From Candidatus Staskawiczbacteria bacterium (lineage in GTDB: Bacteria; Patescibacteriota; Minisyncoccia; Minisyncoccales; Staskawiczbacteraceae): DNA of 64,000 bases. Positions within the stretch are counted from its first letter, which is position 1, and each line of letters opens with the position of its first letter. Location of the stretch: the NCBI GenBank assembly GCA_016196125.1, contig JACPYG010000015.1:22966-86965 (forward strand). The letters run 5' to 3'. A program made the position numbers and the translations under genes. Of this stretch, positions 1 through 64,000 are shown one piece after another. The notes below the pieces were generated by a model that made no database searches, had not been told where the DNA came from, and saw only the letters and a program-made list of their open reading frames with translations.

Positions 1-394
1 CGGGTTCTTGGCTTTTATTTTTTGCCGCCTGCAATATGGCATGGCCATCGCCATTTGGACTTTTTTGCATAACAAAAGAAAAAGAAATGCCCTCAAAAAT
101 CTTTTCAAAATCACGAAGCTCTTTTAAAATTTGTTCTCTTTTCATTCTCACTAAAACCTTTTCTATATTTGGCGATTTTTTAAAATAATCTAAAATCATT
201 TTTTCTTTCGGATTGACAACAAAAACTATCTCTGTAATGCCGGAATTTTTAATCTCTTCTACGATGTATTGGATAACCGGCTTATCAACCAAAGGAAGGA
301 ATTCTTTTGGCACTGCTTTTGAAAGAGGCAAAAATCTTGTGCCAAGTCCTGCAACTGGTATGATAGCTCTTTTAATTTCTAATTCTTCTTTCAT
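1..394 (-). CDS. galU: UTP--glucose-1-phosphate uridylyltransferase, N-terminal part (gene runs off the window start)
   Basis: Own translation of the minus strand from ATG at 394: MKEELEIKRAIIPVAGLGTRFLPLSKAVPKEFLPLVDKPVIQYIVEE... The AGLGTRFLP and PKEFLP motifs are typical of GalU. Absent from the ORF track because it is truncated by the window edge. Confidence 0.8.
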   Translation of the reverse strand, partial: MKEELEIKRAIIPVAGLGTRFLPLSKAVPKEFLPLVDKPVIQYIVEEIKNSGITEIVFVVNPKEKMILDYFKKSPNIEKVLVRMKREQILKELRDFEKIFEGISFSFVMQKSPNGDGHAILQAAKNKSQEP

Positions 395-409
395 GTATAA
401 AATTACTTA

Positions 410-2059
410 TTATGATTTAAATTTTACTCTCCTTAAAAAGGCGGGAATTTCCCATTCTTCTTCTTGCAGAAGTCTTTTATCTTGTTCCAAAGCTTCAGCT
501 TTTTTAATCTCTAAGGCATTTCTTCTTATGGTCTTTTTGATTTTAACATTTACAGGTTCTGCAACAATTAACTTGCCGGATGTCTCTGCCGCAACTTGGT
601 TATTATTCAAGATATGATCAAGACTGATATCAGATAATGTATTTTTAGGCAATTTTTGGGCAATTCTTGCCTGCCTGCCGGCACCTGCCTGCCGGTAGGC
701 ACGGGGTAGGCCTTTGCCCTTAGTTTTATGGCCGAAGGTTTTTTTAACTTTTTGCTCTTTTTTAGCGACAACTTTTGCATCTGCTTTAATGACTTTTTTT
801 ATTGATTCATTTGTTTTTGACGGCCCTGTTATTAGAATAGTCGTTTTAATTTTATTTTTCGCTTTTACATCTTTTGAAATCCCAAAAATTATTTTTGCTT
901 TTGGATTTAATGCGGCGATAGATTTGCTTATTTTTTCCACTTCAATCATATTCAAGCCGGACCCGCCAGAAATATTAAATAAAATCTTCTCTGCTATAAA
1001 ATTGTTGTTTTGATATAAAGGATTGATGAGAATTTTTTCGACTGTTTCTTTAACTTTATCTTTGCCAGAGGCATTAACTGTATTCAAAAAAGCAGAATTT
1101 CCAGAGCCATCTAAGATTGTGCGAAGATCGGCAAAATCAATATTTATCAATCCAGGGTTATAAATTAAATCAATCAAGCTTTCCAAAGATTCTATAAGGC
1201 TTTTATTAACGGTAGAAAATGCTTCTGTTATAGATGTATCATTGCCGATAACCTTAAAAATTCTTTCGTTTGGAATAGTAATTGAAACATTTAAAGAACT
1301 TTTAAGTTCCTTTAAGGATTTTAGGGCTATTTTTGATTTATTTTTACCTTCAAACCTAAATGGAAGCGTAAATATGCCAAGCGTGATTCCGCCGAACAAT
1401 TTTGCGGATTCGGCAAAAACCTTAGTGGCTCCAGAACCCAATCCTCCGCCCAATGAAGCGATTAAAATTACAATATCCTGATCTTTAAAGAGTTCCGTAA
1501 TTTTTTCTTTTTCGGATTCTGCGGCTGTTCTGGCTATTTCCGGATTCACTCCGGTTCCTAAACCGTGAGTAAATTCCTTGCCAAACCAAAAATATTTAAT
1601 GCCTGTTTTCTTTTTTAAAGCTCTAATATCCGTATCTGCAATGACAAATGTCGCTTTATTTACTGTTCTGCCAATTTCAGAAACAATTGACCCGCCGCCT
1701 CCGCCAATTCCAACCACCTTAATTCTGGCGCGAAACAGAGCCTCTGCCGGGAAAGCCGATATATTTTCTTTTTTAATAATTTTGAGTTTTTTTAAAACTG
1801 CTTTCTTTTCCGATTTTATTATAGTTTTTTTCTTTACGTTTTTTTTGGGTTTAACAGGTGGCTTAATTGTTTTTTTAATATGTTTTCCCTTTTTCTTTTT
1901 TGGTTTAACTAAAACTCTCTTCGGAGATTTTACCTTTTTATTTTTTTTATTTGCCCGAATAAATAATTTTGATTTTGCCGAAATTACCGCTTTGCTGTAT
2001 TTAATCGGACGAACTATTGCTTTTTTCTTCATTATTTTTTTCGGCCTCTTGGTTGTCAT
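410..2059 (-). CDS. ftsZ: Cell-division GTPase FtsZ with a Lys-rich N-terminal extension of about 100 aa
   Basis: VVGIGGGGGSIV and GGGLGSGAT tubulin/FtsZ signatures; C-terminal EIPAFLRR anchor peptide. The only Met codons before the core are residues 1 and 10. Confidence 0.95.
   Translation of the reverse strand: MTTKRPKKIMKKKAIVRPIKYSKAVISAKSKLFIRANKKNKKVKSPKRVLVKPKKKKGKHIKKTIKPPVKPKKNVKKKTIIKSEKKAVLKKLKIIKKENISAFPAEALFRARIKVVGIGGGGGSIVSEIGRTVNKATFVIADTDIRALKKKTGIKYFWFGKEFTHGLGTGVNPEIARTAAESEKEKITELFKDQDIVILIASLGGGLGSGATKVFAESAKLFGGITLGIFTLPFRFEGKNKSKIALKSLKELKSSLNVSITIPNERIFKVIGNDTSITEAFSTVNKSLIESLESLIDLIYNPGLINIDFADLRTILDGSGNSAFLNTVNASGKDKVKETVEKILINPLYQNNNFIAEKILFNISGGSGLNMIEVEKISKSIAALNPKAKIIFGISKDVKAKNKIKTTILITGPSKTNESIKKVIKADAKVVAKKEQKVKKTFGHKTKGKGLPRAYRQAGAGRQARIAQKLPKNTLSDISLDHILNNNQVAAETSGKLIVAEPVNVKIKKTIRRNALEIKKAEALEQDKRLLQEEEWEIPAFLRRVKFKS
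668..704. repeat. Two tandem degenerate copies of the CTGCCGGCAG-centred GC palindrome, in frame in the FtsZ C-terminal linker
   Basis: TGCCTGCCTGCCGGCACCTGCCTGCCGGTAGGCA, read on the minus strand as RAYRQAGAGRQA. Confidence 0.8.
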
Positions 2060-2065
2060 TGGATT

Positions 2066-2144
2066 AAGTGTACCCCGTTAGAAAATTTTTTCAAGTACTC
2101 AATAATAACAATAATCTCTTAAAATTTTCTAACGGGGTGTACTT
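2066..2144. repeat. Inverted repeat CCCCGTTAGAAAATTTT / AAAATTTTCTAACGGGG (17 bp perfect, 31-nt spacer) immediately upstream of the ftsZ start
   Basis: 2073-2089 is the exact reverse complement of 2121-2137. The same CCCCGTTAGA motif flanks tRNA-Thr and recurs near 8425, 55415 and 58931. Confidence 0.8.
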
Positions 2145-2160
2145 ATTTAAAGTAGTTTGT

Positions 2161-2195
2161 CAAAAAAAGAGCCGCGAGTTTCACCTCAACGGCCT
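2161..2195 (-). terminator. Probable intrinsic terminator after the pyrF/pyrE-like pair
   Basis: Minus strand reads GGCCGTTGAGGTGAAACTCGCGGCTC followed by TTTTTTTG. The GC stem is imperfect. Confidence 0.45.
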
Positions 2196-2248
2196 ATTTT
2201 GCTTTTAACTACCTGCAGACAGGCAATTTTAATTTAGGCAATTTGTTT

Positions 2249-3046
2249 TTACAGCCCTGTTCGAGCCAGAAATTCTTGGCCGTAGCCAAGATCGGTGCGA
2301 ACTGATTTTGGCCCTCGCTCTTTGCAAATCGGGCATTCATCTTCTGGATACATCATCATATTAATATCAAGCAGAGAAAATAATTCGGGAACTCTAAGAG
2401 TTTCGGCGGTCACTTTGCCTCCGCTTCGGTTGCAAAGCGCCCCAACTCCAACCACTTCTCCGCCTGCCTGAATAACGGCATCGCGCGTCTTAGAAACAGT
2501 TATGCCGGAATTAATAATATCATCAAGTATCAGACACTTAGCGCCTTTCACATACTTATCATAGCCGCGTTTAATAACGCGCCGGGTTCCGGTTTTAGCG
2601 GGAAACATAACCTCAATTTGCGACCCAAAGTGACCCAAAAAATCCGGCTCACCTCTAATTTTCACAAACCCATTGGCTAAAAATTCTCCGCCGCCACTAT
2701 TTAGAACAACTTCTCTTTGTTCAAAAATATCTTCTTCATCGGCGTAGATAGACAAAACTTCTGTCTGAAAATGGCGCTTGTCCAACCAAAAGGCTGTCCA
2801 CTGCGACAAAATCACGGCGCCAACAGTGGGGCCAACCACTATTTTTAGTTCAACATGACGAAAATGATTGGCTATTTCGGCGCATAAATATTTTACGAAT
2901 CTTGTATAGGGATAAATTGCATCTTTGTTGACATAGTCTGAACCATGAAACCATCCCGTTTCTTTTTTAGCATAAACAAAATGGTCGTCGGTAATAATTG
3001 CGTTCGCTTTGGAAAAAATATCCAATATTGCCTGCTGTGTTAACAT
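2249..3046 (-). CDS. Type I phosphoribosyltransferase, orotate phosphoribosyltransferase-like
   Basis: PRPP-binding loop CLILDDIINSGITVSKT. Start placed at MLTQQAILD (ATG 3046), 1 nt after the pyrF stop; the ORF-track start at 3169 overlaps pyrF. Adjacency to pyrF suggests pyrE function. Confidence 0.6.
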   Translation of the reverse strand: MLTQQAILDIFSKANAIITDDHFVYAKKETGWFHGSDYVNKDAIYPYTRFVKYLCAEIANHFRHVELKIVVGPTVGAVILSQWTAFWLDKRHFQTEVLSIYADEEDIFEQREVVLNSGGGEFLANGFVKIRGEPDFLGHFGSQIEVMFPAKTGTRRVIKRGYDKYVKGAKCLILDDIINSGITVSKTRDAVIQAGGEVVGVGALCNRSGGKVTAETLRVPELFSLLDINMMMYPEDECPICKERGPKSVRTDLGYGQEFLARTGL

Positions 3047-3047
3047 A

Positions 3048-3839
3048 TCATATCTCCTTTTGGGCTTGAGTGATTTCTTCTGCAATTCTTTTTGCGGCTT
3101 CAACTGGTCCACCAATTCCAACAGGCGGCTTGGTAATAGGCCTGCCAATAACCAGCATATCAATTCCATCTTTGATTGCTTCTGCTGGAGTCATTTGACG
3201 TTCAACATTTTGATCGTCTTTAACCCTTTCTCTTTCCTCTTTGGTAGCCGACCATTCTGGACGAATATTAGGACAAGCTATGATCAGCTTGTCAAAATAC
3301 CTGTATCGTCTTAGCATCAGGCCTTCTTTTGGCGCGCAAATCACGCCATCGGCGCCATTTTCAACCAGTATTCTTGCAAATTGGTCAACTTTTGAAACTG
3401 GATCAGCGCCAAAAATTGAAAAGCATTCGTCTTTATCAATTGATGTTAAAACAGTAACACCAAAAAGCTTTGAAACGCCTTTGTTGGCAACCGCTGTTTT
3501 AATGGCCCTCTCGCCAGCCGAAACATGAATATTAATCATTTTTACTCCCAATAGAGATAATGTTTTCACGGTATTTTCGACAGTATTGGGAATATCAGCC
3601 AGTTTTACATCCAAAAACGCTTTTTCGGGACCTATTTTTTTAGCTAAATTACGGACTCTGTTAATTAAACCAATTGATTCGTAGCTGCGCGTCAAAAGCA
3701 AATTAACCATAGTAGAATAAATTGACTCAAATCCAATCTTAAACACCCCGACATACGGAGAAAGAATATCTACTAAGTTCTCCGCTTTTTTAATATCTGA
3801 AACATCCAACGGCAAAATAATTCTTTCGTGCGGTTCCAT
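3048..3839 (-). CDS. pyrF: Orotidine 5'-phosphate decarboxylase
   Basis: IILPLDV..., FKIGFE, DVKLADIPNTV motifs; AGGAGG Shine-Dalgarno sequence upstream of ATG 3839. Confidence 0.85.
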   Translation of the reverse strand: MEPHERIILPLDVSDIKKAENLVDILSPYVGVFKIGFESIYSTMVNLLLTRSYESIGLINRVRNLAKKIGPEKAFLDVKLADIPNTVENTVKTLSLLGVKMINIHVSAGERAIKTAVANKGVSKLFGVTVLTSIDKDECFSIFGADPVSKVDQFARILVENGADGVICAPKEGLMLRRYRYFDKLIIACPNIRPEWSATKEERERVKDDQNVERQMTPAEAIKDGIDMLVIGRPITKPPVGIGGPVEAAKRIAEEITQAQKEI

Positions 3840-3944
3840 ACAAACCTCCTATTTAATTGTCAACGAACGGAATTCCTGCCAAACATGGGCAAGACCACTG
3901 GCTCTTTGTACCAAAACAAACTTCAAAAGTCAAACTTCTGCTTT

Positions 3945-4166
3945 TTATTTCAGTATTTCCACAATTTTATTTCTCGACGCATGGCCTGAAATTATTTTAA
4001 CGCAAGATGAACCAGTTTTAAAATACACTGCCAAAGCATTTTTTATGGCATTATTTGCTCGGCCTTGCAACGGCGGTTCTTTTACAAAAACAACATAATT
4101 TTGCTCATTAATTTTTTCTATCTTTTCTTCTTTTGAGTTGGGTTTTGCCTTTACAAAAATTTTCAT
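3945..4166 (-). CDS. DUF167 (YggU) family small protein
   Basis: 73 aa; G(R)ANNAIKNALAVYF ... ISGHASRNKIVEI pattern typical of UPF0235/DUF167. Confidence 0.65.
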   Translation of the reverse strand: MKIFVKAKPNSKEEKIEKINEQNYVVFVKEPPLQGRANNAIKNALAVYFKTGSSCVKIISGHASRNKIVEILK

Positions 4167-5518
4167 TCAAGTAGAGGGTTTATTGCTTTGCCTTCTCCAA
4201 CTAATGTGATTTTTTTGCCGAAAACAAACAGGGCCTGTTCGTCGGTTAGAATACGAAGTTTCTTTTTGATTCCTGAAGGTTTCTGTTTTATTATTTCGGC
4301 ATCTTCTGGCTTATAATGCACAAATATATTTGATTTTACGAGCCCCAAACCTTTTAAACTCATCAGTCCAAATTTATCCTTGTTGTTTTTCCAGCTGGCT
4401 GTTTCAATAGATTTACCAGCAACAATAGAACCTGCTGAAACCCCTATATAAATAATGCCCTTGGTAAGCAATTTTTTAATTATTTTATTAAAACCGCTTT
4501 TACGCATTTGTTTTAATAAATAAAAAACGTTTCCTCCCTGAACATAAATAATATCTACGGCCTCCAATATTTTCATTAATTGACTTTTATTCTTGCCTTC
4601 AATATCAATATCTTCCACATTAAAACCGGCTTCTTTCATAAGCTGCCTGTCTTTATCTGTATAAGAAGTATCTTCTTGGACTTTTGAGGCCGTAATAATA
4701 TGAGCAACCCTGACTTTATCTGCCGGCTTTGAAAGAACCGATAATATTTCTTCTTTGGTCCCTGCCATTCCAGATGAAGTCAAAAGCAACATTTTTGGTT
4801 TTCTGCTTTCTATTAGTTCATTAATAAAACCAATAAACACTCCGCAAGCTATAATTGACAGTAAAATAGCAATTAATCCAACAACAATTAAACCAAATGG
4901 GGTAAGGAAAAACTCCAAAACAGATGTTTTAAAAAACTCCATTTTTAACAAAGGCATTACCCAATATATATTTAATATTTCTATCAAGCTGAATTTTTCT
5001 TCCTTGCCGATAGACAAAACATACTTGCCCCTATTTTCGTAACTAAAAATAGTAATTTTATAATCTCCGGAAGAAAGATTTTTTTCAAACTCCGGACCTA
5101 AAAAATAATAATCTCTGCCAAACGGCTCATAAAATTCTTTCCATAAAAAATCTGTCTGGCCGTCAATAAAAGAGATTTCTTCATCTTCAGCCTGCCCTGA
5201 GGTTGTCGGAGTATTTTTTACTAAAAATATCTTTGCCGAATATCTTCCGTTTGAATTTGAATATGCCGGCACCAAAAGATTAATATATAAATTAAAATCT
5301 TTATCAGAGTGAATTAAATAATTTCTGGGACTTCCGCCCAGCTCGTCATAAAATACCTGTGAAACTTCCGGTTCTTTTACTTGTATGTCAGTTGATTGGT
5401 TGTAAATAATTCTCGGCAAATAAGCAGAGGCAGGCTGGGCAAAACCAAAAAACAAACAAAACGAAAAAAGAAACAAGTTCCTCGCAAAAGATAGTAAAAA
5501 TAATTTCTTAAAAACCAT
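4163..5518 (-). CDS. Membrane protein: signal peptide plus unknown extracytoplasmic domain, TM segment, and C-terminal peptidase S51 (dipeptidase E)-like domain
   Basis: N-terminal hydrophobic leader, central TM (LIVVGLIAILLSIIACGVFIGF). C-terminal IYVQGGNVFYLL...GVSAGSIVAG is the S51 nucleophile-elbow pattern. ATGA overlap with the downstream gene. Confidence 0.6.
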   Translation of the reverse strand: MVFKKLFLLSFARNLFLFSFCLFFGFAQPASAYLPRIIYNQSTDIQVKEPEVSQVFYDELGGSPRNYLIHSDKDFNLYINLLVPAYSNSNGRYSAKIFLVKNTPTTSGQAEDEEISFIDGQTDFLWKEFYEPFGRDYYFLGPEFEKNLSSGDYKITIFSYENRGKYVLSIGKEEKFSLIEILNIYWVMPLLKMEFFKTSVLEFFLTPFGLIVVGLIAILLSIIACGVFIGFINELIESRKPKMLLLTSSGMAGTKEEILSVLSKPADKVRVAHIITASKVQEDTSYTDKDRQLMKEAGFNVEDIDIEGKNKSQLMKILEAVDIIYVQGGNVFYLLKQMRKSGFNKIIKKLLTKGIIYIGVSAGSIVAGKSIETASWKNNKDKFGLMSLKGLGLVKSNIFVHYKPEDAEIIKQKPSGIKKKLRILTDEQALFVFGKKITLVGEGKAINPLLE

Positions 5519-5524
5519 GGCTGT

Positions 5525-5671
5525 CTATCCCTTTTTGCCTTTATTTTTATTTTTTACATTAATATGCTCTAATCTTGCGGCATTGCCCCAAAACCTGTCA
5601 ATGGCTCTCGATCTTAGAGGGTTGTAATTTAATTTGCTTTTTTGAGTATTTTTAGAAATATATTTCTTCAT
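5525..5671 (-). CDS. Possible 48-aa basic small protein (below the ORF-track size cutoff)
   Basis: Own translation: MKKYISKNTQKSKLNYNPLRSRAIDRFWGNAARLEHINVKNKNKGKKG*. It fills an otherwise empty 180-bp spacer; I recognise no homology. Confidence 0.25.
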   Translation of the reverse strand: MKKYISKNTQKSKLNYNPLRSRAIDRFWGNAARLEHINVKNKNKGKKG

Positions 5672-5698
5672 TTTGTTTTATTTTTGCCGTATCATATT

Positions 5699-6022
5699 TT
5701 ATTTGCAATCTTGCGGGCAATCTGTTTTGGTTTCGGCGCAAACGCAATTTATATCATTGTCTTTGCAAATAGCGCTATCTGACTGGCAAATGCCATCACC
5801 GCATTTATCTGAACAAATAGTTAAAAATCCCCGGGGTTCCGGTTGATTTTGCGTATTTTCATTCGGAGTTTCTATTTTTGCTTGGCTTTCGTTATTTTGT
5901 ATTGTTTTCTCCAAATCTTTTGAATATTTATAAATAAAAAATCCGGCGATTAAAACCACAACCAAGATAACTCCTATGATTATTAAAACTTTTTTATCTA
6001 TTTTTGGAAAGATATTCTTCAT
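5699..6022 (-). CDS. Membrane-anchored Cys-rich small protein
   Basis: N-terminal TM (VLIIIGVILVVVLIAGFFIY) and C-terminal CSDKCGDGICQSDSAICKDNDINCVCAETKTDCPQDCK (10 Cys). Confidence 0.5.
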   Translation of the reverse strand: MKNIFPKIDKKVLIIIGVILVVVLIAGFFIYKYSKDLEKTIQNNESQAKIETPNENTQNQPEPRGFLTICSDKCGDGICQSDSAICKDNDINCVCAETKTDCPQDCK

Positions 6023-6226
6023 ATTATTTTTTATTAGACCTGTTTCTTAATAATACATTACTATCTAATTTTATATCTTTTTACAATTTTTTTCAAATTA
6101 ATATCAATAAAAAAAACCTCTTCTGTTATGAAACAGATGAGGTTGATTTTTGTTGTACTTCTTTGCTTTGTTTATTTATTCTTATCCATTTATCGCCTTT
6201 CTTCACCAAAGAACAAAACCGTAATT

Positions 6227-6268
6227 TGGTGGGCCCAGAAGGAATCGGACCTTCTGCCTCTGTCTTAT
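6227..6268 (-). repeat. Orphan copy of the tRNA-Ile 3' half (anticodon position 35 to CCA), 41/42 identical to 6316-6357
   Basis: Direct comparison: TGGTGGGCCCAGAAGGAATCGGACCTTCTGCCTCTGTCTTAT versus ...CTTCTACCTC... in the full gene. Confidence 0.9.
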
Positions 6269-6315
6269 GAATCTGTTTTTACATATTTTTTATTTGAGCA
6301 AAGCTTCCATAACTT

Positions 6316-6390
6316 TGGTGGGCCCAGAAGGAATCGGACCTTCTACCTCTGTCTTATCAGGACAGCGTTCTACCAATGAACTATGGGCCC
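6316..6390 (-). tRNA. tRNA-Ile (anticodon GAU), CCA encoded
   Basis: Manual cloverleaf: GGGCCCA TA GTTC ATTGGTA GAAC G CTGTC CTGATAA GACAG AGGTA GAAGG TCCGATT CCTTC TGGGCCC A CCA. Leader and trailer form a further 12-bp perfect helix (6308-6319 / 6391-6402). Confidence 0.9.
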
Positions 6391-6405
6391 ACCAAAGTTA
6401 TGTTG

Positions 6406-6438
6406 CAGGACAGCGTTCTACCAATGAACTATGGGCCC
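6406..6438 (-). repeat. Orphan copy of the tRNA-Ile 5' half (positions 1-34), 33/33 identical to 6358-6390
   Basis: CAGGACAGCGTTCTACCAATGAACTATGGGCCC occurs twice. Identity stops exactly at the first anticodon base. Confidence 0.9.
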
Positions 6439-6470
6439 TTATACTTAAAAATTTTATCAAAAAAAATTGA

Positions 6471-6505
6471 AAAAGTCAAAAAAAAGCCACGCTTTAAGGT
6501 GTGGC
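6471..6505 (-). terminator. Intrinsic terminator (minus strand)
   Basis: GCCACACCTTAAAGCGTGGC followed by TTTTTTTTGACTTTTTC on the minus strand. Confidence 0.6.
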
Positions 6506-6555
6506 AATGAACAATTGTATTGCAGTAAAGATAGAGAAAAAAAGAGCTAAAAAAG

Positions 6556-6730
6556 CAGTTGGCAGAGGAGACCTGTCATGACGTACAGAGTCTCACAGAA
6601 TTCCGTTCTGCACTGTTCTTGAGCGACGCGCACTGGGGCACATATGCGCAGGAACGTCGTTGGCCGTTCCAGGGCTATAACCCTCCATGAAAAAGGTCAC
6701 AGCCAATCGCGAACAGTGCTCTGCCAACTG
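6556..6730 (-). ncRNA. Candidate structured RNA of unknown class (about 175 nt, GC-rich, no ORF)
   Basis: 12-bp closing helix CAGTTGGCAGAG (6556-6567) / CTCTGCCAACTG (6719-6730). Stacked 8-bp helix CACTGTTC (6611-6618) / GAACAGTG (6711-6718). Hairpins at 6568-6594, 6596-6610 and 6629-6650, plus TTGGC/GCCAA. The strand is inferred from the U-tract and the terminator downstream on the minus strand. Confidence 0.4.
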
Positions 6731-6767
6731 AACATCTATTTTGATAATATCAAAACAAAAAATCTTG

Positions 6768-7580
6768 TCAATATTTTAAGTTATGATTTTTAATTGTAAA
6801 AATAAAAATAAATATGGCAAGCATTATTAAAACTATTGCTCCTCCTGCGGATAAATTAAGATAAAAAGATAAAAAAATGCCGGTAATAACAGAAAAAATT
6901 GAAATAATTTCCGAATATAAAATAGTTTTAATGAAACTTTTTCTTAATTGCAGTGCAGAAATGACTGGAATAACTATCAAGGCCGATATTAATAAAACTC
7001 CAACAATGGGTATTGATAAAGAAACTGTTATAGCCGAAAGAAAAATTAAAATTGTGTTAATTAGTTTTGTGGGTATTCCGCTTACTTTCGCAGAACTTTC
7101 ATCAAATGTAATATATACCAATTCTTTATAAAATACTGCAAGGACAATTATAACTACAATCGCCAAAGTAAAAATAATATAAACATCGCTTACGGCAACG
7201 GTGGTAATGCTTCCAAATAGATAACTGAAAAGATTAGCATTAAATCCGCGAGCCAAACTTAACAAAACTATTGCCAGCGCCAAACTGCCAGAAAGAAAAA
7301 GAGCCAACGCCGATTCGCCATATACTCTTTTTGAAGTTCTTAATTTTTCAATTCCCAAAGAAGCAATTACCGTGGTTCCCAAAGCTGTTAAAACAGGATT
7401 TATGCCTAAAATTAATCCAATCGATATGCCTGCAAGCGACACATGGGCAAGAGTATCGGCTATCAATGAATATCTTCTCAACACTAAAAATACGCCAATT
7501 AGCGGAGCAATAATAGCAACTATAATTCCCGCTTCCAATCCCCTTACAATAAAACTATATTGAAAAATATCTAAAAACAT
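6768..7580 (-). CDS. Metal (Zn/Mn) ABC transporter permease, ABC-3 family
   Basis: 270-aa polytopic membrane protein with ZnuB/TroC-like organisation, in an operon with the ATPase and the ZnuA-like binding protein. Confidence 0.8.
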   Translation of the reverse strand: MFLDIFQYSFIVRGLEAGIIVAIIAPLIGVFLVLRRYSLIADTLAHVSLAGISIGLILGINPVLTALGTTVIASLGIEKLRTSKRVYGESALALFLSGSLALAIVLLSLARGFNANLFSYLFGSITTVAVSDVYIIFTLAIVVIIVLAVFYKELVYITFDESSAKVSGIPTKLINTILIFLSAITVSLSIPIVGVLLISALIVIPVISALQLRKSFIKTILYSEIISIFSVITGIFLSFYLNLSAGGAIVLIMLAIFIFIFTIKNHNLKY

Positions 7581-8390
7581 TTAATGGTTATGATGATGAG
7601 TGATGACTTTGATATTTTGACCGGAAATATTTAAAAATTCGCTTTGTTTTATAAATTCTTCCGATGAAGTATGGCAAACTAAAATGCGGTCAACGCAAGC
7701 AATGTGCATCGCTTCTTTTATTATTCTATCAATGTCGTGAGTCACAAGAACTAATGTTAAATTTAATTCTTTGTTTAATTTTCTCAACAAATTATAAAAT
7801 TCATTCTGGGCATTTTGGTCAACACCGGTTGTTGGCTCATCTAAAAAAATAATTTCCGGCTGTCCGGCAAGCGCTCGGGCAATAAATATGCGCTGTTGCT
7901 GGCCCGAAGACAGGTCGCCAATTAAGCGGTCTTTATAGCCCCACATATCAACATGTTTTAATGATATTTCTATTATTGCATCATCTTCTTTTGTTGCAAA
8001 ACGAAATAATCCTCTTTTGGCAAATCTTGCCATAGCCACAACTTCTCTAACGGTAGCCGGGAAATTTACATCAAAATTAGTGGCTTTTTGCGGAACATAG
8101 CCGACGCGAGACCAATCTTTGAATTTCTTAACATCCTGGCCAAATAACTTTATCGAGCCATGGGATGGATTTAAAAGTCCGAGTATGATTTTTAACAAAG
8201 TTGTTTTTCCTGCTCCATTAGGGCCGACAATTCCAAGGTAATCCCCCATGTGTATATTAAGAGTAATGTCTTTTAACACTTCTTCATCGCCATAGTTAAA
8301 AGATACATTATTAACTTCTATAATATTTTTTGAGTGGTCTACCCTGTTAGAAGTTTTGAGATTTTTTTGTATATAAGAATTATTTTCCAT
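7581..8390 (-). CDS. Metal ABC transporter ATP-binding protein (ZnuC-like) with a His-rich C-terminus
   Basis: Walker A GPNGAGKTT, signature LSSGQQQR, Walker B IIFLDEP, tail ITHHHNH. Confidence 0.85.
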   Translation of the reverse strand: MENNSYIQKNLKTSNRVDHSKNIIEVNNVSFNYGDEEVLKDITLNIHMGDYLGIVGPNGAGKTTLLKIILGLLNPSHGSIKLFGQDVKKFKDWSRVGYVPQKATNFDVNFPATVREVVAMARFAKRGLFRFATKEDDAIIEISLKHVDMWGYKDRLIGDLSSGQQQRIFIARALAGQPEIIFLDEPTTGVDQNAQNEFYNLLRKLNKELNLTLVLVTHDIDRIIKEAMHIACVDRILVCHTSSEEFIKQSEFLNISGQNIKVITHHHNH

Positions 8391-8448
8391 AATTATTTAA
8401 TAAAATAACAAATTAGCGAGAGACTTCTAACGGGGCCTACTTTCATTT

Positions 8449-9345
8449 TTATTTACATTTAAGGGCTATTTTCAAATTGTCTAAATTGTTCCTCATTTCT
8501 GTAAAATAACTCTTACCCTGTGATACTTCTTCATTGGTTAAGCCCTCTATTGGATTTAAAACCATTGTTTTTGCTCCCACTTCATTTGCTATGGTATCTG
8601 ATAATTTGGGGCTGACTAAGCTTTCAAAAAATATGTATTTTACGTTATTTTCTTTGGCAAAATTAACAATATTAGCTAACTGCTGAGACGATGGTTCGGC
8701 ATCGGGCGATAATCCTGCAATGGAAACTTGATTGAATCCGTAATCAGCAGCCAAATAGCCAAAAGCAGAGTGAGATGTAATAATATTTTTTTCTTCACAG
8801 TCAGCTAAACCCTGTTTATATTCCACATCTAAATTGTTTAATTCATTTTTAAAAATATCTGCATTTGTTTGATAATAACCTGTATTTTCTGGGTCAATTT
8901 GCGCAAATCCATTAGTAATTTTGTCTACTATTTCTTTGGCTAACTGCGGATTCAGCCAAATGTGAGGGTCCGTGGTATTATTTTCTTCTCCAACTGTTAA
9001 AATAATAGTATTTTTAGAATCTAAGTTTTGTTTTATATTACTCCCCCATGGCTCAAAACCTTCTCCAATTAATACAACCAATTTGCTGTTTTCTATTTGA
9101 GCAATATCTTTTGCAGTTGGCTCATAGTCGTGCGGTTCAGCGCCGGCAGGAGTAATATTTATAACATTTGCCTTATCTCCGCCGATTTGCCGGGCAAAAA
9201 AGTATAGCGGATAAAAACTCGCTGACACTTGAATTTTATCTGGCTGAACTTGATAATTATAGATATTATTTAAAATAATAACCAAAAAACCTATAAAAAT
9301 AAATCCAATAATAAAAAAAATAATAATTTTTGATTTTTTATCCAC
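8449..9345 (-). CDS. Metal ABC transporter substrate-binding protein (ZnuA/TroA family)
   Basis: N-terminal anchor, SFYPLYFFA, EPHDYEP, DPHIWL and HSAFGYLA motifs of cluster A-I binding proteins. Confidence 0.85.
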   Translation of the reverse strand: MDKKSKIIIFFIIGFIFIGFLVIILNNIYNYQVQPDKIQVSASFYPLYFFARQIGGDKANVINITPAGAEPHDYEPTAKDIAQIENSKLVVLIGEGFEPWGSNIKQNLDSKNTIILTVGEENNTTDPHIWLNPQLAKEIVDKITNGFAQIDPENTGYYQTNADIFKNELNNLDVEYKQGLADCEEKNIITSHSAFGYLAADYGFNQVSIAGLSPDAEPSSQQLANIVNFAKENNVKYIFFESLVSPKLSDTIANEVGAKTMVLNPIEGLTNEEVSQGKSYFTEMRNNLDNLKIALKCK

Positions 9346-9373
9346 TTTTTATATACTAAAAATTAAATTTTAA

Positions 9374-9994
9374 TTATTTTCTATTTACTGATGTCCACAA
9401 GTCATTCCACCAGTCGGAAGGATTTACATCATAAATGGCTTTGCCAAGTCTTTTGCTAATATCAGTTTTAAGTTTTTTTAATTGGGCATTTCCTCTATCT
9501 TTTCCCTTTCCATGAAGCCAAACATGGGCTTCTCTATTACCAGCCCATTCGTATTCTTTTAACAAAAGTATCTGGTCTATTAAATCAGCTTCTTTTACTA
9601 AAATCGCTTCTTTGCTTTTTCTTTCTTCGTATTCAGATATTAAATTTTTTAGGTCTTCGTACGGTAGAGTTCCCAATTGCTCTTGGATAATTTCATCGCT
9701 AAATATTTTAACGTACCTTTTGTGTATCCAATTATGGTCATTTGTTCTTACCTCTCCCATGTCGTGCAAAAGACTCATCATTACAGTTTTATAAGGGTCA
9801 ACTCTCTCTTCCTTTGCCAAAAACCAGCTTATTATTGCCACTCGGTAAGAATGAGATGCAATCGAGTCTGACATATCATCGGTCAAAAGAGTCTGCCTGT
9901 GTATGCGCATTAATTTCCGCATAGTTCCCACCTCATAAAGAAAATTAGCTATTCTTTTTTGTTTATTTTCTTTTTTGATATTATTATCTTCCAT
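9374..9994 (-). CDS. HD-domain phosphohydrolase (YfbR-like 5'-nucleotidase family)
   Basis: SHSYRVA ... LLHDMGEVRTND metal-binding pattern. Start placed at MEDNNIKK; the ORF track extends to 10084. Confidence 0.7.
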   Translation of the reverse strand: MEDNNIKKENKQKRIANFLYEVGTMRKLMRIHRQTLLTDDMSDSIASHSYRVAIISWFLAKEERVDPYKTVMMSLLHDMGEVRTNDHNWIHKRYVKIFSDEIIQEQLGTLPYEDLKNLISEYEERKSKEAILVKEADLIDQILLLKEYEWAGNREAHVWLHGKGKDRGNAQLKKLKTDISKRLGKAIYDVNPSDWWNDLWTSVNRK

Positions 9995-10131
9995 AATTTT
10001 AATTATTGTCTCCCCTAAACAAAATTTGAACTTTTTATCAAACGAACCCCAACTAAGGAAAACCAGCCCGCAAATTGCTACCACTTGCCATCCGAAAAAT
10101 TTCTTAAAAAAAATCTAATCGGAGATTTATA

Positions 10132-11340
10132 TTATTTAAAAATATTTTCTAAGAATATTAAAGTGCGCTCAAAAGCCAAATTCGCAGCTTCTTTGCTGTA
10201 GGCCATATTGGTGCCGCTTCTGTTATTTGCAAATCCGTGGCCGACGTTGGGATATATAAAAATTTCGTGGCTGCCGTTTAAATTTTTTAATTTTGCCTGA
10301 AACTCTTTTACATTGTCAATCACTATTGAAGCATCTTTTTCCCCAAAATGACCCATGATGCTGGTTTTCATATGTTCAAAATCATCATTTGGATCAAATT
10401 GCCCATAATACATTACCGATGCCTTAGTGCCTAAATTATTGAGAGCCATTTGGTATGACCATCCTCCGCCAAAGCACCATCCTACCGAAGCAATTTTTTG
10501 CGGGTCAACATCATCTCTCTTTTTTAGATAATCTAAAGCTGATTTAAGATTCAAAAAGGCCTTTTCAGTATTATCTCTCACGCTCCCAGATAATTCTCTT
10601 GCTTTTGTTTGGTCGTCAGCGCTTTCACCGTTATACAAATCAACCGCCAAAGCAACATATCCATTTGCCGCAAATTGATTTGCGATTTCTTTTATATCAT
10701 TATTTAAGCCCCACCACTCATGAATTAAAATAACTGCGGGGTGATTTTTACCTTGGCCGGGATGGGCAACATACCCCTTTACATCATTGTAATACAAAAC
10801 GCTTTTATTAATTTCTATAAGATTATTGCCAGAAACTTTAAAATACCTCGAAACTCCGACATTTGGATTTGCGGTCATTGGCTCCCCGAGATTTCTATCT
10901 GCGTAGTTGACCACAATCTCTCCATTGTTAAGTTCTGTAGTTTGCGGAGCTATTCTGTCACCCAATAAAATACCATTGGTTCCCTGGTATCCATCACCGG
11001 TTTTGATGCCCGCTACAATGTAATAAAAAGTTCCACTGCCGCCGCCCTCCTGGGTAAGCAAAAATACAATATCTGATATGCCATCATTATTAAGGTCTCC
11101 TTCTGCTTCATTTCCAAAATATTTTGTAATTATCTTAGATGCGGAACCAGGAGCTGACTCTATTTCTGAAAAACCATTAACTAGTGTAACCTGCCTTCCA
11201 TCTATGATATAAGTTGAATCTTTATATCCCTTTTGAAGTCCCTTATTGCCCTGTTTTTCAGTATAAATATAATTATTCAACCAAAAAAAACCACTCGCAA
11301 TAATTATTATTATAACGATATATAGAATTATTTTTTTCAT
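10132..11340 (-). CDS. Membrane-anchored protein with a C-terminal dienelactone hydrolase domain
   Basis: N-terminal TM; C-terminal PAVILIHEWWGLN ... GWCFGGGWS ... YPNVGHGF (alpha/beta hydrolase DLH pattern). Confidence 0.7.
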   Translation of the reverse strand: MKKIILYIVIIIIIASGFFWLNNYIYTEKQGNKGLQKGYKDSTYIIDGRQVTLVNGFSEIESAPGSASKIITKYFGNEAEGDLNNDGISDIVFLLTQEGGGSGTFYYIVAGIKTGDGYQGTNGILLGDRIAPQTTELNNGEIVVNYADRNLGEPMTANPNVGVSRYFKVSGNNLIEINKSVLYYNDVKGYVAHPGQGKNHPAVILIHEWWGLNNDIKEIANQFAANGYVALAVDLYNGESADDQTKARELSGSVRDNTEKAFLNLKSALDYLKKRDDVDPQKIASVGWCFGGGWSYQMALNNLGTKASVMYYGQFDPNDDFEHMKTSIMGHFGEKDASIVIDNVKEFQAKLKNLNGSHEIFIYPNVGHGFANNRSGTNMAYSKEAANLAFERTLIFLENIFK

Positions 11341-11363
11341 ATTATTTATAATTTTACTATCTT

Positions 11364-11702
11364 TTAAAGCGAAAAAGGAGGGTATTTATCAGTTAATCCA
11401 TACATCCAGACGCTAACTCTGTTTTGCCACCTAAGAACTCCAACTATAAAATTAAAGAAATATTTTGGATATTTTCCAGTAAAAACAACTACCCAAAACC
11501 CAAACCAAACCATTATAGAAGATGCAATTCCCAAAAACCAAAACACAATTAAGTGAGGTATAAGCAATATAATTTTAGGAAAAAACCAAAAAATTCCTAA
11601 AAAAGCCAATATACGAGAGCTTTTCTCTGGATATTTTACTTCAAACTTAACTAGATATTCTTCTTCCATATTTTGTTTTTCATTAATATAATTATTTTCC
11701 AT
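11364..11702 (-). CDS. DUF4389 family membrane protein
   Basis: Two TM segments and the FTGKYPKYFFNFIVGVLRWQNRV...LTDKYPPFSL pattern. Confidence 0.6.
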   Translation of the reverse strand: MENNYINEKQNMEEEYLVKFEVKYPEKSSRILAFLGIFWFFPKIILLIPHLIVFWFLGIASSIMVWFGFWVVVFTGKYPKYFFNFIVGVLRWQNRVSVWMYGLTDKYPPFSL

Positions 11703-11728
11703 ATTTAATTTTAATATTGAATATTTAT

Positions 11729-12316
11729 CTAATTAGTTCGGTTTATAAATAATAAAGAATTGATAATATCATTAAATGTTCTTTCTTCTAAACCTGGTGT
11801 ATAGGCAAATGAATAAAAGTAACTGGGACTATTCTGTGTTAGACGAATGTCAAGCGCCTTATGTGTAAAATTTCTCCAATCTGGCTGTCCTGAAAAATTA
11901 GGCACCCCATCTTTCTTTGTAATTTCGTATAAAATGGCTTCGTGTCCTTTTATCATCGTTTTATCTTGCTTGGTAATGTCTACCGTGCTTAAAGTTAAAA
12001 ATTTGCTTGATTTAAAAAAGCTAATATAAACTTGGGATTTTTCAATATTGTTACCACCCCGTAAAACTGGATTATATATATTTATTGCCTTAAGTTGAGA
12101 AACATACTCTGCTTCAAGTTCTTTAGGAATATATGCTGAAAATAAAAATTCTGGGTTAATTTTAGAAAAATCTATTAGTTTTACAACACTATTTGTTTCC
12201 TGAACTTGATCTAGCGACTTAATAGGAATTACTTTATCTTTTAATAAAAAATATCCTACACCACCGATAAATCCAATGACTACCACAAAAAATATAATAA
12301 TGATAAAAAATTTCAT
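11729..12316 (-). CDS. Hypothetical membrane-anchored protein
   Basis: N-terminal TM only; no motif I recognise. Confidence 0.5.
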   Translation of the reverse strand: MKFFIIIIFFVVVIGFIGGVGYFLLKDKVIPIKSLDQVQETNSVVKLIDFSKINPEFLFSAYIPKELEAEYVSQLKAINIYNPVLRGGNNIEKSQVYISFFKSSKFLTLSTVDITKQDKTMIKGHEAILYEITKKDGVPNFSGQPDWRNFTHKALDIRLTQNSPSYFYSFAYTPGLEERTFNDIINSLLFINRTN

Positions 12317-12328
12317 ACTTTAATACTA

Positions 12329-12364
12329 ACAAAAAACTACCATAAAATAAAGGTGGTTTTTGTT
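12329..12364. terminator. Bidirectional-looking hairpin terminator
   Basis: AAAAAACTACC ATAAAATAAA GGTGGTTTTTG; A-run and T-run on either side. Confidence 0.45.
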
Positions 12365-12493
12365 CTGGACATGGCGCTCTCTCCTTCGCTAAAGCTATGT
12401 ACGGGCAAAGCAACTGGTATGACCTGACTGGAACTATATGCCGGAAATATCGGCTTTTTGTGACCCTCTCTGGTCACTCGATACTTCCGACCT
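12365..12493 (-). other. GC-rich ORF-free island between tRNA-Gln and the terminator (candidate ncRNA or cluster of palindromic elements)
   Basis: Hairpins GTGACC..GGTCAC (12450s-12470s) and GCCG..CGGC (12431-12446), plus a copy of the AGCTTTAGCGAAGGAG element at 12376-12406. Confidence 0.3.
12376..12406. repeat. Intergenic copy (inverted orientation) of the AGCTTTAGCG(A/G)AGG element
   Basis: Reverse complement GCCCGTACATAGCTTTAGCGAAGGAGAGAGC versus gatC TGCCCTTCCGTAGCTTTAGCGAAGGAGGGTTG. Confidence 0.75.
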
Positions 12494-12567
12494 TGGCTGC
12501 GGGACTTGGACTCGAACCAAGATAAACAGATCCAGAATCTGTTGTCCTACCATTAGACGATCCCGCA
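12494..12567 (-). tRNA. tRNA-Gln (anticodon CUG), CCA encoded
   Basis: Manual cloverleaf: TGCGGGA TC GTCT AATGGTA GGAC A ACAGA TTCTGGA TCTGT TTAT CTTGG TTCGAGT CCAAG TCCCGCA G CCA (U1:A72 as in tRNA-Gln). Confidence 0.85.
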
Positions 12568-12589
12568 ATGTTTAATTTTTTCGCAATGA

Positions 12590-13504
12590 TTATATTCTTA
12601 AATATTTTCTTACTACAATGAAACTTGCAGCTATTCCCAATCCTATTCCAAAACCAAGCTGTATTAAAATAAAAATCCAGAAGTTAGATAAAAAATAACG
12701 AAATGCATTAAAGCCCGGCAATATCACTCCTATTTTTGAAGATAGAAAATAAGTAGATAGGATAGAAAATATAAAACAAATTATAAAGGCAATCAATCCA
12801 TAAATAGCTCCTTGCGTAATAAATGGACCGCGAATAAACCAATTTGACGCGCCGACTATTCTCATAGTGCTAATTTCATTCTTTGAACTCTCAACAGCGA
12901 GCTTTATTGTGTTAAAAACAACTAATATGGCAACAATAACTAAAATTACTCCCAAAATCAAGCCAAATGCATTGATGTTTGAGGTTATGGCAAAAACCTT
13001 TTCAATTGTATCTTTTTTCTGAGAAAAATCAACCTTGTCAATAAAGGCGCTGTAATCTTCTGTTTGTAAAATATTTGAAATCTGTTCATATTGTAAAGCC
13101 GACCCCGTTGTTGTTATATTCAACGATGGCAAAAATGGATTTTGACCCACCTCTTCCAACGCCTTTGAAAAAACACTATTGTCTTTGTGTTTTTCGGTAA
13201 ATACTTTTAAAGCATCTTCTTTTGAAACATACTCAATTTTTTTAATATCTGGAGACATTTTTAAAATTTCATCCCTGATTTTTAAGATATCTTCTTCTGA
13301 TGCATCCTCTTTGAAATAAGCCGTAATATCAATTTTGTCCTGAACCTGTGAGACCAAATATTTGGTAATTCCCTGAAAAAAGAAAAGACCCGTTGCCAAC
13401 ATAATAGTTATAACCAAAACAAAAACAGCGGCCAGGCTAATTCCTTTGTTTCGCCAAAAATCCGTAAATGCAAACTTAATAATTCTTTTAAAATTGGTTA
13501 ACAT
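12590..13504 (-). CDS. ftsX: Cell-division ABC transporter permease FtsX
   Basis: 304 aa, 4 TM with a large first extracytoplasmic loop, directly downstream of ftsE. Confidence 0.85.
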   Translation of the reverse strand: MLTNFKRIIKFAFTDFWRNKGISLAAVFVLVITIMLATGLFFFQGITKYLVSQVQDKIDITAYFKEDASEEDILKIRDEILKMSPDIKKIEYVSKEDALKVFTEKHKDNSVFSKALEEVGQNPFLPSLNITTTGSALQYEQISNILQTEDYSAFIDKVDFSQKKDTIEKVFAITSNINAFGLILGVILVIVAILVVFNTIKLAVESSKNEISTMRIVGASNWFIRGPFITQGAIYGLIAFIICFIFSILSTYFLSSKIGVILPGFNAFRYFLSNFWIFILIQLGFGIGLGIAASFIVVRKYLRI

Positions 13505-13519
13505 ACATTTTTTGCATAA

Positions 13520-14200
13520 TTAAATAATAAAACGGCCTTTTTTTTCATCTCTTACAACTTTTCCGTTTTCTATGGTAATAACCCGTTTCCCTAATTTATT
13601 TATTATTTCTCTGTCGTGAGTTGATAAAATAACTGTTTTACCGGCTTTATTTATTTTTTCTAAAAGAGAAATGACTTCATAAGTATTATAAGGGTCCAGA
13701 TTGCCGGTGGGCTCATCGGCCACAATAACGTCGGGATAATTAACCAAAGCCCTGGCAATTGCCAATCTTTGCTGTTCTCCTCCGGAAAGCTCATTGGGAA
13801 AATTATTAATTTTTTCTGAAAGCCCTATTATATCAAGAATCTTTGGTACTTCCCTGTCTATTTCTTCATTTTCTTTGCCCTCTACCGACAAGATGTAAGC
13901 AACATTTTCGTAAACAGTTTTTCCATAAAAAAGCCTGTAGTCCTGAAAAATGCTCCCTATTTTTCTTCGCATTTCTTGAAGTCTCTGGGCTGACGTTTCA
14001 TTTACATTTATATCCTGGAAATAAACCTCTCCCGATGTTGGAGTTTCGAATCCTAAAAGCAATCTGATTAAAGTTGTTTTGCCTGCTCCGGACTTGCCCA
14101 CAATAGAAACAAATTCTCCCTTTTCTACTTCAAAAGAAACATCTTGTAAAACAATCGTGTTTGGGGAATAAATTTTTGTAACATTTTTGAACCTAATCAT
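13520..14200 (-). CDS. ftsE: Cell-division ABC transporter ATPase FtsE
   Basis: GKSGAGKTT, LSGGEQQR, VIVADEPTGNLD. Confidence 0.9.
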   Translation of the reverse strand: MIRFKNVTKIYSPNTIVLQDVSFEVEKGEFVSIVGKSGAGKTTLIRLLLGFETPTSGEVYFQDINVNETSAQRLQEMRRKIGSIFQDYRLFYGKTVYENVAYILSVEGKENEEIDREVPKILDIIGLSEKINNFPNELSGGEQQRLAIARALVNYPDVIVADEPTGNLDPYNTYEVISLLEKINKAGKTVILSTHDREIINKLGKRVITIENGKVVRDEKKGRFII

Positions 14201-15300
14201 TTGATTTTATTTCCGCTTGTAAGAATTGGTCTAAATCTCCATTCAAAACCGCATCTGTATTCGAGGTCTCAACTTGAGTTCTTAAATCTTTTACTAATTT
14301 ATACGGGTGCAAAACATAAGACCTAATTTGATTTCCAAAGCCTGCTGAAATTGTATCGCCTTTTATTTCTTTCATCTCTTTTGCGCGCTGCAATTCTCCA
14401 AAGGCATAAAGCTTGGCATACAAAATCTTCATTGCGTTTTCCCTGTTTTTACCTTGTAATCTTTCTGATTGCGATGAAACGGCAATGCCTGTTTTCAAAT
14501 GAGTTATTCTTATTGCCGACTCTCTTTTATTAACATATTGGCCGCCGGGACCAGAAGCCCTAAATGTGTCTATTTTTAAATCATCTGGTTTTATTTCAAT
14601 TTTAACATCTCTTTCTTTAAGCTCCGGTAAAACCTCAACTAAAGCAAAAGAAGTGTGGCGAAGTTTTTGAGCCGAAAAAGGAGAAATTCTTACCAATCTA
14701 TGCACTCCTGTTTCTTTTTTTAAAATACCATAAGCATAACTTCCTTTTATTTCCAATGTTACTGATTTTATTCCTATTCTTCCTTCTGGCCCGCCTGCTT
14801 TTCCAAATGATTGGTGCAAAACAAATACTTCAAAACCTTTTTTAGAACAATATTTTTCATACATTCTCATAAGCATTGTCGCCCAATCTTGCGAATCCTG
14901 CCCACCTGCGCCAGAGGATATTTCTAAAATTGCATTATTTCTATCGTATTTTACGGAAAGAAAAGTTTTTGTTTCCTGTTTTTTAATATCATCTTCTAAT
15001 TGGTTATATTTTTCTTTTAACTCTAATAATATTGTTTCATCTCCTCCTGCTATTTTTTCAAGCTCCTTTATTTCATCTAACTCTTTTTTTATTTTTTCTA
15101 TATTTTCTATCTCTTCTTTTATGGCCGATATTTCCTGCTGTGTCTCCTTGGCATTTTCCGTGTCGCGCCAAAAATCGGGAGCGCTTGTTTTTTTTTCTAA
15201 AACTTTTAATCTTTTTTCTTTTTCTGCAACATCAAAGACGGTCCATCAAAAGATGGAGTTTATTTTCTAATTCTTCAATTTTACTGGTTTTTTCAGCCAT
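14193..15300 (-). CDS. prfB: Peptide chain release factor 2, expressed through a programmed +1 frameshift
   Basis: Frame 0 from ATG 15300: MAEKTSKIEELENKLHLLMDRL then TGA. The +1 frame continues DVAEKEKRLKVLEKKTSAPDFWRDTENAK... into the ORF-track fragment containing SPF and GGQ (GPGGQYVNK). Confidence 0.9.
15232..15237 (-). other. RF2 autoregulatory +1 frameshift site CTT TGA
   Basis: Minus strand reads CGT CTT TGA TGT; reading resumes at GAT GTT. Confidence 0.85.
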
Positions 15301-15426
15301 ATTATATTATTAATTCAATTTATCATAATTTTTAAAACAAAAAAAGACCCCTGGATAAAAATAAGGTTTTATAGTTTTTGAACCAGTGGTCGGATTTGAA
15401 TCGACTACCGGATTTTATCCCGTTAG

Positions 15427-15498
15427 AGCCGGAGGCGAGATTCGAACTCGCGACTTACTCTTTACGAAAGAGTTACTCTGCCTCTGAGTTACTCCGGC
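15427..15498 (-). tRNA. tRNA-Thr (anticodon CGU), no encoded CCA
   Basis: Manual cloverleaf: GCCGGAG TA ACTC AGAGGCA GAGT A ACTCT TTCGTAA AGAGT AAGTC GCGAG TTCGAAT CTCGC CTCCGGC T. Flanked by CCCGTTAGA / TCTAACGGG, which extends the acceptor helix. Confidence 0.85.
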
Positions 15499-15664
15499 TC
15501 TAACGGGGCAAGTGAAAAAGTTGCTCCCTGTCTACCGACAGGCAGGCGCCTATGAGATGCACTGGCACATAATGACTGCTTCTTTATTCCAATACTATCA
15601 CTGGAAACAGCAAAAATCAATTAGAAAATAATTACCCCACTCCTCAACTAACTATTGTTTTGCG

Positions 15665-15702
15665 TAATAAAAAAGGGAGATTGAAATTACTTCCAATCTC
15701 CC
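15665..15702 (-). terminator. Intrinsic terminator after the deoxyribosyltransferase-MazG gene
   Basis: Minus strand: GGGAGATTG GAAGTAATTT CAATCTCCC TTTTTTATT. Confidence 0.75.
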
Positions 15703-15709
15703 AGATGTT

Positions 15710-16444
15710 TCACTTCCAAGAACGCTTCTCGTTCTCTTTTTCTTTTTCGTGAAGTGCATGAAAAAGAGAAACTTGAAGTAAGTTGGCTAAATCCAAAATG
15801 TAAATCAACACATCCGCCAACTCGCCTTCAAGTGCGGGGTATTTATCCTTCTTTTCCTTATCGGTTTTTAACCCAACATACTTGCGAATTGCTTTTGCCA
15901 ATTCGCCGACTTCTTCCATCAGAAGCAGAAGAACATCACGAGGGGTTTCTTTGTCAAAACCCCGCCTTACAACCATCTCGTGAATGTAGTGTTGCAGGAC
16001 AGCTAACGAAGAGCGGTCGTTGATGTTCTCCAATGGAGACATTTTTAACAAGGCACTTTTAACTTGCTTGGGAGTTGCCAATGTCCCGCAGAAAAATTTT
16101 AGAGTGGCATCGGTCATCATTTCTTTGCAAAAAACTGGCTTGCCCAAAGCGATCGCCCATCCAAGTTCCATTTTAGACGAATCTCCTAAATACCCTTCGG
16201 GGTTGTAGAGATAAAGGGCATCTGCCTTTGTGATTGCGTTAAGATGTCCCTGTTCTAACGTCTTTGGGTCTCGTGTTTTATCTGTTTTCAGAATTGCAAA
16301 TTCTTCATCGGGGTTTATCACCTCCGATGCGGTTGGTGAAAGAACTACTACACCGAGCGACTCAAATGCAAGAACTGTCTTACTGATTTGAGGGAAGAAT
16401 CGACAAAAAGAACCAGACACTACGATTGTCAATTTTTTAGCCAT
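15710..16444 (-). CDS. Fusion protein: nucleoside 2-deoxyribosyltransferase-like N-domain plus MazG-like nucleotide pyrophosphohydrolase C-domain
   Basis: SKMELGWAIALGKPVF (NDT-like) and EEVGELAKAIRK...ELADVLIYILDLANLL (MazG EExxE/D pattern). Start at MAKKLTIVV, preceded by AAAGAGGTGAGG. The region looks GC-richer than its neighbours. Confidence 0.6.
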   Translation of the reverse strand: MAKKLTIVVSGSFCRFFPQISKTVLAFESLGVVVLSPTASEVINPDEEFAILKTDKTRDPKTLEQGHLNAITKADALYLYNPEGYLGDSSKMELGWAIALGKPVFCKEMMTDATLKFFCGTLATPKQVKSALLKMSPLENINDRSSLAVLQHYIHEMVVRRGFDKETPRDVLLLLMEEVGELAKAIRKYVGLKTDKEKKDKYPALEGELADVLIYILDLANLLQVSLFHALHEKEKENEKRSWK

Positions 16445-16589
16445 AACCTCACCTCTTTCTTGGTTGGTTTTTAAGGTGCGTAGAGAATCCAATACCCTAC
16501 CACCAAACAAGATTAAAGTCAATAATAAAAGATTCAATTATTTAATTAACCTTACTTTATATTTTTTACGACAAAAATGCAAGACAAGG

Positions 16590-17183
16590 TCAGATTTTCA
16601 ACTCTCTGATTTCTGCGGTTTCTAAATGAGGAATTTGTCTATGCTGACTTACAGGTTTTTTCGAAAAATGAGTATGTAATATCTGTAAAACATCTCCATG
16701 GGAAACAAGAAGAATTTTTTTATTTTTATATTTTTTCTCCAATTTATTGATTAAAACAAGAGTTCTTTTAAGAACTTTATTAGGGCTTTCAACTCCTTCG
16801 TGTTTATGATTGGCATTTCTTTCGTCGTATTCCCAAACCTTTATTAAGTTGTTCAAAGGAGTCTTATCAAGTTTGCCAAAATATCTTTCTCGCAAATTCT
16901 TATGAAATATGATTTTTTTAACACCAAGTAGTTTTTTAGCAATCTCTGCTGTTTCTTTTGCTCTTAGAAAATCGGAAGAATAAATAATGATACTAGAATC
17001 TAATAATTTACTTTTTTTGTTTTTTAATACAGAATCTTTAACTTGCCTGTTTCCTTTCTGCGATAAACCAAAACTAATAGTTCCATCTTTGGGATGACTT
17101 AATAAAATACCTTTAACATTGGCTTTGCTTTCCCCGTGCCTAATAATAAAATATCTGTTTTTAAGATTTTTTAAACTTTTCAT
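16590..17183 (-). CDS. Histidine phosphatase (phosphoglycerate mutase-like) family protein
   Basis: N-terminal YFIIRHGES catalytic RHG motif and late SHGD. Confidence 0.75.
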   Translation of the reverse strand: MKSLKNLKNRYFIIRHGESKANVKGILLSHPKDGTISFGLSQKGNRQVKDSVLKNKKSKLLDSSIIIYSSDFLRAKETAEIAKKLLGVKKIIFHKNLRERYFGKLDKTPLNNLIKVWEYDERNANHKHEGVESPNKVLKRTLVLINKLEKKYKNKKILLVSHGDVLQILHTHFSKKPVSQHRQIPHLETAEIRELKI

Positions 17184-17195
17184 AAATTAATTCTA

Positions 17196-17220
17196 TCAAA
17201 AAGCCGCCAAAAAGGCGACT
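17196..17220 (-). terminator. Intrinsic terminator after tRNA-Gly
   Basis: Minus strand: GTCGCC TTTTT GGCGGC TTTTTG. Confidence 0.65.
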
Positions 17221-17239
17221 ATCGGTTATAACTGCACTA

Positions 17240-17310
17240 AGCGGACAATGAGAATCGAACTCACGCCCTAACCTTGGGAAGGTTATGTACTGCCATTATA
17301 CTATGCCCGC
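17240..17310 (-). tRNA. tRNA-Gly (anticodon CCC)
   Basis: Manual cloverleaf: GCGGGCA TA GTAT AATGGCA GTAC A TAACC TTCCCAA GGTTA GGGC GTGAG TTCGATT CTCAT TGTCCGC T. Confidence 0.85.
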
Positions 17311-17314
17311 ATTT

Positions 17315-17740
17315 TTAAAATTTATCCATAATCCATTGCCAACCATTTCCAATCCATCCTAACCATATTTTAAAATTAAAAAAATTCGTATTACTGTTAT
17401 TTATCTCTTCTTTTTGTTTTACTTCCGGTGTCACAAAAGTAACTACTTTTTCGTTTTCTATTTGAAGATCTAATTCTTCTCTGGCGATTTTTTCTATATA
17501 ATCTTTATCATCAGCTTTGGCTATGCCCTGTTCCAATGTGTCGTTTTTCTTTTGAATACTCTGAATTTTTTCTTTTAAACTTTCTATTTGTAAGTTAAGT
17601 TTTTTTCTTTCTTTATAAACCTTAATATCCGCAAAAATCAAAAACCCAATTATTATTATAAAAAAAATTTTGACGAACGGAGATGAAAAAAAACTATCTG
17701 ACGTATTGCTCTTTTGTTTTTTTTTAAAATTTGCTATCAT
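17315..17740 (-). CDS. Septum formation initiator (FtsB/DivIC-like) protein
   Basis: Single TM followed by a coiled coil and the EKIAREELDL motif. Confidence 0.6.
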   Translation of the reverse strand: MIANFKKKQKSNTSDSFFSSPFVKIFFIIIIGFLIFADIKVYKERKKLNLQIESLKEKIQSIQKKNDTLEQGIAKADDKDYIEKIAREELDLQIENEKVVTFVTPEVKQKEEINNSNTNFFNFKIWLGWIGNGWQWIMDKF

Positions 17741-17945
17741 TCGTTTATGGCAAAAATATGCAAAGCATATTTTCTGCGTTCGTTCGCTAATAAAAACATA
17801 ATGCGTTATATTTTTATACGCTCACTCACTTGAGAATAAAATCAAAAACAATTTTTAAAGTAATTTGGATTATATTAATAAGCCTTGTTGCTTTAAGTAC
17901 GATTATTTGGTCGGCTTCTCCTCTTTTCTTAAGATAGGCCAAAAA

Positions 17946-18488
17946 TTAAGACGCTCCTATATTTTTAGTGGTGGCTTCATAAATTGCCAGTATTTTTTTT
18001 ACCTTATCTAAATCTATTTTATAATCCGGGTTATAAACTATGGAATTTCTGATTTCATGCGCCGCTAAAACTTCTTCTATATTTGGCAGTATGATTTTTC
18101 CCGCGTTGTTTACCAATTCTTCAAAATTTTTGCCGGCAAACCCCCTGTCTTCCAGCATCTCGTTTAAAAAATCATCGGCTTCTATTAAAGCAAGCTTATA
18201 TTCTGACTCTGCTCCGCTTTCTGTTCTTTTTTGTATTTTTTTCCAACGATTGGCAATTTCCCTGAGTCCATAAGCCTGATATGAAATAAATTCTGTAACA
18301 TCTTCAAGGAATTTATATTTTAAATAAGTTGAATTCAACATAAAATAAACAACGGCTGATAAAAAAAACATCGTAAAAAAAACAAAAACCAGCTTTACCG
18401 GAAAAAGAGCATCCTGCAGAACAGGCGAGGAAACAAAATAAATAAAGTCTTTTATCCTTAATAGATTATAAACAGATTCCCAAGTCAT
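17946..18488 (-). CDS. Hypothetical membrane protein
   Basis: One or two N-terminal TM segments; no recognised motif. Confidence 0.5.
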   Translation of the reverse strand: MTWESVYNLLRIKDFIYFVSSPVLQDALFPVKLVFVFFTMFFLSAVVYFMLNSTYLKYKFLEDVTEFISYQAYGLREIANRWKKIQKRTESGAESEYKLALIEADDFLNEMLEDRGFAGKNFEELVNNAGKIILPNIEEVLAAHEIRNSIVYNPDYKIDLDKVKKILAIYEATTKNIGAS

Positions 18489-18497
18489 ATTTGCGCA

Positions 18498-19916
18498 TTA
18501 TAACATTTTTTCAATAAAAGATGCCATACTCAAAATATTATTTTCTTGGAAATGATTGCCGATTATCTGAAGGCCTACAGGTAAATTGCCAATTTTACCG
18601 ACAGGCAAAGAAATAGCCGGAATACCTGCCAACTTTACAGGACAAGTATAAATATCCATCAAATACATTGAAAGAGGGTCATTTGTTTTTTCACCTATTT
18701 TAAAAGCCGGAATAGGAGAAACAGGACTAAAAATCAAATCTACTTTTTTAAAGGCGTTTATAAAATCCTCTCTTATTAAATTCCTGATTTCCTGGGCTTT
18801 TTTGTAATACTCATCGTAATAACCGCTTGATAAAGCATAGGTTCCCACTAAAATTCTCCTCTTGGGTTCTGGCCCAAATCCTTCTCCCCTGCTTTTTAAA
18901 TAAACTTCAAATAAATCTTTTGATGATTTATTGCTAAGTCCATATTTTATACCGTCAAATCTGGCTAAGTTTGCCGAAACTTCAGAAGGAACAATTATGT
19001 AATAACAAGCGATGGCATATTCCGTATTGGGCAAACTGATTTCTATAATTTTTACGCCTCTTTCTTTTGCTTTTTTTATTATATTTTCTATAATTTTTTT
19101 AACTTCTGGATCTATTCCATCTGTAAAATATTCTTTGGGAATTCCTATTTTTAGCCCCTCTATTTTTAAATTTGATTTTTCAAAATTATAATCTTTGCTT
19201 GTTGCATCTAGCGGATCTTTCCCTGAAATTGCTTTAAAAATAATTTCTGCATCCTCAACCGTTTTTGCTATAGGGCCTATTTGATCTAAAGAAGAAGCCA
19301 TGGCAACCAATCCAGAACGGGAAACTGCTCCATAAGTCGGATTAAGCCCTACAACACCGCAAAAAGACGCGGGCAATCTAATAGACCCCCCTGTATCAGA
19401 TCCAAGCGAATAACAGGCCTCTTTTGAGGCGACTGATGCCGCAGACCCGCCAGAGCTGCCTCCGGCGACACGGTTTAAATCGTTTGGATTTTTTGTTACT
19501 TTAAAAGCAGAATTTTCAGTAGAAACTCCCATAGCAAATTCATCCAAATTTGTTTTTCCTAAAATTACGGCTCCCTTTGATTTTAATTTTTTAATTACCG
19601 TTGCATCATAGGGAGCGACATAATTTTCTAAAATTTTAGACCCTGCCGTACATTTTTCGCCCTCAACCAAAATAGCATCCTTAACAGAGCAGGGAATACC
19701 TGCCAGAAATTCGAAATCTTTTCCTGATGAAATAATTTCATCTGCTTTTTTTGCCTGCGACAACGCCAGGTCTTCTGTCAGATTCAGGTAAGCTCCTATT
19801 TTTTTATCATTTTTTTTAATCTCCGATAAATAGGCCCGGGTAAGTTCTGTACTGGAAAAATCTTTTTTCTTCAATCCGTCATGGGCCTCTTTAATTGTCA
19901 GTTCTAAAAGATTCAT
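18498..19916 (-). CDS. gatA: Glu/Asp-tRNA amidotransferase subunit A
   Basis: Amidase signature GGSSGGSAASVA and GSDTGGSIRLPA. Confidence 0.95.
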   Translation of the reverse strand: MNLLELTIKEAHDGLKKKDFSSTELTRAYLSEIKKNDKKIGAYLNLTEDLALSQAKKADEIISSGKDFEFLAGIPCSVKDAILVEGEKCTAGSKILENYVAPYDATVIKKLKSKGAVILGKTNLDEFAMGVSTENSAFKVTKNPNDLNRVAGGSSGGSAASVASKEACYSLGSDTGGSIRLPASFCGVVGLNPTYGAVSRSGLVAMASSLDQIGPIAKTVEDAEIIFKAISGKDPLDATSKDYNFEKSNLKIEGLKIGIPKEYFTDGIDPEVKKIIENIIKKAKERGVKIIEISLPNTEYAIACYYIIVPSEVSANLARFDGIKYGLSNKSSKDLFEVYLKSRGEGFGPEPKRRILVGTYALSSGYYDEYYKKAQEIRNLIREDFINAFKKVDLIFSPVSPIPAFKIGEKTNDPLSMYLMDIYTCPVKLAGIPAISLPVGKIGNLPVGLQIIGNHFQENNILSMASFIEKML

Positions 19917-19918
19917 TT

Positions 19919-20209
19919 TTAAAGTATGGCTTTTACTTTAATATAATCATCTTTTCTGTCTGGAAAAGCATTCATTATCTTTTCTGCCAAACTATGGTTT
20001 TTAGCCGCAATTTCATCTTTTCTTGCTTGCCCTTCCGTAGCTTTAGCGAAGGAGGGTTGTCTTTTTAATTTTGAAGTATTGGCCTTTTTAAGTAAATCAA
20101 AATAATCCAAAATTGCAGAAAGCTCTTTTTGCATTTTTTCGAGTTCTCCCTCCTTTAATTCCAATCTGGCCAGCTTTGCAATATGTTTTACTTCTTCTTT
20201 TGAAATCAT
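19919..20209 (-). CDS. gatC: Glu/Asp-tRNA amidotransferase subunit C
   Basis: MISKEEVKHIAKLARLEL... Start moved to ATG 20209; the ORF-track start at 20218 is TTG and overlaps the mreB stop. Confidence 0.85.
   Translation of the reverse strand: MISKEEVKHIAKLARLELKEGELEKMQKELSAILDYFDLLKKANTSKLKRQPSFAKATEGQARKDEIAAKNHSLAEKIMNAFPDRKDDYIKVKAIL
20036..20067. repeat. AGCTTTAGCGAAGGAG element in frame in gatC (peptide PSFAKATEGQ)
   Basis: TGCCCTTCCGTAGCTTTAGCGAAGGAGGGTTG. Related copies at 45864-45896 (rpsC) and 12376-12406 (intergenic). Confidence 0.75.
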
Positions 20210-20211
20210 AA

Positions 20212-21273
20212 TTACCAAGGCGGTTCTCCGCCTTCATCTTTCGACATAACATCAAATAATGTTCCTATATTTTCTAAAGCAATTCCAGCTCCTCTTACAA
20301 CAGCTGTTAACGGGTCGTCAATAATTTTACAGGGCATTTTTGTTTCCCTTGAAATTAAAACATCCAACCCTTTCAATAAAGAACCTCCACCGGATAAATA
20401 AATGCCGCCAGACATAACATCGGCCAATAATTCCGGGGGCGTTTCCTCGATTGTTGTTTTAATAGCCGCGATAATTTGTTTTACTGATTTATCTAAGGCG
20501 CGTTGGACATCGTCGTTAAAAATAACAACTTCTTCAGGGAGTCCGGTAACTAAATTTCTGCCTCGCATTGGCATTTCTTTTTTTTCTTTTAGATTTAGCG
20601 CCGAACCTATATTTATCTTAATTAATTCTGCCGTTCTTTCTCCAATTAATAATTTATATTCTTTCTGGGCAAACTGAACAATATCATCATTAAGCTTATC
20701 GCCGGCCACTCTTATGCTTTTATAAACAACAATTCCGCCAAGTGAAATTACCGCCACTTCTGTTGTGCCGCCGCCAATATCAACTATAAAGTTGCCGCCC
20801 GCTTCCTGAATTGGAAGTTTTGCTCCAATGGCAGAAGCCAAAGGCTCTTCAATTAAAAAAACTGTCTGGGCTCCGGCTGATTTGGCGGCGTCACGGACCG
20901 CCTTTCTTTCAACTTCTGTAACTCCGCAAGGAATGCCAATAATAACTCTTGGCAAATATCCCAAACCAAATATTTTTTTACTGGAAGCAGCCGATTTCTC
21001 AATAAAATATTTTAACATCTGTTCTGTCACTTCAAAGTCAGAAATAACACCGTTTACCAAAGGCCTTGTGGCTGTAATATAGGAAGGGGTTCGGCCTACC
21101 ATTTTTTTGGCTTCTTCTCCAATAGATAAAATTTGGCCTGTTTTATTGTTAATTGCCACCACGGATGGCTCATTAATAATTATTCCCCTATCTTTGACAT
21201 AAACCAAAGAATTGGCCGTACCCAGGTCAATAGCCATATCTATTGATAAAAAAGAAAATAGTTTTTTAAGCAT
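20212..21273 (-). CDS. mreB: Rod-shape protein MreB (paralogue 1)
   Basis: IDLGTANS, DIGGGTTEVAVISLGG and GGGSLLKGLD actin-fold motifs. Confidence 0.95.
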   Translation of the reverse strand: MLKKLFSFLSIDMAIDLGTANSLVYVKDRGIIINEPSVVAINNKTGQILSIGEEAKKMVGRTPSYITATRPLVNGVISDFEVTEQMLKYFIEKSAASSKKIFGLGYLPRVIIGIPCGVTEVERKAVRDAAKSAGAQTVFLIEEPLASAIGAKLPIQEAGGNFIVDIGGGTTEVAVISLGGIVVYKSIRVAGDKLNDDIVQFAQKEYKLLIGERTAELIKINIGSALNLKEKKEMPMRGRNLVTGLPEEVVIFNDDVQRALDKSVKQIIAAIKTTIEETPPELLADVMSGGIYLSGGGSLLKGLDVLISRETKMPCKIIDDPLTAVVRGAGIALENIGTLFDVMSKDEGGEPPW

Positions 21274-21288
21274 GCTATACCGGAATTT

Positions 21289-22548
21289 TTAAATTAAAAA
21301 TTTATACAATTGTTTTATTTTCACCAGATTTGCCGAACCTTTGGTTCTTTTTTTCAGTTCAGCCGAATTGGTCTTTAAAGTTTTTTCACTGATTACTATA
21401 CGAAATGGAATACCTATTAAATCTGCTTCCGCAAATTTTTCTCCAGCTGATTTTTCTTGCCTATCGTCATATAATACTTCAATTTTTTCTTTTTTCAAAT
21501 CATTATATATTTTTTCTGCGGCTTTTTTAATTTTACCCGAGCCGATCGAATGGCTTTCAATGAAAATTAAATGGGCTAAAAACGGAGCAACTGGCTTAGG
21601 CCAAATAATACCCTTTTCATCATGATTTGCTTCAACTATGGCTCCCATTAACCTGCCAAGTCCGATTCCGTAGCATCCCATTAATACCGGCTTGTCTTGG
21701 CCATCGCGGTCGGTAAATTTTAAATCAAAAGGCAAAGAAAATTTTGTGCCGAGCTTAAATATATTGCCAACTTCAATGGCTTTTTTTTCTTCAAATTCTA
21801 CGCTTTGGCATTTTGGACATTTATTGTTTTCTGGTTTTATTTCTTTATTAATGGCTATGCCGCATTTTTTACATATATAAATCACATCTTCACCTGAGTC
21901 GGTAATTGCCTGGAACTCATCTGAATATTTTGAAAAACTTCCTCCAGATGCCAGTGTTTGATAAGTTACTTTTCCAATTCCACATTTTTTAAAAATATCT
22001 GAATAAACTTTCGTCAGTTTTTCATAATATTTATTCAAATCTTCTTGCGTCGTATGGAAAGAATACAAATCTTTCATTAAAAATTCTCTTGTTCTTAAAA
22101 TTCCCGATTTTGCCCTTAATTCGTCGCGGAACTTAGTTTGAATCTGAAAAAGAGAAATAGGCAAATCTTTATATGAGAAAATATTCTTTTTTGCCAACGG
22201 ACTGACAACTTCTTCGTGCGTGGGACCCATAGCGTATTCTTTGTCTCCGCTCCCTTTTAATTTAAAAAGTATATCCAAACTGTCCCAGCGTCCGGTTTTT
22301 TGCCAGTTTTCTTTTGGCTGTAAAACCGGCATTAAAATTTCTTGCCCATTTGCTGGAGCAGACTCCATATTTTGCCTTATAATATTTTCAATGTTTTTCA
22401 AAACTTTAAACCCCATCGGTAAAAATGTATAAACGCCTGCCATTAACTGGTCTATAAAACCAGCCCTTGTCAAAAGGTCGTGCGAAACAGATTCAGTATC
22501 GGCAGATTTTGTCTTTGATGTTTTATAAAAAAGTTTAGATTGCAGCAT
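21289..22548 (-). CDS. proS: Prolyl-tRNA synthetase, short form with a Cys4 ribbon where the INS editing domain normally sits
   Basis: Class II motifs (FRDELRAKSGILRTREF, GCYGIGLGRL). 419 aa; CKKCG...CPKCQ lies between motifs 2 and 3. Confidence 0.85.
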   Translation of the reverse strand: MLQSKLFYKTSKTKSADTESVSHDLLTRAGFIDQLMAGVYTFLPMGFKVLKNIENIIRQNMESAPANGQEILMPVLQPKENWQKTGRWDSLDILFKLKGSGDKEYAMGPTHEEVVSPLAKKNIFSYKDLPISLFQIQTKFRDELRAKSGILRTREFLMKDLYSFHTTQEDLNKYYEKLTKVYSDIFKKCGIGKVTYQTLASGGSFSKYSDEFQAITDSGEDVIYICKKCGIAINKEIKPENNKCPKCQSVEFEEKKAIEVGNIFKLGTKFSLPFDLKFTDRDGQDKPVLMGCYGIGLGRLMGAIVEANHDEKGIIWPKPVAPFLAHLIFIESHSIGSGKIKKAAEKIYNDLKKEKIEVLYDDRQEKSAGEKFAEADLIGIPFRIVISEKTLKTNSAELKKRTKGSANLVKIKQLYKFLI

Positions 22549-22562
22549 ATTTAATTATTAAA

Positions 22563-23693
22563 TTATCTTTGTAAACTAGATTTTAAAAATTCTGTAAGTC
22601 TTGGTATGTCAAATTTTATTGTTACAAAAAGAGACATTAAAATTAATAAAAAGAAAAATACAGCTGTAATGTTTTGTTCGACTCTTGTTGAAACCGGCTT
22701 TCCCCTTAATTTTTCTATGGTTAAAAATATCAGTTTTCCTCCGTCTAATGCCGGAATGGGAAATATATTGAATATGGCAACAAAAACAGAAATAGATGCT
22801 ATAAAATACAAAAAGAATCCCGGGCCAAAATCTACTGCCCTCGCTAAAAACACCGTGATACCAATAGGACCCAGCATTTCGGCTCCCTGTGGAACGCCAT
22901 TGCCTGAAAATAAATCTTTAAAAACAGCAAAAAGCCCCTGTACTGCTTTTATTGTAATTTCGCCGGTATAAAGAGTTCCCTTAATTGGCGCTTGGTACCA
23001 AGGATATTTATTAATAAGAGCGCCCATTCTTTCAAGACCTACTCCCAATGCTCCCTGGCCTTCCGGCGACAAAGCTCTGGGAGTCAATAAAGTTTCAACT
23101 GTTTTATCTTGTCTTTGAACCACCAAAGTTATCTGTTTACCGATATTTTCTTTTGTAAAATCCTGAACATCTTTTATTTTATTAATTTTTATTTCTCCAT
23201 CTTTTGTCTTAAAGCTTAGCATAACATCTCCCAACTCTAATCCTCCGGCTTTTGCCGGAGAATCTTCTGCAATCAAAATAACCTGAACTCTTGTATTTGT
23301 TAAGCCAACAACGTCTTCGTCGCCAATGGGAATATCGGCTCCTATGGCGAAAACAATGGAAAAAAGAACTATAGAAGCAATCCAAAAAGCAACCACCCCG
23401 CCTATAATAATAAGAACCCTTTTCCAAATGACTAAGTTTGAAAAACTCCTATAATCATCTACATCGCCTTCTTCTCCATATATTTTTACAAAAGCCCCTA
23501 ATGGCAAAAGATTCACGGAATAAAGAGTTTCACCGAATTTTTTGCCAAAAATCCTCGGAGGATAACCTATGCCGAATTCTTCAACTCTTACTCCAAATTT
23601 TTTAGCTATAATAAAATGGCCGAATTCATGTATAACCATCAAGCTAATCAAGCTAAGAAAAGCGATTATTAGTGTTAAAATAATAGATATCAT
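22563..23693 (-). CDS. rseP: Site-2 protease RseP (M50 with PDZ domain)
   Basis: HEFGHF zinc motif, PDZ-like middle region, NIFPIPALDGG. Confidence 0.9.
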   Translation of the reverse strand: MISIILTLIIAFLSLISLMVIHEFGHFIIAKKFGVRVEEFGIGYPPRIFGKKFGETLYSVNLLPLGAFVKIYGEEGDVDDYRSFSNLVIWKRVLIIIGGVVAFWIASIVLFSIVFAIGADIPIGDEDVVGLTNTRVQVILIAEDSPAKAGGLELGDVMLSFKTKDGEIKINKIKDVQDFTKENIGKQITLVVQRQDKTVETLLTPRALSPEGQGALGVGLERMGALINKYPWYQAPIKGTLYTGEITIKAVQGLFAVFKDLFSGNGVPQGAEMLGPIGITVFLARAVDFGPGFFLYFIASISVFVAIFNIFPIPALDGGKLIFLTIEKLRGKPVSTRVEQNITAVFFFLLILMSLFVTIKFDIPRLTEFLKSSLQR

Positions 23694-24253
23694 ATTGTTG
23701 TTAATTCATTTTTTTTATTTTCGATTAAATTTTTTATTTTTTCTGTATAATCATCAATTACTTTTTGAAGCTCGTCTTTGCCTCTAAATTTATCGTCTTC
23801 TGATATTTTTTTGTCTTTATGTGATTGTTGTATTTCATTCCAAGCCTCTTCTCTCCAATGCCTTATTGTTTTTCTTGTCTGCTCTGCCTTTTCGTTAAGC
23901 GACTTTGCAAGCGCCTGCCTATATTCTTCTGTTAAAAGAGGCAAATTTAAACGTATAATATCTTTATCAACAACAGCCGACATGCCCAGCCCAGAAAGTG
24001 AAATTGCTTTTTCTATTGGCCCGATATATGAAACATCCCATGGCTGTATCACTATTTGATTTGACTGGGGGCTTAAAATGGCTCCCAGCTGTTTTAAAGC
24101 AAATTTTGACCCAAAAGCTTCTACTTTTATATCTTCAATTAAAGCTGGAGTGGCTCTTCCGGTGTGCAATTTGGCTATTTCTGATTCCAAAAATTTAAAA
24201 GACTTATCAAGCTCCGGTTTAATTTTATCAATAGATTCTTTGTATGTAGCCAT
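23690..24253 (-). CDS. frr: Ribosome recycling factor
   Basis: 187 aa; LHTGRATPALIE..., RLNLPLLTEE; ATGA overlap with rseP. Confidence 0.9.
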   Translation of the reverse strand: MATYKESIDKIKPELDKSFKFLESEIAKLHTGRATPALIEDIKVEAFGSKFALKQLGAILSPQSNQIVIQPWDVSYIGPIEKAISLSGLGMSAVVDKDIIRLNLPLLTEEYRQALAKSLNEKAEQTRKTIRHWREEAWNEIQQSHKDKKISEDDKFRGKDELQKVIDDYTEKIKNLIENKKNELTTI

Positions 24254-24256
24254 AAT

Positions 24257-25252
24257 TTACATCTCCATTAATAATATTTCTAAAGCCAGCTTTGGATTGG
24301 CATTAGTCAAAGAAATTTGCGCATTAATAATTTCCAATAATTTTAAAACTTCTTTAATTTTTGATATGGAATAATTCTTAAAATTATCTGCAGCTTCCGG
24401 AAAAAAATCTTTGGGAGTTAAATTATCCGCTCCTGTTTTTAAAAATAATAAATGCCTCAAATATCTTTGCAAAATTTCTAAAACTCTCTTTGTATTATTG
24501 CCATCCAAATTAATTTTTTTTGTGTATTGAAACTTCAGGGCAAGATTAGAATTAATAACTTTTACCAGTTCTTGCAGTGTTGTTTGCTCTTCTTTCAATT
24601 TATCCGGATTTAAAAATAATTCTATTGCTTGGCCTGGTTTACAGGAACAAAAAGATGCAAGATCATGCGCTATTTTTTCTTGCCTGCCGGCAGGCAGACT
24701 TTCTCCCATTTTTACCAAATTATATTCAATTTCTTTCGGGTCTACAAGATAAAATTTTATTCTTTGACACCTTGAAATTATCGTAGACAATAATGTTTCT
24801 GGATGCGGAGATATTAAAATTAAAATAGTTTTTCCTTTTGGCTCCTCAAGTGTTTTTAAAAGGCAACTCTGCGCCTCAAAATTCATTTTTTCAGCTCCAT
24901 TGACAATGACTGCCTTAAAAGAACCGTAATAAGATTTATAGCTTAAAAAAAGCAAAGCCTCTCTTATTTGTGAAATATCAATTTCCTGTTTATCATTTTT
25001 CAGGTTTACCATTAAAACATCAACATAGCTTTCATTTTCTATGTCTTTGCAATTTCTGCAAATTCCGCATGATTCTTGACCGGGGCTTTTGCCTGCCTCG
25101 GCAGACAAACAATTGATTAACTTTACAAATTCTTTTGCCAAAGTTCTCTTACCTATTTTCTCCTCTCCAGAAAACAAATAAGCATGAGCCAACTGGCCTG
25201 ATTCAAGCTTATTCTTTAAAAAATCCCATTGTTTTTTGTGACCGATTAACAT
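24257..25252 (-). CDS. holB: DNA polymerase III delta' subunit
   Basis: HAYLFSGEEKIGKRTLA, Cys cluster C..C..C and LLKTLEEP motifs. Confidence 0.85.
   Translation of the reverse strand: MLIGHKKQWDFLKNKLESGQLAHAYLFSGEEKIGKRTLAKEFVKLINCLSAEAGKSPGQESCGICRNCKDIENESYVDVLMVNLKNDKQEIDISQIREALLFLSYKSYYGSFKAVIVNGAEKMNFEAQSCLLKTLEEPKGKTILILISPHPETLLSTIISRCQRIKFYLVDPKEIEYNLVKMGESLPAGRQEKIAHDLASFCSCKPGQAIELFLNPDKLKEEQTTLQELVKVINSNLALKFQYTKKINLDGNNTKRVLEILQRYLRHLLFLKTGADNLTPKDFFPEAADNFKNYSISKIKEVLKLLEIINAQISLTNANPKLALEILLMEM
24681..24696. repeat. GC palindrome TGCCTGCCGGCAGGCA in frame in holB (SLPAGRQEK)
   Basis: Perfect 16-bp palindrome inside AT-rich coding sequence. Confidence 0.9.
25090..25107. repeat. 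Degenerate copy TGCCTGCCTCGGCAGACA in holB (LSAEAGKS)
   Basis: Same half-sites with a 2-nt centre insertion and one arm change. Confidence 0.5.
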
Positions 25253-25262
25253 AAATTTAAAA

Positions 25263-26291
25263 TTACTTTTTGCTCATTACTACTTTTTTATATTCGTCTA
25301 AATGTTCTAATACAATACCTGTGCCTTTTATAACGCAAAATAATGGCTCTTCGGCAACAAAACAGGGAACCCCTGTGCTTTGAGCTACTAATTCATTGAT
25401 CTTGGGCAACATAGATCCGCCACCGGCCATAATAATACCCTTATTCATAATATCGGCCGAAAGTTCAGGAGGAGTTTCCGACAATACTTGTTTGGCCGCC
25501 TGAATAATTTCAGCCAACACGTCTGAAACTGCTTCGCAAACTTCATTGTTGGATATTTTAATGTTTCGCGGCAATCCCAAAATCAAATCTCTTCCCTGGA
25601 CTTCCAAATATCTTAACTCTTTTTGCACCAAAGCCGTGCCAACTTTTATTTTTATTTCTTCTGCGGACTGTGTCCCAATCGCTAAGTTGTATTTCTTTTT
25701 AATATATTCTGCAATGGCTATATCTATTTTATCACCGGCTACTCTTACAGAATGAGCTGTCACAATTCCGCCAAGTGAAATTACTGCCACTTCAGACGTA
25801 CCGCCGCCAATATCAATAATCATATGCCCCGAACATGAATTAATGGGAATACCAGCTCCAATAGCAGCCAAAATAGGTTCTTTGGCCACAAAAGCCTGTT
25901 TGGCTCCGGCTGAAAGGGCTGCTTCAATTACCGCCCTCTTCTCTGTGCTGGTGATTCCTGCTGGCACAGATATAACCAATTCTGGCTTAAATAACCTAAA
26001 ATTACCTGCTGTTTTTGTGATGAAATAACGCATCATTGCCTGTGTTACTTTATAATCGGCTATTACGCCATCTTTCAATGGCCTGTATACCTTAATGTCA
26101 GATGGAGTTCGGCCTATCATTTCTTTAGCGCTTTCGCCTACTGCTAAAATCTTGTTATCAGTCAAAGAAACAGCAACCACTGAAGGTTCCTGTAAAACAA
26201 TGCCTTTTCCCTGCACATAAACCAAAGAATTGCAGGTTCCAAGATCAATAGCAATTTTAGCATTAAACATAATCGCTTTGCTTAAATTCAA
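25263..26291 (-). CDS. mreB: Rod-shape protein MreB (paralogue 2)
   Basis: IDLGTCNS and DIGGGTSEVAVISLGG. The ORF-track start is TTG at 26291; an alternative ATG at 26270 gives MFNAKIAIDLGT. Confidence 0.9.
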   Translation of the reverse strand: MNLSKAIMFNAKIAIDLGTCNSLVYVQGKGIVLQEPSVVAVSLTDNKILAVGESAKEMIGRTPSDIKVYRPLKDGVIADYKVTQAMMRYFITKTAGNFRLFKPELVISVPAGITSTEKRAVIEAALSAGAKQAFVAKEPILAAIGAGIPINSCSGHMIIDIGGGTSEVAVISLGGIVTAHSVRVAGDKIDIAIAEYIKKKYNLAIGTQSAEEIKIKVGTALVQKELRYLEVQGRDLILGLPRNIKISNNEVCEAVSDVLAEIIQAAKQVLSETPPELSADIMNKGIIMAGGGSMLPKINELVAQSTGVPCFVAEEPLFCVIKGTGIVLEHLDEYKKVVMSKK

Positions 26292-26403
26292 AATTTAAAA
26301 ATCAAAAATTAAAATTTAGGTATCAAAAATTTATTTTTATAAATTTTTGATTAATTTTAAACTTTAAATTGTCATTTTGCATTTTGAAATTTGCATTTTA
26401 AAT

Positions 26404-27666
26404 TTAAGCGCTTATGCGCTTAATGTCTGCCCCTAATTTTTGCAAACGCTCTTCTATTTTTTCATATCCTCTGTCAATTTGAGAAATGTTCTCAATTGTT
26501 GTTTTTCCTTTTGCCATTAATCCTGCAATAATCAAACAAGCCCCAGCCCTAATATCCCAAGATTCTATTGTCAGACCAGAAAGCTTGGAAGGGCCAAAAA
26601 CAAAAGCCCTGTGAGGATCAACAATCTCAATATCACCGCCCATTTTTCTCAATTCTTGAACATAATTAAACCTATTTTCATATAAAGGATCATGAACTAA
26701 GCTTTTTCCTGTTGCATTTAATAAAAGAGGTATCATTACCGGCAAGAAATCAGTGGGAAATCCCGGATAAGGAAGGGCCTGCACTTTGGCGGATTTTAAG
26801 TTAGGAGAATAAGAAACTATAACACTATTGTCTCTTTTTTCAAAATTAACTCCAATTTCTGCAAGTTTTTCCAAAAATAAATCCAAATGCTGTAATATTA
26901 CATTTTTTACAGTAATTTTTCCGGGGACAACAGCTCCAATGCAAATGAAGGTTGCGGCTTCAATTGGATCTGAAATAACAGTATGAGTATTTCCTTTCAA
27001 ATGAGTTACTCCCTCAATTTCAATTGTATGAGTTCCCACCCCCTTTATTTTAGCTCCCATATTTTCCAGCATTTTACCTAAATCTTGGACATGCGGCTCA
27101 CAAGCTGCTCCTTTAATTACTGTTTTTCCCTCTGCTAAAACAGCAGCCAACATTATAGTTTCAGTGGCAGTAACTGAAAACTCTTCTAAAATAATTTCAG
27201 TTCCTTTTAAGCTATCGCAATTTATTTCATAAAAATCATCCTGCCTTTCAATTTTAGCTCCTAATTTTTCAAGGGCTCTTAAGTGCACAGAGATCGGCCT
27301 TGAACCTATTCTATCACCTCCGGGAGCCGCCATTTTAAAATGCTTTATTCTTGGTAAAAGCGAGCCAAAAAGCAATACAGAAATTCTGGTTTTTGATATT
27401 TTCTCAAAATCCATTTTTTCAGAATCCAAAGAGTCAGCAATAATCTTGACCTTTCTGTCTCCTGCCATTTTAACCTTAACTCCTATGCTTTTTAAAACTT
27501 CGATCATATTAAAAACATCTTCTATCAGAGGAAGATTATCTATAATGCACTCTTCTGCAGTCAAAAGGCATGCCGCCAAAACAGGTCCTGCGGCATTTTT
27601 TGACCCTCTAATCTCAATTTCTCCGGAAAGATTTTTTTGACCCTGGATTATAAATTTTTCTGCCAA
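26404..27666 (-). CDS. murA: UDP-N-acetylglucosamine 1-carboxyvinyltransferase
   Basis: 420 aa; RGSKNAAGPVLAA... and the EPSP-synthase-fold pattern typical of MurA. Confidence 0.9.
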   Translation of the reverse strand: MAEKFIIQGQKNLSGEIEIRGSKNAAGPVLAACLLTAEECIIDNLPLIEDVFNMIEVLKSIGVKVKMAGDRKVKIIADSLDSEKMDFEKISKTRISVLLFGSLLPRIKHFKMAAPGGDRIGSRPISVHLRALEKLGAKIERQDDFYEINCDSLKGTEIILEEFSVTATETIMLAAVLAEGKTVIKGAACEPHVQDLGKMLENMGAKIKGVGTHTIEIEGVTHLKGNTHTVISDPIEAATFICIGAVVPGKITVKNVILQHLDLFLEKLAEIGVNFEKRDNSVIVSYSPNLKSAKVQALPYPGFPTDFLPVMIPLLLNATGKSLVHDPLYENRFNYVQELRKMGGDIEIVDPHRAFVFGPSKLSGLTIESWDIRAGACLIIAGLMAKGKTTIENISQIDRGYEKIEERLQKLGADIKRISA

Positions 27667-27754
27667 TCTTTTTTTATTTATAGTTAATTATTCCTCAATA
27701 CTAATCTAAAAAAAATTTCTTGTAAAGTAGGCGAATTTGTGTAAAATTAATATA

Positions 27755-28822
27755 ATGACAAGAAAAATCCGCTTCTTAATATTAGTTATATGTGTAGCGC
27801 TGTTTTTTATTGCGGCTCCATATATTATTACCTATTCCTTGGGTTATAGGATTGATTTTGAACAAAAAAAATTGGTAATTACAGGAGGAATTTATGTAAA
27901 GGCGCTTCCGCAAGGCGCAGATATTATTGTGGATTCCAAAATCAGCAACAGAACCAGCCTTTTGTCGCCCACTGTTTTTGTGCAAAATCTTTTGCCAAAA
28001 CAACATAGCATTTTAATAAAAAAAGACGGCTATCATGATTATAAAAAAACCCTGGAAGTAAAAGAGAAAGAAGTTATAAGATTAGAAAGAGTTGTTTTAT
28101 TTAAAGAAAAGATTCCATTTGAAGATTTAACAGATAAAACTAATTCTCCATTTTTAAAAAAAGACCAAGAACAAATTTTTATTATTAAAAATGGAGACCT
28201 CTACAAAAACAGCCCGGAAAAATCTTTGGCAATTCTAAAAAAAATCATCTCTTTTGAGGTTTCCGGAAACAATATAATATGGCTAGGTTTGGACGGATTC
28301 TTATATAGCTCAAATCAAGACGGTAATAATACGGATAAATTGAGCCAAACCCCATTAAAAGTAGACAATAACAGCTCTTATAAGATTGTAATTGCCGCGC
28401 AAAATATCTTTCTTCTTGAAAACAATAATTTTTTATTGCTTAACCAAAAAACAAAAAAATTTGAAACATTTTACAGCTTGGTTAAAAATTTTAAAATATC
28501 TCCCGACGGTCAAAAAATACTTTACTATAACGAAAGCGAAATTATGTATTCTTATTTAAACTCAGACAATCCTGAAAAAATATTTTTAAACAGATTTTCA
28601 GAAAAAATCGAAGAATGTTTCTGGCTGGGCGACAACTATTTAATTTTTAATATAGGGGAAAAAATAATTATTTCTGAAATAGATAACAGAGATAATATAA
28701 ATATGATTACCCTGCAACAAACTTTGTCTCCGGGTGATAAAATATTCTTTAATCAACAAGACAAAAAGCTTTATATTTTGACAGGGAATAATATTTTAGT
28801 TTCAGAAAGATTAATTCCGTAA
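27755..28822 (+). CDS. PEGA-domain membrane-anchored protein
   Basis: N-terminal TM, then GGIYVKALPQGADIIVDSK...ILIKKDGYHDYKKTLEV (PEGA). ATG at 27755; the ORF track starts at TTG 27737. Confidence 0.6.
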   Translation: MTRKIRFLILVICVALFFIAAPYIITYSLGYRIDFEQKKLVITGGIYVKALPQGADIIVDSKISNRTSLLSPTVFVQNLLPKQHSILIKKDGYHDYKKTLEVKEKEVIRLERVVLFKEKIPFEDLTDKTNSPFLKKDQEQIFIIKNGDLYKNSPEKSLAILKKIISFEVSGNNIIWLGLDGFLYSSNQDGNNTDKLSQTPLKVDNNSSYKIVIAAQNIFLLENNNFLLLNQKTKKFETFYSLVKNFKISPDGQKILYYNESEIMYSYLNSDNPEKIFLNRFSEKIEECFWLGDNYLIFNIGEKIIISEIDNRDNINMITLQQTLSPGDKIFFNQQDKKLYILTGNNILVSERLIP

Positions 28823-28830
28823 AATAAAAA

Positions 28831-28855
28831 ATTGCCCCAAAAGGGCAATTTTTTA
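28831..28855. terminator. Bidirectional intrinsic terminator
   Basis: AAAAAATTGCCC CAAAA GGGCAATTTTTT. Confidence 0.8.
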
Positions 28856-28872
28856 TCTTTTAGACCATTGAG
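28853..28872 (-). repeat. Orphan duplicate of the last 5 codons plus stop of rpsI (QWSKR*), 17/20 identical to 28987-29006
   Basis: Minus strand reads CT CAA TGG TCT AAA AGA TAA versus the functional CT CAA TGG TCA AAA CGA TAG. Confidence 0.8.
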
Positions 28873-28986
28873 TCGTTCGCTTCCACTCGCTCTTTCAAAA
28901 CCGGGGCACCCTTTGGGTCATTTGAATAATTTCCTACACGGGGAAATACCCAATTTCCCCGACCCCCTTTTTGACAATGGTCAAAA

Positions 28987-29547
28987 CTATCGTTTTGACC
29001 ATTGAGGAGATTTTCTTGCCCTCTTTAATCCAAACTTCTTTCTTTCTCTCATTCTTGGGTCGCGGGTTAAATATCCCGCTTTTCTTAACCTTTTTCTAAA
29101 ATTATTGTTAAAATCAACTAATACTCTGGCTGTCCCGTGCCTTACTGCTTCCGCCTGGGCATGATGGCCTCCGCCTTTGACTATTATGGAAACTCTGAAT
29201 TTATCAAGACATTTCATTTTTTTCATAGATGAAGTGGCTATTTGCCTGTCTTCTTCTAAGATAAAATATTCTTGATATGGTTTGCCGTTAATCAAAAAAG
29301 CCTTGTTTCCTCTTGTAAAAAGCCTCACGCGGGCCACAGCTGTTTTTCTACGGCCAATTGCTTCAAAATAACGATCTGGCTTTGAAGCTAAATCATTTTC
29401 TATTTTAAAATCTTCAAAAGAAAAATCATCTTCCTCTTCTGTGTTTAAAACATCCTTCGGCAAGCTCAGGACAGGGGTTATTTTTATTGGGTTTATTACC
29501 TTTCGCTCTGGTTCAGGTTTTTTTGTTTTAATTTTCGTCATAATCAT
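28987..29547 (-). CDS. rpsI: 30S ribosomal protein S9 with an N-terminal extension of about 55 aa
   Basis: GRRKTAVARVRLF ... GGGHHAQAEAVRHGTARVL ... RDPRMRERKKFGLKRARKSPQWSKR. Confidence 0.95.
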   Translation of the reverse strand: MIMTKIKTKKPEPERKVINPIKITPVLSLPKDVLNTEEEDDFSFEDFKIENDLASKPDRYFEAIGRRKTAVARVRLFTRGNKAFLINGKPYQEYFILEEDRQIATSSMKKMKCLDKFRVSIIVKGGGHHAQAEAVRHGTARVLVDFNNNFRKRLRKAGYLTRDPRMRERKKFGLKRARKSPQWSKR

Positions 29548-29913
29548 TTAATTTATTTTTTCAAATTTCAATCTTTTAATTTGCATATCCCTTAGTTTAT
29601 TTTTTGTCAACATTCCATAAACAGCTCTCCTTAAAACTTCTGATGGATCTTTTTCGTGTATATCTTCTAACGATGCTTTTTTTAATCCGCCTAAATATCC
29701 TGTATGGCGATAATAAATTTTATTTTTAAATTTTTTACCGGTAAATTTTAATTTTTCAATATTTTTTATCGTAACAAAATCGCCGATATCTTTATAAGGC
29801 GCAAAAGTTGGCTTGTGTTTGCCTCTCAACAAAACAGCTATTTGAGTGGATATTCTGCCTAAAACCTGGCCTGAAACATCAACTATATGATTTTCTCTTT
29901 TTATGGTTTCCAT
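29548..29913 (-). CDS. rplM: 50S ribosomal protein L13
   Basis: VDVSGQVLGRISTQIAVLLRGKHKPTFAP. Confidence 0.95.
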   Translation of the reverse strand: METIKRENHIVDVSGQVLGRISTQIAVLLRGKHKPTFAPYKDIGDFVTIKNIEKLKFTGKKFKNKIYYRHTGYLGGLKKASLEDIHEKDPSEVLRRAVYGMLTKNKLRDMQIKRLKFEKIN

Positions 29914-29919
29914 GCTTTA

Positions 29920-30270
29920 TTATTTCACTAACTCTATTATTACCATTTTTGCCGAATCTGACCTTCTTGGTCCCAATTTTATAATTCTTGTATATCCTCC
30001 CGGTCTGTTGCCGTATTTTGGAGCAATTTCATCTACTAATTTTTTAACAATTTGCGGAGCTAAAGTTTTTGCCAGCATTCTGCGGCTAAATACGGTATTT
30101 TGCCTTGCCCTGGTAATGGATTTTTCTGCAACAACCCTTAATTCTTTTGCTTTAGCTTCTGTAGTTTTAATTTTTTCGCGCAAAAAAAGACCGCTCATTA
30201 ATGACTTTAAAAGAGCTTTTCTCTGACTTTTATTCCTTGATAACATTCTGCCTTTATTTCTTTTTCTCAT
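29920..30270 (-). CDS. rplQ: 50S ribosomal protein L17
   Basis: GRMLSRNKSQRKALLKSLMSGLFLREKIKTTEAKAKE. Confidence 0.95.
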   Translation of the reverse strand: MRKRNKGRMLSRNKSQRKALLKSLMSGLFLREKIKTTEAKAKELRVVAEKSITRARQNTVFSRRMLAKTLAPQIVKKLVDEIAPKYGNRPGGYTRIIKLGPRRSDSAKMVIIELVK

Positions 30271-31063
30271 TTGTTTTTTGTCCTCGCTTGCGAGGAACTT
30301 GTTCTTTTTTTATCTTCTTGGCTTTTGATTTAGCATTTGCTTTTGCGGGCTTTGATTCATTTTTTGTCTCTGGATTTAACGAATCTTTTGCTTGCGAAAT
30401 TATATTAAAGTGTCCCATTAATATATCACAAGCCTCAAAAAATGCAGCTTCCGGGGTAATTGTGCCATCTGTTTCTATTTCCAAATTTAGCTTATCAAAG
30501 TCTGTTCTTTCTCCTACTCTCATATTTTCAACTTCTAAATTTACATTTTTAACAGGCGTATAAATAGCGTCAAGATAGATCGTTCCTATTTCTGTTTTTT
30601 TTATTTTTCTGCGGTCTTTTGGCTCATATCCGATGCCTTTTTCAATCTGAATTTCTATATCAAGTTCTGTTTTTTTATCTGTTATGGTTGCAATATGAGT
30701 TTCTGGATTAGCAAGCTCTACTTGCGGAGACAGCTTGAAATCCGACCCTTTAACATCCTTATCCCCTTTAATTTTTAATTGAATTTTCTGCGAATCGCCC
30801 TCATAAATTTTAAATCTTAAATTTTTTAAATTCAAAATAACCATTATGGTATCTTCTAAGATTCCCGGAATTGCAGAAAACTCATGCGGGGCTCCTTTAA
30901 TTTTTACTTCTGTTACTGCAACTCCAGGCAAAGATGATAATAAAACCCTTCTTAAAGAATTACCGATAGTGGTGCCATAACCGGGATACAACCCTTCTAT
31001 TTCAAAACGAACCTGATTTTTATTTTTTTTAATTATTTTTATAGGCGATGGAAGAGGAATCAT
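30254..31063 (-). CDS. rpoA: RNA polymerase alpha subunit, N-terminal domain only, ending in a Lys-rich tail (no recognisable alpha-CTD)
   Basis: GYGTTIGNSLRRVLLSSLPGVAVTEVKIKGAPHEF. 269 aa; the last 45 aa or so are KPAKANAKSKAKKIKKEQ... Confidence 0.9.
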   Translation of the reverse strand: MIPLPSPIKIIKKNKNQVRFEIEGLYPGYGTTIGNSLRRVLLSSLPGVAVTEVKIKGAPHEFSAIPGILEDTIMVILNLKNLRFKIYEGDSQKIQLKIKGDKDVKGSDFKLSPQVELANPETHIATITDKKTELDIEIQIEKGIGYEPKDRRKIKKTEIGTIYLDAIYTPVKNVNLEVENMRVGERTDFDKLNLEIETDGTITPEAAFFEACDILMGHFNIISQAKDSLNPETKNESKPAKANAKSKAKKIKKEQVPRKRGQKTNEKKK

Positions 31064-31151
31064 AATTTTAGAATCTAGAATTTAGAAAGTAGAATCTAGA
31101 ACACGGAACGTACGCTTCTATTTTCTATTTTCTAACTTCTATTTTCTCGCT
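31064..31151. repeat. Heptad-periodic inverted repeat filling the rpsD-rpoA spacer
   Basis: (TAGAATC)x5-like arm 31068-31101, loop CACGGAACGTACG, (TTTCTAT)x5-like arm 31115-31147; about 26/32 complementary. Confidence 0.75.
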
Positions 31152-31712
31152 TTATCTTGAATAAAATTCGAAAATTAAAGAAATTTCTGCCGGAGGATTT
31201 ACTTCTTGCAAAGAAGGCTCTCCGATAGCTTTTCCTTCAAATTTATCTTTATTTAAACTTAACCACGAATGGGTTTCTTTTTTCTTTAATGAAACTGATA
31301 AATCTTTAAAGACCGGCTTTGATTTCTTAGATTCTTTTATTGCAACAATATCGCCTTTTTTTAATTCAAAAGATGGAATATTTACAGGTTTACCGTTTAC
31401 CAAAAAAATACCATGAGAAACAAGCTGTCTTGCATGCGCGCGAGTTAAAGCAAATCCCAAACGAAATACTGCATTGTCTAATCTTTTTTCTATTCTTCTG
31501 ATAAGCTCATTAGCCACATCTTCAACCTTGCCCATTCTCAACAAAGTTTCTTTAACGTATTTTTTAAACTGGCGTTCTGAAAGACCATAAAACCTTTTGA
31601 GTATTTGTTTCTCTTGCAGTGATTTTTTATATTCTGAAGCAGTTCCACCCCTTCTTTTTTTTTGGGGCCCTATTTGGGGTCCTGGCGGATTGGCTTTCTT
31701 TTCTATTGGCAT
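31152..31712 (-). CDS. rpsD: 30S ribosomal protein S4
   Basis: LSERQFKKYV ... TRAHARQLVSHGIFLVNGKPVNIPSF. Confidence 0.95.
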   Translation of the reverse strand: MPIEKKANPPGPQIGPQKKRRGGTASEYKKSLQEKQILKRFYGLSERQFKKYVKETLLRMGKVEDVANELIRRIEKRLDNAVFRLGFALTRAHARQLVSHGIFLVNGKPVNIPSFELKKGDIVAIKESKKSKPVFKDLSVSLKKKETHSWLSLNKDKFEGKAIGEPSLQEVNPPAEISLIFEFYSR

Positions 31713-31737
31713 ATAATTAAATAATAATGTTAAATTA

Positions 31738-32193
31738 TTAAACTCTCCTTATTTTTTTAGGCCTGCAACCATTATGAGGAATTGGCGTTATATCTTTAAT
31801 CGAAATAACATTCAACCCTTGAGAAACCAAAGTTCTTACCGCTGATTCTCTGCCGGCTCCTATCCCTTTTATAAAAATACTAATTTTTTCTATTCCTATC
31901 TTTTTACAAATATTAGATATCGCTTCTGATACCCTTGAGGCGGCAAAAGAAGTGGCCTTTTTTGTTCCTTTAAAACCAACCGATCCGGCTGACTTCCAAG
32001 CCAAAACCTGACCTGAAACATTGGTAAGAGTTATTAAGGTATTATTATAAGAAGAAGATATATAAATATTTCCATGAAGGACTTTATCCGCTGATGACCG
32101 CACTTTTAATTCTTTTTTAAGAGTGCCATCAACTTTTTCTTTTTCTTTTATCAATTCTTCTTGATTGACTTGGATAATATGTTTTTTTCCCAT
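31738..32193 (-). CDS. rpsK: 30S ribosomal protein S11
   Basis: GNIYISSSYNNTLITLTNVSGQVLAWKSAGSVGFKGTKKATSFAA. Confidence 0.95.
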   Translation of the reverse strand: MGKKHIIQVNQEELIKEKEKVDGTLKKELKVRSSADKVLHGNIYISSSYNNTLITLTNVSGQVLAWKSAGSVGFKGTKKATSFAASRVSEAISNICKKIGIEKISIFIKGIGAGRESAVRTLVSQGLNVISIKDITPIPHNGCRPKKIRRV

Positions 32194-32214
32194 TGTTTAT
32201 TATCTTTAATTTAA

Positions 32215-32604
32215 TTAAGTTGGCGTTGCCGCTGGCTTTCTTCCAGACCCTATTGTTTTTCTTACGTTACCCCTTACTGTCCTATTGTTAGTTTTTGTTC
32301 TTTGGCCCCTGGTCGGCAATCCCTTGGCATGGCGGGAACCCCTAAAAGACCCTATATCTTTTAATCTTTTGATATTTATCATAATCTGTCTTCTTAAATC
32401 TCCTTCAATCTTATGATTCTTTTCAATAATGTCTTTTAAAATATTAACTTCTTCTGAAGTCAAATCTTGAGACTTTTTATTTATATCAATCTTTGCTATT
32501 CCTAAAATTTCTGCACTTAAAGGCCTGCCTATTCCGTAAATATAAGTTAAAGCTATTTCTATTCTTTTATTTTCAGGAATATTTACTCCTGCGATTCTTG
32601 GCAT
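32215..32604 (-). CDS. rpsM: 30S ribosomal protein S13
   Basis: [26 protein letters not shown]. The ORF-track extension [12 protein letters not shown] is read-through of the upstream repeat. Confidence 0.95.
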
Positions 32605-32695
32605 AACTTCATGAAACATACAACATGGAACATGGAACAAAACTACGACGAAACGTTTTTTTGTTATGTGTTCTATGTTATGTGTTATGTGATTT
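32605..32695. repeat. Heptad-periodic hairpin element (CATGRAA arm / GTTATGT arm), copy 1, filling the rpmJ-rpsM spacer
   Basis: The arm at 32610-32643 is 30/34 identical and the arm at 32661-32695 is 33/35 identical to the copy at 49647-49727. Confidence 0.85.
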
Positions 32696-32810
32696 ACCCT
32701 TGTCTTTGTTTATGTTTTGGATTCTTTTTACAAATAACATAAACGCGACCCTTTCTTTTGACGATTTCACAATCTTTACAAATTTTTTTAACCGATGGTT
32801 TTACTTTCAT
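32694..32810 (-). CDS. rpmJ: 50S ribosomal protein L36
   Basis: Own translation: [38 protein letters not shown] (below the ORF-track cutoff). Confidence 0.95.
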
Positions 32811-32838
32811 GATTATGAGATAAACAAATAGAACACGA

Positions 32839-32904
32839 ACCCCGCCCCAAAAGCTATTAAACATTACATTAGCATAGAGGGCGGGGTAAGTTCGCTTCGC
32901 TCGC
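32839..32904. repeat. GC hairpin element ACCCCGCCC...GGGCGGGG(T/C)AAG(T/C)TCGC, copy 1, abutting the infA stop
   Basis: About 80 percent identical over roughly 68 nt to 50302-50370, which abuts the tuf stop. Confidence 0.85.
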
Positions 32905-33150
32905 TTATTTTAAACGATAAACTATTCTGCCTTTACTGTCATCATAAGGACTCATTTCTAAAGTCACTTTATCGCCAGGTAAAATAGTAATTCTATTAAG
33001 CCTCATCTTTCCAGACAAAAAACCTGTTATTTCTTTTCCGTCGTCTAATAATACCCTAAAGAAGGCATTTGGTAAAGCCTCCACTATTCTCCCCTCTATT
33101 CTGATAACTTTTTTTGGATCTTTATTCTCTTCGTTTTTGACCATTAGCAT
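32905..33150 (-). CDS. infA: Translation initiation factor IF-1
   Basis: [45 protein letters not shown]. Confidence 0.95.
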
Positions 33151-33251
33151 TTATCCCGTGACTCTGTGATATTAACAAATTAACTTATTTTAGTCAACTC
33201 TTCACCCAAAATTTAGACATTTTGAGCGAAGAGTCAATACCATTATACTCA

Positions 33252-34559
33252 TTACTCAAATTTTAAATCAATTTTAATTTTGTTTTGGTCTCTTGGAGCT
33301 TTTGTTGTCCAAAAAGGCCACAAATTTACCTTGACACGCGATATGCTGTCTCCCATCCTATTATTTATAGTTTCTTTTATTTCGTCAGACGATTTTTCTC
33401 TGAATAAAGCAATCAAATCATTTTTGTCGACTGATTGATATGTCTTAACAGAAAAATCCAAATTAATCACTATTTTTTTATCTTTAATGTCTATTGTCTC
33501 TGGATTATAATTAACAGTTAAGCTATCTTCTAATAGGGTTTTCTGGTAAGACACATTAGAGTTAATATATTCTTTAATGAAATTTTCCATGTCGGATTTT
33601 TTAAAAAACAAGGCAGTTGCTCGAGCTTTAGCCTGATAACCAAACTTATCTACAACAGCTCCCGCCTTCACGGCAGAAGCAGATTCTGTAATCTCCGAAA
33701 AAATAGATTTATCCAATAAAATATATTCTGAACTAATTTTTCCCTTTAAAGATTCTTGTATATTATTTAAAAGATTTTTTTGCAAAATATTTTTTGCAAT
33801 TTTAATATCGTCTTCTGTAACTTTTTTTATCGTACTCGAAAATCCTCCAGTCATCGCATTTGATGATTCGGCATAAATACTATAATAATACGGAGTACCG
33901 ACCAGCTTTGGCACAGAAAACTTAGCTGGTTTTATATTATATTCTTCTCCCGGATCCGTGGCTTGAACTTTTACTTCTATTGATCCCGGGATAGTTTTAT
34001 TATTTTGTTTTTTTGCGGCAGGAACAACAACTCTTTGCAATGTTATAAAATATTTTCCTGAATCAGACAAAAAATGAGTTCCTATTTTTAAAGTAATATC
34101 GCTTGCCGGGCTGTAGCTATTGTAAATTACAATTAAACCCTCTGCTTTACCGTCGTTAGAAGCGTTGCCGGTTGCAGAAAATTCCTGCCAAAGATCTTTT
34201 TCTTCATTTAAATATTGAGCGGGGATAGTTTTACTGCCATAATCAATCGTATCTGCAGAATTATCTGCCATCACTTGTTCTTTGAAATTTAATATTTCTG
34301 TTTTAGGCCAAATTTCCACATTGACTTTTTGCAATTTAAAATACAAAACACCGGCTAAAATCAAAAATAAAATACAAGACACCGATAAAACCTCTCTTAG
34401 AGGAAATCGCCTTCGTTTGTGAGAACCCAAACCCTTGCTATGTTTTTTATTTACCCTGCCATTAGAGTGTTTTTCTTCTCCTTTTGCCAAAGACTTTACT
34501 CCATGTTCCACTTTATGGGCAATCTTGGGCGGTAAAATATCAAATATTTTTTTTGCCAT
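33252..34559 (-). CDS. Hypothetical membrane-anchored protein
   Basis: Start placed at MAKKIFDILPP (ATG 34559), because the ORF-track N-terminus overlaps the inverted repeat at 34575-34594. One TM; no recognised domain. Confidence 0.5.
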   Translation of the reverse strand: MAKKIFDILPPKIAHKVEHGVKSLAKGEEKHSNGRVNKKHSKGLGSHKRRRFPLREVLSVSCILFLILAGVLYFKLQKVNVEIWPKTEILNFKEQVMADNSADTIDYGSKTIPAQYLNEEKDLWQEFSATGNASNDGKAEGLIVIYNSYSPASDITLKIGTHFLSDSGKYFITLQRVVVPAAKKQNNKTIPGSIEVKVQATDPGEEYNIKPAKFSVPKLVGTPYYYSIYAESSNAMTGGFSSTIKKVTEDDIKIAKNILQKNLLNNIQESLKGKISSEYILLDKSIFSEITESASAVKAGAVVDKFGYQAKARATALFFKKSDMENFIKEYINSNVSYQKTLLEDSLTVNYNPETIDIKDKKIVINLDFSVKTYQSVDKNDLIALFREKSSDEIKETINNRMGDSISRVKVNLWPFWTTKAPRDQNKIKIDLKFE

Positions 34560-34574
34560 TTTATTTTTGAGCGA

Positions 34575-34707
34575 GGACATTGCTTTTAAAAGTAGTTTTC
34601 GCAGGCAGTTTAGCATGGTTCTTGCGAAGCGAGATAAACTGCCGAGAATGCAGATAGCGAAATTACGCTGGTAATTTCGACTATCGGTACTTTTGAAAGC
34701 AATGTCT
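34575..34707. repeat. Three-helix inverted-repeat element in the alaS / hypothetical-gene spacer
   Basis: Outer 20-bp helix 34575-34594 / 34688-34707 (18 Watson-Crick pairs plus 2 G-T on the plus strand). Inner hairpins GGCAGTTTA/TAAACTGCC (34604-34643) and CGAAATTAC GCTG GTAATTTCG (34658-34679). Confidence 0.8.
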
Positions 34708-34712
34708 GAACA

Positions 34713-36386
34713 CTATTTTAATATTGCTTTAATTCTTCTGATGCCTGAACCTAAAGATTCTTCTTTTATAATTTTAAATGGTCCCCGCCCAGATTCTGGG
34801 CGAGGCTCGCCCACTTTTGAGTGGGCGGCTAACTCATCAGTGCTGTTAACATGGGAGCCTCCGCAGAATTCTTTGCTAAAAACATTCCCCTTTTTATCTT
34901 GTATAAAATATACCGATACCGTATTACCGTATTTTACACCAAATTCCATTTCTGCGCCAATTTTTTGGGCTTCTTCTTTTGGCATTTCTCTTTTTACCAC
35001 CAAAAACCCTTCTTTGATTTTTTCATTTACAATATCTTCAACTTTCTTTTTTTCTTCATCGGTAAGTTTCCTGTCAAAAGAAAAATCAATCCTCAAACGC
35101 TCTGAAGTTATATTGCTACCCCTTTGTTTTATTGTTTTTCCAAAAACTTCCTGCAAAGCGGCTAAAAGCAAATGATGAGCAGTATGCAATTTTATAGTTT
35201 CTGGCTTATCATCGGCCAATCCTCCCTTAAACATACCGGCCGAAGCAGTTTTGGACAATTCTTGATGTTTCTTTAATTCTTTATTAAATTCTTTTTCGTT
35301 AATATTTGGAAAAAATTCCTTAATAATATCATAGGGCAGGCCATAACTTTGGTATAACAGAAAAGTTGATTTTATGTCTGCATTTTTCACTTTCCCAGAT
35401 TCTGCAATACCTCTTTCTAATGTCTCCAGAAACTTCTTTTTTTCGCTATCAAACTCTGTATCTATAATACTCCATCGTAATTTATAATCATCTCCAATTT
35501 TTCTTATTAATTTTTCAAAAAAACTTACTTTACTAATAAATTCATAAGCCACTATTCGTCTAATTAATCTTCTTAATATATAACCTTGTTCCTTGTTTGA
35601 TGGCTTTACCCCATCAGAAATTAAAAATGAAATAGCTCTTGCATGGTCGGCAATGATTCTTTTCTTTCTCTCATCAAATTCTTCGGGAATTAATTTAATG
35701 ATCGGCTCAAACAAATCAGTTTCAAAAACAGTCTCTTTTTTTTGAACTACCATTGCCAATCTTTCCAAACCCATTCCGGTATCAACTCCAGGAGTTTCCA
35801 GTTTAGTTAATTTTTTATTTTTATCGCAAAAAAATTCATTAAAAACTATGTTCCATATTTCAATGCCGGAAACATAAATTTCGGTTGTAGGCCCGCAAGG
35901 CCCTTCTTCGCCTGTCGGTCCCCAAAAGTTATCAATTCCTTCTCTTTTTATTTTAATTTTAAGGTCTATCTCTTTCCAAATTTTTTCTGATTTCTCATCA
36001 GGAGGAACATTTTTGTCTCCCTTAAAAACAGTTACATAATCAATTTTCAATCCCAGTTCTTTTACAATAAATTCATGCGCCAATTTTATGGCTTCTTCCT
36101 TGAAATATCCGCCGAAAGAAAAGTTTCCCAACATTTCAAAAAAGGTCAAATGCCTCTCGTCTCCCACTTCATCAATATCCGATGTTCTTATGCATTTTTG
36201 GCAAGAAACGACATTTTTACCATAGGGAGATTCCTCGCCCAAATAATATGGCTTAAACTGCTGCATTCCGGCAGTAGTGAATAAAACAGATGAATCCGAT
36301 GGCAATAAAGACGAAGAAGGCACTATTTTGTGCCCATTTTTTTTAAAAAATTGTAAAAATTTTTGTCGTAATTCGTCTGATTGCAT
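34713..36386 (-). CDS. alaS: Alanyl-tRNA synthetase, minimal 557-aa form (catalytic plus editing core, no C-Ala domain)
   Basis: N-terminal FLQFFKKNGHKIVPSSSLLP, editing HTAHHLL and CGGSHV motifs. The protein ends shortly after GIRRIKA. Confidence 0.9.
   Translation of the reverse strand: MQSDELRQKFLQFFKKNGHKIVPSSSLLPSDSSVLFTTAGMQQFKPYYLGEESPYGKNVVSCQKCIRTSDIDEVGDERHLTFFEMLGNFSFGGYFKEEAIKLAHEFIVKELGLKIDYVTVFKGDKNVPPDEKSEKIWKEIDLKIKIKREGIDNFWGPTGEEGPCGPTTEIYVSGIEIWNIVFNEFFCDKNKKLTKLETPGVDTGMGLERLAMVVQKKETVFETDLFEPIIKLIPEEFDERKKRIIADHARAISFLISDGVKPSNKEQGYILRRLIRRIVAYEFISKVSFFEKLIRKIGDDYKLRWSIIDTEFDSEKKKFLETLERGIAESGKVKNADIKSTFLLYQSYGLPYDIIKEFFPNINEKEFNKELKKHQELSKTASAGMFKGGLADDKPETIKLHTAHHLLLAALQEVFGKTIKQRGSNITSERLRIDFSFDRKLTDEEKKKVEDIVNEKIKEGFLVVKREMPKEEAQKIGAEMEFGVKYGNTVSVYFIQDKKGNVFSKEFCGGSHVNSTDELAAHSKVGEPRPESGRGPFKIIKEESLGSGIRRIKAILK
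34781..34830. repeat. GC double-hairpin element in frame in alaS (AAHSKVGEPRPESGRG)
   Basis: GTCCCCGCCCAGATTCTGGGCGAGGCTCGCCCACTTTTGAGTGGGCGGCT; shares about 32 nt with 41671-41723 in rplR. Confidence 0.85.
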
Positions 36387-36402
36387 TACTACATTTTATT
36401 AT

Positions 36403-36927
36403 TTATGTATACCTGTCGGCTACAACCGATGCGGCAAATGACTGCGGTTTTATTCTTGGCTCAAAACCGTTGCTTCTTATCAAGCCAGTTACTTCTTTTA
36501 CCATTTCTTTTGTTTTGCCCTGCTCGCCCACATCGGCATGAATATATTGGAATTGGTAATTAAAAGTCGGGGTGGCTTTGCCGAATTCTTTTTCTAGTGT
36601 TTCTCTTAAAGACAAAGCCAACTCGCAAGACAAATAAACTTCTTGTAAAATTCTGTTTTTCCAATTAACGAATCTTTTTAAAAAAGAGTCGGGATAATGC
36701 ATTTTCTTTAAAAAGAACCTGCCCCCGGCTCCTGTTCTTAACACAACAATGGCTATTGGAAAAAATGGCTTAGTGGAAGAAGGCGAATCGCATCCCACAA
36801 CAATATCATAAAAAAATTCCGGCTGTTCGTTAATATAGTTATAGATTTCTCTTATAACATCATTAAACTCCAGGTTTCCCATGCTGGGGCTGTAAAAATG
36901 ACCGCTGTTTATGATTTCCTCATTCAT
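36403..36927 (-). CDS. DUF458 (YkuK-like, RNase H-fold) family protein
   Basis: VVGCDS ... IHADVGEQGKT ... IKPQSFAASVVADRYT pattern. Start at MNEEII (ATG 36927), just after the tpiA stop. Confidence 0.65.
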   Translation of the reverse strand: MNEEIINSGHFYSPSMGNLEFNDVIREIYNYINEQPEFFYDIVVGCDSPSSTKPFFPIAIVVLRTGAGGRFFLKKMHYPDSFLKRFVNWKNRILQEVYLSCELALSLRETLEKEFGKATPTFNYQFQYIHADVGEQGKTKEMVKEVTGLIRSNGFEPRIKPQSFAASVVADRYT

Positions 36928-36928
36928 T

Positions 36929-37687
36929 TTATGCAACAGATTTAACAATTTTTAGAAATTTTTCTGCGTAAAGCGAAGCCCCGCCGACTAAAAGCCCGTT
37001 AGCCCCGGTATTTTTAATATAGAGAGCCGAGTTGTCTGAATCTACGCTGCCGCCATAAAGAACTTTCATATTATCGGCTATTTTTCTATTATACAATTTT
37101 AAAACAACTCTTCGTATAAATAAAATAGAACTCATCGTTTCGTCTTGTGAACAATTATTTCCGGACCCAATTGCCCAAATTGGCTCATAAGCAATAACAA
37201 TATTTTTTACTTCTTTTACGATAATGCCTTTTAAATCTTCTGTAATTTGCCTTTCTAAAACTTCAACTTTTTTGCCTGTCTTTTTTTCCTCATTAGTTTC
37301 ACCTATGCACAAAATCGGTTTTAATTTTTCGTGCAAGCATTCTTTTATTTTTTTATTGATAACGGTGTCTGTTTCGTTTAAATATTTTCTGGACTCTGAA
37401 TGGCCTATTATAACATATTTTACTTTTGAATCACGAAGCTGTGAAGCTGAAACCTCTCCGGTAAACGCGCCTTTTCCCCTTACCTGCCTGCCGGCAGGCA
37501 GGTAAAAAACATTCTGGGCGCCCAAAGTCAATCCTTCCAATAAGTTCAAATAAACAAAAGGCGGGCATATAACAACTTCAACCTTCTTTTCATTTTTTAA
37601 CCCTTTTTTTATTGCTTCAAAAAGAGCTTTGGCTTCTTTTTGATTGGCAGGATTCATTTTCCAGTTGGCAACAATAAGATTTTTCAT
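36929..37687 (-). CDS. tpiA: Triosephosphate isomerase
   Basis: ANWKMN, GAFTGEVS, IIGHSESR, AYEPIWAIGSG, GGASL. Confidence 0.95.
   Translation of the reverse strand: MKNLIVANWKMNPANQKEAKALFEAIKKGLKNEKKVEVVICPPFVYLNLLEGLTLGAQNVFYLPAGRQVRGKGAFTGEVSASQLRDSKVKYVIIGHSESRKYLNETDTVINKKIKECLHEKLKPILCIGETNEEKKTGKKVEVLERQITEDLKGIIVKEVKNIVIAYEPIWAIGSGNNCSQDETMSSILFIRRVVLKLYNRKIADNMKVLYGGSVDSDNSALYIKNTGANGLLVGGASLYAEKFLKIVKSVA
37482..37503. repeat. Perfect 22-bp palindrome ACCTGCCTGCCGGCAGGCAGGT in frame in tpiA (YLPAGRQV)
   Basis: Read directly from the sequence; the two halves are exact reverse complements. Confidence 0.95.
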
Positions 37688-37691
37688 AATT

Positions 37692-38438
37692 TTACAACTC
37701 GGTTAATATTTTAACTCCCTCTTTTGTAACCGCCATTGTGTGCTCAAAATGGGCCGAGAGAGAACCGTCTTTTGTCGCGTATCCATAACCGTCTTGCGCT
37801 TTCTTTAAATGCCAGTCTCCAATTGTTACCATAGGTTCCAAACAAATAACCATGCCTTCTTTTAGAACTTCTCCTTTATGCCTTGTGCCAAAGTTTGGAA
37901 TTCTGGGGTCTTCGTGAAGCTCTTTTCCAATGCCATGCCCGCAAAGATCGCGAACAACCCCAAATCCCTGGTCTTCAATATATCTTTGAATGGTATTTCC
38001 AATATCGCCAATTGTATTGCCCGGCCTTACTTTTTTAATGCCTCTTTTTAAAGCTTTTTTTGTAACCATTATCAACCTTTTAGCTTCAAAAGAAATATTG
38101 CCAACAGGAACTGTAATTGCCATATCGGTGTTGTAGTTTTTATATAAAACACCCAAATCCAATCCGATTATGTCCCCTTCTTTTAATATTCTTTCAGAAG
38201 GAAATCCATGAACTATTTCTTCGTTTACGGAAGCGCACAAAGAATAGGGAAATTTTTCGTATCCTTTAAAAGCAGGGGCGGCTCCGTGTTTTAAAATAAG
38301 GGCCTCTGCGGCCCTGTCTAACTCTATAGTGGTAACACCCGGTTTTACCATTTTTTCTATTTGGCTCAAAACATTAGCAAGGATTCTGCCGCCTTCCCTC
38401 ATTATTTTAATTTCTTCTTCTGATTTTATCTTAGTCAT
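37692..38438 (-). CDS. map: Methionine aminopeptidase type I
   Basis: 248 aa, HGIGKELHE, pita-bread metal ligands. Confidence 0.95.
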   Translation of the reverse strand: MTKIKSEEEIKIMREGGRILANVLSQIEKMVKPGVTTIELDRAAEALILKHGAAPAFKGYEKFPYSLCASVNEEIVHGFPSERILKEGDIIGLDLGVLYKNYNTDMAITVPVGNISFEAKRLIMVTKKALKRGIKKVRPGNTIGDIGNTIQRYIEDQGFGVVRDLCGHGIGKELHEDPRIPNFGTRHKGEVLKEGMVICLEPMVTIGDWHLKKAQDGYGYATKDGSLSAHFEHTMAVTKEGVKILTEL

Positions 38439-39127
38439 TTAAGTTTCTCTAATATCTCTTTGAACACATCCGAAACTGATTGCTCTCCGTTTGCCTTCCT
38501 CACCAAAATACCTTCTTTTTCAATATGGCGAGTTACAGGATAAGTTTGTTCTTTATAAATTATCAAACGATTTTTTATTGTTTCCGGATCGTCTAATTTT
38601 TTTCTCTTTATAAGCATGGAGCCGTCTAATGGACATAATTTTAAACTTTCTGTTTCTTTGGTAAATAAAATTGAATGTCGGATTAGTTCGCAAATTCTTC
38701 TGTGGGAGTTTCTAAAAATTGTCGTCTCTGCGCTAATTTCCAATAAAACAAATTTTATATTTTCTTTGCCATAAAGCTTTGTTAAAAGAGGTATTTCTTT
38801 CTCTGCTTCATAAATAGTTCTTGGCGAGCCGGAAAATATAATGCTTTTTTCATCTTTTGCCAAATCTTTTATTTTTTCTGTCATTAGAAAAACAACAAAG
38901 GGAGGACTGTTTAAGTCTCCCGATTCCCATTTTTTTATTTCATCGGCCACTTTATAATCTGTGCCTTCAATATTAAAAACTTTTTCCGGCTTTTCGTTTC
39001 TAAAACAGAATTCTATAATTTTACTTGATTCAAAATGATAATAGCCCAATTTATCGGCTAAAAGTTCTGCTTGAGTTCCCTTTCCGGCTCCCGGAGGGCC
39101 GAATAAAATAATAATTTTTTTTTCCAT
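38435..39127 (-). CDS. adk: Adenylate kinase
   Basis: P-loop GPPGAGKGTQA; position between secY and map. Confidence 0.85.
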   Translation of the reverse strand: MEKKIIILFGPPGAGKGTQAELLADKLGYYHFESSKIIEFCFRNEKPEKVFNIEGTDYKVADEIKKWESGDLNSPPFVVFLMTEKIKDLAKDEKSIIFSGSPRTIYEAEKEIPLLTKLYGKENIKFVLLEISAETTIFRNSHRRICELIRHSILFTKETESLKLCPLDGSMLIKRKKLDDPETIKNRLIIYKEQTYPVTRHIEKEGILVRKANGEQSVSDVFKEILEKLK

Positions 39128-39131
39128 ACAA

Positions 39132-40409
39132 TTAATTCGTCTCGTACTCTCTCATTTGGAGTTGAGAATTAATCTGCCGCAATGTGTCTAAAACCACACT
39201 GACAACAATTAAAAGCGACGTGCCGCCTATTAGAAAAGCGAATCCGGTAACTCCAGTGACGCCAGATACAATAGAGGGCAAAATGGCAATCAAGCCCAAA
39301 GAGATGGCGCCAGTGAATAAAACTCTATTTAAAATATGACTTAAAAAATCAGTTGTGGATTTACCCGGCCTTACTCCGGGAATAAACCCTCCCATTTTTT
39401 GCAGGTTTTCTGAAATTGTTTTCGGATCAAATGTAATTGCCGTATAAAAATAAGTAAAGATAATAACTAATAAAAAATATAATATTCCATGCACCCAAAT
39501 GTTGTTGAAAAATGCATTTGCGGCGTTTGCGATATTTCCAATAATTCCCGGGCTTCCTCCTAAAAATCCTGCTATCATGCCAGGAAATAAAAGTATGGAA
39601 AGCGCAAAAATAATAGGAATAACTCCGGCCGGATTAACGTTTAAAGGCAGATAAGTTGAAACTCCTCCGTACATCTTCATGCCCCTCACTCTTTTTGCAT
39701 ATGAAACTGGAATATTCCTGCGCGCTTCTGTAATCAAAACAACCCCGGCAATTATTGCTATAGACAGAATAAAGAACAAAAAATAAGAAGGGATTTTAGA
39801 CGGATCCCAAGCAACAAATGTTTGAAATATATTTGACGGAAGGCTGGCAACAATACCGGCAAAAATCAAAAGAGAAATTCCGTTTCCCATTCCCTGCTCT
39901 GAAATAATTTCGCCCAGCCACATTAAAAACATCGCTCCTGCCGCAATTGTTAAAATTGAGCTAAAAAGCATCAAAGGTTCTAAAGGAGCAATAATTCCCT
40001 GCCTTTGAAACAAAGTTAACATTCCATAACCTTCAAAAACAGCCAAAGGAATTGTTGCCAATCTTGCATACTGGTTAAATTTTTGGCGTCCGGCCTCGCC
40101 TTCTTCTTTATATAATTTTTCCAATGCTGGAAAAATCATTGTTAAAAGCTGGAATATAATTGTGGCTGTAATATAAGGTCCGAGTCCGAGCAATACAATA
40201 GAAAAATTACTCAACGCGCCTCCGGAAAAAAGATTCAAAAGGCCGAAAACCTGATTTTGAGCAAAGAATTTTCTTAATTCATCAAGCCCAATTCCAGGAA
40301 TAGGTATATTGGCCGCTATTCTAAAAATAATAAACAAAAAAATAACAAACAAAAACTTATTCCTAAGTTCCTTATTTTTAAAAAGAAATAATATTTTATC
40401 GTACCACAT
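39132..40409 (-). CDS. secY: Preprotein translocase subunit SecY
   Basis: 425 aa, 10 TM, position after rplO. Confidence 0.95.
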   Translation of the reverse strand: MWYDKILFLFKNKELRNKFLFVIFLFIIFRIAANIPIPGIGLDELRKFFAQNQVFGLLNLFSGGALSNFSIVLLGLGPYITATIIFQLLTMIFPALEKLYKEEGEAGRQKFNQYARLATIPLAVFEGYGMLTLFQRQGIIAPLEPLMLFSSILTIAAGAMFLMWLGEIISEQGMGNGISLLIFAGIVASLPSNIFQTFVAWDPSKIPSYFLFFILSIAIIAGVVLITEARRNIPVSYAKRVRGMKMYGGVSTYLPLNVNPAGVIPIIFALSILLFPGMIAGFLGGSPGIIGNIANAANAFFNNIWVHGILYFLLVIIFTYFYTAITFDPKTISENLQKMGGFIPGVRPGKSTTDFLSHILNRVLFTGAISLGLIAILPSIVSGVTGVTGFAFLIGGTSLLIVVSVVLDTLRQINSQLQMREYETN

Positions 40410-40417
40410 AATAGTTT

Positions 40418-40849
40418 TTACTTGATCGTACCTCCGGCTTTTTCAATTGCCTCTTTTGCCGTTTTTGACACTTTGCAGTTTTCAATAATCAACTGCTTTG
40501 ATAACTTTCCCCTGCCCAATATTTTAACTTTCGGCATCTTATTATCTATCATACGAATAATTCCTTTTTTAATCAAATTGCCGGGATTTATAATTTCTCC
40601 ATTTTTTGAAGTTTTTTCTAAAGTATCTATATTCACAATAGCAGAATTATCTTCTAAAACAAAACTCCTATACCCTTTTAATTTCGGGTATCTTTTGATC
40701 AATTCTCTGATAATCGGCACCATTTTTCTGCCAGACCTTGCGCTTTGTCCCTTGTTGCCTCTTCCGGAGTATGTGCCCTTTTTGCCGCCTCTGCCAACTC
40801 TTTTTTTTCTTTTTAATTTATGTTTTGGTTTTAATTCGTGTAATTGCAT
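40418..40849 (-). CDS. rplO: 50S ribosomal protein L15
   Basis: MQLHELKPKHKLKRKKRVGRGGKKGTYSGRGNKGQ. Confidence 0.95.
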   Translation of the reverse strand: MQLHELKPKHKLKRKKRVGRGGKKGTYSGRGNKGQSARSGRKMVPIIRELIKRYPKLKGYRSFVLEDNSAIVNIDTLEKTSKNGEIINPGNLIKKGIIRMIDNKMPKVKILGRGKLSKQLIIENCKVSKTAKEAIEKAGGTIK

Positions 40850-40863
40850 GATGATATTACGAA

Positions 40864-41472
40864 CTAAGTTCGTTTTAGTTTTTTTAAGGCCTCCATTGTT
40901 GCTCTGGCATTATTTAGCTTATTTTTGGAACTTGAAAGGATCTTTGAAGAAATATTTTTAATGCCGGCCAACTCGCAAATAAACCTTACCGCTCCTCCGG
41001 CAACCAAACCTCTCCCCTTCTTTTGCGGTTTTAACAAAATTCTTGCCGGTCCAAATTTTGCTTCTACTTCATGGGAAATAGTGCCATCTACGATAACAAC
41101 ACTTACGAGTGACTTTTTTGCCTTGTTGGTGGCTTTTTCTATAGCTTGAGAAACATCTTTTCCTTTATCTACTCCTATGCCTATCTTGCCTTTTTTATTG
41201 CCGGCAATAACAACTGCCCTAAATCTTAAACGCTTGCCTCCGCCTGTAACCCTGACAACTCTAGCCAAATCTAAAAGTTTTGATTCAAATTCATCGCTTG
41301 CTTTGTTTTTATTTCCAAAACCACGCCCGGAACCGCGACCTGCGCCATAACCACGGCCGGAATCTCTGCCTTTTTGCATGCTATCGCCAAACGGTTTAAA
41401 GCTGAATTCTTTATTCATAACTTTTGGCGCTGGCGAGGAATTAACATCTTTTTTTTCTATTTTTTCTTCCAT
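40864..41472 (-). CDS. rpsE: 30S ribosomal protein S5 with an RG-rich N-terminal extension
   Basis: VVRVTGGGKRLRFRAVVIAGNKKGKIGIG. rplO follows directly with no L30 gene between them. Confidence 0.95.
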   Translation of the reverse strand: MEEKIEKKDVNSSPAPKVMNKEFSFKPFGDSMQKGRDSGRGYGAGRGSGRGFGNKNKASDEFESKLLDLARVVRVTGGGKRLRFRAVVIAGNKKGKIGIGVDKGKDVSQAIEKATNKAKKSLVSVVIVDGTISHEVEAKFGPARILLKPQKKGRGLVAGGAVRFICELAGIKNISSKILSSSKNKLNNARATMEALKKLKRT

Positions 41473-41499
41473 TTTTATAATTTAAAATAATTTAATTTT

Positions 41500-41910
41500 T
41501 TAAAATTTTAATCCTCCTTCTCTGGCTCCATCGGCCAATGCTTTTACTCTGCCATGAAAAACAATTCCCCCTCTGTCAAAAACAATTTTTTCTATATTTT
41601 GAGCTTCCGCCTTTTTAGCAATTAACCTACCCACCATAAATGCAGATAATACTTTGCTGGTCATTTTTTCATCCCGCCCAAATTCATTTGGGCGAGGCTC
41701 GCCCGCCTTTTTAGGCGAGGCGGCTTTTCCAATTTTTATTTCTTTATCAAAAGCAGAAACCAAAACTTTGGCAGTATCATCATTAATTAACTGAGCATAA
41801 ATATGAGATAAAGACCTAAAAACGCAGAGACGTGGCCTGTCTTTTGTGCCATGGCATTTTATTCTTATTTTTTTATGGCGCCTTATGCGTTTTAACTTTT
41901 TTGGTAACAT
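41500..41910 (-). CDS. rplR: 50S ribosomal protein L18 (136 aa, carries an internal GC-element insertion)
   Basis: [18 protein letters not shown] ... [27 protein letters not shown]. Confidence 0.95.
41671..41723. repeat. GC double-hairpin element in frame in rplR ([18 protein letters not shown])
   Basis: ATCCCGCCCAAATTCATTTGGGCGAGGCTCGCCCGCCTTTTTAGGCGAGGCGGCT. Confidence 0.85.
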
Positions 41911-41914
41911 GATA

Positions 41915-42469
41915 TTATTTTTTAGCCGAAACTACTTTTTTACCTTCTTTTCTTCTGATTTTTTCTCCTTGATATTTAATACCTTTGCCTTTATATGGCT
42001 CTGCCTTTTTTGCCTTTCTAATTACAGCCGAAACTTGGCCAACGGCCTGCTTATTTATGCCAGAAACAGTAATCACATTTTTTTCTACAGAAAAATTAAT
42101 TCCCTCCGGCTTTTTAATTTTAATCGGATTTATAAAACCAACATTTAGGACTAAATTTTCTCCGTCAACCATAGCTTTATAACCAACTCCCTCTATTTCT
42201 AACTTTTTCTCAAATCCTTTGCTGACCCCACAAACCATATTAAAAATAAGAGCCCTGTATAATCCCCAAAGACTTTTTGCTTTTTTTGATGGATTATCTT
42301 CTCTTTTGAGAGAAACTAAAATCTCGTTATCTTTTAATTCAACTTTAATATCTCTTTGCAGTTCTATTTGCAATTCTCCTTTGGATCCTAAAACTTTGAG
42401 ATTTTCATCCCCAATTTCTATTTTTACACCCTCTGGAATCTGAATTGGTTTTTTGCCTATTCTTGACAT
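41915..42469 (-). CDS. rplF: 50S ribosomal protein L6
   Basis: [19 protein letters not shown]. The ORF-track N-terminal 16 aa are read-through of the hairpin element arm. Confidence 0.95.
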
Positions 42470-42494
42470 AAAATTGTATTTATTTTTGGTTATA

Positions 42495-42610
42495 GCGGAA
42501 ATAAGGATATTTTTCAATTCGGGCTCGGGTCGCGAGAGCTTCCCGCTGTGCGGGAGCTCCCGACATAGGCCGTGGGTTTGGCGGGCGTTGAAAAATATCC
42601 TTATTTCCGC
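42495..42610. repeat. MITE-like hairpin element, 116-bp form with a nested 43-nt palindrome (rpsH-rplF spacer)
   Basis: 23-bp perfect arms GCGGAAATAAGGATATTTTTCAA / TTGAAAAATATCCTTATTTCCGC. Core TTCGGGCT[43 nt]GCCGTGGGTTTGGCGGGCG. Confidence 0.9.
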
Positions 42611-42619
42611 TTAATACTA

Positions 42620-43009
42620 CTACCATACTTCGCAAATTATTTCCCCTCCTAATTTTAATTTATTGGCTTTTTTACTTGTCATTAATCCTTTTGAAGTTGA
42701 AATAACCGATATTCCATGACCTCCTTTGACCCGTTTTATTTCTGAAACTTTCGCATAAATTCTTTGGCCAGGTTTGGAAACTCTTCTTAAATCTGATATT
42801 TTAGAAACTCCATTATCATATTTTAGAATAATTTTCATCGTCTTTACTTTACCTTTAACTACTGTTTTTACTTCTCCTATAAAATTTTCCTGCATCAAAA
42901 TTTTAGCAACTTCGTATTTTACTTTTGAAAAAGGAATGGATACTTCTGGCTTGACAACAGCTTTCGCATTCCTTATTTGATTTAACATGTCTGTTATTGG
43001 ATCTGTCAT
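42620..43009 (-). CDS. rpsH: 30S ribosomal protein S8
   Basis: MTDPITDMLNQIRNA. The ORF-track N-terminal 20 aa are repeat read-through. Confidence 0.95.
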   Translation of the reverse strand: MTDPITDMLNQIRNAKAVVKPEVSIPFSKVKYEVAKILMQENFIGEVKTVVKGKVKTMKIILKYDNGVSKISDLRRVSKPGQRIYAKVSEIKRVKGGHGISVISTSKGLMTSKKANKLKLGGEIICEVW

Positions 43010-43100
43010 TTGTGTGAGTATTAAGTATTGAGTATTTTGTATTAGGTATTTGACGTTTCGCATACTCAATACTTCATACTTTATGCTTAATGCTTCATAA
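43010..43100. repeat. Heptad-periodic inverted repeat filling the rpsN-rpsH spacer
   Basis: (NAGTATT)x5 arm 43014-43050, loop TGACGTTTCG, (NATACTT)x5 arm 43061-43098, with a 12-bp perfect pairing AGTATTGAGTAT/ATACTCAATACT. Confidence 0.8.
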
Positions 43101-43286
43101 TTACCAGGATGATTTTTTAACTCCTGGGATTTCTCCTTTATTGGCTAATTCTCTAAAACATATTCTGCAAAGGCCAAAAGCTCTCATGAACCCTCTTCTC
43201 CTGCCGCATTTAAAACAACGTCTAATAATTCTTGAAGAATATTTCGGTTTCTTTTTTGCTTTTGCTATTTGTGATGTCTTTGCCAT
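43101..43286 (-). CDS. rpsN: 30S ribosomal protein S14, short zinc-binding (type Z) form
   Basis: 61 aa, [23 protein letters not shown]. Confidence 0.95.
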
Positions 43287-43287
43287 G

Positions 43288-43851
43288 TTATTTATCTTCT
43301 TTAATAGGAAATCCTAATAATTTATATAATTCTAATCCTTCTTCTTTGTTTTTTGCATTTGTAACAATTGTTATTTCTAATCCAAAAATAGTTTTTTCTT
43401 TTTCGGCAAAAATTTCAGGAAAAGAAATGTGTTCGCGAAAACCGATATTTAAATTGCCTCTCTTGTCTATTGCTTTTTGTGAGACACCCTTAAAATCGCG
43501 AGACCTCGGAAAAGACAAATAAACCAATCTCTCTAGAAAATCCCACATTTTGCTTTTTCTCAATGTTACCATTGAAGCAATCTCCAATCCTTCCCTTAAC
43601 TTAAAACCGGCAATTGATTTTTTGGATTTTACTAATTTTGGCTTTTGTCCAGAAATAGAAGCTAAATCTTGCATAATAAGATTCTGTATTTTTTCCCTTT
43701 CTCCTGATGTTTTGGTTACGGCTGTCTTTCCGAAACAAGTATTTATAACCACTTTTAAAATCTTCGGAACGGCCATTGTATTTTTGTAACCAAAAATCTT
43801 TTGCATTTGCGGCACTACTTCTTTATTATATTTTTCTTTTAAACTAAACAT
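43288..43851 (-). CDS. rplE: 50S ribosomal protein L5
   Basis: Position plus ...[16 protein letters not shown]... Confidence 0.95.
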
Positions 43852-43870
43852 ATTTTATAATCTCTTTTTT

Positions 43871-43944
43871 GCGGAAATAAGGATATTTTTCAATTCGGGC
43901 TGGCCGTGGGTTTGGCGGGCGTTGAAAAATATCCTTATTTCCGC
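43871..43944. repeat. MITE-like hairpin element, minimal 74-bp form (rplX-rplE spacer)
   Basis: Same 23-bp arms as 42495-42610; core TTCGGGCTGGCCGTGGGTTTGGCGGGCG without any nested palindrome. Confidence 0.9.
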
Positions 43945-43954
43945 ATAGATAACT

Positions 43955-44260
43955 TTAAATTTTCGATTTGCATTTCTTACAAATTCTATTCTTTTCTCCT
44001 TTTTCCATATTATATGCTATTCTTGTTGCTTTTCCGCATTTTGGACAAATAATTTTTATATTGGAAATATTTAAAGGAGAAGGAGAAGAAACAACTTGGC
44101 CTTTTTCACCTTGTTTTTTTGCTTTAACATGTTTTTTCTTTAAATTAATTCCTTCAACCAAAACAGTGCCTTCTCTTAAAAGAGATTTTATTATTTTTCC
44201 TGTTCTGCCTTTGTCTTTTCCGGATATTATTAAAACTTTATCGCCTTTTTTAAATTTCAT
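43955..44260 (-). CDS. rplX: 50S ribosomal protein L24 with a C-terminal Cys4 ribbon
   Basis: MKFKKGDKVLIISGKDKGRTGKI (KOW); CPKCG...CKKCK at the C-terminus. Confidence 0.95.
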   Translation of the reverse strand: MKFKKGDKVLIISGKDKGRTGKIIKSLLREGTVLVEGINLKKKHVKAKKQGEKGQVVSSPSPLNISNIKIICPKCGKATRIAYNMEKGEKNRICKKCKSKI

Positions 44261-44263
44261 TTT

Positions 44264-44632
44264 TTACAATAATTCTGTTACCATCATGGCTATTTTATCG
44301 AAACCCTTATCTTTTAATTCTTTGGCTGTTGGTCCAAAAACTCTTCCGCCTCGAGGTAATTTGCCCTCGCCCAATATCACAACTGCGTTATCATCAAATC
44401 TTATATATGAACCATCGGTTCTTCTGTACGCTTTTTTTTGTCTAATAATTACTGCTTTAACTTTCTCATGCTTTTTAACTAACTTTCTCGGTTCTGCCTT
44501 TTTAACAGCAGCCACAATTATATCGCCCAGCTCGGCATATTTTTTACGCGTTCCGCCAAGCAAGCCAATACATTGGATAATTTTTGCTCCGCTATTGTCT
44601 GCGACTTTTAACATTGATCTTGGTTGAATCAT
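44264..44632 (-). CDS. rplN: 50S ribosomal protein L14
   Basis: MIQPRSMLKVADNSGAK. Confidence 0.95.
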   Translation of the reverse strand: MIQPRSMLKVADNSGAKIIQCIGLLGGTRKKYAELGDIIVAAVKKAEPRKLVKKHEKVKAVIIRQKKAYRRTDGSYIRFDDNAVVILGEGKLPRGGRVFGPTAKELKDKGFDKIAMMVTELL

Positions 44633-44641
44633 AGTATTGCC

Positions 44642-44875
44642 TTAAATCTTTCTAATTACTTTCCACTTTTTATCTTTGGAAATGGGCATGGTTTCTTCAA
44701 TAATAACACTGTCTCCTATATGGTATTCTTTATTTTCATCGTGGGCTTTGTATTTCTTATGGACTTTATACCTTCTTTTGTATTTTGGATGTTCTTTAAC
44801 CCTTTCAACATTTACCACTACGGTTTTTTCCATCTTATCTGAAATCACAATACCTTTTAATTTTTTCTTTGGCAT
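44642..44875 (-). CDS. rpsQ: 30S ribosomal protein S17
   Basis: GIVISDKMEKTVVVNVERVKEHPKYKRRYKVHKKYKAHD. Confidence 0.95.
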   Translation of the reverse strand: MPKKKLKGIVISDKMEKTVVVNVERVKEHPKYKRRYKVHKKYKAHDENKEYHIGDSVIIEETMPISKDKKWKVIRKI

Positions 44876-44910
44876 ATTATTCTATTTCTTTTAGTATATC
44901 GCTACGTTAA

Positions 44911-45093
44911 TTACTCGTTAATTATAGTTAAAATTCTCGCTATTTCTTTTTTCGATTGGCTGATTTCTTTTACATTTTTCAATTTATTTGAAGAAAACTT
45001 AAACCTAAGTTCGCTTAATTTCTTTTTGATATCTTGGACTGATTTTTCTAATTCTTTTCTGTTTTTTTTACGAAGCTCTTTTGCAGTGTTCAT
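44911..45093 (-). CDS. rpmC: 50S ribosomal protein L29
   Basis: 60 aa; ELRKKNRKELEKSVQDIKKKLSELRF. Confidence 0.9.
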   Translation of the reverse strand: MNTAKELRKKNRKELEKSVQDIKKKLSELRFKFSSNKLKNVKEISQSKKEIARILTIINE

Positions 45094-45094
45094 A

Positions 45095-45511
45095 TTAATC
45101 TCCTTTTTTAATAAATTTAGTTTTAATAGGCAATTTAATCCCTGCTCCTTTAAAAGCGGCTCTGGCTTCTGTTTCTTTTATGCCGTCTAATTCAAATATA
45201 ATGCGTCCTGGTCTAATAGGATAAACATAATGGTCAACACCGCCCTTGCCTCCGCCCATTCCAATTTCGGCTCCCTTGAAAGTTACTGGTTTGTCTGGAA
45301 AAATTCTTATCCAAAGCTTGCCTCCTTTTTTAAGATAGCGAATTATATATCTTCTTGAAGCTTCAAGCTGTCTGGCTGTAATCCATTTTGTACCCAAAGA
45401 TTTTAATCCAAAACTGCCAAAAACAATATCGGTGGCCCTGGTTTCAATTCCTTTTGACTTTCCTTTATGTTGCTTGCGGTGTTTAACTTTTTTTGGCATT
45501 AATATGCTCAT
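45095..45511 (-). CDS. rplP: 50S ribosomal protein L16
   Basis: LMPKKVKHRKQHKG ... ARQLEASRR ... GMGGGKGG. Confidence 0.95.
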   Translation of the reverse strand: MSILMPKKVKHRKQHKGKSKGIETRATDIVFGSFGLKSLGTKWITARQLEASRRYIIRYLKKGGKLWIRIFPDKPVTFKGAEIGMGGGKGGVDHYVYPIRPGRIIFELDGIKETEARAAFKGAGIKLPIKTKFIKKGD

Positions 45512-45523
45512 ATATAGAATAAC

Positions 45524-46207
45524 TTAATCAAATTTCTCTCCTTTATATATCCAAACTTTTACCTCAATAGCTCCATATGTACAATGAGCTTCTGTTTGAC
45601 TGTAATCAATATCTGCCCTAATGGTGTTTTTTGGCAATCTACCCTCTCTTAACCATTCTTTTCTGGCAATTTCAACTCCATTTAATCTTCCAGACAACTC
45701 TACTCTAACGCCTTTTGCTTCTTTGTTGCCCATAACTCTTTCTATGGATCTTTTCAAAACCTGACGAAATGGCACGCGCCTTTCAATTTGTTGAGCGGCC
45801 CATTGGGCCACAAGAGGAGCTGAAATCCATGGATTTTTTATTTCTTTAATTTCTATTTTTACCTCCCTGCCCGCCGAAGCTTTAGCGGAGGCGGGTCTTT
45901 TTGTACCACTAGTTTTTATCTCAAATATTTTTTTCTCTACCATCTGCCTTAAAACCTCTGCTCCGCTTCCTCCCCTGCCAATAATTATTCCCGGCCTGGC
46001 CGTTTCAATAATAATGCCCAGTTTACTGGCCGAATGCTCTATTTCAATATTAGCCACCGAAGCTTCCACTAACTTTTTTCTCAAAAAATCTTTAATTAGA
46101 AAATCTTCTTGAAGGAATTGAGACATTTTTTTGCCATAAAAACCCCTGATATTCCAATCTTCGGTTCCTCTTATCCTAAATGATTTTGGATGGACTTTAT
46201 GTGTCAT
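45524..46207 (-). CDS. rpsC: 30S ribosomal protein S3 (carries an internal GC-element insertion)
   Basis: MTHKVHPKSFRIRGTEDW ... KH domain ... RADIDYSQTEAHCTYGAIEVKVWIY. Confidence 0.95.
   Translation of the reverse strand: MTHKVHPKSFRIRGTEDWNIRGFYGKKMSQFLQEDFLIKDFLRKKLVEASVANIEIEHSASKLGIIIETARPGIIIGRGGSGAEVLRQMVEKKIFEIKTSGTKRPASAKASAGREVKIEIKEIKNPWISAPLVAQWAAQQIERRVPFRQVLKRSIERVMGNKEAKGVRVELSGRLNGVEIARKEWLREGRLPKNTIRADIDYSQTEAHCTYGAIEVKVWIYKGEKFD
45864..45896. repeat. AGCTTTAGCGGAGG element in frame in rpsC (RPASAKASAGRE)
   Basis: CCCTGCCCGCCGAAGCTTTAGCGGAGGCGGGTC; GC-rich patch in AT-rich coding sequence. Confidence 0.75.
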
Positions 46208-46232
46208 GATTATTCTAAAAATTTTTCTTGGC

Positions 46233-46688
46233 TTATTTTTTCGTTTTTATTTTTTTCTTAACTGATTTTTTCTGTTTTTTATATGTTGTTTCGGTTTTTG
46301 TTTCAGTTAATTTTTTTCCTCCAGACGGAGGATTGGCTGGACCCTCTTTTACAGGGCGAATCTCGCTTAAAACAATCGTTATGTGGGCGCTTCTTTTCAT
46401 TATGGGATAAGCTCTGCCGCGAGACATTGCGTGCCATCTTTTAAGAGTTGGGCCTTCGTCCACTGTGGTTTTTGATACATAAAGATTTTCTTCACCTATT
46501 TGAAAATCATGCTTTGCCGAAGCTGTGGCTGAATTCAAAAGTTTTAAAATCGGAGTAGCTGATTTTCTTGTGGCAAAAGAAAGCAAGACCTTGGCATCAA
46601 CTGCTGTTTTGCCTCTAATCAAATCAACAACCTCTCTGGCTTTTCTTGCTGTTACTCTTAAATGATTTAGCTTTACTGTTATTTCCAT
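46233..46688 (-). CDS. rplV: 50S ribosomal protein L22 with a Lys-rich C-terminal tail
   Basis: LRVTARKAREVVDLIRGK... Confidence 0.95.
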   Translation of the reverse strand: MEITVKLNHLRVTARKAREVVDLIRGKTAVDAKVLLSFATRKSATPILKLLNSATASAKHDFQIGEENLYVSKTTVDEGPTLKRWHAMSRGRAYPIMKRSAHITIVLSEIRPVKEGPANPPSGGKKLTETKTETTYKKQKKSVKKKIKTKK

Positions 46689-46694
46689 AAATTT

Positions 46695-47030
46695 TTATTT
46701 CTTTATTGCTGTCTTTGCCGCTTCCGTTTTTACCGCTTCACCATCTCCTTTTTTCTGTTCTATTTCTCTTTGCATTTTTCCTCCGTGTCTTACGAATTTT
46801 GTTGTGGGGGAAAATTCTCCAAGCTTGTGACCCACCATATCTTCTGAAATATTAACCGGCACAAACTCTTTTCCGTTATGCACTCCAAAAATATAGCCTA
46901 CCATTTCCGGAGAAATTGTGGAATATCTTGCCCATGTTTTAATAATTAATTTTTCGTCCTTTCTGAGTTTTAATATCTTATCTATTAATTTTGGGTCAAC
47001 ATAAGGACCTTTTTTAAGACTTCTTGGCAT
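46695..47030 (-). CDS. rpsS: 30S ribosomal protein S19
   Basis: [15 protein letters not shown] ... [13 protein letters not shown]. Confidence 0.95.
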
Positions 47031-47034
47031 ATTT

Positions 47035-47060
47035 TTTACTTTTTCCTCCTTTGAATTATA
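47035..47060. repeat. 26-bp perfect direct repeat, copy 1 (upstream of rpsS; duplicates the rplB 3' end)
   Basis: TTTACTTTTTCCTCCTTTGAATTATA is identical at 47121-47146. Confidence 0.95.
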
Positions 47061-47120
47061 TTATTAATTTTGTTATTCATATAATTCTGCACTCGGTCAA
47101 AGTAAATAATTAACAAATTA

Positions 47121-47146
47121 TTTACTTTTTCCTCCTTTGAATTATA
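47121..47146. repeat. 26-bp perfect direct repeat, copy 2 (last 8 codons plus stop of rplB)
   Basis: Encodes FIIQRRKK* on the minus strand. Confidence 0.95.
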
Positions 47147-47970
47147 AACTTATTTGTCCACTTTTTTGTATTTCTTGTTTTTACCCCCAAGGCTGGTTTT
47201 CCCCATGGAGTTTTTGGATGTTTTAAACCAATTGGCTGTCTGCCCTCTCCTCCTCCATGCGGATGGTCAACTGGATTCATAGCCGAACCCCTAACATGAG
47301 GCCTTCTCCCTTTTAATCTTGATTTACCTGCCTTACCAACCCTATAATATCTGTTTTCTGGATTTGAAACCATTCCTATGGAAGCAAAGCACTCGCTTAT
47401 AAATTTTCTTACTTCGGTTGACGGCATTTTCAGGTTAACGTAATTTCCCTCCTGAGCTAAAACCTGAGCCGAAGATCCTGCAGATCTTACTAACTTTCCT
47501 CCTTTGCCAGGCTCTAATTCAATATTATAAACCATTGTTCCAACCGTTATATTTTTTAACTTTACTCTATTTCCTGGTTTTAAAGGAGCTTTCTCGGAAA
47601 ATATAATCTCATCTCCAACTTTCAGGTCTTGTGGCGCAATAATATATTGCCTATATTTGCTATGCCTGCCGGCAGGCATGCCTAAATATTCTATCAGAGC
47701 GATAAAGGCCGTTCTGTTTGGATCATATTCCAAAGCAACAACTCGGGCTGGCGAATCTATTCTTGTTTGTGAAAATTCAATCATTCTATAAAGTTTTTTT
47801 ACTCCGCCTCCTTTGTGTCTTACCGTAATCCTGCCAGAAGACTTCGATCTGCCAACATGTCTTTTTATATTTGCCAAAAGACTCTTTTCTGATTTATCTT
47901 TTGAAAGCAATGAAAAATCGATTCCTGTCATTCCTCTTCTGCCTGACGTTGTTGGTTTATAATGTTTCAT
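47122..47970 (-). CDS. rplB: 50S ribosomal protein L2
   Basis: EYDPNRTAFIAL ... GSAMNPVDHPHGGGEGR. Confidence 0.95.
   Translation of the reverse strand: MKHYKPTTSGRRGMTGIDFSLLSKDKSEKSLLANIKRHVGRSKSSGRITVRHKGGGVKKLYRMIEFSQTRIDSPARVVALEYDPNRTAFIALIEYLGMPAGRHSKYRQYIIAPQDLKVGDEIIFSEKAPLKPGNRVKLKNITVGTMVYNIELEPGKGGKLVRSAGSSAQVLAQEGNYVNLKMPSTEVRKFISECFASIGMVSNPENRYYRVGKAGKSRLKGRRPHVRGSAMNPVDHPHGGGEGRQPIGLKHPKTPWGKPALGVKTRNTKKWTNKFIIQRRKK
47662..47679. repeat. Perfect 18-bp palindrome ATGCCTGCCGGCAGGCAT in frame in rplB (GMPAGRHS)
   Basis: Read directly from the sequence. Confidence 0.95.
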
Positions 47971-47972
47971 AA

Positions 47973-48389
47973 TTACAAAATTTCAATTTTCTGGCCGTTT
48001 TGTATTTTTACAATCGCTTTTGAATATCCCGCCTTGAACCCCTGAACCCTTCCTAATCTTCTTTTCTTTTTTGGTATTTTTATCATATTTACCGAAATAA
48101 CATTTACTCCATAAACGCCTTCTACCGCTTTTTTAATATCTATTTTGTTTGTGTTTGGATAAACTTTAAAAACATACTGATTGCCTTCTGATGACATTGT
48201 TGATTTTTCAGAAATATGAGGCTCTTTAACGGCGTCATAAGAAAAAAACGCAGTTTTTTTACTTTTAGGCAACACGACCGAAGCCTTGACAGGTTTATCT
48301 GCTTTCTTTAACTGCTTTTCTGCCTCTTTTACGACTGCCTTGGGTTTGGTAAAAGATGGTTTCTTTTTTAAAAAATCAAATAAAGCCAT
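47973..48389 (-). CDS. rplW: 50S ribosomal protein L23 with an N-terminal extension of about 45 aa
   Basis: C-terminal part YVFKVYPNTNKIDIKKAVEGVYGVNVISVNMI. Confidence 0.9.
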   Translation of the reverse strand: MALFDFLKKKPSFTKPKAVVKEAEKQLKKADKPVKASVVLPKSKKTAFFSYDAVKEPHISEKSTMSSEGNQYVFKVYPNTNKIDIKKAVEGVYGVNVISVNMIKIPKKKRRLGRVQGFKAGYSKAIVKIQNGQKIEIL

Positions 48390-48416
48390 AAATTTATTTA
48401 ACGTAGCGACATATTT

Positions 48417-49046
48417 TTATTTCAAAAATGTTTTTTCTAAAGTTTTAATTGTGTCTTTTGACATTAACAAATACTTAAATGCCATTAAATCTATAACGTT
48501 CAAATTTCTCGCTTCGACTATGCCTGTTTTTTTTATATTTCTGGAAGATAAAAATAAATTTTTGTCATACTCCGGCAAAGCAATCAAACAACTATTTTCT
48601 TTGCATGGCAGTTTGTTTAAAGTTTTTGCTATCTCTTTTGTTTTTGGCTTATCTGCCTGGATTTTATCTAAAACAACCAACAAGTCGCCTTTGGCTTTTT
48701 CTGAAAGAACCATAAACAGCGCCTTTCTCCTCATTTTTTTAGGAACGTCTTTTTCGAACACCCTTTCTTTTCTTGGACCAAAAGTGATGCCTCCGCCTCT
48801 CCAAATAGGCGACCTAATTGAGCCATGTCTTGCCCTGCCTGTTCCTTTTTGCCTCCATGGCTTTTTGCCTCCGCCTCTTACTTCGCTTCTATCTTTTGTA
48901 TGGGCTGTAATTTGCCTCTTATTTGCCATTTGTGAAACAACAACCTGGTGCAATAAATCAGAGTTCAATTTAACATCAAAAATCCCCTTTGGCAAGGAAA
49001 CTGAATCAACTTCTTTTCCTTCTTTATTGTAAACTGTTGCTTTCAT
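48417..49046 (-). CDS. rplD: 50S ribosomal protein L4
   Basis: RGGGKKPWRQKGTGRARHGSIRSPIWRGGG. Confidence 0.95.
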   Translation of the reverse strand: MKATVYNKEGKEVDSVSLPKGIFDVKLNSDLLHQVVVSQMANKRQITAHTKDRSEVRGGGKKPWRQKGTGRARHGSIRSPIWRGGGITFGPRKERVFEKDVPKKMRRKALFMVLSEKAKGDLLVVLDKIQADKPKTKEIAKTLNKLPCKENSCLIALPEYDKNLFLSSRNIKKTGIVEARNLNVIDLMAFKYLLMSKDTIKTLEKTFLK

Positions 49047-49058
49047 AATAATAAAATT

Positions 49059-49649
49059 TTATCCTCTAATCTCAAGCAAAGTTCCCCTATGTCCCGGTAT
49101 TGCTCCTTTTACTGCCAACAAGTTATTTTCTTTATCAATTTTGGCTATTTTTAAATTTTTTACAGACACTCTTTCATAGCCCATTCGACCTGGCATTCTT
49201 CTTCCTTTAATAACTCTCTGCGGAAAACGGCTTCCCGTAGATCCTATTGTTCTTTGTTCGTGTTTTACTCCATGAGTGGCATTTCTTCCGGAAAAACCGT
49301 GCCTTTTTACTCCACCCTGAAATCCTTTTCCTTTTGAAATTCCCGAAACTTTTATCTTGTCGCCCTCATTAAATATTGAAACATTTATTTCATCACCGGT
49401 ATTATATTTTGAAATATCTATGTCTCCTTTAAATTCTTTAACAAACTTATATTCTTTCCCTTTCATAGATTTTTTAATTTTATTTTTTTTCTCTAACCTT
49501 TTCATGCCAACCTGAATAGATTCATATCCATCTCTTTTTTTCTGTAAAACATAACAAGGGCCTCCCAAAATTAAAGTAACCGGTATTACCTTGCCATCAT
49601 TATCAAATATTTGCGTCATTCCTATTTTTTGTCCTAAAATAAACTTCAT
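49059..49649 (-). CDS. rplC: 50S ribosomal protein L3
   Basis: MKFILGQKIGMTQIFD. The start codon lies inside the first heptad of the repeat; the ORF-track MFYVSCF is repeat read-through. Confidence 0.95.
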   Translation of the reverse strand: MKFILGQKIGMTQIFDNDGKVIPVTLILGGPCYVLQKKRDGYESIQVGMKRLEKKNKIKKSMKGKEYKFVKEFKGDIDISKYNTGDEINVSIFNEGDKIKVSGISKGKGFQGGVKRHGFSGRNATHGVKHEQRTIGSTGSRFPQRVIKGRRMPGRMGYERVSVKNLKIAKIDKENNLLAVKGAIPGHRGTLLEIRG

Positions 49650-49727
49650 GAAACATGAAACATAAAACATGGAACAAAACGAAGATATATTATTGTTATG
49701 TGTTCTATGTTGTGTGTTATGTGATTA
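49647..49727. repeat. Heptad-periodic hairpin element (CATGRAA / GTTATGT), copy 2, in the rpsJ-rplC spacer
   Basis: CATGAAACATGAAACATAAAACATGGAACAAAAC ... TTGTTATGTGTTCTATGTTGTGTGTTATGTGATTA. Confidence 0.85.
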
Positions 49728-49738
49728 ATAATGAAAAA

Positions 49739-49789
49739 CTGGGCGATTGCCCAGCTTCGGCAATGTTGTTACCCCCGCAATGGCGGGGG
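49739..49789. repeat. Two short GC hairpins in the rpsJ-rplC spacer
   Basis: CTGGGC GATT GCCCAG (49739-49754) and CCCCCGC AATG GCGGGGG (49772-49789). Confidence 0.8.
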
Positions 49790-49828
49790 AAGTTAACAAT
49801 TGAACGATTTTTAATATATTTGCTTGTA

Positions 49829-50146
49829 TTATATTTTAATCGCAATATCAACTCCAGAAGGTAAATTCAAATCCCTTAGAGCTTCTATAATCTCTTGGTT
49901 CGGAGTTAATATATCAATCATTCTTTTATGTACCCTCATCTCAAACTGTTCTCTGGCGTTTTTATGAACAAAAGTCGATCTGTTTACGGTAAATTTTAAA
50001 ACTTCTGCAGGCAAAGGAACAGGACCTATCACTTCAACTCCATAACGATTTGCTATATCAATTATCTGCCTGGCCGAATTATCTATAATCTTATGATCAT
50101 AAGACCTAAGCTTTATCCTAAGTTTAGGTTTTACATCTTCAGACAT
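49829..50146 (-). CDS. rpsJ: 30S ribosomal protein S10
   Basis: KLRIKLRSYDHKIIDNSARQI. Start placed at MSEDVKPK (ATG 50146, preceded by GAAGGAAAG). The ORF stays open to 50266, which would add 40 aa including MPAGRQ. Confidence 0.9.
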   Translation of the reverse strand: MSEDVKPKLRIKLRSYDHKIIDNSARQIIDIANRYGVEVIGPVPLPAEVLKFTVNRSTFVHKNAREQFEMRVHKRMIDILTPNQEIIEALRDLNLPSGVDIAIKI

Positions 50147-50208
50147 ATTCTTTCCTTCTTCTAGAAGAATATTTGCTTTAATACCCGTTTCTTTAGATGG
50201 CTTTTTTA

Positions 50209-50230
50209 CTGCCTGCCTGCCGGCAGGCAT
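50209..50230. repeat. GC palindrome CTGCCTGCCTGCCGGCAGGCAT in the tuf-rpsJ leader (or the rpsJ N-extension)
   Basis: The core TGCCTGCCGGCAGGCA at 50214-50229 is a perfect palindrome. Confidence 0.9.
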
Positions 50231-50301
50231 TGCTTTCTTTCGAATTGCTGGTTTCTTGACTGGCATCTTATGATTTTATGAACGAAGTGAATAATATCAT
50301 G

Positions 50302-50370
50302 ACCCCGCCCTCCAAGCTTTTGATTTTATTCATTTAGCATAGAGGGCGGGGCAAGCTCGCCATCGCTCAC
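50302..50370. repeat. GC hairpin element ACCCCGCCC...GGGCGGGG, copy 2, abutting the tuf stop
   Basis: See 32839-32904. Confidence 0.85.
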
Positions 50371-51564
50371 TTACTTTATAATTTTTGTTACTACTCCGGC
50401 TCCTACTGTTTTACCGCCTTCACGGATTGCAAATCTTTTGCCTTCTTCTAAAGCGGCTGGAGCTATCAACTTTACTTTCAAATTAGCCGTATCACCTGGC
50501 ATTACCATTTCGGTTCCCTCTTTCAATGAAACATCTCCGGTAATATCTGAAGTTCCTATAAATAGCTGGGGTTTGTATCCAGTGAAAAATGGCGTGTGAC
50601 GACCTCCTTCTTCTTTTGTTAAAACATAAACTTCTCCCTCAAACTCTGTATGAGGAGTAAGAGAACCTGGCTTTGCCAATACCTGGCCTCTTTCAACATC
50701 ATCTTTTTTCAATCCTCTTAGCAAAATACCGACGTTCTCGCCTGCGCGTCCTTCGTCTAAGCTCTTTTGGAACATTTCAACAGAAACTACCACTGTTTTT
50801 TGTGTTGGCCTGATACCCACTATTTCAACTTCATCATTTGGATGGATAATTCCTCTTTCAATTCTGCCGGTAACAACTGTTCCCCTTCCTTCAATTGAAA
50901 AGACATCTTCAATAGACATGGCAAATGGCTTATCCAATTCCCTTACTGGTTCTGGAATATAATTATCCACCGCATCAAGTAATTCTGTTATGCATTTTGT
51001 GCTTTGGTCATCAATGGAAGTGGCTTCTAACGCCTTTAATGCAGAACCTCTGATTATAGGGATTTCGTCACCTGGGTATCTGTATTTTTTTAATAATTCC
51101 CTGACTTCTGATTCAACTAAATCCAAGATTTCCGGATCATCAACCATATCAACTTTATTCATAAATACAACCAACGATGGCAATCCTACCTGGCGGGCCA
51201 AAAGAATATGCTCTTTAGTTTGAGGCATTGGTCCATCTGGGGCTGAAACTAACAAAATTCCACCGTCCATTTGAGCGGCTCCCGTAATCATATTTTTAAT
51301 ATAATCAGCGTGGCCTGGACAATCAATTAAAGCATAATGCCTTTTTGCTGTTTCAAATTCCAAGTGTGTAATTGAAATAGTCACGCCTCTTTGTTTCTCT
51401 TCCGGAGCCGAATCAATCTGGTCTACTCCTTTTTCAGAAGACCTAAAACCTCGCAATTGTGAAACTTTCATAATTGCGGCAGACAAAGTGGTTTTGCCGT
51501 GGTCAACATGACCGATAGTGCCGATGTTTACATGAGGTTTGGACCTCTCAAATTTTTCTGCCAT
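50371..51564 (-). CDS. tuf: Elongation factor Tu
   Basis: [22 protein letters not shown]. Confidence 0.98.
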
Positions 51565-51648
51565 TTTTTTATATTGAATTAATTAATATTATTTTATATG
51601 TTTGTCATTGTATTACAATTATTTAAACAAGTCAAGGTTTTTTGAAAA

Positions 51649-53724
51649 CTATTGTCTCTTTCCATCAACAATTTCCTGCGCTATGTTTTCTGGCACTTTT
51701 TCATAACTGTTGAATTCCATCGTAAACGATGCCCTTCCTTCTGTAAGCGACCTTAATGATGTGGCGTAGCCAAACATTTCGGATAAAGGAACTATGGCAT
51801 CAATTACTTTCATGCCAACTCTTTCTTTTGTTTCTTCAATTTTACCTCTTCTTGAAGAGATATCTGAAATAGCTTGGCCGAAAAAGTCAGGCGGCGTTAT
51901 AACTTCGGTTTTCATAACCGGTTCCAGTATAATAACTTTTGCTTTTTTGGCGGCTTCTTGCAAAGCCATAGACCCTGCAATTTTGAAAGCAAACTCCGAA
52001 GAATCAACATCGTGGAAACTTCCGTCAAATAAGGTAACTTCTATATCAACCAAAGGATATCCCGCTAAAATACCTTTATCCATTGCCTCAACAACGCCTT
52101 TTTCTACCGGCTTTATAAACTCTTTTGGAATAGTTCCTCCTTTAATTTCATCAACAAACTCAAAACCAGCCCCTCTTTCTTTTGGCTTGACTCTTAACAA
52201 TACGTGGCCGTATTGGCCTTTGCCTCCCGATTGGCGGATATATTTTGATTCTGCCTCTGCTTCTCCTAAAATAGTTTCTTTGTATGCAACCTGAGGCCTG
52301 CCATAATTAGCATCAACCTTAAATTCTCTCTTCAACCTGTCTGCTATAATATCCAAATGTAATTCTCCCATGCCAGAAATAATTGTCTCTCCGGTTTCCA
52401 AATCTTCTTTTATTCTAAATGTCGGGTCTTCTTCGGTAAGCTTTCTGATAGACATAATAAGCTTTTCCTGGTCAGCTTTAGTTTTTGGCTCAACTCTAAT
52501 TCCAATAACTGGCTCTGGAAATACGATTTTTTCAAGCATTATTGGACTAGCTTTATCGCAAAGCGTATGGCCGGTGCTTGTGGCTTTTAGCCCGACAGTG
52601 GCTCCAATTTCTCCTGCATACAGCACATCCACATCCTGCCTTTCATCGGCATGCATTCTTAAAATACGGCTGATTCTCTCTTGTTCTCCAGTATTTGCAT
52701 TTAAAACATAAGACCCCTTAGTTAAACTCCCGGAGTATACTCTAAAATAGGTTAAAGTTCCAACATATGGGTCTGTGGCAATTTTAAAAACTAAAGCAGA
52801 AAAAGGTTCAAAATCTTGGGGTTTCCTTTCAATAGCGGCTCCTGTTTTAAGATCAGTTCCTACTGTCGCTAAAACTTCTGATGGCGAAGGCAAATAATCA
52901 ATAATTGCGTCTAAAACCGACTGGATCCCTTTGTTTTTTAAAGCGCTGCCGCAAAAAACAGGAACTAATTTATAAGCCAGAGAAGCTTTTCTTAAGGTAT
53001 TTTTTAATTCATCTTCTGATATTTCTTTTTTTTCTAAAAATTTCTCCACAAGTTCATTGTCTTCCGAGGCAATTCTTTCTACCATTTTTGCTCTCCATAT
53101 TTCGGATTTTTCTTTCATATCGTCTGGAATATCTTTCTCAACAACATCTTTGCCCTTTTCTCCTTCAAAATAAAGCGCTTTCATTTTTATTAAATCAATT
53201 ATGGCAGAAAGCTTTTCTTCTTCTCCTATTGGAATCTGCAAAGCCACCGCGTTTGGAGTTAATTTGTCCAAAATTGATTGGAAACTCTTTTCAAAAGAGG
53301 CCCCCATTCTATCTAATTTATTGATCAAACAAATTCTGGGAACCATGTATTTGTCTGCCTGCCGCCAAACCGTTTCTGATTGGGGTTCCACTCCGGCGAC
53401 TCCGTCAAAAACAACAACTGCTCCGTCTAAAACCCTTAAAGACCTTTGAACTTCGGCAGTAAAATCAATATGGCCGGGGGTGTCAATTAAGTTCATTTGG
53501 ACGCCTTTCCAATACATAGTTGTGGCGGCGGCTGTAATTGTGATTCCTCTTTCTCTTTCTTGCACCATCCAATCCATCACGGTATCGCCTTCGTGTACCT
53601 CTCCAATTTTATGAGAAATTCCCGTATAAAACAAAAGCCGCTCGGAAACCGTTGTTTTCCCGGCGTCAATATGGGCTATAATTCCGATGTTTCTTAATTT
53701 TTCTATTGGATATTGTCGTGCCAT
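51649..53724 (-). CDS. fusA: Elongation factor G
   Basis: [17 protein letters not shown], 691 aa. Confidence 0.98.
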
Positions 53725-53726
53725 AT

Positions 53727-54191
53727 CTATCTCGCAAAATGCGCAAATGCTTTGTTTGCTTCGGCCATTCTATGGGTATCGTTTTTCTTTTTTAGGGCTA
53801 GACCTTCATTATTTGACGCATCAATTAACTCTTGGCTAAGCCGTTCAGCCATTGGCTTTCCTTTTTTTGACCTGGCGCCCAAAAGTATCCATCTTATGGC
53901 CAAAGCCAACCTTCTTTCTCCTCTTACTTCTATTGGCACCTGATAAGTAGCCCCTCCAATTCTTTTTGCCTTTACCTCTAAAAGAGGAGAGGCATTTTCA
54001 ATTGCCAAACGAAACACCTCCAATGGCTCTTTTTTTGTTTTTTCCCTGATTATATCAAAAGCGCCATAAACAATTTTTTGGGCAATTGTCTTTTTGCCTT
54101 TTTCCATTACCTTATTTATAAACTGTGAAATTACAACATCGTTATAAACTCGGTCTGGGGCTATTTTGTGTTTTTTATATACTCTGCGCAT
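53727..54191 (-). CDS. rpsG: 30S ribosomal protein S7
   Basis: Position plus ...[17 protein letters not shown]... Confidence 0.95.
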
Positions 54192-54237
54192 TCTAATTAT
54201 CTTTTAATATTATAGAGAGGAAATAATGATAAAAATT

Positions 54238-54657
54238 TTATTTATTTTCTTTTGGAGCTTTTGTTCCGTATCTGCTTCTGCCTTGCTTTCTATTTTCAAC
54301 TCCGGCTGTATCTAAAATACCCCTGACAATATGGTATCTTACTCCTGGTAAATCTTTTACTCTTCCGCCTCTAATCATAACTACAGAGTGTTCTTGCAAA
54401 TTATGACCTTCTCCTGCAATATATGCCGTAACTTCCATTCCATTAGAAAGTTTAACTCTGGCTACTTTTCTTTGAGCTGAATTTGGTTTTCTGGGAGTTC
54501 TCGTAAAAACTTTAATACAAACGCCTCTCTTAAACGGAGAAGAATAATGCGATGGCCTGTTTTTTAAAACGTTAAAACCAAAACCAAGCGCAACTGTTTT
54601 TTTGGCTTTTTTAACTTTTTTTCTTCCTTTTTTAATAAGTTGGTGAATTGTTGGCAT
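54238..54657 (-). CDS. rpsL: 30S ribosomal protein S12
   Basis: [13 protein letters not shown] ... [19 protein letters not shown] ... [13 protein letters not shown]. Confidence 0.95.
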
Positions 54658-54673
54658 GACTTTTTACCGCTCT

Positions 54674-54700
54674 GTTAAAAAATAAAGCGCTAAGCGCTAT
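54674..54700 (-). terminator. Intrinsic terminator after the M50 protease gene
   Basis: Minus strand: AGCGC TTA GCGCT TTATTTTTTAAC. Confidence 0.55.
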
Positions 54701-54746
54701 TAGTAATGGTCAGCTTATCAAATATTTTAAAAATAGTCAACTATTT

Positions 54747-55391
54747 TTACAAACCAGTTATTATTCTAAATAAAAAATCTGAAATTGACGAAAACCACTG
54801 CAAACCGCCGAAAACAATTAAGAACATTAATATAGCAAAACCATATTGCTTTAAAAATATTTTAACATTAGAAAATCTTTCAGGCAAAAGACTAAAAAGA
54901 ACCCAAGATCCATCAAGAGGAGGAATTGGAATAAGATTAAATATCGCCAACCATATGTTAATAGAAATAATATAACTGAATGCTATTAGAATTCCTTGAT
55001 TATTTATAAATATTTCTTCAGGTATGAACCTTAATATTAATCCGAAAAAAACAGCCAATAATATGTTGGATGCAGGACCCGCTAAAGAAACTTTAATATC
55101 GCCGTATTTTTTATCTTTGAAATTGTATGGATTAATAGGAACTGGTTTTGCCCAACCAACAATAATCCAATTTCCTGTTTTAATGGCAAGAATTAAAAGG
55201 AGAATCGGCAAAAGGATAGAACCAACAAGGTCTAAATGCTTTAATGGATTTAAAGTAAGGCGTCCGGAATACTTTGCAGTGGGGTCGCCAAGCGAATAAG
55301 CCACACTTCCGTGAGCCAGTTCATGTATTACAACAGAAAAAAGCAATACTACCAAAACTAAAACAAAAGTAATAATTGTAACGATTTCCAT
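54747..55391 (-). CDS. Site-2 protease family (M50B) membrane metalloprotease
   Basis: HELAHG zinc motif in TM1, NLIPIPPLDGS late motif, 214 aa. Confidence 0.8.
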   Translation of the reverse strand: MEIVTIITFVLVLVVLLFSVVIHELAHGSVAYSLGDPTAKYSGRLTLNPLKHLDLVGSILLPILLLILAIKTGNWIIVGWAKPVPINPYNFKDKKYGDIKVSLAGPASNILLAVFFGLILRFIPEEIFINNQGILIAFSYIISINIWLAIFNLIPIPPLDGSWVLFSLLPERFSNVKIFLKQYGFAILMFLIVFGGLQWFSSISDFLFRIITGL

Positions 55392-55517
55392 TATTTAATA
55401 CTAACACGTATTGACCCCGTTAGAAATAGCCAATCTTAAAAATACTTAAATAACGTTATTATGGACGTGATTTTTAACGGAGTTGAAAAAAATAAAAGAA
55501 AGTGTTAGAATGCACCA

Positions 55518-55615
55518 AAGTGGAAATAATAATATTTTTCAACGTCCGCCCTGCCTGCCGGCAGGCAGGCAAACCCACGGCCAGCCCGAATTGAAAAATA
55601 TTATTATTTCCACTT
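55518..55615. repeat. MITE-like hairpin element with the nested 20-bp palindrome (upstream of rpmB)
   Basis: 25-bp perfect arms AAGTGGAAATAATAATATTTTTCAA / TTGAAAAATATTATTATTTCCACTT. Core CGTCCGCC CCTGCCTGCCGGCAGGCAGG CAAACCCACGGCCAGCCCGAA. Confidence 0.9.
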
Positions 55616-55625
55616 GTATAATTTT

Positions 55626-55811
55626 ATGGAAAAAATTTGTTCAATTTGTAAAAAAAAATCAGGAATGTCATGGTCTCTCATAAAACTGAGGGGTAAATAT
55701 AATCCTACTCAAAAAATAAGAAAGCGCCCAAATTTACAATGGGTTCGTTTATTTTCGGGCAAAAGAGTTCTCGCCTGCGCCAAGTGCATAAAAGCAATGG
55801 CGAAAGTATAA
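55626..55811 (+). CDS. rpmB: 50S ribosomal protein L28 (Cys-containing form)
   Basis: MEKICSICKKKSGMSWSLIKLRGKYNPTQKIRKRPNLQWVRLFSGKRVLACAKCIK. ATG at 55626; the ORF track starts at an upstream TTG. Confidence 0.85.
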   Translation: MEKICSICKKKSGMSWSLIKLRGKYNPTQKIRKRPNLQWVRLFSGKRVLACAKCIKAMAKV

Positions 55812-55814
55812 ATT

Positions 55815-56195
55815 TCAAACAATGTTTTCATAGTGATTTAAACGCTTAACACTATAATCGGAATTCAAAACAATACATATGGCATCTATCCTTAAAGCGC
55901 CATTCCATTTTTTAAAAGCCGTGTAAGCCAAAGCGTTTCCTGTGAGTTTTCTCATTTTCTTTTTATTAATTGTTTCTTCCGGTGTTCCAAAATTATCTCC
56001 TACTTTTGTTCTTACTTCAACAAAAACCAAATCTATTTTTCCTGCCCTGAGCCTGCCGAAGGGTTTTTTGGCAATTAAATCTATTTCAGCATATTTTGTT
56101 TTATAATTTTGTTCTATTATTTTATAACCTTGTTTTATCAAAAATCTCTTGGCAATCTCTTCCCCTATTTTTCCGACTTCGTTATGCTGACTCAT
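55815..56195 (-). CDS. yraN: YraN family (UPF0102) endonuclease-like protein
   Basis: GEEIAKRFLIKQGYKIIEQNYKTKYAEIDLIA...LVFVEVRTK. Confidence 0.8.
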   Translation of the reverse strand: MSQHNEVGKIGEEIAKRFLIKQGYKIIEQNYKTKYAEIDLIAKKPFGRLRAGKIDLVFVEVRTKVGDNFGTPEETINKKKMRKLTGNALAYTAFKKWNGALRIDAICIVLNSDYSVKRLNHYENIV

Positions 56196-56206
56196 AGCTA
56201 TGATAA

Positions 56207-56306
56207 GGTCAGAAAATAAAAATATTTTTCAACGCCCGCCCTGCCTGCCGGCAGGCAGGCAAACCCACGACCAGCCCGAATTGAAAAATATTTTTATTTT
56301 CTGACC
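56207..56306. repeat. MITE-like hairpin element with the nested 20-bp palindrome (yraN-comM spacer)
   Basis: 26-bp perfect arms GGTCAGAAAATAAAAATATTTTTCAA / TTGAAAAATATTTTTATTTTCTGACC. Core identical to 55543-55590 except for 2 nt. Confidence 0.9.
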
Positions 56307-56311
56307 TAAAT

Positions 56312-57847
56312 TTACACAGTATCATAAATTTTAGGCTTATACTGCAATGCCTCTGCCATATGGGAAATAGTTATTTCTTCTGCCCCATCCAAATCGGCGA
56401 TTGTTCTGGCAACTTTTATTGTTTTCATATAAGACCTGGCTGAAAGCTGGAATTTTAAACTTGCTGTTCGCAAAATCCCTTCTATATCTTTTGTCAGTTT
56501 GCAGTATTTCTTAATGTGGCTATTTTTCATTTGGGCGTTTGACTGAATTGAATCTTTTATAAAACGCTCCTCCTGTTTTTCTTTGGCTAAAACAACTCTT
56601 TGTTTGATTATTTTTGATGACTCTAATAGTTCGGAATTTTTCTGATTATCTGAAAACTCTGCCGTATCAACCGGCAAAATGGCGATATGCAAATCAATTC
56701 TGTCTAAGATAGGGCCAGAAATTCTTTTTTGATATTTTTTAATCTGGTTTTGCGTGCAAACACAATTTTTCTTGGGATGATTTAAATAACCGCAAGGACA
56801 AGGGTTTGCCGAAGCCACCAACATAAAATCGGCCGGATATATTACTCTTTGTTTACTTCTTGAAATAGTTAAATATCCATCTTCCAAAGGCTGCCTCATT
56901 GCTTCCATAACATTGTGGGGAAATTCATTAAACTCATCCAGAAAAAGAACACCTCTGTGGGCTAAACTTATTTCGCCAGGATGCGGTTTTGCTCCGCCTC
57001 CGACAAGACCAACTAACGAGGCCGAATGATGAGGCGCCCTGAATTGCCTCTCCGTTATCAGCGAACCGCCTGGCGGGATGCTTCCTGCCACTGAATATAT
57101 TTTAGTTACTTCCAACGACTCTGTTTCATTTAATGGAGGCAATATGCCTGGCAGAGCCCGGGCCAACATAGTTTTTCCCGAACCGGGAGAACCCACCATA
57201 ATAATATTGTGGCCTCCGGCTGCCGCAATTTCCATTGCTCTCTTTGCCTGTTCCTGTCCTAAAACTTCTCTCATGTCAAATTCGGCTGACGAGGGCAGGC
57301 CGCTTAAAATTTTCTGATAAACAACCGGTTCAATATTTCTTTTTTTTAAAAAATATCCTGCTATCTGGATCAAATTTTCAACAGGAAAAACTTTTACCCC
57401 TTTTACTACTCCGGCTTCATTGGCTGAATCCTTGGGAACAAAAAGGTTTGAAAATCCAAATTCTTTGGCAAAAAGAGCCATTAAAAGAGCTCCTTTTGTA
57501 TGCCGAAGAGAACCGTCAAACGATAACTCCCCTAAAAATAATGATTTTTCTGGTATGGGAAACTGCAATACACTGCTCAAAATTCCAACAGCAATGGGTA
57601 AATCATAAAGAGAACCTTCTTTTTGAATATCGGCCGGAGCTAAATTGACTGTGATTTTTTTTGCCGGAAAATCAACTCCCGAACTTGAAATTGCCGCCCT
57701 GACCCTTTCTTTGCTTTCGTCAACCGCCTTGTCTGGCAATCCAACAATTTCAAAACCGGGCAATCCTCTGTTTGCCAAATTTACTTCCACATCCACCTTT
57801 ATTGTTTCAAGGCCCAAATTTACAACAGAAGGCACTTTAATTAACAT
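56312..57847 (-). CDS. comM: Mg-chelatase-like AAA+ protein ComM/YifB
   Basis: GSPGSGKTMLA, VLFLDEFNEF, 511 aa. Confidence 0.9.
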   Translation of the reverse strand: MLIKVPSVVNLGLETIKVDVEVNLANRGLPGFEIVGLPDKAVDESKERVRAAISSSGVDFPAKKITVNLAPADIQKEGSLYDLPIAVGILSSVLQFPIPEKSLFLGELSFDGSLRHTKGALLMALFAKEFGFSNLFVPKDSANEAGVVKGVKVFPVENLIQIAGYFLKKRNIEPVVYQKILSGLPSSAEFDMREVLGQEQAKRAMEIAAAGGHNIIMVGSPGSGKTMLARALPGILPPLNETESLEVTKIYSVAGSIPPGGSLITERQFRAPHHSASLVGLVGGGAKPHPGEISLAHRGVLFLDEFNEFPHNVMEAMRQPLEDGYLTISRSKQRVIYPADFMLVASANPCPCGYLNHPKKNCVCTQNQIKKYQKRISGPILDRIDLHIAILPVDTAEFSDNQKNSELLESSKIIKQRVVLAKEKQEERFIKDSIQSNAQMKNSHIKKYCKLTKDIEGILRTASLKFQLSARSYMKTIKVARTIADLDGAEEITISHMAEALQYKPKIYDTV

Positions 57848-58709
57848 AATATTTGCCTGATTCTTGGTTAATAAATCCTTTTAACTGCATTAAAGAAAGA
57901 GTCGTGCCGACTTTGGCGGCAGATATGCCAAGCGTTCTGGATAATAAATCTGCCTCCATCGGTTCTCTTTTTAATTGCTCAATTATTGTTTTTTCCTCTT
58001 TGCTAAGAATCGAACTTTGCTTTGCTTGACTTTCGGAATTAGATAAATTAGCTGGAGAAACATTATAGTACTTTAAAATATCACTTGCTTCTGTTACAAC
58101 AAAAGCCCCCTCTTTTATTAGTTTTATCGTTCCTTTTGAAACATCGCTGGTAATTTGGCCTGGCACGGCAAATATTTTTCTGCCATATTTTTTGGCATAT
58201 TTTGCCGTTATCAGTGTGCCGCTATTTAAACCGGCTTCTACAACTAAAATTGCTTTTGATAAGCCGGCTACTATTCTATTTCTTCTTGCATATGTCCAGT
58301 TAACTGGTGAAAATTTTCCTTCAAGCTCTGAAATAATCAAGCCTTTATTTTCTAAAATTTCGTAATAAAGTTTTTCCTGATATTCCGGGTGTATCATATC
58401 TATCCCGCATGGCATTACGGCAATAGTTTTACCGCCAATCCTTACTGTTGCGCTATGGGCGGCTTCATCTCCGCCATACATAAATCCAGAAACAATAGTT
58501 ATGCCAGAGGCCGCTATTTCGGTTACAAGTTGTTCTGTTATTTTTTTTCCGTAACCAGTCAAATGCCTTGAACCCACCACTGCCAGGCAATTTTCAAAAA
58601 TTTCTTCTTTCCATTCTCCTTTGTAATATAATTTTTTTGGCGCCTCCCTGCCAATTTCTTTTAATGATTTTGGATATTTTTTATCTTCTATTTTAACGGC
58701 CTTCTCCAT
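57837..58709 (-). CDS. dprA: DNA processing protein DprA
   Basis: AVVGSRHLTGYGK ... GIDMIHPEY ... winged-helix tail. Confidence 0.9.
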   Translation of the reverse strand: MEKAVKIEDKKYPKSLKEIGREAPKKLYYKGEWKEEIFENCLAVVGSRHLTGYGKKITEQLVTEIAASGITIVSGFMYGGDEAAHSATVRIGGKTIAVMPCGIDMIHPEYQEKLYYEILENKGLIISELEGKFSPVNWTYARRNRIVAGLSKAILVVEAGLNSGTLITAKYAKKYGRKIFAVPGQITSDVSKGTIKLIKEGAFVVTEASDILKYYNVSPANLSNSESQAKQSSILSKEEKTIIEQLKREPMEADLLSRTLGISAAKVGTTLSLMQLKGFINQESGKYYVN

Positions 58710-58732
58710 ATTTTTTTCATTCTAACATTTTA

Positions 58733-58759
58733 ACTAAAAAAAGCGACACATTCATCGCT
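58733..58759 (-). terminator. Intrinsic terminator upstream of dprA
   Basis: Minus strand: AGCGA TGAATGTG TCGCT TTTTTTTAG. Confidence 0.65.
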
Positions 58760-58768
58760 TCTTTAGCG

Positions 58769-58895
58769 CTCTGACCTTTCCTTAGATTTCTAGTAGAATC
58801 AAAGTGGGTGTTCTCATGTTAAAACCACGGTCTTAACTAATATTGAACTCCCGTAAAAAAGTTCGTATAGAATCTAATATTGGAAATATCAGAGC
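58769..58895 (-). other. Rod-like imperfect long hairpin (candidate ncRNA or inverted-repeat element)
   Basis: Nested helices GCTCTGA..TTTCC / GGAAA..TCAGAGC, TTAGATTCTA / TAGAAATCTAA, GGGAGTTC / GAACACCC and GTTAA / TTAAC, followed by the terminator at 58733-58759. Confidence 0.35.
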
Positions 58896-58925
58896 TGATT
58901 TCATTTTAACTCTTTTAAAACAGCG

Positions 58926-59001
58926 GTCAACCCCGTTAGAGATGAGATTCTTAAACATCTGTTAATTAGTTTTTGCATAGGACTTCTAACGTGGTCAATG
59001 G
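58926..59001. repeat. Imperfect inverted repeat carrying CCCCGTTAGA / TCTAACGTGG
   Basis: GTCAACCCCGTTAGAG ... TTCTAACGTGGTCAATGG. Confidence 0.6.
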
Positions 59002-59005
59002 ACTT

Positions 59006-60103
59006 TTAAATACCGAGGGCTTTGACTAATTGTTTTATTAAAGAAACCACAACTGGCGGCGGCATTAGGCTGTTTGAAACAACGCCTTGGTCATCTAAAA
59101 CTTCCCAAGGTTTTTCATTGGCTTTGACTTTACTTCCGCCAGCTGGCGGATTTTCATTAAATGTATAACTGTACTCTGGAGTAATTTCATAATCATCAAC
59201 AAAATCTTTAACTATTTGCACTGGAATGCAATTTCTTAAAAAAACTTTTGGTATGCCCTGCAGGGACTCCGCTTGTTTTATTAAAAGCTCGTCTTTATTT
59301 AGCCTTTCTCTAATTGGTTCAATGCCTAATTCATCACCCTCTTTTGTTGTCATTCTAAAACCCTTGCAATTTGGATTATCGCAAATTAGATAAAATTTAT
59401 CATCCTTTGCGTCATATTCAACATTTTTTGTCGGCAAAAGCTTTAAGCTCCTTGATGTTTGGCAAGAAGGGCAAATTACCCTGTACTTTACTCTCTGGTC
59501 AATAACTGATGTCGGAACATCTATTAAAACAAAAATATCCGGGTCTTCTCTGTATCCAATTAAATCCCTAAAAAACAACGAATAAGAAATTTGATCCAAA
59601 TCCCTCGGAAAGCCATCAATAAAAATCGCTTTCCTGCCAAGCTTTGCTATTTCTCTTTTAGCTAATACTAGAATCAACTCGGAAGGCAAAAGAGTCTTTG
59701 TAGACCTTGCCTTTAAAGATTTAATTATGTCTTCTAATGGCAAATATCCCCTGTAATTATTCTCTAAAAAAACAACGAGTTCCTTTGTTTTATCTTCGTC
59801 GCCGATAATTTCATCAAATGACCTTACCATATCTCCAATGGAAAAATGGGCGATTTTATCACCACCAACCGCTTCGGCCAGCATTTTTGCATAAGTTCCT
59901 TTGCCAGAACCTTTTTTACCAAGCAAATAAGCCACGAATGTATTATTTTTGCTCTCTTCTCGGGAATTAACTCCCAAATATTCTCTTAATTTTTTAAGTT
60001 CAGGGCCTGCTTTATATTCAAAATAAGCCTGCCTTTGATTGAAATCAGTCAGGTCAAATTTTTTATAAACATCGCTTTTTGTTTTAAATATAGGAAAATC
60101 CAT
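59006..60103 (-). CDS. Adenylate/nucleoside-monophosphate kinase-like protein with long N- and C-terminal extensions
   Basis: P-loop GKKGSGKGTYAK and a Cys4 LID (CPSCQ...CDNPNCKG). Confidence 0.6.
   Translation of the reverse strand: MDFPIFKTKSDVYKKFDLTDFNQRQAYFEYKAGPELKKLREYLGVNSREESKNNTFVAYLLGKKGSGKGTYAKMLAEAVGGDKIAHFSIGDMVRSFDEIIGDEDKTKELVVFLENNYRGYLPLEDIIKSLKARSTKTLLPSELILVLAKREIAKLGRKAIFIDGFPRDLDQISYSLFFRDLIGYREDPDIFVLIDVPTSVIDQRVKYRVICPSCQTSRSLKLLPTKNVEYDAKDDKFYLICDNPNCKGFRMTTKEGDELGIEPIRERLNKDELLIKQAESLQGIPKVFLRNCIPVQIVKDFVDDYEITPEYSYTFNENPPAGGSKVKANEKPWEVLDDQGVVSNSLMPPPVVVSLIKQLVKALGI
59135..59150. repeat. Perfect 16-bp palindrome TCCGCCAGCTGGCGGA in frame (NPPAGGSK)
   Basis: Read directly from the sequence. 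Confidence 0.9.
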
Positions 60104-60104
60104 A

Positions 60105-60272
60105 CTATTGTTTATTTACTATTTTCAAATTATTTCCGTCAGACACTATTTTTATGCCGCCGGATTCGCCTGTTCTCAATGTATGTATACCAAAATTTTC
60201 TAATCTTTGCAAAGTTTCAAAAGCGGGATGTCCAAATGTGTTCAATAAAAATAATACGGCTTTATTTTTCAT
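60105..60272 (-). CDS. Possible 55-aa small protein (below the ORF-track cutoff)
   Basis: Own translation: MKNKAVLFLLNTFGHPAFETLQRLENFGIHTLRTGESGGIKIVSDGNNLKIVNKQ*. Its stop is 1 nt before the kinase-like gene start. Confidence 0.35.
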   Translation of the reverse strand: MKNKAVLFLLNTFGHPAFETLQRLENFGIHTLRTGESGGIKIVSDGNNLKIVNKQ

Positions 60273-60290
60273 TAATCTATTATAATATAA

Positions 60291-60321
60291 AAAACGCCCC
60301 GGCCAACGGCGGAGGCGTTTT
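60291..60321. terminator. Bidirectional GC hairpin terminator
   Basis: AAAACGCC CCGGCCAACGGCGGA GGCGTTTT. Confidence 0.7.
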
Positions 60322-60329
60322 CAGAAATT

Positions 60330-60494
60330 CTATTTCTTCGACATACCCATTATCCTAAACATCTTTGTTCCGCACTTTACACAAGTGCCGGTCATAGCTG
60401 ACCTCTTATGACCACCCTTTCCTTTCATTGCAACCTCTTTTGGATCTTTCATTTCTCTTTTTGCCTTACATTTTACACAATAAGCTTCTGTCAT
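60330..60494 (-). CDS. DUF5679-type small zinc-ribbon protein
   Basis: Own translation: MTEAYCVKCKAKREMKDPKEVAMKGKGGHKRSAMTGTCVKCGTKMFRIMGMSKK*. Confidence 0.7.
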   Translation of the reverse strand: MTEAYCVKCKAKREMKDPKEVAMKGKGGHKRSAMTGTCVKCGTKMFRIMGMSKK

Positions 60495-60537
60495 TTTATT
60501 ATAATTTTATTTATATATTGTTAATAATCTGCGGATT

Positions 60538-60662
60538 TACCCAGTCAAATAATTTTAACTTTTAAGAAAGTTAAAATTAAAATCTGAAAGATTTTATTTG
60601 ACTAGGGTGAATTTTAATATCGACCTTGTTCCTGCAAAATTATACAATCTCGCAGGAACAAT
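60538..60662. repeat. Cluster of AT-rich nested hairpins in the divergent spacer
   Basis: CCCAGTCAAATAA / TTATTTGACTAGGG encloses TTTTAACTT/AAGTTAAAA and AAAATCT/AGATTTT. It is followed by the 10-bp stem TTGTTCCTGC / GCAGGAACAA (60626-60661). Confidence 0.7.
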
Positions 60663-60801
60663 TTAATACTTTAATCTATTGTACCCTTTAAGATAGTCGG
60701 GGTCAACTCTTTTGTCAATGGTTGACTTGTATTTTATATTATTTTAAAATTAAGCAATCAGTTCTTTTCACTTTTAAATTGATTAAACTGGAGGTCAAAC
60801 C

Positions 60802-61302
60802 ATGCATGCCACTTATGATTACAGGGAAAAAGAGACTTCTGTAAATATAAGGCCTATGACAAGAAATGATTTACCAGAAGTCCTTTCTGTTGAACTGGGA
60901 AGTTTTGAGTTCCCTTGGAAAAAAGGTTACTTTGTTCATTGCTTAAAACAACAAAATTATGTCAACCTGGTGGTTAAATATGAAGAAGAAATAATAGGGT
61001 TTATGATTAAATCAGGAATACGTTTGCTTAATCTTGCTGTCCGCCCCGATTGGAGGCGACGCGAAATAGGCACAAAAATGATAGAAGAGCTGATTGGCAG
61101 ATTGTCTCTGCAAAAAATACGGAAAAGAATTATTACAGTTAAAGTTAGAGAAGGAAATTTGCCGGTTCAGTTATTTTTTCGCAAATGCGGATTTAGGGCA
61201 ATAAATGTTTTTCATGGATGTTATGACAAAACACAAGAAGATGCCTATTTATTTTATTATGAATATAAGGTATCAGATTTTTTGACCAGAATAACTAAAT
61301 AA
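60802..61302 (+). CDS. GNAT acetyltransferase (RimI-like)
   Basis: IRPMTRNDLPEVLSVELGSFEFPW ... LLNLAVRPDWRRREIGTKM; GGAGG lies 7 nt upstream of the ATG. Confidence 0.75.
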   Translation: MHATYDYREKETSVNIRPMTRNDLPEVLSVELGSFEFPWKKGYFVHCLKQQNYVNLVVKYEEEIIGFMIKSGIRLLNLAVRPDWRRREIGTKMIEELIGRLSLQKIRKRIITVKVREGNLPVQLFFRKCGFRAINVFHGCYDKTQEDAYLFYYEYKVSDFLTRITK

Positions 61303-61334
61303 ATACAAAACCTCAAAAATAATCTTTAATAGAC

Positions 61335-63575
61335 CTAAGGCAACAAACCTATGGTCTTTTTTTTAAGTAAAAGAGAATTTAATACAACCGAAATTGAACT
61401 GGTTGCCATTGCCATTGAGGCAAAAATCGGATTTAAAAGTATTCCGAAGAATGGGTATAGCACCCCCATTGCAACCGGAATTAAAATGATATTGTATCCA
61501 AAAGCCCAAAAAAGATTCTGTTTAATGGTTTTCATGGTTTTTTTAGACAGCACAATTGCAGTTGCTACCGATTTTAAATCTTTGTTGATTAAAGTTATAT
61601 CGGCAGACTCAATCGCCACATCCGTTCCGCTTCCCATGGCAATGCCAACATCGGCAGCTGCAAGAGCCGGAGCATCGTTAATGCCGTCTCCCACCATTGC
61701 AACCACTTTTCCTTCTGCCTGTATTTTTCTGACTTCGGCTTCCTTTTGATCCGGTAATACTTCTGCTAAAATTCTTTTAATGCCCAAGCTATTTCCTATA
61801 GCGCTTGCGGTTCTTTGGTTATCGCCGGTAATCATTACTATTTCTATGCCAAGGCTTTGCAATGCTAAAAGCCCCTCTTTTGCGCTTTCCTTAATAATGT
61901 CGGCAACCGCAATTAGCCCGGCGAGTTTTCCTTGGGCGGCAAGCATCATTACCGTTTTTCCATTAATTTCCATTTCGCTGATTTTATCGCTGGCAGAAAC
62001 AATGGCAATATTTTCTTTATCCATTAGCCGCTTATTGCCAAAAATAATCCTTTTGCCGTCAACAGTACCCTCAACTCCATGGCCGGGAATGGCTCGGAAT
62101 TTTTCAACTTTGAATAAAGCAAGATTTTTTGCTTCTGCCGATTTGACAATCGCTTCAGCTAAAGAATGCTCTGAACCTTTTTCAATTGACCCTGCCAATA
62201 TCAATAATTCATCTTTATTTGCTGAATTAACCGGAATAATGTCTGTCACTTCTGGCTGGCCCTTGGTAAGAGTGCCTGTTTTATCGAAAATAATAGTATT
62301 AATCTTGTGGGCGGTTTCTAAACTTTCCGCATCTTTAATTAAAATACCGTGTTCTGCCCCCTTGCCAGTTCCTACCATGATTGCCGTTGGAGTTGCCAGG
62401 CCCATAGCGCATGGGCAGGCGATAATTAACACCGCAATCATATTAAGCAATGCAAATGTTATTGCGGGAGGGTTGCCAAAGATATACCAAACCACAAATG
62501 TTGCGATGGCAAGCATCAACACTGCAGGCACAAAATAAGAAGAAACTAAATCTGCCAAGCGCTGAATGGGAGCCTTGCTTCCCTGGGCCTCCTGCACTAA
62601 TTTAATAATTTGGGCCAACATTGTTTCTTGCCCTATTTTTGTGGCTTTAAATGTAAATGTTCCGGTTTTATTCATAGTTGCGCCAATCACATTGGCTCCT
62701 TTGGATTTATCAACCGGAATGCTTTCTCCCGTAACCATAGATTCATCAATTGAAGATTCACCCTCAATAATAATTCCATCAACCGGGATTTTTTCCCCGG
62801 GCCTTACGCGGATAACATCTCCTATTTGCACCTGATCAATGGCAATATCATGTTCCTTTCCATCTTTTATTATTCTGGCAGTTTTGGCCTGCATCCCAAC
62901 AAGTTTTTTAATCGCTTCCGAAGTTCCTGCTTTTGCTTTTGCCTCAAAATATCTTCCCAAAAGTATGAGGCCAATAATAATAGTGGACACATCAAAGTAA
63001 GGGGCGGCTTCAATGCCAATGTTTTTAATCATATTTGGAAATAACGCAACGAAAGCGGAATAGCCATAAGCCACGGTAGTGCCTATGACTACAAGCGTGT
63101 CCATATTTGCCGTCCTGTGCCTTAATGCCAATATAGTTGCCCGATAAAATCCCCATCCTGCCCAAAATTGCACTGGTGTGGCTAAAAGCAATTGAATAAA
63201 GAAATTTTGGAGAATCTCCGGAGAAGTATCCATTAGTACGGGAAAACTGCCCCATAAAATAAGTCCTCCTAAAAATAAACTCACCATGACTCTTGCTTTT
63301 AAATCATGCAATTCTTTTTGTTTTTCTGCTTTTTCATCAGCTTCGTGCCTCTCTTCGCCGCTAATTAGAGCTTTATATCCCACATTTGATACCGCTCCCT
63401 CAAGATGCTGATCGGTAACTTTTTCTGAATCATACAATACCGTAGCTTTTTCGGTAGCCAAATTAACAGTCGCCTTTTTTACGCCATCTATTTTATTAAG
63501 AGAGTTTTCCAGCAATGTTACGCACGAGGCGCAATGCATTCCCTTAATTGGAAATGTTTTTTTAGTTTCTGTCAT
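61335..63575 (-). CDS. copA: Copper-translocating P1B-type ATPase
   Basis: HMA domain [11 protein letters not shown] motif [26 protein letters not shown]. Confidence 0.95.
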
Positions 63576-63583
63576 AATATTTC

Positions 63584-63937
63584 TTATTTAACTATTATTT
63601 TTCCATGAAACATATTCATGGCGCATGAGTAGCCAAACTCGCCGCTTTGCTGCGGAGTCAATTCAATAGTTACTTTTTGGTTAAGCGGCAGGTATTTGCG
63701 GATTTTAAAATCGCCCAGCACCACTTCTTCCAAACAACTATTTGAATCTTGACGTATGAAATTAATTTTAGTGGTTTTTCCTTTTGGGATAGATATTACC
63801 TCTGGAGAATAACCGCCTTTTACAATAATGTCTATTTGACCTGAAACCGCAACTTCTTTTTCTTTTTTTATAAAGAAAAACCAATAAGTAAAAGCAATTG
63901 CGGCAAAACCTATTACGGTAATAATTATTTTGTCCAT
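63584..63937 (-). CDS. Membrane-anchored cupredoxin-like protein
   Basis: N-terminal TM plus C-terminal [14 protein letters not shown] (Cys/His/Met ligand pattern), upstream of copA. Confidence 0.6.
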
Positions 63938-64000
63938 ATATTTGAATTTCTATTTAATTTTGACGCCATCATAAAAATTATAATGAGCAAAAAGACGGTA

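Follow-up and report, generated by a model that had tools for sequence, protein, structure and literature searches.

Elements C and D, two AT-rich perfect inverted repeats at positions 55518-55615 and 56206-56307 of the window (the whole 64,000-nt stretch of DNA that was analysed), belong to a Patescibacteria-restricted set of ~75-nt repeats residing in independent spacers; the reading that their arms are kept mainly by template switching at the DNA level and that their cores evolve in concert has a probability of roughly 0.55. The best reading of the family is a palindromic repeat which is REP/MITE-like but distinct, and which is apparently undescribed among the palindromic repeats of Patescibacteria. 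Arm complementarity is probably kept by polymerase template switching between the arms, which could also invert the spacer. The element is gained and lost as one indivisible unit at short transcribed spacers, typically a few bases past a stop codon. Changes in one of its arms are matched in the other, true orthologous sites included, and its loop inverts in place, although three of the four flipped pairs could be independent insertions or replacements.

Hairpin elements of the window and their neighbours

Exactly four family members were found by a covariance-model scan of the window, a density of ~1 copy per 16 kb. The plain form is represented by element A (43870-43945, plus strand, 107.9 bits), in which 24-bp arms enclose a core (43894-43921) without an insert. 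Element B (42494-42611, plus strand) has the same arms, and its core (42518-42587) is interrupted by a 42-nt GC-rich hairpin (42526-42567) splitting it after TTCGGGCT; the same insert, at the same core site, also occurs in L081 and L006 with compensatory changes. Both copies are located in the spc ribosomal-protein operon, transcribed on the minus strand: A between rplX (L24) and rplE (L5), and B between rpsH (S8) and rplF (L6).

Elements C (74.1 bits) and D (68.7 bits) are read on the minus strand. The arms of C (55518-55542 and 55591-55615, 25 bp) and those of D (56206-56232 and 56281-56307, 27 bp) are 100% complementary, and each pair surrounds a 48-nt loop (55543-55590 and 56233-56280, respectively). 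The loop comprises the 28-nt family core, TTCGGGCTGG(C/T)CGTGGGTTTG followed by GCGG(A/G)CG, divided at this junction by a nested palindrome; the part preceding the junction occupies 55570-55590 in C and 56260-56280 in D, where it is of the GGTCG variant. The 20-nt perfect palindrome CCTGCCTGCCGGCAGGCAGG lies at 55550-55569 in C, between GTGGGTTTG and GCGGACG, and at the identical core position in D (56240-56259), the adjacent 7-mer of the two loops being GCGGACG or GCGGGCG. An insert at this site was found in none of ~120 copies from other genomes. The 20-nt palindrome in the window always reads LPAGRQ.

The preliminary description had placed hairpins with a reverse-oriented core and a 20-bp palindrome at 55518-55615 and about 56207-56306, in direct orientation. 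The sequence confirms this, both cores being on the minus strand with 590 bp (55616-56205) between the elements. Its statement that the arms are perfectly self-complementary also holds, but the lengths of 23, 25 and 26 bp should be replaced by 24, 24, 25 and 27 bp. The inner arms ATATTTTTCAA / TTGAAAAATAT, reported there as common to four members, are indeed present in all four copies; of nine occurrences across the window, against 0.63 expected, eight are explained in this way. Chance origin of the hairpins is excluded, since core matches are absent from shuffles, perfect inverted repeats do not exceed 15 bp when the window is simulated 30 times with a first-order Markov model (four of 24-27 bp are observed), and the folding z-scores of the copies range from -7 to -11 on either strand.

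A probable divergent rpmB (L28; 61 aa, 55626-55811, plus strand) starts 10 nt past element C. The protein aligns over the full length of TIGR00009 (E 4.8e-5, 23.7 bits vs the cutoff of 48.3) and matches PF00830 (E 0.0045), both below the curated cutoffs; of the two gene names proposed initially, yraN is confirmed and rpmB only probable. The yraN gene (UPF0102; 55815-56195, minus strand; PF02021, E 4e-24) starts 10 nt from element D, and also holds an in-frame GC-rich insert of its own at 56044-56066. Element D is situated between this start and the stop codon of a gene for a comM-like Mg-chelatase-family ATPase (56312-57847, minus strand), 4 nt away; in relatives without element D, comM overlaps yraN by 14 nt.

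A promoter-like site, TTGAAA-17-TAGAAT with an upstream TG (55483-55511, plus strand), was recognized by consensus match; it is conserved in L059 and L006, and its predicted transcription start coincides approximately with the first base of element C. A TATAAT is additionally present at 55617-55622. An element-borne promoter using TTGAAA of the arm as the -35 box was considered and dropped, as the scan calls none at the four copies. Inspection by eye of the flanks facing gene starts reveals no obvious -10 box at a fixed distance.

Family composition and covariation of the arms

A further 92 distinct copies were collected, all from Patescibacteria MAGs or groundwater metagenomes; true copies are confined to AT-rich sequences of this kind, and core matches in GC-rich genomes have no arms. 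The element (~75 nt) consists of an AT-rich stem of 23-27 bp (consensus GCGGAAATAAGGATATTTTTCAA), with a narrow length distribution centred on 23-24 bp, around a GC-rich core of 28 nt, which is not itself a palindrome and tolerates nested GC-rich palindromes at two fixed sites. The outer arm ends read GCGG, GCAG or GTGG, and arms were never found without a core. Most cores were retrieved with a pattern fixing the core, and their invariance is therefore partly a matter of construction; among copies detected without use of the pattern, 1-6 of the 28 positions differ.

Only four tRNAs of the window reach the gathering threshold of Rfam, and relaxed thresholds yield only generic long-hairpin (miRNA precursor) matches far below it. 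A phage or plasmid origin was rejected, the core being absent from IMG/VR and BLAST giving no match in phage and plasmid records. Literature searches by sequence and by topic returned nothing on this ~75-nt hairpin family.

Gene contexts were assigned with a simple caller accepting ORFs of at least 80 aa. The median distance of the copies from a stop codon is 7 nt, a gene 3' end lies within 50 nt in 58 of 71 copies, and divergent-promoter spacers harbour two of the 71. In tandem gene pairs the C-rich strand is found in the mRNA in 37 cases vs 15 (p = 0.003). All four copies of the window occupy spacers expected to be transcribed.

Covariation was assessed on an ungapped subset of the alignment (A2), since gaps introduced into one arm by a MAFFT alignment (A1) had put the stem out of register. 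Among 59 independent copies, 96.2% of stem cells are paired (85.1% in shuffles), and changes on both sides are observed in 20 of the 24 stem pairs (152 cells). None of 500 shuffles reached any of the observed covariation measures, and the value of 0.36 compares with 0.06-0.11 in slid-partner controls. The arms diverge by 22% between copies, most strongly in the outer 13 nt (34%, and 8.5% in the inner 11 nt), whereas within a copy non-Watson-Crick pairs amount to 7% instead of the 22.5% expected of independent arms. Perfect pairing is not universal across the family: 38 of 92 copies are perfect and 31 have a single mismatch. On the mRNA-sense strand of the stems ~30 A.C mismatches are opposed to 8 G.U, an asymmetry which may be inflated by shared ancestry, as two stem positions contribute 36 of the 80 mismatches.

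The preliminary description had argued that arms which change and remain paired point to selection or copying rather than repeat decay, had suggested a covariation test on collected copies, and had named two observations that would speak against the argument: freely accumulating mismatches and arms captured from the target. The strong covariation supports the argument and extends it to the whole family, and the predominance of perfect and single-mismatch copies does not agree with free accumulation. Capture of target sequence was rejected, because empty orthologous sites contain nothing arm-like, the arms follow one consensus, and they always accompany a core. Insertion of the core into a pre-existing locus-specific palindrome was rejected as well: arm pairs whose loop is short or missing do not occur, the core follows wherever an arm-like sequence is present, and the empty sites again lack arm-like sequence.

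Occupancy, compensation and loop inversion at orthologous sites

The spacer between comM and yraN contains an element in the window, L006 and L143, whereas the site is empty in L144-L149, in which the genes overlap. The rplX-rplE and rpsH-rplF junctions are filled in the window and empty in L124; the reverse is true of the rplN-rplX junction. No arm-like target is present at the empty sites. At locus D, a diverged duplicate of the overlap between comM and yraN (ATGATACTGTGTAA) is common to the window and L006, so the two occupied sites descend from one insertion event. Between them each arm differs at 6 of the 24 innermost positions (8 of 27 arm positions in a count by eye) with pairing kept, and the flanks are 86% identical. 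Further cases of in-place compensation are provided by L052 and L096, and by element C compared with L059.

At locus C the flanks and arms align with those of L059 and L006, and the loop is reverse-complemented; at locus D the loop is inverted relative to L006 and L143. Flipped loops occur in four of nine diverged same-site pairs, in three of which the arms are as different as those of random copies, so that independent insertion or replacement of the whole element is possible. Phase variation of the loop within populations was rejected, as all near-identical contig pairs keep the same orientation; as far as assemblies can show, flipping is evolutionary.

The cores form genome-specific variants. 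At the variable position of GCGG[A/G]CG, all 13 copies of the MAG CAYHHX have A, and G is found in 15 of 15 (Ga0172379) and 7 of 7 (Ga0265296). Copies of one genome thus agree at this single core position, and yet diverge by 22% in their arms. A long target-site duplication as a general feature was rejected on the basis of flank similarity equal to that of a random-pair control (5.78 vs 5.64), a test which duplications of 2-4 nt would escape; the single long duplication seen, in L143, re-creates the overlapping stop and start.

Maintenance of the hairpin and rival explanations

Template switching between the arms of inverted repeats is reported to have exactly these outcomes, homogenised arms and an inverted spacer, and to favour long arms (PMC8604942); it can also create and maintain hairpins with one-step compensation (PMC8794818). 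A corresponding process probably operates on the family at the DNA level: the polymerase would switch template between the two arms (quasi-palindrome correction), so that one arm is rewritten from the other at a stroke, and an intermolecular form of the switch would invert the spacer. Template switching is deduced here from its outcomes, perfect arms and flipped loops, and arm homogenisation with spacer inversion is indeed seen between orthologues. Copy-to-copy transfer, with the inner arms serving as homology in either orientation, would homogenise the cores and spread variants such as the 20-nt palindrome found in both C and D. The element itself is likely to be selfish or close to neutral. 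Some selection, for which a purely neutral model does not account, is suggested by the conservation of the core between genera and by the orientation bias of tandem gene pairs. The excess of A.C over G.U mismatches is a further point against this reading. No trans-acting factor or insertion mechanism was identified for the family.

It is conceivable, though rather doubtful, that the element acts as a transposase-free, self-correcting hairpin replicator, in which template switching by the polymerase on the 11-nt inner arms, in either orientation, would carry the 28-bp core cassette with its nested content to other hairpins and to new spacers. If so, one process would account for genome-specific core dialects, flipped loops and perfect arms. 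As a side effect, operon mRNAs would be split into C-loop and G-loop classes, and the perfect complementarity of their 28-nt loops would allow pairing in trans.

Selection at the RNA level is a serious rival of template switching and is tentatively considered possible. As the element is transcribed, operon mRNAs would contain a 24-bp duplex, which could be cleaved by RNase III or stabilise 3' ends; the hairpin, a perfect duplex of 22-27 bp, would act in cis, uncoupling the expression of neighbouring cistrons, and selection on the RNA would keep the arms paired. The expected transcription of all four copies, two of them inside the spc operon, the position just past stop codons, the narrow range of stem lengths, the strong folding of both strands and the 37:15 orientation bias are consistent with this function, and the terminal repeats of the Neisseria Correia elements form hairpins cleaved by RNase III. 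However, the mismatch asymmetry on the mRNA strand is the reverse of that expected from RNA-level selection, the loop orientation is not kept at orthologous sites, junction occupancy is patchy among close relatives, and neither RNase III nor an exonuclease block needs a conserved 28-nt loop; a matching Rfam family is also lacking. Copies adjoining gene 3' ends could alternatively be ordinary intrinsic (Rho-independent) terminators, and a minority in convergent spacers (L002, L039, L065 and L093) have A-runs and T-runs in their arms. This is very unlikely: no terminator-like site is called at any of the four window copies, the loops measure 28-70 nt, a T-tract is not a general feature, two copies interrupt the spc operon with the next start codons 18-24 nt away, and the same genomes possess conventional terminators with GC stems, short loops and T-tracts. 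The copies thus lack the combination expected of an intrinsic terminator, a GC-rich stem with a loop of 3-8 nt and a T-tract immediately behind the stem.

The orientation relative to the genes flips freely, in agreement with a further rival, in which a host protein would recognise the 28-bp core as DNA, in a duplex or an extruded hairpin, the arms serving only to present it. Such a site could be a DNA-uptake signal, a nicking site of the HUH/Rep type or a nucleoid site. Uptake sequences have species dialects, comparable with the genome-specific core variants, and two competence genes, comM and dprA, are adjacent; substrates of HUH enzymes typically combine a covarying stem with a conserved loop, and relatives contain a Y1-transposase gene. 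DNA-level recognition is nevertheless unlikely, with a copy density far below that of known uptake sequences, no Y1 or HUH gene in the window, no copy in viral, phage and plasmid collections, and inserts that interrupt the core at two sites, apparently without the copies being lost. The Y1 gene of L144 is flanked by a different repeat, GCGTAACTCCCGGTGTTACGC. The direct orientation of C and D, 590 bp apart with a rare nested palindrome in common, could also mark them as ends of a mobile or invertible cassette carrying rpmB and yraN, as their bracketing of these genes had implied in the preliminary description. This explanation is already contradicted and hardly credible, as in relatives the filling of one spacer is independent of that of the other. 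In L144-L149 no element separates yraN from comM, which it directly overlaps, and the other neighbour of yraN varies between loci: it encodes a Y1 transposase or a TPR protein, or is an L28-like ORF located behind an ordinary terminator. Only the comM-yraN spacer is filled in L143, where rpmB is not adjacent; in L006 both spacers are filled, with different core variants, and the segment is not inverted, gene order and orientation being as in the window.

The family is short, easily recognised and widespread in groundwater Patescibacteria, and repeat elements of CPR bacteria appear to be little described. With ~100 related hairpins, compensatory stem change, loop inversion and concerted loop evolution become separable and can be timed, and the data set bears directly on the current debate over selection vs template switching as the process that keeps long stems perfect. 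Given its presence inside core operons including spc, the family may shape mRNA processing in unculturable organisms, and it provides a marker for the turnover of gene junctions in Patescibacteria genomes. Strong covariation is possible without conserved strand orientation, which calls for caution in covariation-based RNA discovery.

Several known systems resemble the family in part. Integron attC sites were rejected, since RYYYAAC and GTTRRRY boxes are absent from the arm consensus and 38 of the 92 stems are perfect, attC stems being imperfect and containing extrahelical bases. Non-coding units of <150 bp with ~25-bp terminal inverted repeats, intergenic and co-transcribed, forming long hairpins in mRNA, are features common to the family and to MITEs such as the Correia elements of Neisseria. 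The terminal repeats of MITEs are the conserved part bound by the transposase, and insertion is accompanied by a short target duplication (TA for Correia). In contrast, the outer ends are the least conserved portion of the hairpin family, no target duplication is detected at the resolution of the flank comparison, and no parent IS is known.

REP/BIME sequences are similarly short, multi-copy extragenic palindromes of transcribed spacers near gene 3' ends, also within operons, as is found for the family, and have genome-specific sequence dialects. REPs are GC-rich imperfect palindromes whose stems measure 20-40 nt, have GTAG or CGTC at the head and are conserved in sequence within a genome (PMC3733652). 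The stem of the hairpin family is AT-rich, 24 bp long and covarying, with 22% variation within a genome; its conserved part is the 28-nt loop, and a GTAG or CGTC head is absent. A tblastn search with the Y1 (RAYT) protein of L144 finds nothing in the window, and the RAYT-like gene of relatives is flanked by a different palindrome; a link of the family to this gene beside yraN in L144 was accordingly rejected.

GC clusters and hairpin elements of AT-rich organelle genomes and palindromic elements of Rickettsia (PMC2800124) are comparable in that reduced, AT-rich genomes contain small GC-rich palindromic elements, which insert into one another and, in frame, into protein genes. They are themselves GC-rich palindromes, of other hosts and other sequences, whereas the hairpin family combines an AT-rich stem with a non-palindromic GC core. 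A parallel in process is offered by inverted repeats subject to template switching, which display arm homogenisation with reversible spacer inversion (PMC8604942) and one-step compensatory stem changes (PMC8794818). The known cases are scattered and unrelated, with spacers of a few bases; here one dispersed family has a conserved spacer of 28-70 nt, and the switching would be required to act also between copies.

Hairpin copies in the window and the family outside it

Four copies of one palindromic repeat of about 75 nt, each with a GC-rich core enclosed by AT-rich arms, occur in the window (G+C 35%), which is assigned to a Candidatus Staskawiczbacteria MAG because its YraN matches, at 100% identity, an NCBI protein recorded under that name. 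In copy A (43870-43945) the 28-nt core is uninterrupted and lies on the plus strand. The arms of copy B (42494-42611) are identical to those of A, and a different 42-nt GC-rich hairpin is inserted after TTCGGGCT. Copies C (55518-55615) and D (56206-56307), with the core on the minus strand, have perfectly complementary inverted arms of 25 and 27 bp, respectively, each pair enclosing 48 nt. On the minus strand their loops consist of TTCGGGCTGG(C/T)CGTGGGTTTG, the exact palindrome CCTGCCTGCCGGCAGGCAGG and GCGG(A/G)CG. The perfect arms, core and nested palindrome of C and D, reported in the preliminary description, are hereby confirmed.

In the 64 kb, a covariance model of the family detects these four copies and no others. 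Shuffled sequences contain no core matches, perfect inverted repeats in simulated sequences never exceed 15 bp (versus four of 24-27 bp observed), and folding z-scores are -7 to -11 on both strands. The hairpins are beyond chance production.

Outside the window, the core scan of species-representative genomes gave 51 matches. Those bearing arms all belong to AT-rich Patescibacteria MAGs (Staskawiczbacteria, Saccharibacteria-labelled MAGs and unclassified Patescibacteria); those in GC-rich genomes have no arms, lie inside genes and are chance matches. The metagenome scan added 91 loci, mainly from groundwater, and deduplication left 92 distinct copies with both flanks present. Most copies were found via the core, and core identity among them is partly by construction. 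A core-blind inverted-repeat search of these loci, in which the majority of long hairpins belonged to this family, recovered variant cores with differences at 1-6 of the 28 positions, so that conservation of the core falls short of invariance. Arms were never found apart from the core; arms and core form a single unit. No Rfam family matches it, no copy was seen in the viral, phage and plasmid collections searched, and literature searches by sequence and by topic did not turn it up.

Other palindromes were also observed. CCTGCCTGCCGGCAGGCAGG and near copies lie at 684-703, 24679-24698, 37483-37502, 47661-47680 and 50208-50231, inside long ORFs of 148-555 aa (one resembling ribosomal protein L2 by eye), always read in the frame giving ...PAGR(Q/H)...; it appears to be a small GC-rich palindromic insert that proteins can tolerate in frame. 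The exact 20-mer is present in 35 IMG/VR viral-contig stretches (L150-L184; e.g., L174 2239-2330, L170, L156, L158 8396-8415), mainly of 55-68% G+C, far above chance for unrelated genomes. Several contigs are multi-copy, and direct repeats of 7-14 nt flank some of the copies. A tRNA-Met has one copy as its long variable arm, and another is apparently in a tRNA D-loop (L181; no tRNA called by ARAGORN). The window yraN has an in-frame GC-rich insert (56044-56066); at the same codon position the related locus L143 has CCTGCCTGCGCAGGCAGG (2634-2651), and L146 and L144 have none. Another GC-rich palindrome, GGGCGAGGCTCGCCC, occurs at 34783-34815 and 41687-41710, the second inside ORF 41500-41910, probably rplR by operon position. 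Perfect inverted repeats of 19 and 16 bp enclose two tRNA genes (6308-6402 and 15419-15507) and extend the acceptor stem by 9-12 bp, in the first gene including the encoded CCA; unusual pre-tRNA processing may be involved.

Compensatory change in the arms and possible replacement of the core

Covariation was tested on an ungapped alignment of 59 copies (24-bp helix). Paired stem cells account for 96.2% (85.1% in shuffles), both-sided changes occur in 20 of 24 pairs (152 cells), and the covariation score is 0.360, compared with 0.055-0.106 in slid-partner controls; none of 500 shuffles attains any observed measure. Arms diverge between copies by 22% (outer 13 nt, 34%; inner 11 nt, 8.5%), and non-Watson-Crick combinations within a copy make up 7% of positions versus 22.5% expected for independent arms. 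Perfect stems number 38 among the 92 copies; a single mismatch is present in 31, two in 20 and three in 3. The arm changes are compensation, not free decay, which greatly strengthens the original interpretation that pairing is kept by selection or copying. Across the copies, the stem mismatches are asymmetric and concentrate at stem positions 11-12.

Such changes are also seen in place. A true orthologue pair at locus D, the spacer between comM and yraN, differs at 6 of 24 innermost positions per arm (by eye 8 of 27) with pairing preserved and flanks 86% identical. At locus C, the spacer holding copy C, a single compensated pair separates the window from L059. The pair L052/L096 shows two. Flanks and arms of locus C align base for base with L059 and L006, and the window loop is reverse-complemented; the locus D loop is inverted relative to both L006 and L143. 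Flipped loops are found in 4 of 9 diverged same-site pairs. Near-identical contigs always share the loop orientation, and as far as assemblies show, flipping is evolutionary, not phase variation. In three of the four flipped pairs the arms are as different as those of random copies, and these could also reflect independent insertion or whole-element replacement.

The variable position in GCGG(A/G)CG is uniform within sources: A in 13/13 copies of MAG CAYHHX and 5/5 of Hainich H41, G in 15/15 of Ga0172379 and 7/7 of Ga0265296, the arms of these copies being widely different. When two genomes have a copy at the same site, each copy has the variant of its own genome; both variants occur in the window (3 G, 1 A). 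The two members of a pair have unlike variants in every one of the four flipped pairs and agree in the three unflipped canonical pairs. Small as these numbers are, they are consistent with the core being overwritten with that of another copy, whichever way round it is copied. Core inserts are confined to two fixed sites. The 42-nt hairpin, which shows compensatory changes of its own, follows TTCGGGYT in copy B, L081 and the L006 orthologue of C; the 20-nt palindrome follows GTGGGTTTG only in C and D among ~120 copies.

Gene context, gain and loss

According to a simple ORF caller (ORFs of at least 80 aa), 37 copies lie between tandem genes with the core's C-rich strand in the mRNA, 15 between tandem genes with the G-rich strand, 17 between convergent and 2 between divergent genes. 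The median distances are 7 nt from stop codon to stem and 21 nt from stem to the next start codon. In the spc ribosomal-protein operon, copy A is located between rplX and rplE and copy B between rpsH and rplF; D is flanked by the comM stop and the yraN start. Copy C has an M50 peptidase gene, divergently oriented, on one side and a probable, sequence-divergent rpmB on the other. A promoter-like site stands just upstream of C, with the predicted transcript start at the first base of the stem; TATAAT also occurs between the stem and the rpmB ATG, so that C may or may not be transcribed with rpmB. A scan of A-D found no copy with a predicted promoter of its own and none terminator-like, which contradicts the reading of the hairpins as intrinsic terminators.

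The motif ACCCCGTTAGA recurs at 2065-2145, 15419-15429 and 55413-55424 and in L130 (2852-2953). Two other long hairpins include it in their arms, and it also precedes the promoter-like site ahead of C. Plus-strand GC skew is uniformly negative (-0.12 to -0.21 over 1-64000), as is AT skew, which fits the minus-strand location of most window genes; the four cores occur in both orientations despite this uniform skew.

In six relative loci (L144-L149, three distinct YraN proteins) the comM and yraN reading frames share 14 nt (ATGAGTCAGCATAA) and the element is absent; the junction is filled in the window, L006 and L143. The overlap sequence is present on each side of the element in L143, so both genes are intact there. 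At locus D, the window and L006 have a common diverged left-hand duplicate, ATGATACTGTGTAA, hence their copies come from one insertion. In the spc operon orthologue L124 the rplX-rplE and rpsH-rplF junctions are empty, and rplN-rplX, empty in the window, contains a copy. Gain and loss thus involve the whole element. No arm-like sequence was seen at empty sites, and target-site duplication is not a general feature. The bracketing of rpmB-yraN by C and D is incidental: a mobile or invertible cassette with these copies as its ends is contradicted by the comM-yraN and neighbouring junctions in L006, L143 and L144-L149.

A Y1-transposase (RAYT-like) gene adjoins yraN in L144 (2898-3623; also in L145; homologue in L117, 11643-12323), with the palindrome GCGTAACTCCCGGTGTTACGC on both sides. 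Such an arrangement, here in a Patescibacteria relative, is of the classical REP-RAYT type and has no relation to the hairpin family.

Maintenance of pairing and comparison with known elements

Template switching from one arm of an inverted repeat to the other is reported to make the arms alike and to invert the spacer between them; the process is reversible and favours long arms (PMC8604942). Perfect stems can arise and persist through it, with compensation achieved in a single step (PMC8794818). The arm and loop pattern of the family matches these published outcomes. Selection on the mRNA hairpin predicts that, on the transcribed strand, A.C should be purged and G.U accepted. The bias among mRNA-sense stem mismatches runs the other way (~30 A.C versus 8 G.U, p = 5e-4, a count possibly inflated by shared ancestry, 36 of 80 mismatches being at two stem positions). 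On both grounds a DNA-level copying process that would keep the arms complementary is favoured, with a probability of roughly 0.55. The main rival, clearly less probable, is an RNA-level function of the mRNA hairpin: a 24-bp duplex a few bases past stop codons in operon mRNAs very likely has an effect of some kind, and the 37:15 bias in orientation points to a degree of selection. That the core serves as a DNA recognition site is conceivable, though unsupported and improbable.

In location and copy behaviour the family is similar to REP/BIME elements and MITEs. It differs from the former in having no GTAG/CGTC head and no RAYT gene in the window, and from the latter in having no conserved termini, no general target duplication and no known parent IS. 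The family conserves the loop and varies the stem, the inverse of both. It is an apparently undescribed small palindromic repeat element, forming a clean family whose evolutionary behaviour is unusual and whose hosts are poorly known.
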